Assembly (NCBI GenBank): GCA_964016885.1
Contig: OZ024740.1
Coordinates: forward strand, 370,078,001-370,142,000
Direction: 5' to 3'
Source: Eledone cirrhosa
Lineage: Eukaryota
DNA: 64,000 nt
Part shown: piece by piece, positions 1 to 64,000 of the stretch
Layout of the letters: every line of letters starts with the position of its first letter
Numbering within the stretch: position 1 is the first letter of the stretch
The notes under the pieces: model-generated
Databases searched by the model: none
What the model saw: only the letters and a program-made list of their open reading frames with translations
What the model was told of the DNA's origin: nothing
Position numbers and translations under genes: made by a program

Positions 1-116
1 ATAGAATGTATAATAACCTTTGAAATAAGGTAGAAAGATGGGTATATTTTTAAAGATGTGTATATATATATATGTGCCTTTGAGAAAAAGATTCTAAATT
101 GATAAAGATTTGGATA

Positions 117-1473
117 TTAGCTGTATACTTTGTGGAATGTTTTGTGGTATTTATGCAAGCAGATAGAAAACAAGTCAGCGCGTCTATTTATTATAGAATC
201 TAAATTAGATATAATGGTAAATTTTTCATTTAGACAGAGATTACAAATTTTGGATAGAGAACTGTTCAAGTATGTAGACGCAGAAGAAACCTTCTTCCAA
301 AAGATGCTATATTTAATATTTTTGTCTTTCAAGGACCATATGAGTTCTGAGAGAGCCGTGTTGGTTCTTTTAAGTTTGTATTTAAAAGACGAATGATGGT
401 TATAAAGACGAGCTTTAAAAGAGGTGGAAGTGGAGCCAAAATAGGTGAAGGAATTGGTGTCAGTTATAACTTTACATTCGTAAATTAAGTTTTTATCAAG
501 ACAATGGTTGTTGAGAGGACATTTATTTTTAACAGGGCAATTGCAATTGCGATTAGAGAGATTATTAACGAGTGACCTAGTGTTATCTATAGAAGGAATT
601 GGATTGGAGAAGTTATTTGCGATAGGAATAATAGTTTCTTGATTTAGAATGGGATTAAGAACATTTAGCGAAGTTGTGTTTGACGTTGTATTTGGGTTTG
701 CAAAAATTAGCCTAGGGTTTACAATCACGTCGGGAGTACTATTACTATTATTATGATATTCAGTGTTGGAAGGAAGAGATTTAGTATTTAGTATTTTATT
801 GTTGTGTTTAGAGATCATGTTGGAAATGTTGGAGGATGTAGAATAGGAAAATTTTATAGTGTGTTTGTTAAATATTTTACTATAGATTTGTGAGGGAGGG
901 AAGCATTTATTTAAGGCACTAAAGGATAATTTAGGAATATTGTTATTAATAGAGATGGAGAAAGGAGCATTATACCAGATTATGTTTTTGTATCTAGGTC
1001 TTTTATTAAAGTTATTGGAATGATCATGATTAATTATTCTACTGTAAGTTCTTTTAGAATTTGTTTCTTTACTATATTTGATTTTATCAGGATAGCCGGC
1101 TTTAGAAAGCGCGTTATTATAGTAATTGGTGTTAGAATCAAAGATGTTTTTATTAGAAGATAGGTTAGATATTCTTTTTCCAATATTACAAACTATAGCA
1201 TTCTTGATATTAGTAGGATGATTAGATTTAAAGTTAACATAACTTAGGTTCTCATTGTTTTTATCGTAAGGGTAATATAGGCCAGTGTCAAGATTAAGAG
1301 ATACATCCAAGAAATTAGCTAGTTTGATGCTGTTATAAAATTCAATTTTTAGGTTATGTTGGTTAAAGAGATTACGCATATTGTTCTTAATAATATTAAG
1401 GTTAACTATGTTGCAATTTAAGATAGTAAAGAGTCCATCGTCACGATAAATTCCACCGCGAAGTTGAGGAAAA
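117..1473 (-). mobile_element. 5'-truncated Penelope-like element (Naiad-type), RT C-terminal half plus GIY-YIG endonuclease, open frame
   Basis: ORF 117..1847 contains YRDD, FLDVSLNL, YVNFKSNHP (PLE RT palm/thumb), CNCPVKNKCPLNNHC, LIYEC...YFGSTSTSFKARLYNH (GIY-YIG), CNLCLNEK and the ...SICLH tail. Sequence 5' of ~1473 is fold-back plus microsatellite, so the N-terminus of the track ORF is spurious. Confidence 0.92.
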
Positions 1474-1681
1474 TTCCTCAACTTCGCGGTGGAATTTATC
1501 GTGGAATTTATCGCGGGTTCCCGACATATGGGGTTTTTCCTGGTGCCTTCATAAACAAAGTAAACAAAGAGAGAAAAAGATAGAGAAAAAGAGATAGTGG
1601 TTGTGAGAGAGTAGATTGGAAGAGAGACAGAAAGAGGGAGAGGAGGCAGAGAATGATAATGGAAGAGAGCTGGTGGTGCTG

Positions 1682-1756
<75 letters not shown>

Positions 1757-2153
1757 TGTGTGTGAATATATATATATATATGTGTGCGTTTATGACCAGT
1801 GCATATAGATTACAGACATCCACATATATATATATATACACACACATACATATACATGTATATGTTTACACATACACACATATATATATATACATACACT
1901 CACGTATATATATAGGCATTCCAGTTTCATTTCACATTATATACATGTCTGTGTATATTTTTATTATTTAAAAATTATTTTTAAGTGAACACGATTTTTA
2001 AAAAAATATTTTTTTAGTGAACATGACCCAACAGGTCACGGGTGGTCTAGTTATATATATACATATATACATATGTACACATACATATATGTATCGAAAT
2101 ATATGCGGCGTTTGTGTGTGGATGAGTTTATTTGTATATAAGCATGTATGTAC

Positions 2154-2225
<72 letters not shown>

Positions 2226-2226
<1 letters not shown>

Positions 2227-2452
2227 GATATTAATAAATGGAAACTATATTTATAAAACCATATTTATTTAATTATACATATTTCAGGGATACCAAATTA
2301 AATTATGGTATGCCTTCATCAGACAAAATACAATATATAACAGTTTTACAAATAAGCTTTGACGTACCCTTTTAAAATGCAACCATTATTTTTGGAAGCC
2401 ATCTGGATAGTGAGTTGTTTATATTATTTTAATAAGTCATAGTGTTAAGGAC

Positions 2453-2527
<75 letters not shown>

Positions 2528-2763
2528 TATATAATTGCCCTTAACACTATGACTTATTAAAATAATATAAACAACTCACTATCCAGATCGCTTCCAAAAA
2601 TAATGGTTGCATTTTAAAAGGGTACGTCAATGCTTATTTGTAAAACTGTTATATATTGTATTTTGTCTGATGAAGGCATACCATAATTTAATTTGGTATC
2701 CCTAAAATATGTATAATGAAATAAATATGGTTTTATAGATATAGTTTCCATTTATTAATATCG
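2226..2763. repeat. ~231-bp inverted pair of PLE pLTR-like sequence around a (TA)n tract
   Basis: 2226-2456 is the reverse complement of 2533-2763 with a few substitutions; both are homologous to 62311-62520, which lies downstream of the Naiad ORF at the window end. Confidence 0.9.
2266..2330 (-). ncRNA. Type I hammerhead ribozyme in pLTR
   Basis: Minus strand reads TATTTTGT-CTGATGA-AGG(C)ATACCA..TGGTATCCCT-GAAA-TATGTA-TA-ATTAAATA. The plus-strand twin at 2659-2723 has GAAA changed to AAAA and is probably dead. Confidence 0.7.
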
Positions 2764-2766
2764 TAT

Positions 2767-3468
2767 ACTATTCTTCTAACAACTTCACCCCTCCCTCCTA
2801 ATATTCTCTATAAAAACCAAATAGGTCCTCAGTAATATTATTCTGATGAAATGACAGCAAATAATAACATTGAAATATTGAATGTCTGCATAACTAAAAC
2901 TTTGTAGATAGCAGCTATTTTCAGGTTATGTAACTGTTATAGAAACACGTGTCAATAAATTCCTTTCAACTAAACTGTATCCATTCAAATCTTTCTATTT
3001 TTCTCCGGATTAATTTTGGAACTACAACTGGAACCGTCGAGCAAACTCTACGTGAGCTGTCAATCTACTGTGTAATATTTATATTACAACACAACGGAAA
3101 ATACTGTATATATATATATATATATATATACAGTATTTTCCGTTGTGTTGTAATATAAATATTACACACAGTAGATTATCAGCTCACGTAGAGTTTGCTC
3201 GACGGTTCCAGTTGTAGTTCCAAAAGTAATCCGGAGAAAAATAGAAAGATTTGAATGGATACAGTTTAGTTGAGAGGAATTTATTGACACGTGTTTCTAT
3301 AACAGTTACATAACCTAAAACAGCTATCTACAAACTTTTAGTTATGCAGACATTCAATATTTCAATGTTATTATTTACTGTCATTTCATCAGAATAATAT
3401 TACTGAGGACCTATTTAGTTTTTATAGAGAATATTAGGAGGGAGGGGTGAAGTTGTTAGAAGAATAGT
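2767..3468. repeat. ~340-bp inverted pair (tail-to-tail PLE 3' ends) around (TA)n
   Basis: 2767-3106 vs 3131-3468 are reverse complements with scattered mismatches; they contain a hammerhead-like core CTGATGA-AATG..CATT-GAAATATT (2843-2879). The right arm continues toward the Naiad ORF at 4350. Confidence 0.88.
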
Positions 3469-3961
3469 TGAAGGAGTGGTTTTTCGATAGCAGTGAGAAT
3501 TCTTGGTGGCAGTGAGTAATTAGATTCCCATCTGTTGTTTTGACATTTTTTATAGAATATATTATTGGTTATTTTTCTAAATCTATAGAAGGATTAGAGA
3601 TAGTAAAGATATGCGTGGTTGGTTTTGTGTTTGCACTTAATTAACATTCAGACTTAAATTTTTCTTTCAAGTGTACGTATCCTTTCACCCACGCATTCAC
3701 ACACAAATATATTTGCACACCTCTACAAAATACATATACTCACAATTCACATATTCATACTTACATATATATACACATGCATACACATATATATACACAC
3801 ATGTATTCATGTACATACATACGCGCTCATGTGTATACATTTTCATACTCAACTTATCTTTATATACACACGTATAGACACACTCATATATACATACATA
3901 CTCTAGTCCATGTGTACACACATACACATACTTACACATCCATATACACATATATACATAC

Positions 3962-4028
<67 letters not shown>

Positions 4029-4349
4029 CATATATACATACACATACATATACACATATATACATACATATATATATATAAGCACTTTAATACATGAATA
4101 CACTTACATCTAACTATACACATCAAACATATATATATATTTACTTATTTATATACATTTTCACATATATATACATACTTATGGACGTTTTCAGACACAT
4201 TCATTATCGCATATTTGTACCTATTCTCATCAGCATATCTTTTCATTATTAGTATGGTAATTTAAGGTTATTAATATATGTTGAGAAGAGATTGTTTTTA
4301 TATTTTTCTAACTAGATTAAGGTTTATATAGTTGGGGGATGTCCCTCTT

Positions 4350-5040
4350 TTATGTAATATTCGGCTTGTAGTGGGAAAAAAGGGTTTTAGTTCTGTGACG
4401 GCAGAATAATGTTCGTTCAATTCTGTTATTCAGCAGTTTCTTCTTGTGTGTGATTATGTAATAAATCTCAAGATTACATAATTTGCAGAAATTTTGGCTC
4501 CTGGAAAAGCTTTGGGTTTTAGCTAATTTTTCCCATTTTAGGGTAAACTTTTGGTCGCTATCCCTGAGCGTCCAAGCTTTTTCTGCTAAAGTTGTTACAT
4601 TTCTTTGGCTCTGGTGTTTTATTGAGTAAGAATGCCTATACAATCGAGATTTAAACGATGTTGCCGTTGATCCCACGTAATACCACTCGTTACCTCCGGA
4701 TTTAATGGTACACTTATAAATAATATTTTTTTCCAGGCAGTTATTGCCGAGGGGGCAGTTGTCAGGATAGGTGCAGTTACAGTTGTGTACGTTGGGTTTT
4801 CTCTGGAGTAGTATTGCGGACGAACTTAGGTGTGGTTTATTTATGTTCTGTAGTGTATTGTCTACTGTTTTTTTTGTGTTCTTTGTACTTAAGTTCTTAG
4901 TGTTTTCGTTTAACCTTCTAGTATTGATCTTTTTTATGTGTTGTTCAAGGTTTAACGCTGTAGAGTATGACAGTCTTATAGTGGTAGGGTTTAGGATTTT
5001 GTGGTATTTGTGTGATGTGGGAAAATGTCTGTGGGAAAAT
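4350..5040 (-). mobile_element. 5'-truncated Naiad-type PLE, linker plus GIY-YIG endonuclease
   Basis: IRLSYST, CNCTYPDNCPLGNNC, IIYKC...YYVGSTATSFKSRLYRH, CKLCNLE, CRHR; the first ~10 codons of the track ORF come from the adjacent antisense SINE. Confidence 0.9.
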
Positions 5041-5150
5041 ATCCCGCCGAGGTTAACTTTGCCTTTCATCCTTACGGGGTCGATAAAATGAAGTACCAGT
5101 AATACGCTGGGATAATTGCTGGCCTTGTGACAAAAGTAGAAACAATTATA
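5041..5150 (+). mobile_element. Meta-domain SINE, 3' half
   Basis: CTTTGCCTTTCATCCTTACGGGGTCGATAAAATGAAGTACCAG core followed by GGCCTTGTG..AGTAGAAACAATTA tail. Confidence 0.85.
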
Positions 5151-5269
5151 TAAGTCTATTTTGGTCAGCCTATGAACTTTTCTGTCGATCCTCGAATCAT
5201 TACGAATCTCCCGAAGCTCAATATAGCTCTAGTATAACACTCCATATGGCATCCAGATTGAAACTGTAA

Positions 5270-5880
5270 TTCCTAAACAACTGTAAATAACAGATAAAAA
5301 CTGCACATCATTTCATATATACCAGAACTTCCTTAATAGGCAAACAAACCAACTCCGCTACTCTACCAACATGAACCTTGAAACCTTTATAACTATGATA
5401 AACCATAGACGATTAAACATCTATGAACAATCAATTTTTCACTACAACACCACGGTAGAACCAATGACGCCTAAATTAACTGCAAATATATAACACAACC
5501 AAGCCTAAATAACAATATATGCACCAGTGCAGCAGATTCTGAAAACACACAAACACAACAAACTTAACTCCTAGATCCATTATACTAGAACAAGACTTGA
5601 TGACAAGTACAATGGGGTCAGATTGTAGCAGACAGCCTGAAAATAACTGGCAGTTGAAACTGAATCAGCAAATCATACCAGTGTGAACGGCGAGAAAGCT
5701 ATCTCTTCTCGGTTAAATACTAAGCATTATAACATGTAGGGAGTTAATACGTTCAAGAAAAACTAGATTTTTTTAATTACGCATATAGATCATTAAAGCC
5801 CTTTTCAAGGTACAAGGTGCTACAACCTAATTAATGCTTATAACCCAATTAATTACACTTTCTCTACATAAATATATATG
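5270..5880 (+). pseudogene. Highly decayed Naiad-type PLE fragment
   Basis: Manual translation gives DKNCTSFHIYQNFLNRQTNQLRYSTNMNLETFITMINHRRL, which aligns to the HKYHKILNPTTIRLSYSTALNLEQHIKKINTRRL segment of the 4350 ORF; downstream sequence is frameshifted. Confidence 0.55.
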
Positions 5881-6798
5881 ACACTAAGTGATAATAATCG
5901 ATCTCCAGACATATATATAAAATAAAATCTGTTCCTCGCAACACATTCACATCCATAACATCATAAATAAGTATAAATAACGGTATATGTGCTTATCATT
6001 CACAATATATCGCACCATTATTGTAGAAATAACAATACTTATGAAAACAAAAATATAGAAAGTAAAATACAAAATTCTTATCGGAATCCCATTGCGTCCA
6101 TCTACATATATGAAACTCATTAACTACCCACGCACAAGAAATCTAAATAAAACCGCATCAAAACAATATTTAATACTTAACAACTATTACTCCACCGTAA
6201 TGTTATCAAAATAACTGTTCACTACTTTGTATAAAAAAGCAACTCATCTTAAAACATAATCCCACCTCGTACAACTTTAGACATAATAAATCTACCTAAA
6301 ACTCAAATGACCAGACAGAAAACATGCCACCAACAAATAAAATAAATTCAAGACAATAACATCAGAAAGACGTTGGAAAGGTAACTCTTCCATTTAAAAT
6401 TATTTTAAGCTTATTTTTCATTTTATCTTTCTCAAGTTCTAAATGGGCATATATCCACTCCCTAACAATAAAGTAAATGTAAAGTAAGTAGAACACAAAT
6501 AACGGATTAAATTATTGCAATTTTCAAGAATAGCCAACCAATTTGTTAAACGCTGATTTGTCATCCCACCACTAAAACGATTTACCGGCTCACCTCGATG
6601 ATATTAAACCCTCAACGTAACCGATGAGCTCTAATTATAACATTTTCTAGCGCAGTAAGCATTAATTTTGGGGTATTGATAATCACCAGATTAGCCTTTT
6701 TTCAGGTGCATGGAATTGCAACGAAACACGTATTAGAATTATTAATCAGCTACTGTTATTTTTCAAACGGTTGATATCTCCCCCTCCCTCTCTCTCTG

Positions 6799-6854
<56 letters not shown>

Positions 6855-6857
<3 letters not shown>

Positions 6858-7039
6858 AAAAGTTGCACCCCGACGGCAGAGATCAAGCCGTTTCGACGGC
6901 TATTTCCAGGAATAGCCGTCGAAACGGCTTGAGCTCTGCCATCGGGATTAAACTTTTTCCTTTTACCCACTCTACTACCCTAAGTATTGAGTACTCTGGT
7001 GCGTTATGGTCCATCTGGTTCCTTACCTCAGCTCCTTCG

Positions 7040-7040
<1 letters not shown>
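6855..7040 (+). mobile_element. Short non-autonomous element with 5' fold-back, in (TA)n
   Basis: Arms 6855-6904 / 6911-6959; the 3' part (ACCCACTCTACTACCCTAAGTATTGAGTACTCTGGTG) recurs at 61859-61998, with relatives at 25625-25805 and 33065-33105. Confidence 0.75.
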
Positions 7041-7092
<52 letters not shown>

Positions 7093-7093
<1 letters not shown>

Positions 7094-7968
7094 GAGGTAT
7101 GTCTGAAAAGTTCCAGGACTGATGTCACAAAAGCTTTATTTCAAACCCAAACCTCACACTGAGAGTTTTCCCCTTCAAAGTCATCCCCCTGGAGTCTAAT
7201 GCACTTTTCCATCCTTTTCTGCCACGCTTGCATGCACTCCTGGAAGGATTCTTCCGGGATCCTCCGCAGTTCCGTCGTCACGGCCTTTTTGTTGTCGTCC
7301 ACGTCTTCAAAACGGGTCCCCTCCAGGTCGTACTCGAAGATCCATGACTCATCACCGGTGATGACTGACCCTAGCAAGTCTGGTTCGGTTTCAAGACGCT
7401 CGAGGATGTCCTGGTACACTTGCATGCGTCGACCCTTCTGGTCATCGTTCAGCAGTTTTTGCACCATCTTCTCGCAGACTTTCCTTATATCCAAATCTTC
7501 AGTGAGAATTTTCCAGACGCTGTCCCGATCCATGCCCAGCTCATTTGCCATCAGTCGAACAGTCAGCCGACGATCGCTACGCACCATCTGCCTCACGCGC
7601 TCAACGTTGACCTCAGTCCTGGTTGTTGGGGGCCTTCCGCTCCTGGGGTCATCTTGCACCACTCAAAAACACGTGAGCGTGACATCCTCTCATCTCCATA
7701 CACTTGCTGCAGCAATCCCACTGCTTCTGTCGGAGTTTTCTCCAACCGACCAGAAACTTCAAGTTTGTTCGTTGCTCTGTGCTCATTGCTTGACGACCTG
7801 AAACAGAGGACATGTATATACAATTATGAAGAAAAGGTTGATCGCTGCAGAGAGCACAGTTACATACACCAGGGGGATTACTTTGAAGGAGAAAACTCTT
7901 AGTGTGAAGTTTGGGTTTGAAATAAATATTTTGTGACATCAGTCCTGGAACTTTTCTGACACACCTCG
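7093..7968 (-). mobile_element. Mariner (Tc1/mariner) DNA transposon, internally deleted, ~100-bp TIRs, TA-flanked
   Basis: TA|CGAGGT...ACCTCG|TA termini. Frameshifted transposase: MSTEQRTNLKF, LQQVYGD..MSRSRVFEW, DDPRSGRP, ITGDESWIFEYD joined directly to GTRFEDVDD (catalytic middle deleted), C-terminus GDDFEG. Confidence 0.95.
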
Positions 7969-9115
7969 TATATATATATATGGCATATATTAGTATGTGT
8001 GTATGTATGTGTATATATTTCTGTTTTGCTTGCATGCAAGTATGAGTGTAAGATGCATATATGTGTTATCATATTAGCGTGAGGGATAGATTTGATAGAT
8101 ACATAAAGAGAAAAAGAGGCAGAGATGAAAGGATGTTTCATTAAACACAAATGAACGTTTAATTTTCATCACAAATAATCTAAATATATTTACTTTTAAA
8201 AAGCATAAGAAAGCTAATAATGCTTCTAGCTTCGACATATTGATTTCAGGTGATGACTATTATCAACAATAGACAGTTGAGCAGCCTGGAATCGGCGGGA
8301 ACCACCCCTTATTCTGCATCACTTGCCGCATAACCATTGATTCAACTTTGAAAGAAATATATTTTTCAAAGATTCTATTGATCGCTTCAGCATCATAATT
8401 AATAGGTTTTGTCACATTATACGCACACATGTATATAAATATATCTATACCTACATATATAAATTCATAGATACATACGTCACACACCCACATACACGTA
8501 TCTGTGCGCGTGCGTGTGTGTGTATAATAGAAGTTTATGTTCTTTATGTAAATTTGCCAAACACCACGACAATGTATCTACCAATAAACTATAATAACCT
8601 GATATTAATATGGCCAATTGATCGTTACTCTAAGTGCACAGGGAAATGTATTACTTTACTTTTATAATGAAACTAGTTTTAATTTCCGAAACTTATCAAC
8701 ATTATACCAACGAATGAGGCTATGTATATATTAACAAAACACTTTTATTCTTCAGGTGATCTATTTAAAATATACAGAACGTTAATTTATAAAACGATTG
8801 TGCTCAATAGATAAAGCGCGTGGGAAAAGTATTATTATATGATACAAGTAAACACTTGAGGTGATGAAGCCTCATATCAAATAACAGTTACGAAGAAGAG
8901 GAAACACTAAAAATCTAAATTATACTTATCCGTGTTAACGAAGGTAAAATTCTACGGATATTCTTTTCGCGTTCATAAACTATTCAGAAATATTACCTAA
9001 GAGGTCTTGTAAAGTTTGTAGCATCACTGATCAACCCAACCTTTTCTTATGCATTCACTTACTTTATAATTCATACATTACTTAGCCAAATTTTCTATAT
9101 GTCGTATATATATTT

Positions 9116-9410
<295 letters not shown>

Positions 9411-9414
9411 ATGT

Positions 9415-9446
<32 letters not shown>

Positions 9447-9739
9447 CATACACCTACGGTAGTAGGTGTATAATATTCTTAAGGTCCCATTTCGGTCACT
9501 CGCGACACCTTCAGAGCTTTGTCACTAATTCAATTTTTGATAGAATTGGATGCGGTTTTTTGCACAGATAAGCTACTTTTTGACATAAAAATATTGAAGT
9601 TTGGTTCAGTAGAAAAAAAGTTACATAAAAATAAGTGAGGACCAAAAGAGTGTAAGGAACTACATACATAAGTAACGCTTAGTTTGTTTCTAATTTCTAA
9701 TACATTAAAATAGTGATAGATTGTGCAATAGTGAATTGT

Positions 9740-9812
9740 GGTCAGGTAGCTCAGTCGGTAGAGCAGCGGACCGGCAATCCGAAGGTCGTGGGTTTGATTC
9801 CAACCCTGATTA
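9740..9812 (+). tRNA. tRNA-like sequence or tRNA pseudogene, apparent anticodon GGC
   Basis: 73-nt cloverleaf: acceptor GGTCAGG/CCTGATT, D-arm TAGCTCAGTCGGTAGAGC, anticodon loop CCGGCAA, T-loop TTTGATT (C56 mutated), mismatches in the T and anticodon stems, followed by T5. Confidence 0.6.
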
Positions 9813-9859
9813 CTTTTTCTATCTGCACTTCTTCCTATTCATTATTATTTATTTAACTT

Positions 9860-10047
9860 GATGGCAGGTGGATTGGCAGTATCGGTAGAGGGTCGGACGT
9901 CATTCTTTCCAGCATAGTTACGTCCCTTTACGATCTGAGTTCAAATCCAGCCGAGGTTAACTTTGCCTTTCATCCTTACGGGGTCGATAAAATAAAGTAC
10001 CAGTAATGCACTGGGTAATTGCTGGCCTTGTGCCTAAAGTAGAAACA
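9860..10047 (+). mobile_element. Full-length tRNA-head Meta-domain SINE with 19-bp TSD
   Basis: A box TGGCAGTATCGG, B box GAGTTCAAATCC, Meta core; ATTATTATTTATTTAACTT duplicated at 9841-9859 and 10048-10066. Confidence 0.92.
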
Positions 10048-10132
10048 ATTATTATTTATTTAACTTATTTGTTGATAAATATTTTTAATATTAATATAAT
10101 ATCCTTGCATTGCCTGGAAAAAAAGTGCATTA

Positions 10133-11320
10133 CAGGGAAAAATGCGGGCGCATGTAAAGAAATATTCTTAAATTAATAAACCTAGAAAAGTAAAGGACAA
10201 GTTATTACACCTGGAAAAGTAAAGGACAAGAACACTTCTTAAAATATTGCAGCTAAAGTCTAAATTTGAAAAAAAATATTTAGATTATAAAAATAAATAA
10301 TTATAAGTTAATTGTTAAAAAAATATCACTTTAAAGGACTGAAAAAATTACTGTCTTATAGGGAGAGTTGACTACTGTATACTTATTTTTTTTCTTGGTG
10401 TATACAAATTAATCTTTTTAAAATAAAATTTGACAATAATTTGTACAATAAATAATTAATAATAATAATAATAATTAATATGTACAATTTATTAATTTAT
10501 GTTATAAGATATTTAAAAATTTTCACTCTTAATCAAATTATATTTTTAAAAATTTAGTTATAAAATAATGCAGTAAAATAAATCAAAAACAGTGCATCAT
10601 ATAATTGCACTTTTTATGAGTATTACAGATTTTTTTTATAATATAGTAAAATTCAATATCTCAAGGGGCAAAATTAGGTAAAAGTCAATTCATCAATTAT
10701 TCATTTATAGTGAATCAATCAATTATAGTGAATTCATCAATTCATTAGATGAACTGTTGAATTAGACAATGTTTAATTTTTAATTGTAGTCTAATTTTAC
10801 TCTACCTAAAAATGTAGATTGGTTATTTTGATCTCTGACAGGTCTTAAATTTCATTATTAAACAATTATAATTTGTTATTATTTATCATTACAGTTGGCT
10901 CCCTAATTAATTATTAATTAATTGTAAGTGTCATTTACACGCCAAAATTTTGTTTTATTTGATGTTTATAATTGTCAATCATTTTTTCAGTCCCATTTAG
11001 TAAAGTAAAATAAAATATATTTATTTAATGACCCAACCACTATGGTGTAAATTAGGATCACAAAATTAAATAAATGATCATAAATTAGTATTATTATCAA
11101 TTAGACAGTCAACTGTATTATTAGAATTTATCACTTTCTATGTATATTTAAATCTAATATTTTTTATTATTCAAATTTATACTATAGCTGCAATATTTTA
11201 AGAAGTTTTAAGAAGAAGTTTTCTTGTCCTTTACTTTTCCAGGTGTAATAACTTGTCCTTTACTTTTCTAGGTTTATTAATTTAAGAATATTTCTTTACA
11301 TGCGCCCCCATTTTTCCCTG
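10133..11320. mobile_element. Non-autonomous TIR element (MITE-like), ~160-bp TIRs, TA-flanked
   Basis: TA|CAGGGAAAAATG... and ...CATTTTTCCCTG|TA; each TIR holds two GAAAAGTAAAGGACAAG subrepeats; interior is non-coding and AT-rich. Confidence 0.8.
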
Positions 11321-11335
11321 TAATATATATATGTG

Positions 11336-11374
<39 letters not shown>

Positions 11375-11676
11375 GTTTATACTAAATAGAGAAACTTTGT
11401 AGTGGGTGTGCCTGTGTGATCTCAGCAGTGGGTTGAATGATTAAATAGTTCACTTCACAATCCTGATATCCCAGGCGCAATCCTATTGCTTGTCACACAA
11501 CCTGTCACCAGGAAACTTCTAGTAGATCAGGTTAACGTAATCGGAGTCGATGGAAAGATCAAGAAGTTTCACGTCACTTTCACGAGCAGATGGTTGTTCC
11601 GTTGATCGAATAACTTGAATACCTCGAATTCTCATCGTCAGAACAAACAACAGAATAGAAAAAAGAAGGTTTCATG

Positions 11677-11808
<132 letters not shown>

Positions 11809-11927
11809 TGTGTGTGTGTGTAGGTGTGTGTGTGTGTGCGTTTATGTATGTGTGTGTATATGTGTGCGTGTGTGTGTCAGTCTGTCTGTCTGTTCGCATG
11901 TTTCTCTGTCTGTTAGTGTGTCGGTGA

Positions 11928-12006
<79 letters not shown>

Positions 12007-12011
<5 letters not shown>

Positions 12012-12587
12012 TAACAGATTAAAGTTTAAGCAAAGAATCGCTGCTGTCACCCTTAACGGGATCTTCTGAAACTAAAAAAATATTCTGTGAACGCAGAAGT
12101 AAATATTTCGAAAACGTTGCAACCAAAGGAAGACAGGAAGACGATACTATGGTTCGTGGAAACGTTTCCTGGCAAAGAACGGGAAAAAATGAAGATAATA
12201 CTTCATTATTTGGAGCGGTGAGAACAGACAATGACAAAACCACGTTTATTGTATAAATGAAGTCGTAGACTAATATTCTTTTAGGTGGTTCGTGGAGACG
12301 TTCCCTGGCAATGAACGGTAAAAACGAAGATAATACGTCATTATGTGGACCGTTGAGAACAAGTATACGCAAAGACAAAGCCACGTTTATGGTATAACTG
12401 AAGTGGTAGACTAAAATTAGCTTTAGGCCAATAATCTTTTTTGGGGCAAGGGAAAGTTAATTGAATTTACCCCAGTGCATTACTGGTTCTTTATTTTATC
12501 AACCCCATAAGGATTTGAACTCAGAACGTAAAGGGTCGTAACTCTAAGCTGCAATGCATGTTGTACGATGCTCTACCAATCGATGAC

Positions 12588-12621
<34 letters not shown>

Positions 12622-12955
12622 GGATAATATTTAAATATATTTATATATAGTAATAATAATAAAATTGAAGACTAAAATCCGAAGAGGGCTCGATAAGGAT
12701 AAATATATATCAAATATATAAGAACCGTAGAGCAAATATTTATTAAAACAACAGATTAAAGTTTAAGCATAGAATCACTGATTTCACCTCTAACGGGATC
12801 TTCTGAAACTAAAAAAAAACAATCTGTGAACGCAAAAGTAAATATTTCAAAAAACGTTGAACCGAAGGAAGACAGAAAGACGATACTTTGGCTCGTGGAA
12901 ACGTTCCCTGGCAAAGAACGGAAAAAACGAAGATAATACATCATTATTTGGAACG
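12007..12955. repeat. Two copies of an unclassified repeat (12007-12427, 12742-12955), the first with a ~140-bp internal tandem duplication
   Basis: Direct similarity of 12007-12215 to 12742-12955; unit TGGTTCGTGGARACGTT...TTTAGG repeated at 12150-12285 and 12286-12427. Confidence 0.75.
12431..12582 (-). mobile_element. Degenerate Meta-domain SINE
   Basis: Reverse-complement B box GGATTTGAACTCAG and partial core with internal deletion. Confidence 0.7.
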
Positions 12956-13007
12956 TGGTGGCGACGTTAATGCAATCTACTATCTAGTGAAATTCTGGAA
13001 ATAAACA

Positions 13008-13066
13008 TTACTCTGTTACTCTATTACGTGTCCCAGCCGATAGGCTGAGGTCATGCTGGGGCACCG
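13008..13066. repeat. Short dispersed repeat end (second copy ~14368-14427)
   Basis: TTACTCT..TACGTGTYCCAGCC..AGGCTG.GG.CATGCTGGGGCACC is seen twice. Confidence 0.6.
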
Positions 13067-15039
13067 TGAAATAAGTCTAACATAAAATGTTGATTTGTTG
13101 AAAAGATATGTATTATTATTTGCTTCTCTGGAATGGTTTATGTTTCTATAAAACAATGTTTCTCAATCAGAGAATTATTACACTCACTTCAAATTCTCTA
13201 TAATCAATTTCACATTTTTTTAAAATAAGTTTTTAAAAATTTCTTTTGAACTTTGGACATTATAGAGTTATTGTAAACCATTTTAGAATAAGTTTTACTT
13301 TTACTCTTCTATAATTAGAAATTCTAAAATTTTCCATTCAAAAATCAATTTTGAATGGAAAATTTTAATTTGGGTATATCTACTTGATCTTACGTGAGCG
13401 ATTATTATAAAATTACTTCTTTATAGGAAATATTATCAAATATTGATGAATATTTTCCAACGACAAGAATTTTACTTTAAGTCTTCCATGAGAGTTTTCT
13501 TTTATATGAATCGAAATAAACATATTTGAATTTCGTTGTTCTATAAAGAGCTCAATACATCTGTTTCGGATCTAAGAGGAAACATTTACTAATTACCATA
13601 GTTAAAAAAACAAACAATGTATAATGCGTGAACTTGAAAACCAAAGTCTCCTCAGTAGGTGATGTCTTTTAAAATATATGTTATCCATTAGGAGAATAGT
13701 TGAATATCTGACTCCTAACCGTCACAAGAATGAATACATTACATGTGGTTTTTGGTCTCATGCAGACGGGAGAGAGTTTATATATATAATATATATTGTA
13801 TCACCTTGGGAAATTGTTATAATTAACTAAATATTCTATAATTATAATATTCTATGCAGTTGAACATTCCTTCAAATTCCATTCCTTTATCCTTAAATAT
13901 ACCTAACAATATATTTTTTAAATTGCAGCTTAATGTTTAATTCTGCAGTGAGATAACTGAAATAACTGTAGTTTTCTTAATTTGAAATTTCTATTCATGA
14001 TTAATGCAATGAAAGTTGAATTTGTTTGAGTTTATATTAATACATAGTGGTAACGATATGCTTCTAAATATAAGATAGATTTATAACCAGAAATATTTAT
14101 GATAAACTTTCTGTACAAAATGTCTTTCTTAATACATACTAGATAGATTCCTCCATAATACATTGTAATATTTCGGCGAGATGGCATTAAAGGATTTCTT
14201 ATGCAAAACCCAGAATATATAGCTTATATATCATGTACGCTATGATAAATGCATTTATATTCTAGTAAAACCGAAAGATTACTCAATACGTTGGAGTTTG
14301 CATATGCTTCATATTCTCAAATACAAATTTCTTTTATCATCGTAAATATCTATATATTTCCCCCGGTATTACTCTATTACTCTTATACGTGTTCCAGCCT
14401 ACAGGCTGGGGCCATGCTGGGGCACCACCACTACACACAATATTTCATTAAGATATGTTTATGAAAGCGAACATGATTTCCAAGTAATACGTAAGTCATT
14501 CTATATTATTCTTTATATTTTGAATTCATATATAGCTCTACAAATTATATCACAATATATACATATCAAGTTTAACATAATAATAAAGTTTTAATCTCAT
14601 TGTTTCAGTAACACAAAATTTCAGCTATAGTTGCATATTATAATATAATAAATTTGTTAAATATTAGTATAATTTGTCTTATTTTTTACCTTATCTCTGT
14701 AACGGTAATATTTCTTTTACATTTATTATATTACATGCTTTATTTTATCCATATGTAATCTCTAACTTTATATCTATTTATTTCTTCTTAATTCATTTTT
14801 CAATATTTTTTACATAGTAGTTAGTATACAGCTGTATTACGTCACATCCATTCTCTGTTTATATTTTCGCTTTTGTTTTCAAATAAGGAAATATAATTAC
14901 ATTATAAGGCACGGTACCTTTCAGATATTTTGTACTTGCTCTGATGTCTGACTGCAGTTTAACTGACATTCCTTCCTCTTCAGCTACTTCATAAGCTCCC
15001 TCTTTGTCTCAAGCGCCCAAACTAATAAAAGTAGAAAAC

Positions 15040-15990
15040 ATCAGAGGCTGATGTAGCCATCCCACCGAGGTGTTGGCAGAAACACCTATAAAATCTGAGT
15101 TCTATAAATGCGTGTCCACAAACACTAAAGGACCGGATCCAGCAAATTAGACAGACGTTGAAAGGATACTGAAAGAGTTAATATCCGATATTCAGCATAT
15201 TGCGAGGGTCAGGAAGTATGCGGGCGTTTCAGTGCTCTTTAAACGTGAAGCTCTGGCCAGTTAACAATCTGCGGTATTCTATCAAAGAGGGAAGCATTTG
15301 ATCTATCGGTCTGAGGAAGAAGGACGGAAAATGTCAAGATCTTAGGGAAACCACCGGAAGTGAATATCTGGTGGATATTGGCAGGTATCGTCCTAGAAAG
15401 AGGCCTTATTAGACTTGTTATAGCAATAGTCTCTGTATTATGAACACCTTCTTTCAGCATAGAGACATTCATAAATATATATGGGATAAGTGGAATGTTT
15501 GCTTCAGCTGTTAAATGCTGCGGGCGAAAGAGGCTTGGTTTTGCATCAGATGGAAGGAGGACCTCTTTGTTTAATCAAGAGGTCAAAGATCCCATCCGAG
15601 CAAAGAAGGAGGTTTAAAAAGATTGGCTTGGAAATAAGTCTTCCTTCTCTTACTTTCTGTACAAGCAAGCACAAAGAATCACAGCAGAGACAGTAAAGCG
15701 TCCAAAGTTAAGACATGGGAGGACTTTGGGGATAAGCCAGTATCTGACTTCAGGTCAGCAAATAAAGTGTTCTTGCAGAACATTCACAGTCTCCGTAATA
15801 AGAAGCCCTCTTCCACACTTGCTCTCAAGAACGCGTCAGGAGTTCTCTCGTGTGCTTATAGGCAAGATGTATATTCATGTTTTGTAGACATTGAAGAAGC
15901 ATATGACCCCGAGACCTGCTGTGGATGGTTCTGTAGGAGTATGAGAACGATGGTCAGATTCTTTTTGCCCTGATTTCTCTATACGAATGC
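15040..15990 (+). mobile_element. Decayed RTE-clade LINE with internal deletions
   Basis: APE-domain motif MNTFFQHRDIHKYIW (from ~15440), WEDFGDK..SANKVF and RT motif CFVDIEEAYD. Confidence 0.75.
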
Positions 15991-16849
15991 CTGAGTATTT
16001 AAGTCTCATCATTTTTTTAAATAAATATATATGAATCTAATATATCCCAGATCCTCTTTGTCGTGTACCCCTTCACTTTTCTTTGATTTTCAATATATAT
16101 AATTACATTTGTTAATTAAAGAACTTCTAAGAAGTATTCACTTTTAAATCTTATTTCCTATTGCATACCCGCATGATGCCCAAACGCAAACGTACATGCA
16201 TACACATAAACACACACACACACACACACACACTCACAGCTATATTCACACACACGCAAACGTGGACAGGTAAACACACAACGTTTTAAATTCGCATCGT
16301 GTTAACTAGCTAGGCGTTTTCTACAACTAGAATGCAATCTACATCATAATTGTTCAAGCAGTTGAACTATATTGCTGTTACTCTACTAATTTTATTAATA
16401 ATACTAAAATGTAAGAACCGATTGACTACTTTTAATCACACTTCTATTTTAACAGACGATCACGAGTAGTTGTATGGCTTCGCTGATTGAAATCACTCGG
16501 CAGTTAACTAGAGTATGTATCCAGCCGAACTGGCTTAATAAGCAATAATTCGGGAGATATATTGCAAATGCATTTTTAATCATATCTTCTGCAAATAGCA
16601 ATTGTTTCAGATATTCTCCTATATTTTTTCAATTGCCCAGATATCCGTCACCTACCGTATTCAACCTATTTTACAATGACCTTTATAAACACTGAATTAA
16701 TCAGTAGTAACGCATGCCAAGAATAAATAAATTGTGCAAGTTCCAGGTAGTCAATACGAAAGCATGTGAATAAAATCTGTTCCACGTTTTATAGAAAAAA
16801 ATATGTTTACAAATGTTAACAATCACAGAAATCTAATATTTGATCATTA

Positions 16850-17060
16850 TTTGGCAGTATCGGTAGAGGGTGGTGGATTGGCAGTATCGGTAGAGGGTCG
16901 GACGCCATGTTTTCCAGCATAGTTACGTCCCATTACGATCTGAGTTCAAATCCCGCCGAAGTTGACTTTGCCTTTCATCCTTACGGGGTCGATAAAATAA
17001 AGTACCAGTAATGCACTGGATAATTGCTGGCCTTGTGCCTAAAGTAGAAACAATTATTAT
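16850..17060 (+). mobile_element. Meta-domain SINE with duplicated 5' end
   Basis: TTGGCAGTATCGGTAGAGGGT occurs twice, then the full SINE body. Confidence 0.9.
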
Positions 17061-18871
17061 TTCACTGTAATAAGATTAATTTAAAATAAGAATAACTTGA
17101 ATAATAAATAAAACTTGTTATGATATATATATACCTTAAATTAGTATATATATATACTAATTTAAGGTATCATATCATATATATTATGTGTGATACTTCT
17201 GATTCTCAGTAGAAATACTCAATATGTCCAGAGCATCAAAACATTCAAATATAGAGATATATTTATATATAAAGAGATAGAAAGAGCCATATATCGTTTG
17301 AGAAACAGAGTAGTTTGTACATATATAAAGCACATAATATTTAGGAAAATACGTCAAATTGGAAGAAATTCTTCTTTCCTTGTGATACCATTTCATGATT
17401 CCGGAAACCATAACTAAAATCGATCTAAGCATTTGATCATCGATCAACAACTATTAATGTTGGTAAAGTTACGGGAGACTCGAATCAATTATCAGAGGAA
17501 TTAACATCTTTAAATAAAGTTCAATAGACTTAATTATGTATATCTGCCAGGGACCACGACTTATGCTAACACCATAGATAGCATGGTTTAATAGCGGGTT
17601 AAACGTTGATGATGGATAGTTGATGATCGATGATCGAGACCATCATAATTAATATAGAAAAACAACATACGTTTCAAAACTCGGTCGTAAGGTGGTCCAC
17701 TGATATATTATATAATAAAAAATTATTATGTAAAGGGAGATAATTATCAATAGTTATTCAGCATAACTCGAACTGGTAATCCAGAATAGTCTAAGTTAGG
17801 AATGCAGCAGAAATTACCATATAGGTTTCTGTCTCATCATGAAGAAAAAGATATATCGATGCATAATAATGTTTCTGATTTAGGCATAAAGCAAAACCAT
17901 TTTTTCAAAGATTTACCTTTACATATATAATCCAATGTATTAGAATAATTTAATTGTTGCTCATACAAAACGTCAAGTTTTGGATTACAGCTCGGTGGCG
18001 AGATTGTCTCCCGCTAAACAGAACTTCAAAAAGGTGAATCTCAGCCGGAGTTGTTTTCTAGTTAAAGGAAAAGAATGTTAGTCATCGACCAATTTTGTTA
18101 ATCTTTTACCCCATATATTCTAAACATTAACGATATTTTCACCTACTTAAATATGAAATTAAATGTAGAATCAAATATTGCTATTGAAAACAATTGGAAA
18201 GCAGCTTGATGTGCACTGCTTAGAACAATGCACACCACTAGGGAAATCAATGAAAACTCGTAATAATATTTAACTATATAAATATAAAATCGTTATATTC
18301 AATAACAGTGAACGTGCCTGTATGTGAAAAGTGAATAACCTGAATAACTACTCCATATATTTGAAACGTATGTGTGTGAACGAGTGTCTGAACGAGTGTA
18401 GCTGGTCTGATTAAATATATGATAATACAGAAGTATGAACAGAAACATATTTAGATTTGATAGCTTATTATTCATAGAAATCCCAATTCTCTTGAGGTTC
18501 ATGTTTCTTGACTACAATATTTTCTTTACATTCAAATCGAACGTCAACACATTGTGTGCACAATGTGATGTTTCATTACTATTATGGAAAATCTGAAGGG
18601 AATTATCAGACATAATGTGCTAGGAATAAAGGAATAAAGTGCAACTGATCCAAAGTTTGAGCATTTTGTGACGAGCTGATAGAAATAGTTATAATGCCAA
18701 AACGTTTCAGGAAAACGATGTGAGTGATTTAATTGACCTCAATAGTCGAATAGAACCAGTAACACACTGGGGTCGATTTAATCGACTTCCCCTCCGATAA
18801 AATTGCTGGCCTTGTGCCTAAATCAGAAACTATTATTGTTACTATTGTTACATAATTAACACGAACAGACG

Positions 18872-19075
18872 TTAGAGCGTCGTACACCATGTTTTGCTGC
18901 ATAGAGATACACTCCTTTACGTTCTGAGTTCAAATCCCGCCGAGGTTAAGTTTGCCTTTCATCCTTATGGGTTCAATAAAATAAAAGTACCAGTCACGCA
19001 CTAAGGTCAATTTAATTGACGTTCCCCTCCCCCGAATTTGCTTGACTTCTGCCTAAATAAGATACCAGTATTATT
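18872..19075 (+). mobile_element. Older SINE copy, longer 3' variant (further relics at ~18755-18835 and ~19100-19285)
   Basis: B box plus Meta core plus ..AATTGAC..CCCCTCCCC.. segment. Confidence 0.75.
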
Positions 19076-19287
19076 TCCATCATCATCATAGTTATTAGGA
19101 CGGGGCTTTGGAAGATTTGAGAGAGTCGCGGAAATGCGTTGCTGTACTTGTGGTTCTTTATGTTCTGAGATCAAATCCTGCTGAGCTCAACTTCGCCATT
19201 CACACTTCCGAGTCAAGCACTGCAGTCGATATAATATATTTACCTTGCGCTAAAATTGTTGATCTTATGCCAATCTTAAAAATCATC

Positions 19288-19468
19288 GGCAGTGTCGGTA
19301 GAGGGTTGGACGCCATGCTTTGACGCATAGAGTTACAGCCCTTGCCATTCTGAGTTCAAATCCCGCCGAGGTTAACTTTGCCTTTCATCCTTACGGGGTC
19401 GATAAAACAAAGTACCAGTAATGTACTGGGTAATTGCTGGCCTTGTGCCAAACTAGAAACAATTATTA
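19288..19468 (+). mobile_element. Meta-domain SINE
   Basis: Near-consensus copy, GACGCATAGAGTTAC subtype. Confidence 0.9.
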
Positions 19469-19582
19469 TAACGCCATCTTCATCATCATTTCTCTGATTA
19501 GTCTATATATACTCAGATATATATGTATAAAACACAGTTAATGTGTAGCTATAATGGATGTAATCCCTTCTCTCTTCTTTTT

Positions 19583-19692
19583 ATAATAATTGTTTCTACT
19601 TTAGGCACAAGGCCAGCAAATCATCAGTGCATTACTGGTACTTTATTTTATCGACCCCGTAAGGATGAAAGGTAAAGTCAACCTCGGGGGAT
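19583..19692 (-). mobile_element. Meta-domain SINE, 3' half
   Basis: Reverse complement of core and tail; TCTTYTTTTATAATAAT appears on both sides (TSD-like). Confidence 0.85.
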
Positions 19693-19699
19693 CTTCTTT

Positions 19700-19995
19700 T
19701 TATAATAATAATAATAATAATGAAATTATTGTGTAAAGTGCTCAAATGCACTACAACTCGTCAAAGGTGTATGTATAGTATATAGGATAATATACACATG
19801 TCAGAGAAGTGAATAGTGTATGAATCGTGATATACATGTGTGTATGTGTATGGAGGGTGAACATTAGGTGTAGTTTTGGTGAATCTCGGGAAGCATGGGG
19901 GTTTTAAAGGATGCAATCTCTCGACAGCTAACAACTGGTGCAAGTAGTTTGTTCCATGCTTCAGCAACTCTGAGCGTGAAAAAAAATGTTTTTGC
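19700..19995 (-). mobile_element. 3' end of a CR1/L2-group LINE
   Basis: Minus-strand peptide FFTLRVAEAWNKLLAPVVSCREIASFK matches the CR1-type ORF2 C-terminus (RV..WN.LP..VV....FK); (TTA)n-type tail at ~19702-19720. Confidence 0.7.
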
Positions 19996-21671
19996 TATTT
20001 TCATTTACAGGATATTTAAATATAGTTGCTTAATGTTCCTATTTATAAATATGTTTTCACTTAAAAAAGGAGACAATTATATAAACCAAAAGCTAGAATC
20101 TTATAATAATATTGAAAGCAATTGAAAAGCAATTTAGTATGCACTGTCTATAACAATGCCTCCAGAGAAATCAATGAAATGTATGATAAGAGTTAAATAT
20201 TTGAATATAAAATTTCTTTATTCTGTGAAATGAATAGTTCCTATGTAAATGTTAGTAATTCATGGATACATTATCTTGTGAAATTGGCATAAGGACGGTT
20301 TAAAAGGGTGATCATATTTTGCATTACGAGCTTCCACTACCCCCAATACCCCTATAACTTAAGGGGGCGTAATTGTGTTAATTATGCATATATTAGATAC
20401 TTCTACATTCAGATCTGCATATTTAAATATATAATATTTTCGTAATTTATTTTACTTCAGTTGTACTCAAGACCAAGCTGTCATGCGATTCATATTTGAA
20501 ACAAGCTGGCTCTATCCTGTCTTACATATTGGTGCACATTCAACTGAATAACAGTGTTCATTCAATTATATTTCTGTCATTCTCAGCTCCTGAAATCTCA
20601 GTCCAGCAGATATGTTGCAATTTATGTAAGTATCAACATTTAAATCTTAGTGCATTTTAACTTTTCTCTATAGAGTGGTTGCTCATCCAAACTCGATGTA
20701 CGCAAACAGCTCATCAGATTGACGAGAAATTCATCAGTCAGGTTTCATATTTTATTTCAGTATATATTTCGAAGACATGATACTTCCCCACACCCAAGCA
20801 ATTGACGATCATTAACCCAATATAAGTTCAACCTAAAAGAGGAGCACGAAAGGAGAGTTGTCAATTATGTATGTATATTCCTACGTATGAAAGTACATTC
20901 GTTTGTACATACGAATGTATGTATGTATCTATGTATGTATGTGTAATTATATATTGAATGTGTAGAAAGATAACAGTAAATATAAACACATTTAAAGGGA
21001 AACTCAATATCCGTAATTTACCATCCACACATATATTCGAATAAAGTTGGAATCGAAAATACCTATCTTGGTTAACAATTATGGAGCATTGGCAATGAGT
21101 CAGAAACTGGCAACACACATTTTCTTCATACACTTCATGCGTAACGTGACATAAATAAAATATTTTGGCAAAGTAAATTTCTTATAATGTGTAAGTATGC
21201 ATTGTTGGCAAACAATAATTGTGTTAATTAGGTTTATTGCACACTGTAAAAGTGTATCGCAACTATATGTAAAAGCTTTCAAATATCTATACACAGCCAT
21301 ATCTTTTCCGACAACAGGAGATAATTTCTGTACAAGAGATACATTAATCAGGAAATTAATCAAATAAGAATGAAAGTATATGAAGATTCTTGAATATTTG
21401 AACAGCAACCGACCTTCGTTTCTGTGTAGCAGAATTGTTCTCGCTGATATTTCAGCGCGATACTATTTGAATCGCAGCTGATATATATATATATATATAT
21501 GTAATCTGAGTTTTTCGAATATTAATAATGATTTTCGATTCGTTTGCAATTATGCAAACAAGCCTCATTTTTGAAGCCATGTCAGTAGAATGAGCCGCTC
21601 ATATTATTATTAATATTCGAAAAGCTCAGATTATATTTATTGTATTCAGCCATGTAGAGCGAACATTATAT

Positions 21672-21841
21672 AGTAGAGGGTCGGACGCCATGCTTTGCAG
21701 CACAGTTACGTCCCTTTACGGAATGAGTTCAAAACCCGCCGAGGTTAACTTTGCCTTTCATCCTTAAGGGGTCGATAAAATAAAGTACCAGTAATACACT
21801 GGAATAATTGCTGGTCTTGTGCCAAAAGTAGAAACAATTAT
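21672..21841 (+). mobile_element. Meta-domain SINE
   Basis: Slightly 5'-truncated near-consensus copy. Confidence 0.9.
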
Positions 21842-21852
21842 ATATATATAAT

Positions 21853-22025
21853 GGCGGTGGATTGGCAGTATCGGTAGAGGGTCAGACGCCATGCTTTGAC
21901 GCATAGAGTTACGGCGCTTGCCATTCTGAGTTCAAATCCCGCCGAGGTTAACTTTACGGGGTCGATAAAATAAAGTACCAGTAATGCACTGGGCAATTTC
22001 TAGCCTTGTGCCAAAAAGTAGAAAC

Positions 22026-22030
<5 letters not shown>
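21853..22030 (+). mobile_element. Meta-domain SINE with small core deletion
   Basis: A and B boxes plus tail; GCCTTTCATCC is missing. Confidence 0.88.
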
Positions 22031-22109
<79 letters not shown>

Positions 22110-22189
22110 ATATATATATATTTATATAAATATATATATATATATATATATAAACATACATAAGTGTTTGTGTATATCTATGTATGTAT

Positions 22190-22239
<50 letters not shown>

Positions 22240-22358
22240 ATAGACATAGAATATTCGAAAATATTCTGTATGTTTATAATAAACATTTTGAAGACCTAAT
22301 CGCTATAGAATAGAATACGTCACGTATTACAATTAGATTCTCGATAAAAGCAAGGGAA

Positions 22359-22401
22359 GTAATCTACGCGTTTCATTCTTATTAGAAATCTTCAGGACTA
22401 C
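22359..22401 (-). ncRNA. Type I hammerhead ribozyme (minus-strand copies at 22359, 22669, 22979, 23289)
   Basis: Reverse complement of GTAGTC-CTGAAGA-TTTCTAATAAGAAT-GAAA-CGCG-TA-GATTAC. Confidence 0.9.
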
Positions 22402-23427
22402 ATATCCAGTGCTTTTATCGAGAATGACACAGCTAGAGACTTATAGAATACTTAGCTGTGTACAGAAACTGGTTTGAAAGAGCGGTTGCCGGTCCGGCAG
22501 AAATTAGAAATTGGAATAAATGCTCTGAAATAGCGATATATATGTGAAAATAGACATAGAATATTCGAAAATATTCTGTATGTTTATAATAAACATTTTG
22601 AAGACCTAATCGCTATAGAATAGAATACGTCACGTATTACAATTAGATTCTCGATAAAAGCAAGGGAAGTAATCTACGCGTTTCATTCTTATTAGAAATC
22701 TTCAGGACTACATATCCAGTGCTTTTATCGAGAATGACACAGCTAGAGACTTATAGAATACTTAGCTGTGTACAGAAACTGGTTTGAAAGAGCGGTTGCC
22801 GGTCCGGCAGAAATTAGAAATTGGAATAAATGCTCTGAAATAGCGATATATATGTGAAAATAGACATAGAATATTCGAAAATATTCTGTATGTTTATAAT
22901 AAACATTTTGAAGACCTAATCGCTATAGAATAGAATACGTCACGTATTACAATTAGATTCTCGATAAAAGCAAGGGAAGTAATCTACGCGTTTCATTCTT
23001 ATTAGAAATCTTCAGGACTACATATCCAGTGCTTTTATCGAGAATGACACAGCTAGAGACTTATAGAATACTTAGCTGTGTACAGAAACTGGTTTGAAAG
23101 AGCGGTTGCCGGTCCGGCAGAAATTAGAAATTGGAATAAATGCTCTGAAATAGCGATATATATGTGAAAATAGACATAGAATATTCGAAAATATTCTGTA
23201 TGTTTATAATAAACATTTTGAAGACCTAATCGCTATAGAATAGAATACGTCACGTATTACAATTAGATTCTCGATAAAAGCAAGGGAAGTAATCTACGCG
23301 TTTCATTCTTATTAGAAATCTTCAGGACTACATATCCAGTGCTTTTATCTTTCAAACCAGTTTCTGTACACAGCTAAGTATTCTATAAGTCTCTAGCTGT
23401 GTCATTCTCGATAAAAGCACTGGATAT

Positions 23428-23470
23428 GTAGTCCTGAAGATTTCTAATAAGAATGAAACGCGTAGATTAC
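23428..23470 (+). ncRNA. Type I hammerhead ribozyme (plus-strand copies every 310 bp; predicted cleavage after 23464, 23774, 24084, 24394, 24704, 25014, 25324)
   Basis: Stem I GTAGTC/GATTAC, core CTGAAGA and GAAA, stem II TTCT-AATA-AGAA, palindromic stem III ACGCGT, GUA cleavage triplet; stem I is extended by a perfect 16-bp helix ATTCTCGATAAAAGCA/TGCTTTTATCGAGAAT. Confidence 0.92.
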
Positions 23471-25487
23471 TTCCCTTGCTTTTATCGAGAATCTAATTGT
23501 AATACGTGACGTATTCTATTCTATAGCGATTAGGTCTTCAAAATGTTTATTATAAACATACAGAATATTTTCGAATATTCTATGTCTATTTTCACATATA
23601 TATCGCTATTTCAGAGCATTTATTCCAATTTCTAATTTCTGCCGGACCGGCAACCGCTCTTTCAAACCAGTTTCTGTACACAGCTAAGTATTCTATAAGT
23701 CTCTAGCTGTGTCATTCTCGATAAAAGCACTGGATATGTAGTCCTGAAGATTTCTAATAAGAATGAAACGCGTAGATTACTTCCCTTGCTTTTATCGAGA
23801 ATCTAATTGTAATACGTGACGTATTCTATTCTATAGCGATTAGGTCTTCAAAATGTTTATTATAAACATACAGAATATTTTCGAATATTCTATGTCTATT
23901 TTCACATATATATCGCTATTTCAGAGCATTTATTCCAATTTCTAATTTCTGCCGGACCGGCAACCGCTCTTTCAAACCAGTTTCTGTACACAGCTAAGTA
24001 TTCTATAAGTCTCTAGCTGTGTCATTCTCGATAAAAGCACTGGATATGTAGTCCTGAAGATTTCTAATAAGAATGAAACGCGTAGATTACTTCCCTTGCT
24101 TTTATCGAGAATCTAATTGTAATACGTGACGTATTCTATTCTATAGCGATTAGGTCTTCAAAATGTTTATTATAAACATACAGAATATTTTCGAATATTC
24201 TATGTCTATTTTCACATATATATCGCTATTTCAGAGCATTTATTCCAATTTCTAATTTCTGCCGGACCGGCAACCGCTCTTTCAAACCAGTTTCTGTACA
24301 CAGCTAAGTATTCTATAAGTCTCTAGCTGTGTCATTCTCGATAAAAGCACTGGATATGTAGTCCTGAAGATTTCTAATAAGAATGAAACGCGTAGATTAC
24401 TTCCCTTGCTTTTATCGAGAATCTAATTGTAATACGTGACGTATTCTATTCTATAGCGATTAGGTCTTCAAAATGTTTATTATAAACATACAGAATATTT
24501 TCGAATATTCTATGTCTATTTTCACATATATATCGCTATTTCAGAGCATTTATTCCAATTTCTAATTTCTGCCGGACCGGCAACCGCTCTTTCAAACCAG
24601 TTTCTGTACACAGCTAAGTATTCTATAAGTCTCTAGCTGTGTCATTCTCGATAAAAGCACTGGATATGTAGTCCTGAAGATTTCTAATAAGAATGAAACG
24701 CGTAGATTACTTCCCTTGCTTTTATCGAGAATCTAATTGTAATACGTGACGTATTCTATTCTATAGCGATTAGGTCTTCAAAATGTTTATTATAAACATA
24801 CAGAATATTTTCGAATATTCTATGTCTATTTTCACATATATATCGCTATTTCAGAGCATTTATTCCAATTTCTAATTTCTGCCGGACCGGCAACCGCTCT
24901 TTCAAACCAGTTTCTGTACACAGCTAAGTATTCTATAAGTCTCTAGCTGTGTCATTCTCGATAAAAGCACTGGATATGTAGTCCTGAAGATTTCTAATAA
25001 GAATGAAACGCGTAGATTACTTCCCTTGCTTTTATCGAGAATCTAATTGTAATACGTGACGTATTCTATTCTATAGCGATTAGGTCTTCAAAATGTTTAT
25101 TATAAACATACAGAATATTTTCGAATATTCTATGTCTATTTTCACATATATATCGCTATTTCAGAGCATTTATTCCAATTTCTAATTTCTGCCGGACCGG
25201 CAACCGCTCTTTCAAACCAGTTTCTGTACACAGCTAAGTATTCTATAAGTCTCTAGCTGTGTCATTCTCGATAAAAGCACTGGATATGTAGTCCTGAAGA
25301 TTTCTAATAAGAATGAAACGCGTAGATTACTTCCCTTGCTTTTATCGAGAATCTAATTGTAATACGTGACGTATTCTATTCTATAGCGATTAGGTCTTCA
25401 AAATGTTTATTATAAACATACAGAATATTTTCGAATATTCTATGTCTATTTTCACATATATATCGCTATTTCAGAGCATTTATTCCA

Positions 25488-25520
<33 letters not shown>

Positions 25521-25624
25521 TATATTTATATATATTTGTGTGTGTGTGTATATAAACATACATAGATATACACAAACACACGCACACACATATATACACG
25601 TGTATATATATATACAAACATATA

Positions 25625-25805
25625 TGATTGTGTGTGGTAAAAAACAGTTAGACCGTAACCCACCTAGGTACTCGATATTTGGGGCAGTAGATTGGTTAAT
25701 ATGAAAGATTCAGGACCCCGACGTCTGAGCTCCAGCCGTTTCGACAGTTTGGTTCTAGCTGCTGAATCGGCCGGAGCTCAGTCGTCGGGGTCCTAAAGTT
25801 TATAC
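25625..25805 (-). mobile_element. Short fold-back element related to 6855-7040
   Basis: AGGACCCCGACG.CTGAGCTCC / GGAGCTCAGTCGTCGGGGTCCT arms; minus-strand TATCGAGTAC motif. Confidence 0.65.
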
Positions 25806-26614
25806 ATATATATACAAATATATTTATATATGCCAGGTGATTCTATTACATTAGACATAGCCTGGGCCAATAGTAGCCGAAACCTGTGAAAGTTATCAAC
25901 GTTATATATATATGAGCAAGTATTGCACCAAGAAAAACGGCGGCGTGAAGAGATTTGGAATTAATTTGCTTTGACATATGTTCCTGTCTATATTATAAAT
26001 TGTCTACATATGCTGACTACAATATATATTGTTTAATCATATGCAATACATAATTATTCATTACACTTCATCAGAAAGCCAATATTAATGGTTGAGTCGC
26101 AGGGCAGCCAGGACTTCCTGGGTGGGTGTGAGGCAACTACTCACTACGCGGTAGAATTCAGCAATGAGATTTTCGTTTAAGGAAATGTAAATAAGTTTTA
26201 AGTAGAATGAAATACAGTCGGTTAGTGTGATAGTAGAGAGGAGAGGTAGTGGGGGTAAAGAATTTCACACTTTCAATCTGTGTGCTGCAATGTGGATCAA
26301 TTATTCTTTGACCATTGGTATAGGTGAATGTTTTGACGTTTACCATATTTGGGGGGTAGATATGTTATAAAAGGACAGAAAATAGAGGGTAGAGACTAAG
26401 AGTAGGCTAGAGTGGGTAAGTAGGAAAGGAAATATGAAAATGAGATTATTTTGAATATAACCGAATCTATTCGGTGTGAAAAGTTCAAATGCCACCGGAA
26501 ATGTACTACATAGGATATAGTAAAACCCAAGTATTAGGGATCGTGTCTTGTTCTAGTCCAGTTTGTATTAGCGAAAATTTTTAGAAGCTTGTGTTTGCAA
26601 TTAAATATCCTGCT

Positions 26615-27465
26615 AGCAGGAAAGGACTTGATGGCAGACATGATGTCTCCGTCGGAAGCCACAAGGAGCAAGTGGGGATCGGGGGGTAGTATGTGTCTAA
26701 GGTCAGCGGGTGGCTCAGGGTGGTTGAGTCGCAGGGCAGCCAAGACCTCGTCGGTGGGTGTGAGGCAACCGCTCTGACTGCAGCCGAGGCATCAACCATG
26801 ATTAGTTTAACGTTTACGTGGTCACGTAAAACGCGTGACGCTGTCCTCATGAGTGGAGGATTGAAGACACCTCAGAACAGGGTGTATGGCGTCCTTTGGC
26901 ACGCTTGGGATGTCGAAACATTGGCCTTGACAAAGGCTGCTGTCGACAGGCCGCCTGGGTCAGCGCCAGATTTGGAGAATCCAAGGGAGAGTGGGGCGAA
27001 ATAAAAGAGGCGCTCCTAGTCGGTGGCTCGATTAGAGTCCAGGGCACTCTCAATTGAGGAAGCGAGGCCATCGGCTACCGGCACGGGTGCCGCTCTCGGG
27101 ATCTTGAACGGTACGTTCCGGAGCCGCCTGAGCCGAGCGAAGTTGACCGGCTTGGGCATCAGGCAAGCTCGCTGTCTCATCTGGTGGTGTACCAGACGTC
27201 CTTGGCTGGGCAGACGAGTGGACGAGACAGATGCTGCATCTCCATGCTGAGAGGGCACTGGAGGCTCGAGGCGTCAAGCCAACACAAGTGAGGTAGTGGA
27301 AGCAGCCGCACCCCAAACAGTTCCGGCCCCTCTTCCGCTTGTTCGTGGTGATGCAAGTGCTTCAGGTGTCGACTGGTGAAGGAGGATGGGGCGTGGAGCC
27401 GGGGACTGCGATACAAAGTGGCATCAAGGGCGAATGGCAGGTTGTCATCGGCCTGGGTGCTACGG
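26615..27465 (-). mobile_element. CRE-clade-like non-LTR retrotransposon, 5' fragment with PHD-type finger
   Basis: GCGCFHYLTCVGL...WRCSIC (PHD-like), KIPRAA, DASAAVRAVAS..., EVLAALRLNHP and DIMSAIKSFPAG, typical of the region preceding the RT in CRE elements; GC-rich and frameshifted; short duplicate at ~26090-26150. Confidence 0.62.
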
Positions 27466-28147
27466 CAATGTGTGTTTGTGTGTGTCTGTATGTCTCTGTG
27501 TATGTATGTGTATGTGTATGTATTTATATGTTAGTAGTTTACCAGCATCACCACAATTACAACATAAATTGTACAGCAGAGCCTAGTTTCTGTCTATGAA
27601 CCTTAAACTTACTGGCACCTCTCGCTTCTAGAGTGCCATACGATAAAATATACATAAACGAATATATAGAATAGAAGTAATCAAGACTGCATAACTGTGT
27701 ATATAAAGTTACACATTATTAGTTATATATGTATGTAATCAGGCCAACGACGTATTTCTCTGTACTTTGAAACGTGATACACACATTTCAGCAGTTTCCA
27801 TGCTTAATTAGTCTTTCATGGAAAGGAATGTATATCATTAAAACAACTACAAAGAAATATGTAATTAAGGAGATTTTATACGCACCCATAGTATCATGAC
27901 GTGAACTCATTAATTTACATATTATTAGCGCTTATGTTGGTGTTTAATGAAGATATACTGTATATTAATAAACGAAGATCTTGGTTTTACTTGATTAACA
28001 AGTCTGATAATTAGATCCGATTGGTATTGGGTCGATAACATTTACATGGATCCTGAGCCACACAACTGTGAACCAATCGTGTGTATAATCAATGAGGACC
28101 TTAATGTAAACCTGGTTTTGTATATATATATATATTTTTTTTTCAAA

Positions 28148-28324
28148 TATGGAAAAGGCTTCTACAGGACTAGAACTGTTTCATTCGGGAGGAAGCCCTG
28201 ATGATTTCTCCCGAATGAAACACTTCTAGTCCTGTAGAAGACTTTTCTATATAAAATATGTATACTCTGCTTTGTATTGAGTACCTTACTTACTGTGGTA
28301 CCCCCGATTGAACCCCAGATAAAC
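28148..28324 (+). mobile_element. Short pLTR-like element with 5' fold-back (family of 9216-9410)
   Basis: Arms 28152-28191 / 28208-28247, CTGATGA..GAAAC core, TACTC..GAGTA hairpin. Confidence 0.75.
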
Positions 28325-28328
28325 TTAT

Positions 28329-28622
28329 ATCACCTGCACATCCACCCACGTTGTCTATGCCCTCCGGTGTACTCTTAGCGGGTCTGTATCTATCGGACAA
28401 ACGGGACGCCGTATAGCGGACCGTTTTGCCGAACATTTGAGGGACATATGACTCGGTTTGGATACTCCTGTTGCCCGTCATTTCTGTTCTCCTGGTCATT
28501 CTTCCCTACATGTTTCAGTCCTGGGTGTCCTTTTACATCATGGATCACAGGCCTCGCGCACCAGGACTGAACAAAGTCTGATTCAGCGCCTTAGGTCCTA
28601 TTCCCCTCTTGGACTCAACTAA
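28329..28622 (+). pseudogene. Neptune-type PLE GIY-YIG endonuclease fragment (absent from ORF track)
   Basis: Manual translation ITCTSTHVVYALRCTLSGSVSIGQTGRRIADRFAEHLRDI*LGLDTPVARHFCSPGH...RTEQSLIQRLRSYSPLGLN*; one internal stop at 28449. Confidence 0.88.
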
Positions 28623-28891
28623 CCACCTCAATTTCTCTAATACTCCGTCCATTATCACACCCCTAGATTCCTATCGCTTTCTCTTGATCATTAGCAGCTT
28701 CTTTTACAACTAATACATGCCGACTATATATGGTCACTCCACTTTTCCCTTCACTGCTCTGTATACACACATACACACCCTTATATCAACATATTTTTGC
28801 TCATCGCTTCGTACTTACATGCATACACAATCTTTTACTCACATATACACACACATTTCTTCTTAGCTTCGTACGGAAAACACACACACGC

Positions 28892-28934
<43 letters not shown>

Positions 28935-29161
28935 TGCTTACGCACGTGCTCAGGTATAGCTCTTTTTAAAAAACGTGTTTTTTCCATTTCAGGTAGACGC
29001 GCTCCCTCATCCACTTTTCTAAAAAAATAAATCATACACAAAACGCCAGCCCCAACAGATTTGCAAGAGATGTCAACATGAATGAACCTGTTTTTTATCT
29101 AAAATCATGTTTTCTAATTCCATCCCGCCCGTCCCCTCAATCTATCTTATTACTCATCCTT

Positions 29162-29197
29162 TCTTCTGATGAAGGACTAGCGTCGGAAACGTTAAGA
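29162..29197 (+). ncRNA. Minimal type I hammerhead in PLE 3' pLTR
   Basis: TCTT-CTGATGA-AGGACTAGCGTCG-GAAA-CG-TT-AAGA: stem I TCTT/AAGA, palindromic AACGTT stem III; ~90 bp before the (TA)n end. Confidence 0.8.
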
Positions 29198-29281
29198 CCC
29201 TATTCCTGCTATATCAAGCTTTAACCTAATATACCACTTCCATACACTGTACCAATTGTGTTGTTATTCCTGTTTACATTT

Positions 29282-29324
<43 letters not shown>

Positions 29325-29378
29325 GGGGGGTCGTGTGTGTGTGCGGGTGTGTGTGCGTGTGTATATATATATATGTGC

Positions 29379-29421
<43 letters not shown>

Positions 29422-32302
29422 AACGGTAAACAGAAATAACAACGTGGTCGGCTGTACAAAAAGGGTTTATTTATAGTATTAACAATTGTTTCATTGATCA
29501 GTTGAGTCTAAAAGACGCTGATCACTCGAAATCACTACTATTACTCCAACAATAACCTGCATGGGAATCCTGGCAAACTCGCTACCTAACTAGGTTAACC
29601 TCTTGTTGAGTTAAACAACCCCGTACGTTAAAACTATCCATAGTACAGAGTACTCACAACCTCTAACTGGATTACCTAAAACGATAACTTGTTACCCTAT
29701 ATATATATATATAATACAGATAGATGGATATATGCATATTCATATCTATGAATGTATTATCTGTATGTATATGCGTTTATACTATGCATATTCTCTTTTT
29801 CCTATGAGAATTCAAACGACAGGATCCTACATTCTATAAATAGGGTGCATTTAGATCTTACAGTATATGAAATATGTGTTTATGTTTTTTTCTGGACGCT
29901 GTATCTGTTGTATCAGCCTTGCTAAATTTGTTTCTATAAGTATCTGTCTTTGCGCTGAAACATCCATTATTAAAGAAGCGAGATTTCCTTATTGAAAAGG
30001 TCATTTACCGAGAAATCTAATTACATTATTTGCCCCATCAAATTTTACTTCCCTTTTTTTAATAAGTGGCTCTAATTAAACTTGAAATATCATGAGATAT
30101 AACAGAAAGAGTGTATTGATGCTGTGTTTTGGTTTTCTTACTTTATTCTAGTTTTTACTTTTGAATTTCTAACAAGCATCGTGTATGTTTGTGTGTATGC
30201 GGGCTTGTGTGCAAGTATATTATTTATAACATTCAATTCTAACTCAATGCATTGTAGAAGATACACATACACTAACAAACAATAATCGTGCTTCTCAAAT
30301 ACATTTATTTTTGAAATTCTTTCTTTTCTCATTATTACAAACACGTAAAAATAAAACCCAATTTAGCGATCGTTCAATACATTCTCTTCTTGTGGGTTAA
30401 CCGTTTAATTCGTCCTAGACAAAACTAGAAAAACATCTCTCCATATAACATGTATGAATTCACACATGTGTGCATTTCTATAAGAGCACAGCGGAGGTCT
30501 TCGTTTGAATTGTTTTTAATTGTATTATCAAAATTAAATTCCCTATTGAAATATTTCTATTTCTTTTGATAACTCTCTATAGACATTTTTATACCACTTC
30601 ATATGTACCCTCGAGATGGAGTGAGTTTGATCATTGTCGATAATGGGATAACATCTTGGCAGATTTTTATTCGATAACATCTTCCTCGTAACGCATTCTT
30701 TTTACCATGACGTAAAGCATTCTTTTTAACGTGACGGAGGGATATGGGGTTTTGGTTCGTGCTCTGTAAAGTAATATGAGGTGCTGTTTCTTTGTTGCTA
30801 GATCATGGTCATATTTATAAGAACAGCTATTTCACGGATACTAGTTTCGAATGATTAAAATTAAAGCAACAATCTAAAATAACTGTATCAACCAGCAGAT
30901 GTCGGAGTGGAATTTCAAAAACAAAGGAATTTTACATACAAAAATACATTACGATAGAAGGAGAGAAATAAAAATAAATACAGCCACGTAAATTGCCGGT
31001 AAATATATGTCAGCCTAGCAAAGGAATGGTGGTGTAATATACTGAACCAGTAATAATATGATCTTAATGAATTCTAGTCTAGTTGCTTGATGCTGTTTAC
31101 AGGACCAGCTAACAAGTGAAGCTGAAATGAACCATTTACTATGAAATGCACATCAGCACTGGATTCAGTCATAATGTTTTATCTATATAGTATTTCAGGT
31201 CAATACTAATTATGACAATCAATATTAATTACATTTATTGGAAACTATCTATGAATTTCGGGGTTCTAGGTATATCGTATTAGGTATATTTGGTGCACAC
31301 AAGGGGACGTAATAGCGTATAGAAATAGTTTCCGTATTGCAACGTGTATGTTCATGATAATACCTTGATTCACAAATGTTCATCTTTGTGAAAAGCTAGG
31401 CTTGAGTTATACATGAAACACATGGAAAATCCAAATTGTTTCACATAAGTGTGTATGTGGTATTTAAAATTAAGGCCTTATTGCATACAAAGAAAATAGC
31501 AAGTTACCATCCTTTCCCTGAGCACCATTATGTATAGCGTGTATTGGACATTTTAACCATGCGAAGCAGACCTCATCGTCATGTCGAATCATAGTCAATT
31601 TCTTCTTCTAGAAAAGGAAAGAGAAAAGGAGAGAGATGACGCATGGAACAGTCATAGAGGGAGAATCGACCCTGGTACCAGACTGTTACATTTTTATTGG
31701 CCCCGAAAAGATGAAAAGCAAAGTTGACCACTGTGGGATTTTTGTTTAGAGAGCCGAAACCAATGACACAAATTACATTATCCAATGTTCGCTGGAAAAC
31801 TATGTGTAATTTTAATTAATACAACTTATTTCGCTAAGTACAATTAACTATTTGTTTTTCATCTACTGATGCGGAGTAGATTTCGTAGTCTATCATTGAA
31901 TATCTCAGTCAATCAGAATTTATCACTGTGGAAAAGGAAGGCATATAGATAGAAAGAAAAGCAAAGGCCACTGGTCTCATGTTGGTCTCATATTGGTCTC
32001 ATGTGCCAGCGGCTAGTTGGGAATGTACTTTATTTTATGCTCCACCTGTTTTTTCGCTGAAAATAAGCGCAAGAAACATCCACGAATGCATGAAAGATAG
32101 ACTGGAGCCGCGTTAAGCAGTGTCAGCTTCTTTACATCCTAAGAGACTAACATATGTTTCTATATGTCTCTTGTTTTTAAAAGGAGGTCACGTATGTTAA
32201 AAATCACTGAATAATTGCTCCGAAGACTCCAAACCTCGGTTTGGAAGAAACAATTGTAAGCAGATAAATGATTTAAACAGAACTTTGTTTCATGTAATCT
32301 CC

Positions 32303-32347
<45 letters not shown>

Positions 32348-32765
32348 ATCAAAAGATGGTTAAAGGAGTTCCATATATTTTATTATGCGCATTTCAAAAA
32401 CAAACATCATCAAGCAATAATATTTGTGTTTTCATCAGATAAAACAGGAGAACATGATATGAAGGCTAAAAAAACACTTGTTGATAGTGCAGTTTTAAAT
32501 CAACATATGAAAAGTGGTTTTAGATTGATGTGTGATATTGGGAAAAATATTTTATTTAGAGAGGGGGGGGACAGGATGAAAAGGGAAGGAGATTAGAGGG
32601 AGAGATGGGTGATAGAGAGAAAGAGATAGTTTTTATAACTACTCCAGTCCCACAAACTGTAGAGTGCTTCTTATCCGATATCTGCATTGCTTTATTGTAC
32701 TACAATAAAACTCACCTCCTACATATATATATATATATATATATCAATCTCGGGAATTTTACCCG

Positions 32766-32810
<45 letters not shown>

Positions 32811-33120
32811 CATAAATATTGTATATATATAAAAATAAAAAGGTGGAAGGGGTAAACAAATAGTTGGGAATACGACAAATAATAAATAAATAAATAGATA
32901 AAGGTATAAATGCAGAGTTAGAGCACTCAACAAGTTCCGGGAGCAAATAATCAATGAAAATAAACATTAAATCACTCTGTATGTAATTATACATATACAT
33001 ACACATATATACATATACACAGACACACAACCATACAAATATATATGTATATAGGAAGAAGTATGAACCGCGACGGCAGAGCTCAAGCCGTTTCGACGGC
33101 TATTATGTATATATATATAA

Positions 33121-33179
<59 letters not shown>

Positions 33180-33878
33180 TACACTAATACACACACACAC
33201 ATATATACAAAAAGTTACATCACCACGATAATAAAAATACACACACACATATAAACAAACACACGTATATATATATATATATATATATACATTCATATAC
33301 CTGCAGATATATATAATTATATACACATGTATACATACATATATATATACATATATACACATATAAACAATAGATACATACACACAGAAATAAATATCTA
33401 TAAATATGCAGAAAGGGAATTTAAAAGCAGGCTAGTTCACCTCGTGCGGAATTATGAAAATAAACACACATGGAGAAACATGGCTGGTGAGGTCAGAATG
33501 AGACGAATGTCTGTTTACAAGAAGCAGCAGTCAAAACATTCCGAAAAAAGCTCTACAAATGTATGGAGTTCAGCATATAGCAATATTATCGCGGTTTTAA
33601 AAAAAAAGACCGGGATTAGTCACAAATAATTTTAAGCACTTTAAGAAGAATTCCGAGTATAAATATAAATGAAAGTAGAGAAATTAATGTGAGCAAGAAG
33701 CCAACAGTATTTCATAATATATAAGAGACTATAACGTCAAAATGGAAAATATTTAACGTAAGATATGGGAAAATAATTCAAACACAATTTTTAAAAAATC
33801 AAGACAGAGATTTTATCCACAGATTTTGTGGAATATATATATATAGTTAAAAGAATAGAGGTGTAACACACAAGTTAT

Positions 33879-34282
33879 TATATATTGGTAAACGGAATAG
33901 AAAATGCTGACAAATTGTTCACAGTTGAAAAATGGTTTAATTAGGAATAAAAGAGTATTAGTGATTGTATGGGTTAGTATTCAGTTGTGGTTTTAAGTTT
34001 TTAAGTTTTTACCGGTTGCGGATTTCTAAATGCTTTTCAAAAATAATTTTGAGATAGAGTGTCCGTGCTGTTTGCTCTGATCAGAGCAAACAGCACGGAC
34101 ACTCTATCTCAAAATTATTTTTGAAAAGCATTTAGAAATCCGCAACCGGTAAAAACTTAAAAACTTAAAACCACAACTGAATACTAACCCATACAATCAC
34201 TAATACTCTTTTATTCCTAATTAAACCATTTTTCAACTGTGAACAATTTGTCAGCATTTTCTATTCCGTTTACCAATATATA
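33879..34282. repeat. Perfect 404-bp palindrome with no spacer
   Basis: Centre ...GCTCTGA|TCAGAGC... at 34080/34081; 202-bp arms with no mismatch seen, both ending in TA repeats. Confidence 0.93.
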
Positions 34283-34569
34283 TATATATATATATATATA
34301 AAAACAAATAACGAAACGAAATTAAATTTCGTTTCGCTTCTAACTCACTTTTGTATGACTGACGCTTAAACAATTAAGTTAAAAGTGTACATCTACATAT
34401 GTATACTGAAATACTAGTATGCATATAAATACACACATGTATACATATGTACATGTACTGAGTTTTTCACTGGACACTTTACTGTGAGTGTCCAGCTAGT
34501 CTGTATGTAACCAAACAGACAAACCGGGTTTTAGAGTCATACGGGTTTTCAAGGAAACACATTTCCTCT

Positions 34570-34664
34570 ATTCTCCAGAGAGCCAGACAGGAATATTGGA
34601 CTAGTTTCGATGTTATTACATCTCATCAGCAATATATACCCATCTTCCGGCTTCTCTAGAGAAT
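34570..34664 (-). ncRNA. Type I hammerhead ribozyme with extended stem I (second retrozyme-like family)
   Basis: ATTCTCTAGAGAAGCCGGA-AGATGGGTAT-ATATTG-CTGATGA-GATGT-AATA-ACATC-GAAA-CTAG-TC-CAATAT-TCCTG-TCTGGCTCTCTGGAGAAT. Confidence 0.92.
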
Positions 34665-34716
34665 CGTAAAAGCACATATCGTTATATGCTTTTTCTATAT
34701 ATTTACATATATGTAA

Positions 34717-34973
34717 GATTTGTGTGTATCAGCAAGTGTATATGTATATATATATATATTGTTATATATATATTGTTATACTTTGGGAGGGTCATGTTGC
34801 TAATAAGAAACACACGCACCAGTTGCTTTCACTTCAATGTATTATAATAAATTGAAGTGAAAGCAGCTGGTGCGTGTGTTTCTTATTGGCAACATGACCC
34901 TCCCAAAGTATAACAATATCGGTTTCAACTCCCGTTTTCAGATAAAGAATCTTGCTAAACAAATTCAGAAACG

Positions 34974-35033
<60 letters not shown>

Positions 35034-35060
35034 GATTTGTGTGTATCAGCAAGTGTATAT
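34717..35060. mobile_element. Fold-back insert flanked by 27-bp direct repeats
   Basis: Inverted arms ~34770-34838 / 34851-34919; GATTTGTGTGTATCAGCAAGTGTATAT at 34717-34743 and 35034-35060. Confidence 0.75.
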
Positions 35061-35318
35061 ATATATGTGTGTGTGTGTGTATCATTTTTACTATTAAATG
35101 GCTTATACTGGACTAGAACTGTTTCATTCCAAAATAAATCATCATATATTGAGTACATTTGATTTATGTATGTAAGCATGCTTCTGTAATATACTCTCGG
35201 AATGTATACAGGGTATGCAAGTGCTGTACTATTTTATCACACTATGACATTCACTTTGGGAATAACTCATCTTATAATCATAAATGCTCTCTCTAGATAC
35301 AATAACAATGATATATCT

Positions 35319-35429
<111 letters not shown>

Positions 35430-35643
35430 AGGGATAACAAAATATCGTTTATAGGTAATCCAGTTAGAGGTAATGAATACTGCGTATTGTGGATAGTTTT
35501 AGCGTACGGCGTAGTTTGACTCAACAAGGTTTCGTGGCGAATTTATGAGTTCTCTTGCATTCCTATGTAATTTTATCTTGGAGTAATAATATAGAAAGAG
35601 TGAACAATAATATGGTCAACAATACAAAAAAGGGGGTTTTATT

Positions 35644-35748
35644 ACAGTCTTAACAATTGTTTCACTGATTAAGTTGTCTAAAAATTGCTGAACACTTGAA
35701 GGTGTGCCACTCAATTTTAAAGCTTAACCAGATCATCAGAAAAACTGT
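35644..35748 (-). ncRNA. Type I hammerhead with long stem II in a pLTR-like repeat (relatives at 29420-29535 and 59910-60075)
   Basis: ACAGTTTTT-CTGATGA-T-CTGGTTAAG...CTTAATCAG-T-GAAA-CAATTG-TT-AAGACTGT. Confidence 0.75.
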
Positions 35749-36450
35749 TAAAATATGTTCAGTTTCTGAAACTGAGCATAGTTTAACAGAATGAATTGAT
35801 TCCATCACTTACATTTAACATTCTCTAAATAATATTTACACTTACATGGATATCTTATACCCTTATATGAGCAATCTATTATTTTACCGACAATCCAATC
35901 AGCTAGCCCACGCCCCTGATGAAATGGCCAGTCTACTGGAAGTCGTTTTGTATTCTTTCTAGAACTGACTGCCTAAACGGCAATATCTCAGCCGGCGAGC
36001 CCCAACTCTTTCTAATTTAGTCAAACTCTACGAATATATGTATCGAGTACTCTGTGTGTACGTAAAGATTTGCACCATACGAATGAAATGAATATGAAAA
36101 CAATGAATAACAATAAGTAACCATATTTATGAGAGGCTTTTTCACTTTTTCACGATCTTGTATAAGGATTTCTTATCATATGATTGGAAAGGTGATTATT
36201 TTTGTCTATTTACTCTTGTTATTCGTAAAATAATCCACAAGATAATTCCTTTCCACCGTGAAAAATGTCTTTCTCATTTTTTTTTATCTGATAAGAGGTA
36301 AATTTGGTCCCTGTTGTTTACGTTATACTACAATGAAATCAATAAATATTCACATTCTTTATATGTTCGATGCATCTTCTCATCATACAAATCTCTATAC
36401 ATTTATGATTGTGTTCCTTCTATCAGACCAACTATCATACATATGTATAA

Positions 36451-36570
<120 letters not shown>

Positions 36571-36780
36571 ATAAATATATATATATATATATGTGTGTGT
36601 CCGCGCGCGTGTGTGTGTATATATATATATAGATATATATATATATATATGTATATATATGTGTGTGTGTGTGTGTACGTGTATACATACATATATATAA
36701 ATATATACATATATATACATATATATACATACATATATATATACATATATATATACATATACATATAAATATATACATAT

Positions 36781-36811
<31 letters not shown>

Positions 36812-37439
36812 ATGTAATTTATATAAAGATAAATAGTAAAAGCATAAACAATATTAACAGTTATTCGAATGTTATGCCTACATATGCACGTGTAGATGTA
36901 TATATACACATAGGAATATATGAATGTGTGTGTATATGTAGGGCTACAGTAGTCGAGTGCATGAAATACAAAGACAAAATCTTTTGCCATTAACTTACAA
37001 TCGATACCACTTAGAACATGACTGTAATATAATGTGCAAATCATATCCTTTATTTATATATATGTTCATGTTTTGTTTTAACAGAATTGGATTCACATTT
37101 TTTTTTAAATGGCCAGCGTTATGTTGATGTAATACACTATGTTTTGGACTATTTGCAATTGAAACAACTGTTATGTTCTGCTCTCCTAATTTGCTATCAT
37201 TACACACCACCTATCTGAAATTTACCAATACATTTCTATTTTAATATCTAAGACTGACATTATACAGAATTTCTTTTATATTACACTTCGTTGGGTTGCT
37301 TTTTCCCATTTGTTAGTTATTTTATATACGATCATAACAGCACTGAATAATTTATATTTCAATTTCTTTTTAGAGTAAAGATATTTGTGAGTTTTGTGGG
37401 CCCGAATGTACTTGAAACTCAGTTAATAATAATAGTTGT

Positions 37440-38180
37440 GCTACAAAGGGAGGATACAGTATAAGCTGAAGCTGTTTCTACACTTGAAATCAGAAACATG
37501 GAAATTATAAGGAGGCATTAGGGCTGCTGAAAAGGAAGATTACAGATTGAACCCTAGTATTGCTGAAGATGGTTATACATGCGGAGGGAGTCAGTTGGAT
37601 GATGAATCGCTTGCATTATACAGATGGCTTATGGATTTGATGAAAACTACTGAAAATGAGAAGGAAAGACGGAATTATGATGAATGAAATTACAAAAAAA
37701 AAGAGATAAATGTTGTGCTACAACATATGCAGACAGTGAACATAAGGCAAACAAGTAACCTTATCTGAGCTATTGCACTACTTGTGAGGAGAAATTTCAT
37801 ATGACGAAAACAAAGCGGCGTAAAGCAAAAGAAAAAGGGTGAAAATAACGCATTAAAAATGACATAATGCGGTTAAGTTCAGGATCTAATTAAAATTGTG
37901 CAATGGTTTAGAGGAAAATGACTAAAGGGAAAAAAGACCAATCGTGATACATTAGACAAGAAATATAAAATACGGAAGAATGGATTCTATGCAGTAATAG
38001 AACAATTAAAACACCGGATGTTGTCCAATAACCAGAAGATAAGATGACATGTGAACAGAAATAAGCAGTTCGAGTAGAATAGATTGTTCCAAAATAATTC
38101 CAAACAATTCTTCCGCGCTTTAGAATGAGTTAATGGGAAGGATGCTGTTCCTAAAACTTGCCAGGCCAAAGAGTTCCGGA
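37440..38180 (+). mobile_element. Decayed R4/Dong-like LINE fragment
   Basis: LKHRMLSNNQKIR*HVNRNKQFE*NRLFQNNSKQFFRAL resembles the pre-RT 'LKQ..RY..QNRLF..N.K.FY' block of R4/Dong elements. Confidence 0.55.
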
Positions 38181-38569
38181 GTAGGCCTACTCTGAGCATG
38201 CGGCTGTAAGCTGGTTAATTTGAGGAGTAGAGGGGTGCCCGGCCTGGGTGTTTTTGAAACGATAGGTGGTTCAGGATTCGTGGGTTACGTGAGTCGCCCC
38301 TGGGTATTTACCCCCCCCCCCTCATTGGGGAATTTTCATTATTGTATTGTTCTTGTTTATTGTTATTGTTCTTTAAATTGCTTAATTGTTGTTTGTGTAA
38401 AATCCCAACCGACCGTTGTGGCCAATAATTATTGTCATTATTATATAATGTATCAATAATGACTTTCTACGTTCTGAGTTCAAATACCGCCAGGGTACTC
38501 TCGTTAAATTCCATACTTATGCCAATGGAAGAACAAATTTTATAAGCAAGAAGATAAATAGTTAAATGG

Positions 38570-38577
38570 ATGGATAA

Positions 38578-38612
<35 letters not shown>

Positions 38613-38658
38613 CATACATACATACATACATACATACATACATACATACATACATACA

Positions 38659-38690
<32 letters not shown>
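38570..38690. repeat. Compound (GATA)n(CATA)n microsatellite
   Basis: Directly visible. Confidence 0.95.
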
Positions 38691-38691
<1 letters not shown>

Positions 38692-41185
38692 GATGGCTGC
38701 CCCCACCCCACCCCTTCCGTTATCGAGTATGGCCATTGCACAATATAACATTATTGATAAGTATCAATTAATGCTATCGTGCAATGCCTGTGTGTGAAGA
38801 TTTTTTTAAAATGAGAAAAGACTGTGCACTGAGCCAATCCCATTCTCTGAGTGACAGTAGCTATAACCCGAAAGGAACAAAAGCCCAACATCATTGGTAA
38901 CTACTGAGCCGCAGGTTTTATGTCGCAGTTATCCCAGTCTCCTGAGTTGCTTTCTCCTAGAAGAATGCCCTGACAAAGACTAGGGGTCTTTCACTCCCAG
39001 TGGTTTTACATGCATACATAAATAAATAACTGTATGCTTTGCGTGTGGGTCATTATGTATGAGATATTGTGGTAAAATATAAATAATTATTTTTATTCAT
39101 TGATTTCAAATCACCGCTCCATAGAAAAATAATCGCAATATTGAAACATTTTCATACTAGGCGTTAATATTCAAAGAACTCCAAACGGCAATAAATCTTA
39201 TCTGCGATTTTTGCTTATAGTATTTTGAATATAATGAACGCAAGTATTTAAAGCTAATTGATAGTACACATAATATATGTATCTTCAAATCTCTTCATGA
39301 TGTCTTTCTGCTAAATATCATACATATTTCTATTCGACATATTGAAATTACTTTCAGGAAATCGGGCGTCATTTTTGTTTTGTATACAACAATAGGCTGC
39401 AGAACAAATTGTGACAAAAGCAATATTTATATAACAATCAAAAATAAATTTTCATAAATTTAGTCCCACTTTTAGTTGATAACTGTTATAATTTTTGTCT
39501 CGTTCCTTTCAGCCTTTATGTAAGAAATCTGTGATCATCTGAATTCCATCTGTGACTACCAGGTCTGCTTGTTTCAGACGGTATATCAAAGACTGCATCC
39601 TATAACTCTTCTTTCCTTCCATTTATGATTGTATGGAGGAATTTGTGTCATATTTAACTGCTGTTTCTAGTAAGTGATACGACTACATAGGGTATCATTC
39701 GTTGGCACGAGATTTTAAGAGAACTAGGTGGGGAACATTTCCGTACATAAAGTTGTTGAGCACCGGGCAGTAGATTTCAAGAAACTGGGGAAAGCTGGGC
39801 GAGAATTGTGCCGGATGTTCAGGCATGTGGTAATATTCAGAGCCATACTTATAGCCTCATATATTGGAAAATATAGAAGCCCAGGATATGTTTTCTATCG
39901 TTGATATTTGTTCACCGTAAGTCACTTAACTGATTGCAGTTCTCACATTTTTGCGCTACCCTTTATAGCCTGCAATGTGTCAATTAAGCGAGTAACGATA
40001 TTATATTTTATGACATGTCCCTTGTCATGCCTCACACAATTAAAATACATAAACACTATCACTCAAGTATTTTATGCGCAACTGTGCTACATATGTGCAT
40101 GGGATAATGTGGCATAAATTATCTCAAAGCTATCCAATTAGGTTATTTTATGCTTCTGGCCATATTGGTCTCAAGCAAAAATAATATTTACGAAATGTAA
40201 CAAACTCCCTACTCACCACTCTACAACAACCATCGTTTCTTAAACAGTAACCCTAAAATTAACACTTCATTTGCACCCATCTCCATAAATCATAGACCCC
40301 GCCAAACGTCTCCTAAACGTTCCCTATCCCCTCCACCAGTCTCATGTAAATGGGATACCACATGCCTTTGAAACACACCACACGATCCTTAGTACATCTG
40401 ATATATGTGTTCTAATTGTGGGGGACTGTCTGTTTGGCAGGTATGTTGCACACCATTTGTGAGTATTGAAAAGGATATTATAATGCTATGCAGATTATAA
40501 GAATCTTTACTTACCCTTAATCTACAACACAAAAGACATTGTCCGTATCGAGACTCAACTCATCTAATCAACTTATAACTACAGGTATAACGAGAGACCT
40601 TGGGAACATCCTTTAATTGGGTCTTTACAATATACTTCCTTACAAAGATACAAAAGACAATCACTCCCAATATATGGAAAATAAAATGAGTAATTCACAC
40701 TCTCTCGTCCTGGACGACCACCCGACATTACAACGAATGCTAGGCTACGCATACATAATGTTGCTCAATAGAATAGATGTCTTATATTATTTGCTTACAT
40801 CATAATTACACTTTGATTAATAATCTGTAAGTTATATAGAATACGATACCACATCGTAATGTTTACATGTTCATATTCTGATTTCTATATAAATCATGTT
40901 CCAGAATCTGACATGAAAAATTATTTGACATCCGGGAAATAAGGTTAATTAGTATTTGAATAAGTGTCATCGTTTGTTTTCATGAAATATAAGATTTTCT
41001 ATTTGTTTTCAACAACGACCAGACTACAACGGCTTCTAAAATAAGGAATTTATTCCACTGTAAACCAAAAGACATTGTTATTACACTAGATGTTTTTCTT
41101 ACTAAATCAGTTGCCGTTCAACAATCATACAGAAGAGTTATAGAGTTCGAAAAGTCATAGATTATCTCTTAGTATACATGTGAGC

Positions 41186-41369
41186 AGCCGATATTATAGA
41201 GGGTCGGACGCCATGCTTTGACGCATTGAGTTACAGCCCTTGCCATTCTGAGTTCAAATCCCGCCGAGGTTAACTTTGCCTTTCCTCCTTACGGGGTCGA
41301 TAAAATAAAGTACCAGTAATACACTGGATAATTGCTGGCCTTGTGCCAAAAGTAGAAACAATTATATTA
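41186..41369 (+). mobile_element. Meta-domain SINE
   Basis: B box, core and tail. Confidence 0.88.
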
Positions 41370-41435
41370 TGATGATGCCTTTGGAATTACATAAGGAGCA
41401 TGATAGATTTTGTCGAAACCATAATGACTCTATTA

Positions 41436-41641
41436 GGTGGATTGGCAGTATCGGTAGAGGGTCGAACGCCATGCATTGACGCATAGAGCTACGGCCCTTT
41501 CAAATCTGAGATCAAATCCCGCCGAGGTTAACTTTGCCTTTCATCCTTACGGAGTCGATAAAATAAAGTAATAATAAATAAGTAAAATAAAGTAATGGAC
41601 TGGTAATTGCTGGCCTTGTGCCAAAAGTAGAAACAATTATT
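41436..41641 (+). mobile_element. Meta-domain SINE with internal AATAAAGTA duplication
   Basis: A and B boxes, core and tail. Confidence 0.88.
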
Positions 41642-42369
41642 AGGTAAATAAAACATGGTAGGTTCATGTAGTATTCTAACATTTTGGGGTTGTCCAGTAT
41701 TCAAGAATGAAGAGGTGGTTAGAGAAGAGTATATTAAAAAAAAAGATATCAAAACCAGGTTTTAAACAGTATTTCATATAGGTTATATGGCGGGCGGGTT
41801 TGCTACTTTTATTGTTACGTTTAATAACATGGATTGGGCAAATGCATCTAAGCAATGACCAGTCCATCCATTTGTTTTCAGATATTCTGTGTCTAACATC
41901 CCATTAGATAGTGTGAAGTGTTAAACTTAATTTCAAAGACGGTATGGCAATATTTCAGGATACTTTGTTTGCTATATCTAACAGGACATGATATAAATAA
42001 GTCATTGTTGACTGGTTGCTGTTGGTAACGGTGCTCATGGTTTGTTACTATTGTTAAGTTTGAATGTCATTCGGTCATCAGTAATAATGAATTCAATGGA
42101 ATATAAATGATTATTAATTTTAAAAATTATTTGGTGAATATTTAAGTTTCAGCACTGAAGGATCCCTATTGACAGCAAACATTACTAATTGGTCTGTTTA
42201 CAGGTCGAAGTAGTTGACTCTGCCCTGGTACATCTAAGTGAGAAACTTTAAGGTTTTATCTTTCGCTTCCCGGCTGAAAAATAATAAAAATAAATGGAAA
42301 TCTTTCGTCAAAACCGTGTAATGAATCTCGTTATTCTAGATATTGTAGGAATCACAGAAAATGTATATG

Positions 42370-42695
42370 CATTATATCCCCGAGGTTCGCGGTCCCGGTT
42401 ATTCGCAGAATTTTTCTTAGAACCTAACTATTAAATGTTCGTTGAAACCATCGCATATTCGCGGAATCGTAAATATCTTACCATTTTTTTATGGCTTTTT
42501 TCGTGGCAATGTATATTTTCTAACGCTTTTTAATGGTAAATTATTAATAACAATATACCGTATTTGCCGGCCTATAGTTTACGTTATGTTTTGACGTTTA
42601 TAAGTATTTTTATGACCACGTCAAATATTCGCGGTTTTTTACTCTTCGCGCATTCTCTAGGAACGTAACCCCGCGAATACCGGGGGACAACTGTA
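42370..42695. mobile_element. Tigger/pogo-like MITE
   Basis: Right end CCCCGCGAATACCGGGGGACAACTG|TA, decayed left end (ATCCCCGAGGTTCGCGG), repeated TATTCGCGG motifs. Confidence 0.6.
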
Positions 42696-44266
42696 TTTCG
42701 TTTAACTATCATGTGAAACGGTTTCTAAGAAATTAAGGAGTAAAAGACATACCTTGAATTAAAGTAATCAAATTATCGATGATATTGTGGCAGAATCAAG
42801 CCATTTAACGATTCAAATGAGGGAAGGGGTAAATATATGGAACTGCCGTGAGACAAATAATAGTATATGTCCCTCAAATGTGTGCACTACCATGGCTATT
42901 GTTTAAGATGTGTAGAAATGAGAAAGCTGCAAGTGAATGGTTATCAAGCAACTATATCAAAATCAATTTACTAGTCGATAAAATAAAGTACCAGTAATGC
43001 ACTGGTATAATTGCTGGCCTTGTGCCAAAAGTAGAAACAATTATATTTATGGGCAGTATTTGTTTTTATGCGGTATAGCCAATTAATGTAAAATCAAATA
43101 TTTATGCATTTACGCCTACTAAACGATTTGAGTGGGCTTTATATTAATGTTACATCAATGATTTATTGGGAAATATTTGAAAACGTGTTAGAAATTAGCA
43201 ATCTCACCTTAAGTGTTTGCTTTGCATTTACCCTTGACTTCCTAAAGTCCATCGTGTCAAGCCACCAAGGCAATAATCAACGCCATGAGAAAATAACACT
43301 TCCCGGCTATTACAGAGCCTATAGATTAACATTCTGACATGAATTACTCACTTTGAAAACTGATCTATTTCAGGGGTATTGTTGCGAAACTACCGATGAG
43401 TAGTACTCGGTCAAACGGACTTAAGACAGACATATTAGAGTGACTATAGATACATTAAATCATTTTATTCTTTTTCGTTTCATTCCTTAAAATTTCTATC
43501 AGTGTTTTTACATCTGACATCACATGTTTAAATGCATTTATTTCGTTTTCTGCGTTTACGGCAAAAACGGTATATTTGACAATAATTAGAGCTTATATCA
43601 TATCAAACTTCCCAAATTAGACATTTTAAGTTTGCTTATTTTAGAGAATGTTTTAGCTTTCAATGAGAAGCAAACAAAATAAACACAGATCATTAACGCT
43701 TTTGCGATGACGTTTCGGGCTATAAAACACGATCAAAGATATTTAAGAAATATAAACCAAATCGTTCAGGGAAACTTCCAAAATCAAATAAATCTTCAAG
43801 GGAAAATTTTAACAGTAGTAATATGAAATAATATATATTATGTAAATAATTATATTGACGTCTCGATTAATTATGTTAGATTTGCACAAAAGTTTTGTGT
43901 TAATATAATCAACATTACCGAAAAAATATCTTTCTTCGCAAGGTATTATTGAATTTCAAATAAAGCAATGGAAATATTCACTATTGTTCATTACAAATTT
44001 ATCAATGTTGTTCCTCAATTCGTATATATATTAGGAAGTGTATGAGAAGCAAACAAACAAATATGATCGTTCTGACTGTAATACTATGAGTTGATCTATG
44101 TAACAAACACCTAGCTTCGGGAAGCACCAAGTACCTAGGAAATTATACCACAGTTTGCCATGCATTTTATATAATATATTTCTCTCTATGTTTGCATATT
44201 GACGGCTCTTTTTTAGTGATTACAACCCCACATTCAGGGAACAATATATATATATGTATGTCTGTG

Positions 44267-44302
<36 letters not shown>

Positions 44303-45435
44303 GTGTGTGTGTGTGTGTGTGTGTGTGTGTCTGTGTGTGTGGAGCAAAGAAAATTTCCCACGGTGATTTTACCAAGGCTATGACCACGAGGAAACAGACC
44401 TATAAATTCGGAGATATAACTTTCGCTAGGGAGAATCACACGATAAAATTAGACAATTCTAAGTAATGAACAATCGTGAGAAAGATAGCTGAGATGTTGA
44501 GCCTAGCCATTCTGCAACATTTCACTCGATCCAAACGATAATTTCGGTGGCATGTAGATTTTTGCCGTCGCACATACTCTATTTTCGACTAAGCTTTGTA
44601 CATTTTAAAACAGCTCTGTCTGATATTCCCTAACTGTACTGGAAACTCGGTAATATATGCAGAGAGGAAAATAGAGAAAATATCTTTTTTCTTCTTTTTG
44701 GTGGGGGGTGGGGGTGTTAAAAATATGTTTTCTTTCATAACGACTACACCCATATGTTTATTGTATATAAACGTATGTGTTTATAGATGATTTCATATAC
44801 AACTGTATACACACACACACACGCAGACACACATATATATATATATATATGTGTATGTGTGTGTGTATATGTGTGTGTATGTGTGTATGTCTATCTGTCT
44901 GTTTCTGTTTGTGTTTATATAAATATGTATATATATGTGTGCGTGTGTGTGTGTTGGGTGTATAAACATGTATATTTATACACACAATTGAGTGTGTCTA
45001 CGTTTGTTTGTAAGTTTATGTGTGCATATAGATATATATCTATGTATACAAATGTATAATTTACGTGTCATTTGAAATACGAAATAACATTCTAGATGTC
45101 GTTTTGACACTACTTCAAAAATAGAAAGTGAACTCAAATATATTATTGATTACCTAAACGTTTTAATTTGAATGCAAAAGAATATATTCGGTAGCTTCTT
45201 TTAATGTTTCATTTGTAGGTAGGTAGACCACATGTTATAGCAGTTAAATATACCTCAAAACCTTCTTACTTGTCTTGGAAATGTTTAGTGGAATAGAATG
45301 CAAATTACACTTTGATTAAACAGAGATGGTCACGAGTGTAACACCTTGAATTATTGGTCTACTTCTTCAAAGCCAGCCTAGATCAAAACATGAGCAACAA
45401 AACCTGTTATTCAATATTTAAATAACCTTAGTTAA

Positions 45436-45625
45436 TAACTGTTTCTACTTTAGGCACAAGGCCGGCAATTACCCAGTGCATTACTGGTACTTTATTTTAT
45501 CGACCCCGTAAGGATGAAAGGCAAAGTCAACCTCGGCGGGATTTGAACTCAGATCGTAAAGGGACGTAACTATGCTGGAAAGCATGGCATCCGACCCTCT
45601 ACCGATACTGCCAATCCACCGCCCT
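45436..45625 (-). mobile_element. Full-length Meta-domain SINE
   Basis: Near-consensus reverse complement; flanked by AATAACCTTAGTTAATAAC repeats. Confidence 0.92.
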
Positions 45626-46413
45626 TATAATAACCTTAGTTAATAACCTTAGTTAATAACTTTAGTTAATCATTAATTAATTAACTGTAGTTAATATGTT
45701 TCGTTACATTTAACTCATTTGACGGCGGTAGATACTTTTTTGTTAACGTGATCGATAAAGAACATATCAGTAGCATACCGGAAGTCGGTTCAATCTGATA
45801 TAGCGTAAATATATTTCCTTGTTTCAATGTAAGAAATCAATAGTTGTTAATTTGAAAAGCAATGCTTTGGGCAGAAATGATTATCACTTCATTTTGAATA
45901 TTTATTTTTGATTCTCCCGGGTTCTGAATTCAAATTTTGCCTAGCTATCCGTTACTTTACAACACATTCTGATCGATTTAATTAATTGTATTTTGTGTGA
46001 AAGTTGCCATTCTTTCTAATCAAACTAAATCAATATTTATTCATTTCATGTGTCATTTTATTAAACTTAAGAAACTGTTATTAAATTTAATAAACACATT
46101 GACATTATATAACATTACAAGAAAGTTTTAAACTCTACTCATTCTATTCCATTTTATTTTATTGTGGTGTTGAAGTTTGAAAATTATCGACACTTTTCAT
46201 GAAATTGTACTCGATGAAAATCAAGTAAACTGCTGAGGACAGTTATTCCTTTCCCAGTTATACGTGTAACGCAATTCAAATTATTAGGAGCCTTGCACAA
46301 CCATACGTATCCCCTGTGTATAAACATAAGGTCTATAAAAGAAATGAATATGTATTATTCGTGTGTATGTTTAGACTCTAGAATATTCATTCTGAATATA
46401 TGTATGTGACAGG

Positions 46414-46600
46414 AACGGTGGATTGGTAGTATCGGTAGAGAGTCGGACTGCATGCTATATGACATAGGTTAGTTACGATCTGAGTTCAAATCCAGTCGAG
46501 GTTAGGTTTACGTTAAGGCTTCGATGAAATAAAGTACAAATAATGCACCAGGTTCAATTAATCGACTTTCCTGGATTTGTGCCTAGATCAGAAACCAGGA
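46414..46600 (+). mobile_element. Degenerate Meta-domain SINE
   Basis: A and B boxes recognisable, core decayed. Confidence 0.7.
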
Positions 46601-47970
46601 TTTGTATGCGTCTATTTTCTCTTATCTAAATTTAAGGCAGGTATATCACCGTTTGTCTTCCTGTAGCGTATTCGACAGGATTTTGTAGTAAATGAATTAG
46701 ACTCTCGTTAGTGTTTCTAATGCACGAGTTCAAAATTGTAAAGATGATGGGAAATGCTATCCTAATGTCATTGTACAATATTAGTGGTTCGATGCTTCCA
46801 TCATATAACTGGATGACTGATCACTTTAAACTAGCTCAAGAGGTTTAACAACAACTACCAACCCTGGTAATCCGATATGATACAAATCCTTATATCTACA
46901 GCTGTCTGCAAATATCTGGCAAAATGATATGCATATATCACGCTATGATCAAATAATAACATTTTGAAAAGTACTTCGTAAAGCTAAAACATTAATAGCA
47001 TTCAAATTTTTTATAAAATGTCGCATCATCAGATTATCGTGATCTCTGGATAACTTTATGTATCCTTAATTGCTTTGTGTTTACTCAGATACTGTCGTTC
47101 AATATAGAAAATTGTTCATGTACTGTTTTATAATTGAAATGCTTCTATTCAAACAAAGTTTTATAATTTATTATTTTTCCTGATTGATTTATTTTTATTT
47201 GTCTCTATTATCTCCTTTGTTCCATAATTCTGAACAAACGTCGGACTGAATAACATATTTCGTGTGATGCTTAAGTAAATTTATATAGAGCAGAATTTAA
47301 TGAAATAAATTGCCCTCATTAACATTTGCATCGATATGTGTTAATTGTTTGATGTTTGATAGTAAACGCAACTTCTTCGTCGAGCTGCAGAATCTAAGAT
47401 AACCAATGCGATAAAATGAAATGCTTCACCATGAATGCAATTCGTAATTTATCACTTGCACTATGCTACTTTCATGCCCAGAACATTTAGCTTTCTTAGA
47501 CATTAACAATAAATCTTGAAATAACTACGAATAATAACAGTTAAATTTTGAGAGTTTCATGTTATAAAAAATTAAATAAGAAACATTCCAAGTACCTTAG
47601 ATGATATCTTAAAGTTTTTCTCATCATATTGCAGTTTCAATTCCTGTGGTCTTATTCGTGCCAGTCACCAATTTGGTACTTTGTCGAACACGCAAAGACT
47701 AGGTTTGTTTTTAGGGGCGGCCTTTTCTCCCCTCATCGGCATCGTCGTAGCTACGTCACTAAGTTGTGAGAGCTTTCTTGGGAGCCACAGGAGTCACCTA
47801 TTGCTCCATCTCCCCTAATAGTTTACCGCTGTTGATCCGGGGCTGCTTATTCGTCCTGCTGCTTCCCGCTTATATCGTAATGAACAATCATATGTGGTGG
47901 CCGTATCACTATTCACCACCTGCGACCCGTTCTCTAGCAGAACAGCTTTGCCGCGAAAAGTATTAAAGCA

Positions 47971-48235
47971 CTTGATAAATTACACTTGCCCAATTTTCCA
48001 CATTGTTAAATTAAATCTGCGATATTATGATTGTAAACCGAACTCCTCAAACTTTAGGCTAAGCTGCGTTCACTCCTGGCACATTTTCATGTCATGTATT
48101 AAAGTACTTAATAAAATTAAAATATGCTAGCAGTGAACGCAGCTAAGCCTAAAGTGTGAGGAGTTCGCTTTACAATCATTATGTCGCAGGTTTGTTTCAG
48201 CAATGTGGAATCTTGAGCAGGTGTAATGTATCAAG
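47971..48235. repeat. Old ~117-bp inverted repeat (fold-back or MITE)
   Basis: 47971-48087 vs 48119-48235 are imperfect reverse complements. Confidence 0.8.
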
Positions 48236-48839
48236 ACGTACGGTTACCCTACAACATTAAGAGCGAAACTATTTAGAATGTTGTTGAATGGACTCAGCTT
48301 GTAATTAAAATGCATAGTCCGTGTCACTATGAACCATCTGAGAAATAGGTCAAACGTGTAGGTGCTGTTTTTACTTCAGACACGTACACGTTATTTTACG
48401 TGCAGATTATTACTGCCATTGTTCCTACAAATTGAACGCACATCGTCGAACAGACGAACTTTCATTCCACTAAATAGCAGTAATTACTAACCCAAAGAGT
48501 TTTAATGATTTATAATTCGCCCTTAATGATGAGAATTAATCATTATCTAAATGAGTCACTCTGGCCCAGATGAAACGATGAACATTTTCAAATTAGTGTT
48601 CATTTAGCATCACATTATTGAACTTAATATTTGGTGCGTAATTTGCATGTAAGAAATAATAACATTTTACGAATTTCAAAGAACTCATAAATACTGTAAA
48701 AATTATTTGGCAAACGTAAGGTGTGTAAAATTAATGATCCAATTTGAGTTTATTGAATAAGAAACGAAAGAGTTTGAAATTTGCACTATGTGACGTTCTC
48801 ACATCATGGTGAACTACTATTGCTGTTATTTGCATCATG

Positions 48840-48965
48840 TGGAGGCGCCAAGCTTAGTGGCTAGAGCATTGGGCTCACAACCATGTGACTGGCATACGAT
48901 TATCCGACTGGGCGATATGTTGTGTCCTTGAACACAACACTATATTTCACGTTGCTCCAAATCAC
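48840..48965 (+). mobile_element. Decayed tRNA-head CORE-type SINE
   Basis: GCTTAGTGGCTAGAGC head followed by GTTGTGTCCTTGAAC..ACAC (CORE-like). Confidence 0.5.
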
Positions 48966-49546
48966 CTCTAGAAACATTACTTGCGATGTCCCTAGTACCG
49001 AACTGTATTGGACTTCGCCATTCCCTTGGACAATATCGGTGACGTGAAAAAGGGAGACTGACATTCATGGGTGAATGACGCTCTTCCACAAAACACTCAC
49101 ATGGGCTTGTGCCACAGAAAGGAACATTCTATGTACAAAGTCAACCATTAATAGCTGTAGGGAGTCTATGATATCCTTAAAATGATGTCAAACTTTTCAT
49201 GATAGTGAAGAATTCGGGAGAGCCATTTAAGAAACACTGAGGGAATAAATCTTGGTAGACGGAAAATATATTTTGCCTGACATAATATGTATGAGACCTT
49301 CCGTCATAGTGATCGCATCAATGTTTGTTTATATGTTGGTGTAACTCAGTAGGGATTACCGAACTAAATGTTTTAATTCGTTTATGTTCATTACATCTGA
49401 TGACGTCGACAATTGTCTTTTGTGTCCATAGCAGTTAATAGAAATATGTATTATTTAATTGTACAAACATTAAAGGCATATATTGGAATCCGCCCTTCTT
49501 GTATTCGCCAACATTTTTTTCCCTTTTTGTATATGTTATAAAGATC

Positions 49547-49691
<145 letters not shown>

Positions 49692-49694
49692 CAT

Positions 49695-49773
<79 letters not shown>

Positions 49774-49838
49774 AGGTGCGCTTCTCAAAACCTTTTTTAT
49801 TATCATCTGTATAGAAGTTATTCTAACGTCCACACATG

Positions 49839-49885
<47 letters not shown>

Positions 49886-50427
49886 GCCCGACTAAACCCG
49901 GAATACACGCACACACACACATATATATATGTGTGTGTGAGGGGGGGTAGGGGTGCGTATGTATGTGTGTGTGTATGTGTGTGTTTGTTAAGAAGCATAG
50001 TAAGACGTGCGCGCAAGCATGAAGTTTATGATAAATTTATATCTGTATAAATACAGAAATACAGAGTGTGTAACCGGGACCTCACCAACGTGTATGCATG
50101 TAAACATACTAGAAAATACAAATTTCCCTGTAAATTGAAAACAGGATAAAGAGGCTTCCCGGGAACACTACAAGCTATCAAAGTTGTCATTAATTATATA
50201 GTGCTCTCATATGATAATATTACAGTGTTCTTACACATGGTAACTATTTATAGCTAAGTAGAACTACAGTCAGTGTGAGTGAAAACAGTTAGCATGTATG
50301 TCTCAAATTTAATGTTGTTCTGTTTTATGATTACAGATTACGAAATATATTATTAGTCCAGTTCCTTGTGTATTTTCGTTGCAAATGTTTTGGTGATTTA
50401 CTAAACTATACATTTTTGGAAACATTA

Positions 50428-50610
50428 TGGATTGGCAGTATCGGTAGAGAGTCGGACGCCATGCTTTCCAACATAGTTACGTCCCTTTACGATCTGAGTT
50501 CAAATCCCGCCGAGGTTGACTTTGCCTTTCATCCTTACGGGGTTGATAAAATAAAGTACCAGTAATGTACTGGGTAATTGCTTGCCTTGTGCCTAAAGTA
50601 GAAACAATTA
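50428..50610 (+). mobile_element. Meta-domain SINE inserted in the Academ left TIR
   Basis: TIR homology to 56070-56194 resumes on both sides of the SINE; short ATTATG duplication. Confidence 0.9.
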
Positions 50611-51117
50611 TGATGTATTGAACACAAAAATCAATGTTGCTATTTTTTTAGGGCTCCGAACATGGCCGTCTTATGGCTTCAAAATGGCGACCATTTGAAA
50701 TCTAAATTTACCAATATATCCACTTTCAAGCCATGTAGCCTTTTACTTTCAGTGGCTAAACTTACATTTAAAGGGGCCAGAAGTCTAGAGAAATTGATTA
50801 CAATCACTTACGTTTAACATCAAGAAAGATATTTTAAATAAAAATACCAATTTTAATGACAAAAGTGCAAACACCACATGCAAATATGATATTTCTTCTC
50901 TAGATCCACTCATAATCGAAGCACGAGTCAAACATAATAAAAATAAATTTGTCTTCACGTACACTTTATTTTAATACATAAAACAATTAATTGGTGGACA
51001 CTTTGCTTTTGTCCATTTCCCGATAAGATCAGTCATGACTTTTAACAGGCAGGAATACAAATTTGTGCACACTTTGTTATTGCCACTTTTAGAACGGAAT
51101 CAGTCATAACCATGATA

Positions 51118-54100
51118 TCAGTCATTACTCTCACTATCAGTATTACCTGAGTCAAGGTTTTCATAAACTCTTTCCGCGTCATTTTCACACTGTGTGGTGC
51201 ACAGGCAAAGGTCGGTGCACTGCAGATTCTTTGACCTGCAGGAACATCTTTGTGAGGAACAATCTCCCTTGCACTGGCATCTCACCATCTCAATGATGGA
51301 TTTAGGTGCTTGCTGGAGGATCATCAGTAGTGGTTGGCTTTAGTTGGCCATCATCTCCCTTGTAGTAGCCTGTCTGCGTTGGATCCAGCGGAACTTGCTG
51401 GAGAGTGCTTGCCTGGCTCCAAACTAGTGCTTGCACATGTACCCTTAAGATGTGCTTCTTGAGGGCACCAACTGTAGGTAGTAACTGGTCACTCTCTGAC
51501 ATATATTTACAGAACAGGTACCATCGCAACGCTGGAATGCTTTTGATTTGGATTCCCTTTGGACTGTAGGCAGGACACACTAAACTTTCCAAGCTGGTCA
51601 GAAGTTATTCAATCACTTCAGTATCATCAGACAGCTTTTTCAGAGCGTCAATTGTGTTATCGTCAGCTTCAAGGAAGATCTTAAACCATGTGGCCTTTCC
51701 TACTCGAGAAACCTTCCCGTATTATCGGCGCCAGAGAAGGCATGGAATGCAGGTAAATCCTTCGCCATTACTGGACCTAGAACGTCCCAGAATGGCTGGA
51801 TCTTTAGAACACTTGATGCCAGAACCAGGACATCTGTGTCAGGTGAGAACAAAGTTAGTTGCATATCTCTTGGGTTTCGCCTTGTTGAAGATACTGCAAG
51901 GCATATCATCAGTGTGTCAGCTTCCTTGTGGTTGTTTTCACTGAAAGGTTCCAAATCCTTGTTGCTCCTGGTTTGGCAGAAGCTGAAGTGATGACAAGCT
52001 TGGAGGAATATTTGCTGTAGTACAGAGTCTTTCTACCAAGCACTTGGTCAAATCAGCCTTCGTCTTTTCATGTGACAGGAATCTGCTCATGGTTATGTGC
52101 TTGATGCTCGTCTCATCTCTGACTTGATACTGGACTGGATCCTTCCCCTGGCGTCTCTTCTGGCTGGTTGCATTCTTCAAGGAATCGGTCTTATATGTGT
52201 CTAACACGAGAATTATTTCGTCGAAGTTCTGCGTGAGGTTCATCAGTCTTTCATAGAAACTTTGGCTTAGATCTCTCACTGTAACCATGGTGCTGGTTTC
52301 TTAGTCAGCTTCTGAATAAGCACCATTCCATCTACCACCGCACCCCTCCTGTTGTGATTGAGATTGTCCTTTTCAGTGGCTTCATCTTGCAGTGAATCGC
52401 CTTGTGCTGTTTTCTCTGATGCTATCTGCTCAAGGAGATGAATGAGTTTGAACTTGTCAGTGCATGGCAACACTGACCCATTTGGGGCAAAGAGTGCTCT
52501 TGGCGTCAAGGTGAACTCGTAATTGCTAATTGCTTCTTTCTGGTTCACGTCTCGGTCGGACCTGGCAAGAACCATAAGTCTGCCATACAAATCTTTGGTT
52601 TCGTTCATGTCAATGGTTTTGTCACGAACCTTTACAGCATGTCTTTGTTGCCAGATGTGAACATCAAGTCTCTTCACCGGTGCCCAAATGCTGACATCCC
52701 CATTGATCCGTTCAGCAACGTATTCCTCGTACAGCTTTTGTCCAGTGTCATCCATCTCCAAGATCTGTGTTACATACTCATCTGGGATATATGCATGAGA
52801 TATCATGTTGTAGAGTATTTCCCCAGCAGCAAATGGATTGCCGTGAGTCAATATAGCACTCTTGATTTTGCTTACTGCTCCATGAGCTCGTTTGATTGTA
52901 GCTGGAGATAGGTCATGATGCTCAAGGGCATGTCTTTCACCAACACCGAATTGGTCCTTAAACTCGTTTGCAAGGCAGGATATTTCAGGAGCTGCCATGA
53001 AGAAGCGTTGCCTTACATTTGGATTATTGGAAATTCCAGTGAGACCAGCTTGAACTTTCATGAATTTGTTTAGATGTTCACAGGCATGGTCACCTCCAAT
53101 GGATACGAACGGGATGGCATTCTTGGTGATGGATATATTGCCCTTTTCAAGTTCCCTCGATATGTCGGGGTGGTTGGTCCTCAATGCGTGCATATCTGCT
53201 ATGTAGAGTGGCCAGAGTCTCTTATACTTTAACCTGTCCATTGAGAAGGACAGCTTGCTCTGTGCTTCTCCAGCTTCAAGATGAAGATTCAGATCAGCAT
53301 TCTGTGATGCCACTACAAAGTACAGAACAGTCTCTACCTGATGCATATAGTTCATCAATGAACATGGCATTCTTAGACTTTTCTGCTTCCCAGTCTTGCA
53401 GTTTCTTGATCACATCATACTCTGCTAAGACTTGCTGCAGATGAGCCTTTGCATGCTTCAAAGACTCAGCCTTTGTGCCTTTGTTCTGAACCGCCTCTTC
53501 TACTTGAATCGTTGCTTCTAGACACAGATCTTTCAGATGAGGATTGTCCTCTAGGAACTGCTCCAATGCCAGTTCATAAAGTGCCATGTGGGAGTAAATG
53601 TGTGCACATAGCGAACGCTTGTAGTGTGTGCACTTGAGAATTTGTCTGGTTGTGGCAGAACTATACAGATCGGCTTCCATCCAGGCGTCGTCTATTCCCG
53701 AATTTTCAATTGATGAGCTGAGAGCTCTCAACGCAGCCATGACAACATGAAACTCACCAAGTCTTGGCAGCACTTTGCCTTTCAAATCCGACCTAGCATC
53801 AACTAACTGTACTGCTATCTCGTAGAGTGCCATGTCGAAGGAAATGACAGTGATGTACTTGTCAGCAACTGCCAGCTTTTTTAATGTATTTGCTTGCATC
53901 ATAACGGTTAGCAATGTTGGCCATTCAAGCGCGACCTCTGGGAGCAAAGGTAGAGCTCCAACTTCAGTTAAGGGTAGGCTTTTCGATAAAAGTGAGCTAT
54001 ACCCTGCCCAGCCTGGAATTCGACTCGAGTCTCCATCGTTCATTCGGGAAACAGCGTTGGCAACGACCAATCCAGATGTGTGAGCTGGTAGGTACTATCC

Positions 54101-55869
54101 ACACCTTCTTTCTCAAACTGAATCATTCTCTTCTCGGATGGTGTTTTCTCACAAGGAACTATAGATGTATGATATGGAGTCACATAGAGACTTTGTTCAT
54201 CAGTGATATTTAGGGGTGATGCAATTGGTTCTCCAGGGGCATCAGCTTTCTGGTATACGGCAGTGATAGTGCCATGACTGGTACCTTTACCATCTGGAGT
54301 GTCCTCAGTGAAATCCGCATTGTCTAATGCGAAGAAGACAAAAGTGCCTTTCTTTAGGAATGGTGGCACATACAGCCCTTGGAACTGTTTGGTATTCTCC
54401 ACTACAGCATTGGCAACAGCTGTTTCCATCATTAGCGTACGGCTGTATAAAACACGGTAATCTTGGGCCTTGAGGAGATTAACGAGCATCTTATTTCTTG
54501 TCTTTTGATGGATGCTCAGCGCCAATCCCACAGCTTGAGGATTTTCTCTAACATGCTGCGACTGAAAGCCAGCATGCTCAGTTCTGGGCTCAGTTTTGGC
54601 CAATCCCACAACTTGAATTCAAACATCAGATTTTGACTCATTGAAAGGGCAGCTCTGTTCACAGCATGTGTTCGAACTTCAGTCTCCAGTTCATTTGCAG
54701 GCCCTGCCATGATCCAGCGAATAAGTGTATAGAGTTCCACTGGCACATCTTCTATTTTGCTGGAAACTGGGATTAAACTTTGATGGCGGTTGTCTTTTGG
54801 TAAAATTTTCAATGCTCTGGCGAACAAGCTGTGTTGACCTATACAGATTCTTCATGTTGTCCGTGTTATCAGAAATGATCTCAAAATGCACCATTTTAAC
54901 CTCACAGGCTTCAGGGTAATTCAACACAGCTGACTTTCGCCTATTGCTTTGCAGAACAGACCTTACACCTGGTAATTCTGTTAATATTTTGTCTTTCAGC
55001 CATTGTCTGGTATAGACAGGTCTGTGATTTGGCAAAGCCTCTGCTCCACCTAGCATGTTCAAATAGGTATTCTCGATGTCTGCCATGGAAAGGTATGCTC
55101 CATCTGTAGTTTGCACGTCGATAATGTTCACTAATTCAATGAAACTAGCTGTTTGCTGTTGACACCCACTCTCTTTGTTTGCTTTGTTTGCGATAGCTTT
55201 ATCTCTCAGAACATGGAACGCATTTCTTGTCCAACACTGTTTATGATGTTTGATATCAACAGCGTGGGCATCCCCTTCGGAGATGCAAGATGCCATTCTT
55301 GTTTTTAGTTCTGGATTAGGAGAGATTTCCACAGCTTTTTTTAGAGCTTGGCCCGCATTGGCAGTTCTTACTGCAAACAACTGTTGGTCACCAAACGTTT
55401 GACAAAAAAAGCACAAATTATTTTTTGGTGGGTTTGTTGCTGACCGTGTAAACGGCCCTAAGATTGTGGCAGAGGTTGATGGCTCACTCCTGTCAAAGCT
55501 TGAAGGGCGTTCTCGTTTTCTGTGGATATGTGATCCAGTAGACAAAGACCGTTGGTGACGGTCTCTTGCACGTTGCATTTTAACTTTACTGGTGGCCTTG
55601 GAGTAGCACGTGCAATGCCAAAAAGCCTTATTTCTCTGCAAAGTTTCTGTTGTGCAGTCTTCTAGCCTCTTTTGAATTTTGACAAATTCGCCATCATGAA
55701 GTAATGCTCGCTCCTTCACTGCAGCTAACAAACTATGGTATGAATATAATTTTGGTTGTAACACAAACTGGCCTGCATCTTGTAGGCACAAAATACACCC
55801 TTTCCAGTCAATTGTCTCTTGTTGCTGTCTACCACGTCGTGGTAACGTTGCTGTGACCACGTTGTTCAT
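51118..55869 (-). pseudogene. Academ transposase-XPG nuclease-Cys8 fusion pseudogene
   Basis: Consecutive frameshifted ORFs: FALDNADF..GTSHGT, SFDMALY, LGEFHVVM, DHACEH, VVDGM, HKEADT, DTDV, FHAFSGAD (XPG/FEN-like) and C-terminal CQCKGDCSSQRCSCR..CTDLCLC. Confidence 0.88.
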
Positions 55870-56403
55870 TGGTCTGAAATATTATAAACACTAATGAAGT
55901 AATTACATGGCATTTGATTATTATTATTATTTTTATAATTATTATTATTGTTATTATGTTAAATTAGCCACTAAAATTAGAATCCCAGTTGGTTAGAATT
56001 TGAGATACTGTTGAAAAAGGTTATCGGTAGTCACAATTTTGAAATTCCAAGATGGCTACCACAGACACCTTGAAAAAAATGGCAACATTGGTTTTTGGAT
56101 TCAGTATGTCCAGAAGTTTTCGAAAATGTATAGTTTTGCTAATCTCCAAGAAATCTGAAAGAAAGTACCAATCGTTTCATTATGAACTTGACTGTATGCA
56201 ATATATCGAATATTAACTAATAATACAGACAGAAACCTGTTTAATTCCATTGATTTCTAGGTTGATAGTGATTAGTGAATGGTTAACTAAAAAAAGGACT
56301 TCTACAAAATGTAATATATGGTAACAACAAACGTTTTAAGAGCAACAATGTATATTTAGCTTATAGAAAAATTTGATATTGTGTATATTAATGTGAAATA
56401 TTT

Positions 56404-56690
56404 TCACTGTGAATCCTTTGTTTCAGGGTCAAACTCCTTCAAGAAACTGTAATAGGGAGATACATACTTTAGTTGTTGTATACTCTTTTCTTTGCCAATA
56501 CTAATGACACCCTTCAGAGATTTTACATTGCAAATTTGTACTTGTGACGAATGTGAAGGAATGTATATGAAAGGATTACATTGGTTATCTACATATCCCT
56601 CGTCGATATATTGATGGTGAACCATCTTTTATTGTCATAGTAGATTTAAAATAATAGAGGTCTCAGTGAAGAAGGCACCATGTGGAAATG
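56404..56690 (-). pseudogene. Possible decayed PLE RT thumb fragment
   Basis: CNPFIYIPSHSS..KSLKGVI resembles the 'TN.F.Y....S.H.....G.I' PLE motif; weak. Confidence 0.35.
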
Positions 56691-59659
56691 TATGTGAGTG
56701 GTTTTGCTTTCATTAGATTGGGGTCAAATTAGTTGGGATAGAATCATCTGGGATAGAATGATCGGCAAATGGATGAAATTTAAAGAAAGCATATGCATAC
56801 GTGTGCGAAAGAGAGAGAAAGAAAGAAAGGATTATGTTTGCAAGAATTTAATTTCTCTGGTAGAAAAAAAGCACCTCCTCAATTGCCTTTGATCTCTCTT
56901 CAAAGGGACATGGATCGAATTTTGTTACGATAATGAATTTTTGTCAAAAGACTTAGTACAATAATACTAGACGTAATAGCTAATTTCCTGATTAATTCTG
57001 CATGATAATCTATATTCTATATTAAGATATATCTGTATCTTATATTTCCATAATTCGATACTGAAGCATCTTAGTCTATCTAGCATAGAGCATAAATAAA
57101 TGTAATCTCAATATCGTAAGATTTGTCTCAATCTAATTATTTGATGTGTGATTAACTAGCGTTCTTAATTTTAAAGGAAATGAACAGTTTGTGAAAGGCA
57201 CTTCAATAGAAAGATATGTTCAGCCTTATGGGAAAAATGTGACATATTCTTGCTTCAGGTCAGCATCAAGAAAGATCATAGACTCACAAACTATTGGATA
57301 TTTTGCTCACACAATTTGATACTGCAATAAAACAGACGGTTCTTCGGATAATATCAACTAAAGGTTATGTAATCCTGAGAAATCACTGACCTGTTCTATC
57401 AAGAATCGATCATTATATGGGGGAATTACAAAAGTGTAGATTAATAATCAACAATTATTAATGTAATTCACGCCTGAGAGAGACATACTGGGACAAAAGA
57501 TAAGGACCTATAACTAAATGTAATATGGCGTTTCGTTTTGTACCACGTTGTAAATTATGATCACACTGTGGAGTAAAATTCCTTTCAGCCATACAAGATA
57601 TTTAATAGCAGTGATATTGTGCTTCTCTCAAATAAAACATTGCATTCGAGTTATTAAAACTAAACCATTACATGTAAGACAATGAGAGTGGTGTATATTA
57701 TTCGTGGAACATTCAAGTTAGTTACGGATGTTTAGTTGTACATTTTCTTATAAAATTATTAAGTTAAAATACTGTCAGTTTGATATATATATATTTTCAA
57801 ATTGAGAGAATGGATAGCTTCATATTCAGTAAAACGCTAATTGAAAGCCTAGTAATCTAGTCAGGGACAAATTAACTTCCATCCATTTAACACAATACAA
57901 TATAAAATTGATAGATGACAAATTGTTAGTTTAAAATGCAAAGGAGAACAACGGTAAAGTAGCTGATAATTTCCAGCATAAGATTCTACAAAACAATGAT
58001 CGTGACCAATGTATTAGAGAAGGATACTGTCCGCCGTCGATATTGTGGCCAATACTGTACAAATATGAGCCACGTCCGTCCAATTTGTATCCTACAACCT
58101 TCACCACATGGTTTACATTGAAGAACGACTGTGTAATATAACTACTTCGGTGGGGCTCACATCCATTTTCATCAATGCGAAATTTTTTATTAGGTTGTCC
58201 ATCGTAGCTTTACTTCGTGCACCCAGCTTCGGTCCGCTTGTCAATCGTTAATGTTTCATGTTGCGCAGATTTTGAATAACATATGTCGCCTTTTCTCTGG
58301 ACTTTGTGTATTGGATCTCGAGTGATTTCTGCTGGATCTAAATATGTTATGAAGAATTGCGCGTAAACTGGGACACTATGCTAGTAGAGTCTGTCAACAT
58401 ATGCAGAAGATGGCACTGTAATAGTATCAGACAACACGGAATTCGTTACGTATTGCTCACACGAGCAAGCTTTAATAAGTTGGTTTGTGTACAACTAAAT
58501 AGCTAGAGTTGCAAGGGCTTGCCACACGTGATTCACTGACAAACGATACTGTAACCGAGCTCCAGATCGAACTCTGATATAATATCTAAATGAATAGGAG
58601 CTAAAGCGTGGTAAACGAACAGGATAGCTAATCTTATATAATGGCAGGAAAACATTTCTGGAAGGCTCGGGTAAAGATTATGAACGTAAACATTGATTTC
58701 ATTAGACAATACATATCCGAGTGCGAGCAAGAGGCTAGAGATTTTGTTGTTTTTCAGTGACTAGTGAGGATGTGCTTGACAAATTATATTAGGATTTGTT
58801 GAGAAATGGCACCGTAATTTCAAAACAAAAAAAAAACTTCACTCTTTCAGTTATATTCTAAATCTCAATTTCATACTAAAATGCATATTGTTTCAATGTA
58901 TTTCCAAGTATATTTAATATGTTAGATGGAGCGGAGGCTACGCATTTATTTTCATCGTTATTTATCTTGCTTAATTAAGATGATTACAATGTTATTTTTA
59001 TCATACACTATTTTCTTGTGGTCTTTCTTTATTTTCGTTTCTTGATAGCACACACTCCAGGCACAAAAATGTAAATGTTTCTTTCTTTCGTTAGGGATTC
59101 GTTTTTGTGTAAAGATATGCATTGCGAAAATCGCTTATTTCTGCATGATTTCGCATTTATTTCCTGTTTCATTTTTACATTTTCTACGAAAGGTTTTTAG
59201 CGTTTGAAAATGCGAAATTACTGTGTGTTTATGTGCAAACAGCTTTATTTTACATTATACTAGTTTTCTAAATTGATATAATTTTCGCTAGTTGCACAGC
59301 GAAGGTGCTTGAAGCAGAGATTGTGGCAACATTTTGTTTTTGGCAGTGATTTTTTTTTTTTGTATTTGTATTTTGTTTTTGTTTTTTTGAGAATATTAAT
59401 ATGATGCGGTTTGAATACAGTTTTGTATATTTATTGGCTATATTTTAACGTTTGAAGTTAACTTTTATTGTAGTAGATTATTTTTTTGTGAGTAGATTAT
59501 TTGTGGTATTCCTCGGTAAAAGACTGGCTTTATCTGTATAGTTCGGTCAGATTCCTCTAATTTCTTAAATTGCATTTATTGCATTGCTAAACAACAATAT
59601 ATATATATATGCACGAATACATACGTAGATACACACAGACACATGTAAATGTATGTATG

Positions 59660-59725
<66 letters not shown>

Positions 59726-59728
<3 letters not shown>

Positions 59729-59864
59729 TCAGGATTCCTGATGATTTCTAAAGAATGAAACAGTTCTAGTCCTGTAGAATCTCATCTATATTAAAACTTT
59801 TATACTCTGCAATGTATTGAGTACCTCACTTACTGTGGTTACCTCCGATTCAACCCGGAATAAC

Positions 59865-59865
<1 letters not shown>
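59726..59865 (+). mobile_element. Short pLTR-like element between two (TA)n tracts (family of 9216-9410)
   Basis: CCTGATGATTTCTAAAGAATGAAACAGTTCTAGTCC...TACTCTGCAATGTATTGAGTACC. Confidence 0.78.
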
Positions 59866-59910
<45 letters not shown>

Positions 59911-60654
59911 AAAGAGTGAAGAATAACATGGTCAACAGTACAAAAAAGGGTTTTATTTACAGTATTAACAATTGTTTCACTGATTAAGTTGTCTAAAAAT
60001 TGCTGAACACTTAAAGCTGTGCCACTCAATTTTAAATACGATGTTAGCTTACCATATCATAAGAGAGGACTGTTAAAAACATACTCAACATTTACGAATT
60101 CAAATTACATCATTAATAAAGAAGAGAGAGAAAAAAAGAGAAAAAAGAAAAAAGAAAAAGATAGAGAGAAAAAAGAAAGAAGTGAAAAGGATGAAGAAAA
60201 AAGATAAAAGATAAAGAAAAATAGAGAACAAAAAAAATAATAAAGATGAAAATAATAAATAAATAAATGTTAATAAATAGGTTATAACGAAGATGGTCAA
60301 AAATAATACAAAATATGATATAAATAAATTTAAAAAATTAATATGTGTGCGAAGAAAAGTAAACATAGTATGATTATTGAGAGTAGTTGTCGTGTTGGTG
60401 GTTAAAATATAGAGATATGATGGTATAAACATGAAAATGTTAAACATATTCATATATGTATTAGTTACATTAATAAATTAATAAAATAATTAATTAATTA
60501 ATTAATTAATCGTAAGTTATATTAGAAGTGAAAATAATACGATAAGATATAATGTAAGAGATGAAATAAATTTAGGGAAAGAAAAAGAAAGATAGAAAAT
60601 GAAAGAGAGAAAATATAAGAGTTTATGATATTGGTTCATTGACAGTTAATGCAA

Positions 60655-60839
60655 TAATAATAATAATTGTTTCTACTTTTGGCACAAGGCCAGCAAATAC
60701 TCAGTGAATTACTGGTACTTTATTTTATCGACCCCATAAGGATGAAAGGCAAAGTTAATCTCGGCGGGATTTGAACTCAGAATGGCAAGGGCCGTAACTT
60801 TTTGTGTCAAAGCATGGCGTCCGACCCTCTACCGATACT
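60655..60839 (-). mobile_element. Meta-domain SINE
   Basis: Near-consensus reverse complement. Confidence 0.9.
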
Positions 60840-60879
60840 AATAATCATGTTCTAATGCATTGTACGGTTTTCAAAATTA

Positions 60880-60936
<57 letters not shown>

Positions 60937-61858
60937 AAAAACACAGATATATACACATCTGTATTCAGATTATATATATATGTGTGTGTGTATGTATGTA
61001 TATATATATGTATGTGTATGTATGTATATATATATGTGTATATATATATATGTGTGTATATATATTTGTATGTATGTATATATATATAAATGTATATATA
61101 TATATATATATGTGTGTGTGTATGCATGTGTGTGTATTAGGTATTAAATTAACTATGAAAATAAAAACAACAAAGTCAAGTTATTTTACCTATTCATATC
61201 ATTGTTTTACGATCGTTTCGGAGGTTGATCATATTGACATATTGTCTGATCTATAGCAGTTATATAACTGTATACTCTCAGACCGTCTTCTTCCGAAACA
61301 ATCTATTATAAGCATATATGAAAGAATATAGAGTATGTCTCGATATGATGAATTAAACTGTGAAAACGCAACACACAACTGTTTCAACATGTTTATCCAT
61401 ACTCAGAAACATATTCTCACCCGGTAATAAAGCTATTGCTTTTGTATATTTGCGCATGTAACATGGAAATGCCCATAGTCTTATACAGTGGGCATTATAT
61501 AGCAGCAGCACGATCATAGCGTGATTCATAAATTTGGCGTATAGGAAATCATGTACAATTTGTTTACTTATAATCAACATACATTAGACTTACCATGGTA
61601 CAAGCTATGATGATTTAACCTATAGTTTAGTAGGCATGTGTATATACTTTACTTTAGTGCTTCAGGGATTTTATTCAATCTAAGAAACATTATGGAAATA
61701 TTTTTAAATCTGAGAAAAATACGTGAATTTTGCATGTTTATGTATTTAAATTATTAATCACGTGTACAATCATGTTACTGAGGTAAAATAAGCTAGTTGT
61801 CCATATGTAAATATGTATGTATCTGTATGCCTGTATATATATATTTATATATATATAT

Positions 61859-61995
61859 GGAAATTGTTCAAGACCCTGACAGCAGAGCTCAAACCGTTGG
61901 GGTCTTGAACAATTTCCTATTACCCACTCTACTACCCTAAGTATTGAGTACTCTGGTGCATTATGGTCCACCTGGTTCCTTGCCACATTTCCTTC

Positions 61996-61998
<3 letters not shown>
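61859..61998 (+). mobile_element. Short fold-back element (family of 6855-7040) in (TA)n
   Basis: GGAAATTGTTCAAGACCC / GGGTCTTGAACAATTTCC arms, then the shared 3' segment. Confidence 0.75.
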
Positions 61999-62069
<71 letters not shown>

Positions 62070-62072
<3 letters not shown>

Positions 62073-62261
62073 GCGGTGGATTGGCAGTATCGGTAGAGGG
62101 TCGGACGCAATGCTTTCCAGCACAGTTACGTCCCTTTATGGACTGAGTTCAAATCCCGCCGGGGTTAACTTGGCCTTTCATCCTTACGGAGTCGATAAAA
62201 TAAAGTACCAGTGATACACTGGGATAATTGCTGGCCTTGTGCCAAAAAGTAGAAACAATTA
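62070..62261 (+). mobile_element. Full-length Meta-domain SINE in (TA)n
   Basis: A and B boxes, core and tail. Confidence 0.92.
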
Positions 62262-62274
62262 TATATATATATAT

Positions 62275-62312
<38 letters not shown>

Positions 62313-62352
62313 GATATTAAACAAATGGAAACTACATTTATAAAACCATATT

Positions 62353-62418
62353 TATTTCATTATATATATTTCAGGGATATCATATTAAAAATATGGTATG
62401 CCCTCTTCAGACAAAATA
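62353..62418 (-). ncRNA. Type I hammerhead in Naiad 3' pLTR
   Basis: TATTTTGT-CTGAAGA-GGG(C)ATACCATA..TATGATATCCCT-GAAA-TATATA-TA-ATGAAATA; core intact. Confidence 0.78.
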
Positions 62419-63784
62419 CAATATATAAACAGTTTTATAAATAAATTTGACATACCTTAAAAAATTTTACAACCTCCGTTTAAAAAGTTGTTATGGTAGT
62501 GAAAATGTTAAGGACAGTTAGAAAGACAGACGGAGACAAAAGACAAAAGAAAAAAGAAAAAGAAGGAAAAAAGAAAAAGAAAGAGCGGAAGGTGAAGAAG
62601 ATGAAGAAATGTATGTAAAGAGAAAAACACCAAATGAGAGATTTATGAGGGAAGGGGGTATTGTAATTATTTATTTATTTATTTATTTATTTAGTGTTAA
62701 GGATACGGGGAGAAATAAAAACAAAAATAAATAAGGAGAGGTAGATCGAGTAATATCTATTATACGAGGTGGGAGAGATAGGGGAGGGGTGAGATACAGG
62801 AGATAGAGTTAAAACAGCCGATATATAAGTCTCGTCCAGTGTAGAGGGAGGAGGAGAGGAGATATACTTAGAAATAAAAATGATAGTTTTAAAATATTAT
62901 GTTTCATCAGTCTATCAATTCCTATGAATTTTAGTGTAAATATCAATATTCATGAATGAGACACATATCAATAATGTGTGAAAAAATAATGACTATATGT
63001 TTAGTTTAAAAATTCTTAGGTTTACAGTCAAAATCTGAGATAAAACTTCAAAAAAATACTGAAATACATAAGTATGTATGTATTTTCATGAAAAAAGAGA
63101 AAAAGAAAAAAGAGAAAGAAAAAGAGAAGGTTATCTCAAATTGACATTATAGACACATGTGAGTTTACGTGATCAGCTCTGTAAATTTGTATTTCACATG
63201 AAAATCTTCATTGTGTTAAAATAGATTTTACCATACATATATGTACATACATATATATATATACATAAAATATACATTATTAATAATAATAATAATATTC
63301 TTGCCCTCTCTTACATGATTATCGTTCAAGCATAGAATGGAACAGATATCAATATATTAAAATATTAAAAACGCCAAGAATATTTCACTCCCCAGAATAT
63401 CTAGGGCCGTAATAAAACAGTGTGCCCCGCATATCAATCAATCCTTCCAATTTATTTCACAATATATTGCCAAGTTCATTAGAAGCAATCAGAATCAAAA
63501 GCAAACAAAACCAAAATTATTCACCAAACTTATTTAGCAGAAATCATTCAAAAAAACTTTAGGATACCCGGTTGTTCTACAGATGCTCTTATATTTATTA
63601 TAGAAGTTTATCTAGCTTAAACATTTTATTCAATAGATTGGGAGCATCACCATATTAAGGTAGTTTAATTACATTATTAATTATATACTCATGAAGAAGG
63701 TTTAAAGAATTGAAGGAATCGAAAGATTTATCGCCAAGTTTTCTAAAATAATAAAAAAATAATTAAAAGTCTTAAGTAAATATA

Positions 63785-64000
63785 CTACATTTTAAATTTA
63801 TATTTATATTTAAAAGTTGAGTTCAATCTATGTCTGCAGCAACTGAATAAATTGGTCCGTAAATTAAGGGAATTTTTAGATTTTAGTATAAAGAATATCT
63901 CCTCCGCGCAGAGGTCGCATGTCTCAGAGGAGGAGTTAAAAGGAATCCCTCTGGAGACTATATTCCAAACCATCGAATATCCAACGTTATCATGTTTAAG
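63785..64000 (-). mobile_element. C-terminus of Naiad-type PLE ORF (continues beyond the window; 3' region probably runs to 62311)
   Basis: LKHDNVGYSMVWNI..CDLCAEE..LNLRTNLFSCCRH aligns with the C-termini of the 117 and 4350 ORFs. Confidence 0.88.

Follow-up and report, generated by a model that had tools for sequence, protein, structure and literature searches.

Judged by its sequence, the 310-nt repeat described here is a family of non-LTR retrozymes with a predicted hammerhead ribozyme and with the integration signature of Penelope-like elements (PLEs). The locus from which we started lies in the window, a stretch of 64,000 bp (positions 370078001–370142000) of the 3.0 Gb genome of Eledone cirrhosa, and a sample of the copies elsewhere in the genome was examined. 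The locus is real, it is recurrent, and it is explained in kind: a retrozyme was inserted in the PLE way. The mechanism that we regard as probable is priming of the two target strands by a PLE enzyme with a single circular RNA monomer as template, the circularity of the template being inferred from the purity of the units.

At the window locus a minus array of 3.6 units and a plus array of 6.9 units stand head-to-head (Table 1; unit position 1 is window position 23348). From 23349 leftwards to 22235 the minus array has zero mismatches to the 310-nt unit. Position 22234 is a mismatch, and the flank at 22226–22233 then agrees again with unit positions 249–256, ATATATAT. The plus array is an exact 310-nt repeat throughout, and its final letters are TTCCAAT, ending at unit position 282. 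The preliminary description had claimed that both multimers share the dinucleotide TC at their junction, and mapping of the phase to the unit found this overlap to be exact. It had also put one outer end 130 nt and the other 165 nt beyond the predicted cut on its downstream side, 35 nt apart, and had them run into (TA)n; both statements hold for the unit coordinates (22235 is position 247 and 25489 is position 282) and for the flank sequence. In the left flank, 22164–22187 is an inverted, exact 24-nt copy of 25556–25579 in the right flank, and a short direct copy of a right-flank segment lies near 22150. An inverted flank match of this kind was found at 1 of 29 loci (about 1% across loci); the copy at the window possibly reflects templated repair at insertion. 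Among the other features of the window, the frames at 52–56 kb were used in searches of Pfam and PDB, and nothing was found.

Table 1. Features of the window (coordinates count from its first letter).
Feature	Position	Strand	Remark
PLE fragment, abundant Hydra-type family	117–1544	-	ORF in window
PLE fragment, second abundant Hydra-type family	4350–5228	-	ORF in window
SINE-like repeat of about 190 nt, many copies	5041, 9867, 16870, 19285, 21673, 21850, 41197, 45435, 50430, 60660, 62075		
Frame, presumably a mariner-type transposase fragment	7141–7662	-	From ORF list
Left (TA)n/(TG)n microsatellite, likely target	22029–22234		From sequence
Minus arm, ends at site A	22235–23349	-	1115 nt, 3.6 units, unit positions 63 to 247
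First hammerhead motif of minus arm	23289–23331	-	4 copies leftwards at 310-nt steps; from phase map
Head-to-head junction, 2-nt overlap TC	23348–23349		Shared exactly by both arrays
Plus arm, ends at site B	23348–25489	+	2142 nt, 6.91 identical units, positions 1 to 282
Type I hammerhead motif, unit 81–123	23428–23470	+	7 copies at 310-nt steps; predicted cut after 23464
T at unit position 243	23590	+	11/11 units, both arms; no other examined locus fixed for it
35-nt tail, unit positions 248–282	25455–25489	+	At plus outer end only
Right (TA)n/(CA)n/(TG)n microsatellite, likely target	25490–25627		From sequence
Run of broken long frames, 45% GC block	52276–55881	-	Probably another transposon; no match in Pfam search

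The tandem unit of 310 nt has a GC content of about 33% and contains no ORF of 150 or more amino acids across the arrays. It falls within the definition of non-LTR retrozymes as non-coding tandem repeats of 150–450 nt with less than 50% GC, and the RT and GIY-YIG ORF of an autonomous PLE is absent from it. Each unit has one type I hammerhead motif, in which the core CTGAAGA/GAAA/GTA and three stems were assigned by hand. It consists of stem I (GTAGTC/GATTAC), CTGAAGA, stem II, GAAA and the palindromic ACGCGT as a weak stem III. Cleavage is predicted after unit position 117 (window 23464), and the variants 84A, 119G and 94A keep or increase the pairing of the motif. A search of Rfam with the unit gave 0 matches at E ≤ 1. 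The predicted fold of the monomer RNA reaches −68.6 kcal/mol (z −3.8), and none of 100 shuffled sequences equalled this degree of self-pairing.

The family comprises at least 812 candidates, and a total of 49 loci was examined. For the first set 40 of 54 candidates were scored and gave 34 clusters including the window, all of which were retrieved. A held-out set of 15 further loci (13 clusters of one search and 2 of another) was retrieved after the rule given below had been set. Head-to-head pairs were found at 41 of the 49 loci, 32 in the first set, where the other clusters are L044 and L050, and 9 in the held-out set. The outer ends fall into two sites, A (unit positions 243–256) and B (281–290), and 38 of the 41 pairs have one end of each kind, whereas not a single pair is A+A or B+B. 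The first set contributes 29 of its 32 pairs; the remaining three have one unclassifiable end (L045 at 197, L054 at 269 and L058 at a gap). In the held-out set all nine simple pairs are A+B, five of the 15 loci have a single arm, and L224 is complex. With L224 scored as B+B, the rule holds for 38 of 39 pairs (p = 7e-11 against a free choice of ends). The two ends of a pair lie about 26–47 nt apart, in keeping with the tail of 30–40 nt at one end only that marks PLE insertions. Flanks of the copies are mostly (TA)n, and a few ends (e.g., that of L037) are set in AT-rich sequence of no simple repeat pattern. Direct repeats of 490, 448 and 208 nt, resembling very long target duplications, surround the insertions L035, L051 and L055.

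The expectation that outer ends would cluster near the internal motif was right in that ends do cluster in other copies, but there are two clusters, and each insertion uses one of each. None of the termini coincides with the cleavage site, and the end positions across copies support the earlier proposal that priming took place inside the AT-rich region and not at a cleaved 3' end.

The same genome contains two autonomous PLE families of Hydra type with the same layout. The second of the two families represented in the window has at least 150 copies that are identical over 136 residues, with intact 785-codon frames in a 3587-nt unit, and looks very young. Its frame carries the motifs RWK, DKT and CxCX5C, which are marks of the Hydra clade (Craig 2021, PMC8557442); sequence searches of Pfam and PDB with the PLE frames gave no match, and the PLE label therefore rests on the motif comparison with Craig 2021. 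In both families the 3' UTR carries a hammerhead motif, and beyond it lie two end sites (about 95 and 115 nt apart, respectively) that run into (TA)n. Inverted pairs combine a short end with a long end in 9 of 10 cases (from 30 loci) and in 10 of 12 cases (from 18 hand-picked loci). The three exceptional pairs read past the end site into the 5' UTR, so that 19 of 19 scorable pairs fit the rule. A 3-nt indel is the same in both arms in 12 of 12 pairs, and the arms are closer to each other than to the median outsider in 11 of 12 pairs of family 2 and 8 of 10 of family 1, some of these values being inflated by short arms.

A search for a helper compared the unit with the end sequences at 84 loci of four PLE families, a part of those in the genome, and gave no convincing match; the best match between unit and PLE is AT-rich, antisense and 51 nt long. 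Older relatives of the 310-mer (2727 and 1693 candidates) have the module 171–290 and both ends in common with it, whereas none of the four PLE families compared has this module. Their pairs comprise five A+B and one true A+A, present twice (L124, duplicated as L125), the rest being mis-paired, as the classifier did with L132 and L141, or interrupted. Within this older superfamily, L107–L156 keep the module 171–290 and have divergent hammerhead cores, e.g., TTGATAA.

As had been predicted for other copies, the inner junctions vary, and the inner ends are spread over the unit. In the first set 20 of 32 joins are clean, 6 contain 1–3 extra letters, and 6 have longer gaps, which are partly artefacts of the exact-match walk. 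Microhomology of at least 2 nt (2–7 nt) is present in 14 of the 20 clean joins, compared with 18.5% in random joins of the unit (p = 7e-7). The 2-nt overlap at the window, with a chance of 18.5%, is unremarkable by itself, and significance arises only across the family. At the cleavage site (115–120) there are 3 of 64 inner ends and no enrichment. Position 17, on the other hand, accounts for 8 of the 64, a number reached in none of 20000 simulations, and four loci, which represent three unit types, have the join 265/17. Recurrent inner joins of the kinds 265/17 and 212/15–17 were seen among L052, L055, L056, L057, L061 and L062, which differ in unit type. The pile-up at position 17 could represent the 5' end of a linear transcript.

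Each locus is built from essentially one unit type. Of 5213 unit calls at 18 diagnostic sites that vary among loci, 13 differ from the majority of their locus, a rate of 0.25% that is above the background of 0.07% (59 of 86108). When the two arms were compared, 440 of 443 comparisons gave the same letter, although many concern rarely varying sites. In the search that covered the 243T of the window, which is fixed in 11 of 11 units there, 17 of 17 candidates were scored, and elsewhere the variant occurred only in single units. Further variants that are private to a locus and fixed in both arms are 189T in L038, 94A in L042, an additional T at 119–121 in L045, 38T in L058, 73T and 241G in L059, and 73A in L222. 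Private here refers to the 49 examined loci; since the family has at least 812 candidates, both arms could have come from a source array outside this sample, and subfamilies active at different times would also make the arms agree. The cleavage site is crossed without a scar, with one of 307 calls differing at position 117 and one of 293 at 118. Purity is most simply accounted for by a bottleneck of one unit that was copied many times, and it favours a circle over linear multimers.

A circle would be unnecessary if two-ended PLE priming had used an uncleaved linear multimer transcript, or two RNAs of one active parent. We consider this rather unlikely, albeit with several observations in its favour: unprocessed RNA is the main substrate in vitro in the available account (PMC11167929), inner ends accumulate at position 17, three variants are common to single units of both arms, and the large family was sampled in part. 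Linear templates would require that transcripts escape cleavage at their many ribozymes and that each private variant had become fixed in a parent beforehand; 243T of the window is fixed nowhere else among the 17 of 17 scored candidates. Moreover, the arm ending at position 17 is the shorter one in only 3 of 9 loci, and loci mixed for subfamily variants are rare.

Two-ended priming could also have made two short arms of about one unit or less, which then grew by DNA slippage, unequal exchange or conversion. Changes of this kind do occur. Periodic unit variants are present in L052, L211, L212, L213 and L223, L044 is a higher-order array, and across 8 loci 17 variants are found in several units, 3 of them in both arms. 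Such multi-unit variants mean that older arrays lengthen and mix as DNA, so that unit counts overstate the rounds of reverse transcription. L067, L044 and L068 (contig C14, 25.209–25.227 Mb) together form a higher-order array of minus-only retrozyme blocks with (TA)n breaks at position 204, which is a DNA-level amplification. As the origin of the arms in general, later growth is nevertheless improbable: the youngest loci (the window and L031–L037) reach 10.9 units per arm and have no multi-unit variant, 79 single-unit changes remain unhomogenised in the set, and a sub-unit arm offers no repeat from which to expand.

The arm lengths bear on the question whether one or two ends were primed. Their median is 1004 nt, 74 of 87 arms exceed one unit, and arms reach about 29 units, the long arm of L042 measuring about 9.1 kb. 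All end sites lie 125–175 nt downstream of the predicted cut; a cleaved linear monomer would therefore yield only that much cDNA, and the longer arms need uncut or religated RNA. For PLEs it has been proposed that one end is primed and that snap-back self-priming of the cDNA/RNA then makes the inverted arm (Arkhipova et al. 2013, PMC3846280). Self-priming would account for identical arms and for the microhomology at the junctions, and 4 of 41 joins are near-symmetric. These joins are not enriched, however, since 5.4 were expected, and six loci (L032, L061, L063, L212, L219 and L220) have arm lengths that are impossible by fold-back from either end. The A arm is the longer arm in 19 of 38 A+B pairs, and in the autonomous L193 the short-end arm is longer and cannot have templated the long end. 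For the 310-nt family self-priming is largely refuted, and it is very unlikely as the general explanation. The one-A-one-B rule, the shared templates and the arm lengths together led us to choose two-ended priming over self-priming.

In L1 twin priming a single RNA is the template for both target ends, and the inner ends join by microhomology; the arms derive from different parts of the RNA, one of them from the poly(A), and only a minority of insertions are inverted. L1 inversions have their 3' ends outward and are joined by microhomology, and in these two respects they match the arrays. The preliminary description had likened the window locus to L1 twin priming with rolling-circle products. 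Two-ended priming on one RNA with microhomology stands as the likeness; the nearest process, on the other hand, is PLE insertion, both arms copy the same sequence and overlap, and inversion is near-universal. An L1 twin-priming product was rejected for the window locus, which has neither a poly(A) end nor non-overlapping segments. Twin priming by a LINE enzyme is highly improbable for the family, given the outward 3' ends and microhomology joins on the one side and, on the other, the absence of poly(A), the arms overlapping in sequence, the (TA)n target, the inversion of nearly all copies and a layout that is that of the PLEs of this genome.

In an outside sample (X2, X3) the (TA)n ends of short-read contigs fall at positions 256 and 284–289 (window 23603 and 23631–23636), and three other minus-to-plus joints with sides of only 24–28 nt give a faint hint of the same layout. 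Among the sequencing runs listed with the repeat none is an RNA run. Among the contigs listed none bridges the window junction or shows an empty site, but an assembly or long-read fold-back artefact can practically be discounted in view of 41 loci with asymmetric joins and rule-bound ends and of outside contigs that end at the two sites and contain other joints, with sides below 31 nt. Runs X5, X7 and X11, which carry other organism labels, each gave one 340-nt contig of a single unit type; carry-over or diet is possible, and we make no claim of spread.

According to the mechanism that we favour, priming of both target strands on one circular monomer, transcripts of the arrays would self-cleave as dimeric hammerheads, and the monomers would be ligated into circles. 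A PLE protein, likely a dimer, would bind the A–B region of the RNA, and its reverse transcriptase/endonuclease would cut both strands of a (TA)n tract. One target end would anneal to ATATATAT at site A, and the other would start at site B with an AT match of 1–3 nt. Each enzyme would travel round the circle, about 1 kb at the median, displacing the cDNA of the other. The two cDNA 3' ends would then anneal by 1–7 nt or be end-joined, and each would copy the other. Older arrays would be lengthened and mixed afterwards by DNA duplication.

The chances appear about even that PLEs in general can transpose only by a two-ended reaction on an RNA circle closed by a ribozyme, in which one enzyme dimer would hold one RNA, with a fixed start site for each target strand, and both strands would be copied round the circle. 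Counter-evidence to the mechanism that we favour comes from the one-armed loci (5 of 15) and the complex locus of the held-out set and from the A+A relative L124/L125. In addition, unprocessed RNA was the main substrate in vitro and the strands did not differ in start site (PMC11167929), and of 9 frog retrozymes only one was seen to cleave (Li et al. 2026, bioRxiv 10.64898/2026.07.22.740005).

Metazoan retrozymes have been described as units of 150–450 nt with one type I hammerhead, low GC and a self-paired fold (PMC7229834). Circles have been shown in other animals, and PLE helpers and reverse transcription of more than one unit were proposed (Cervera and de la Pena 2020, PMC7229834). Li et al. 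(2026) linked retrozymes to pLTRs and ascribed the tandems to local DNA amplification. The unit architecture of these elements and their large target duplications are as found here, whereas head-to-head arms, fixed paired ends and single-haplotype arms do not appear in the available text of either account; the word "inverted" occurs 0 times in that of PMC7229834.

PLE insertions show an inverted 5'-truncated copy at the 5' end, a tail of 30–40 nt at one end and a bias for (TA)n (Craig 2021, PMC8557442); a repeat of 34–37 nt had been described earlier (Schostak 2008, PMC2377424), and PMC7761336 is a review among the background literature. EN-positive PLEs of the Hydra clade (PMC8557442, PMC3846280) resemble the retrozyme in the inverted copy, the tail, partial tandems, (TA)n and the near-end hammerhead. 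Unlike them the retrozyme has no ORF and up to about 29 units per arm, and its tail is near-strictly one per insertion, whereas that of PLEs is described as optional. For Poseidon PAc in vitro, both strands are cut and extended, two adjacent internal RT starts bound the tail, and a dimer is predicted (Frangieh et al. 2024, PMC11167929). In the available text of that study the RNA was linear and unprocessed, the two start sites are not reported to be tied to the two ends, and priming is non-homologous, whereas site A of the retrozyme matches (TA)n. Circles were proposed for PLE tandems by Cervera 2014 (PMC4209133), who noted motif pairs on opposite strands. How PLEs make tandem and inverted insertions is named among the open problems by Craig 2021 (PMC8557442).

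Our literature search found no paper on retrozymes with head-to-head arms, although structures of this kind may be present in the supplementary material of Craig 2021, Cervera 2020 and Frangieh 2024. A search of the literature from 2023 for PLEs in combination with circular RNA, cryo-EM and a dimer found no paper, and a search for twin priming and Penelope found no title on the PLE mechanism; in none of the material found is the one-A-one-B rule stated. The strict rule, the arm lengths that exclude snap-back at six loci and the single-template purity over many units appear to be new.

The helper of animal retrozymes was previously guessed from co-occurrence and from likeness to pLTRs; now a PLE integration signature is seen at nearly every locus examined. 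Since one genome offers a 310-nt RNA, a (TA)n target and an intact PLE frame of 785 codons that is young, the PLE cycle becomes testable in vitro. If PLEs in general do transpose by a two-ended reaction on a closed circle, one mechanism would account for the tail and the inverted copies, for the pseudo-LTRs that autonomous elements have and for the arrays of the retrozyme, and in these arrays the genome would directly record rolling-circle reverse transcription.
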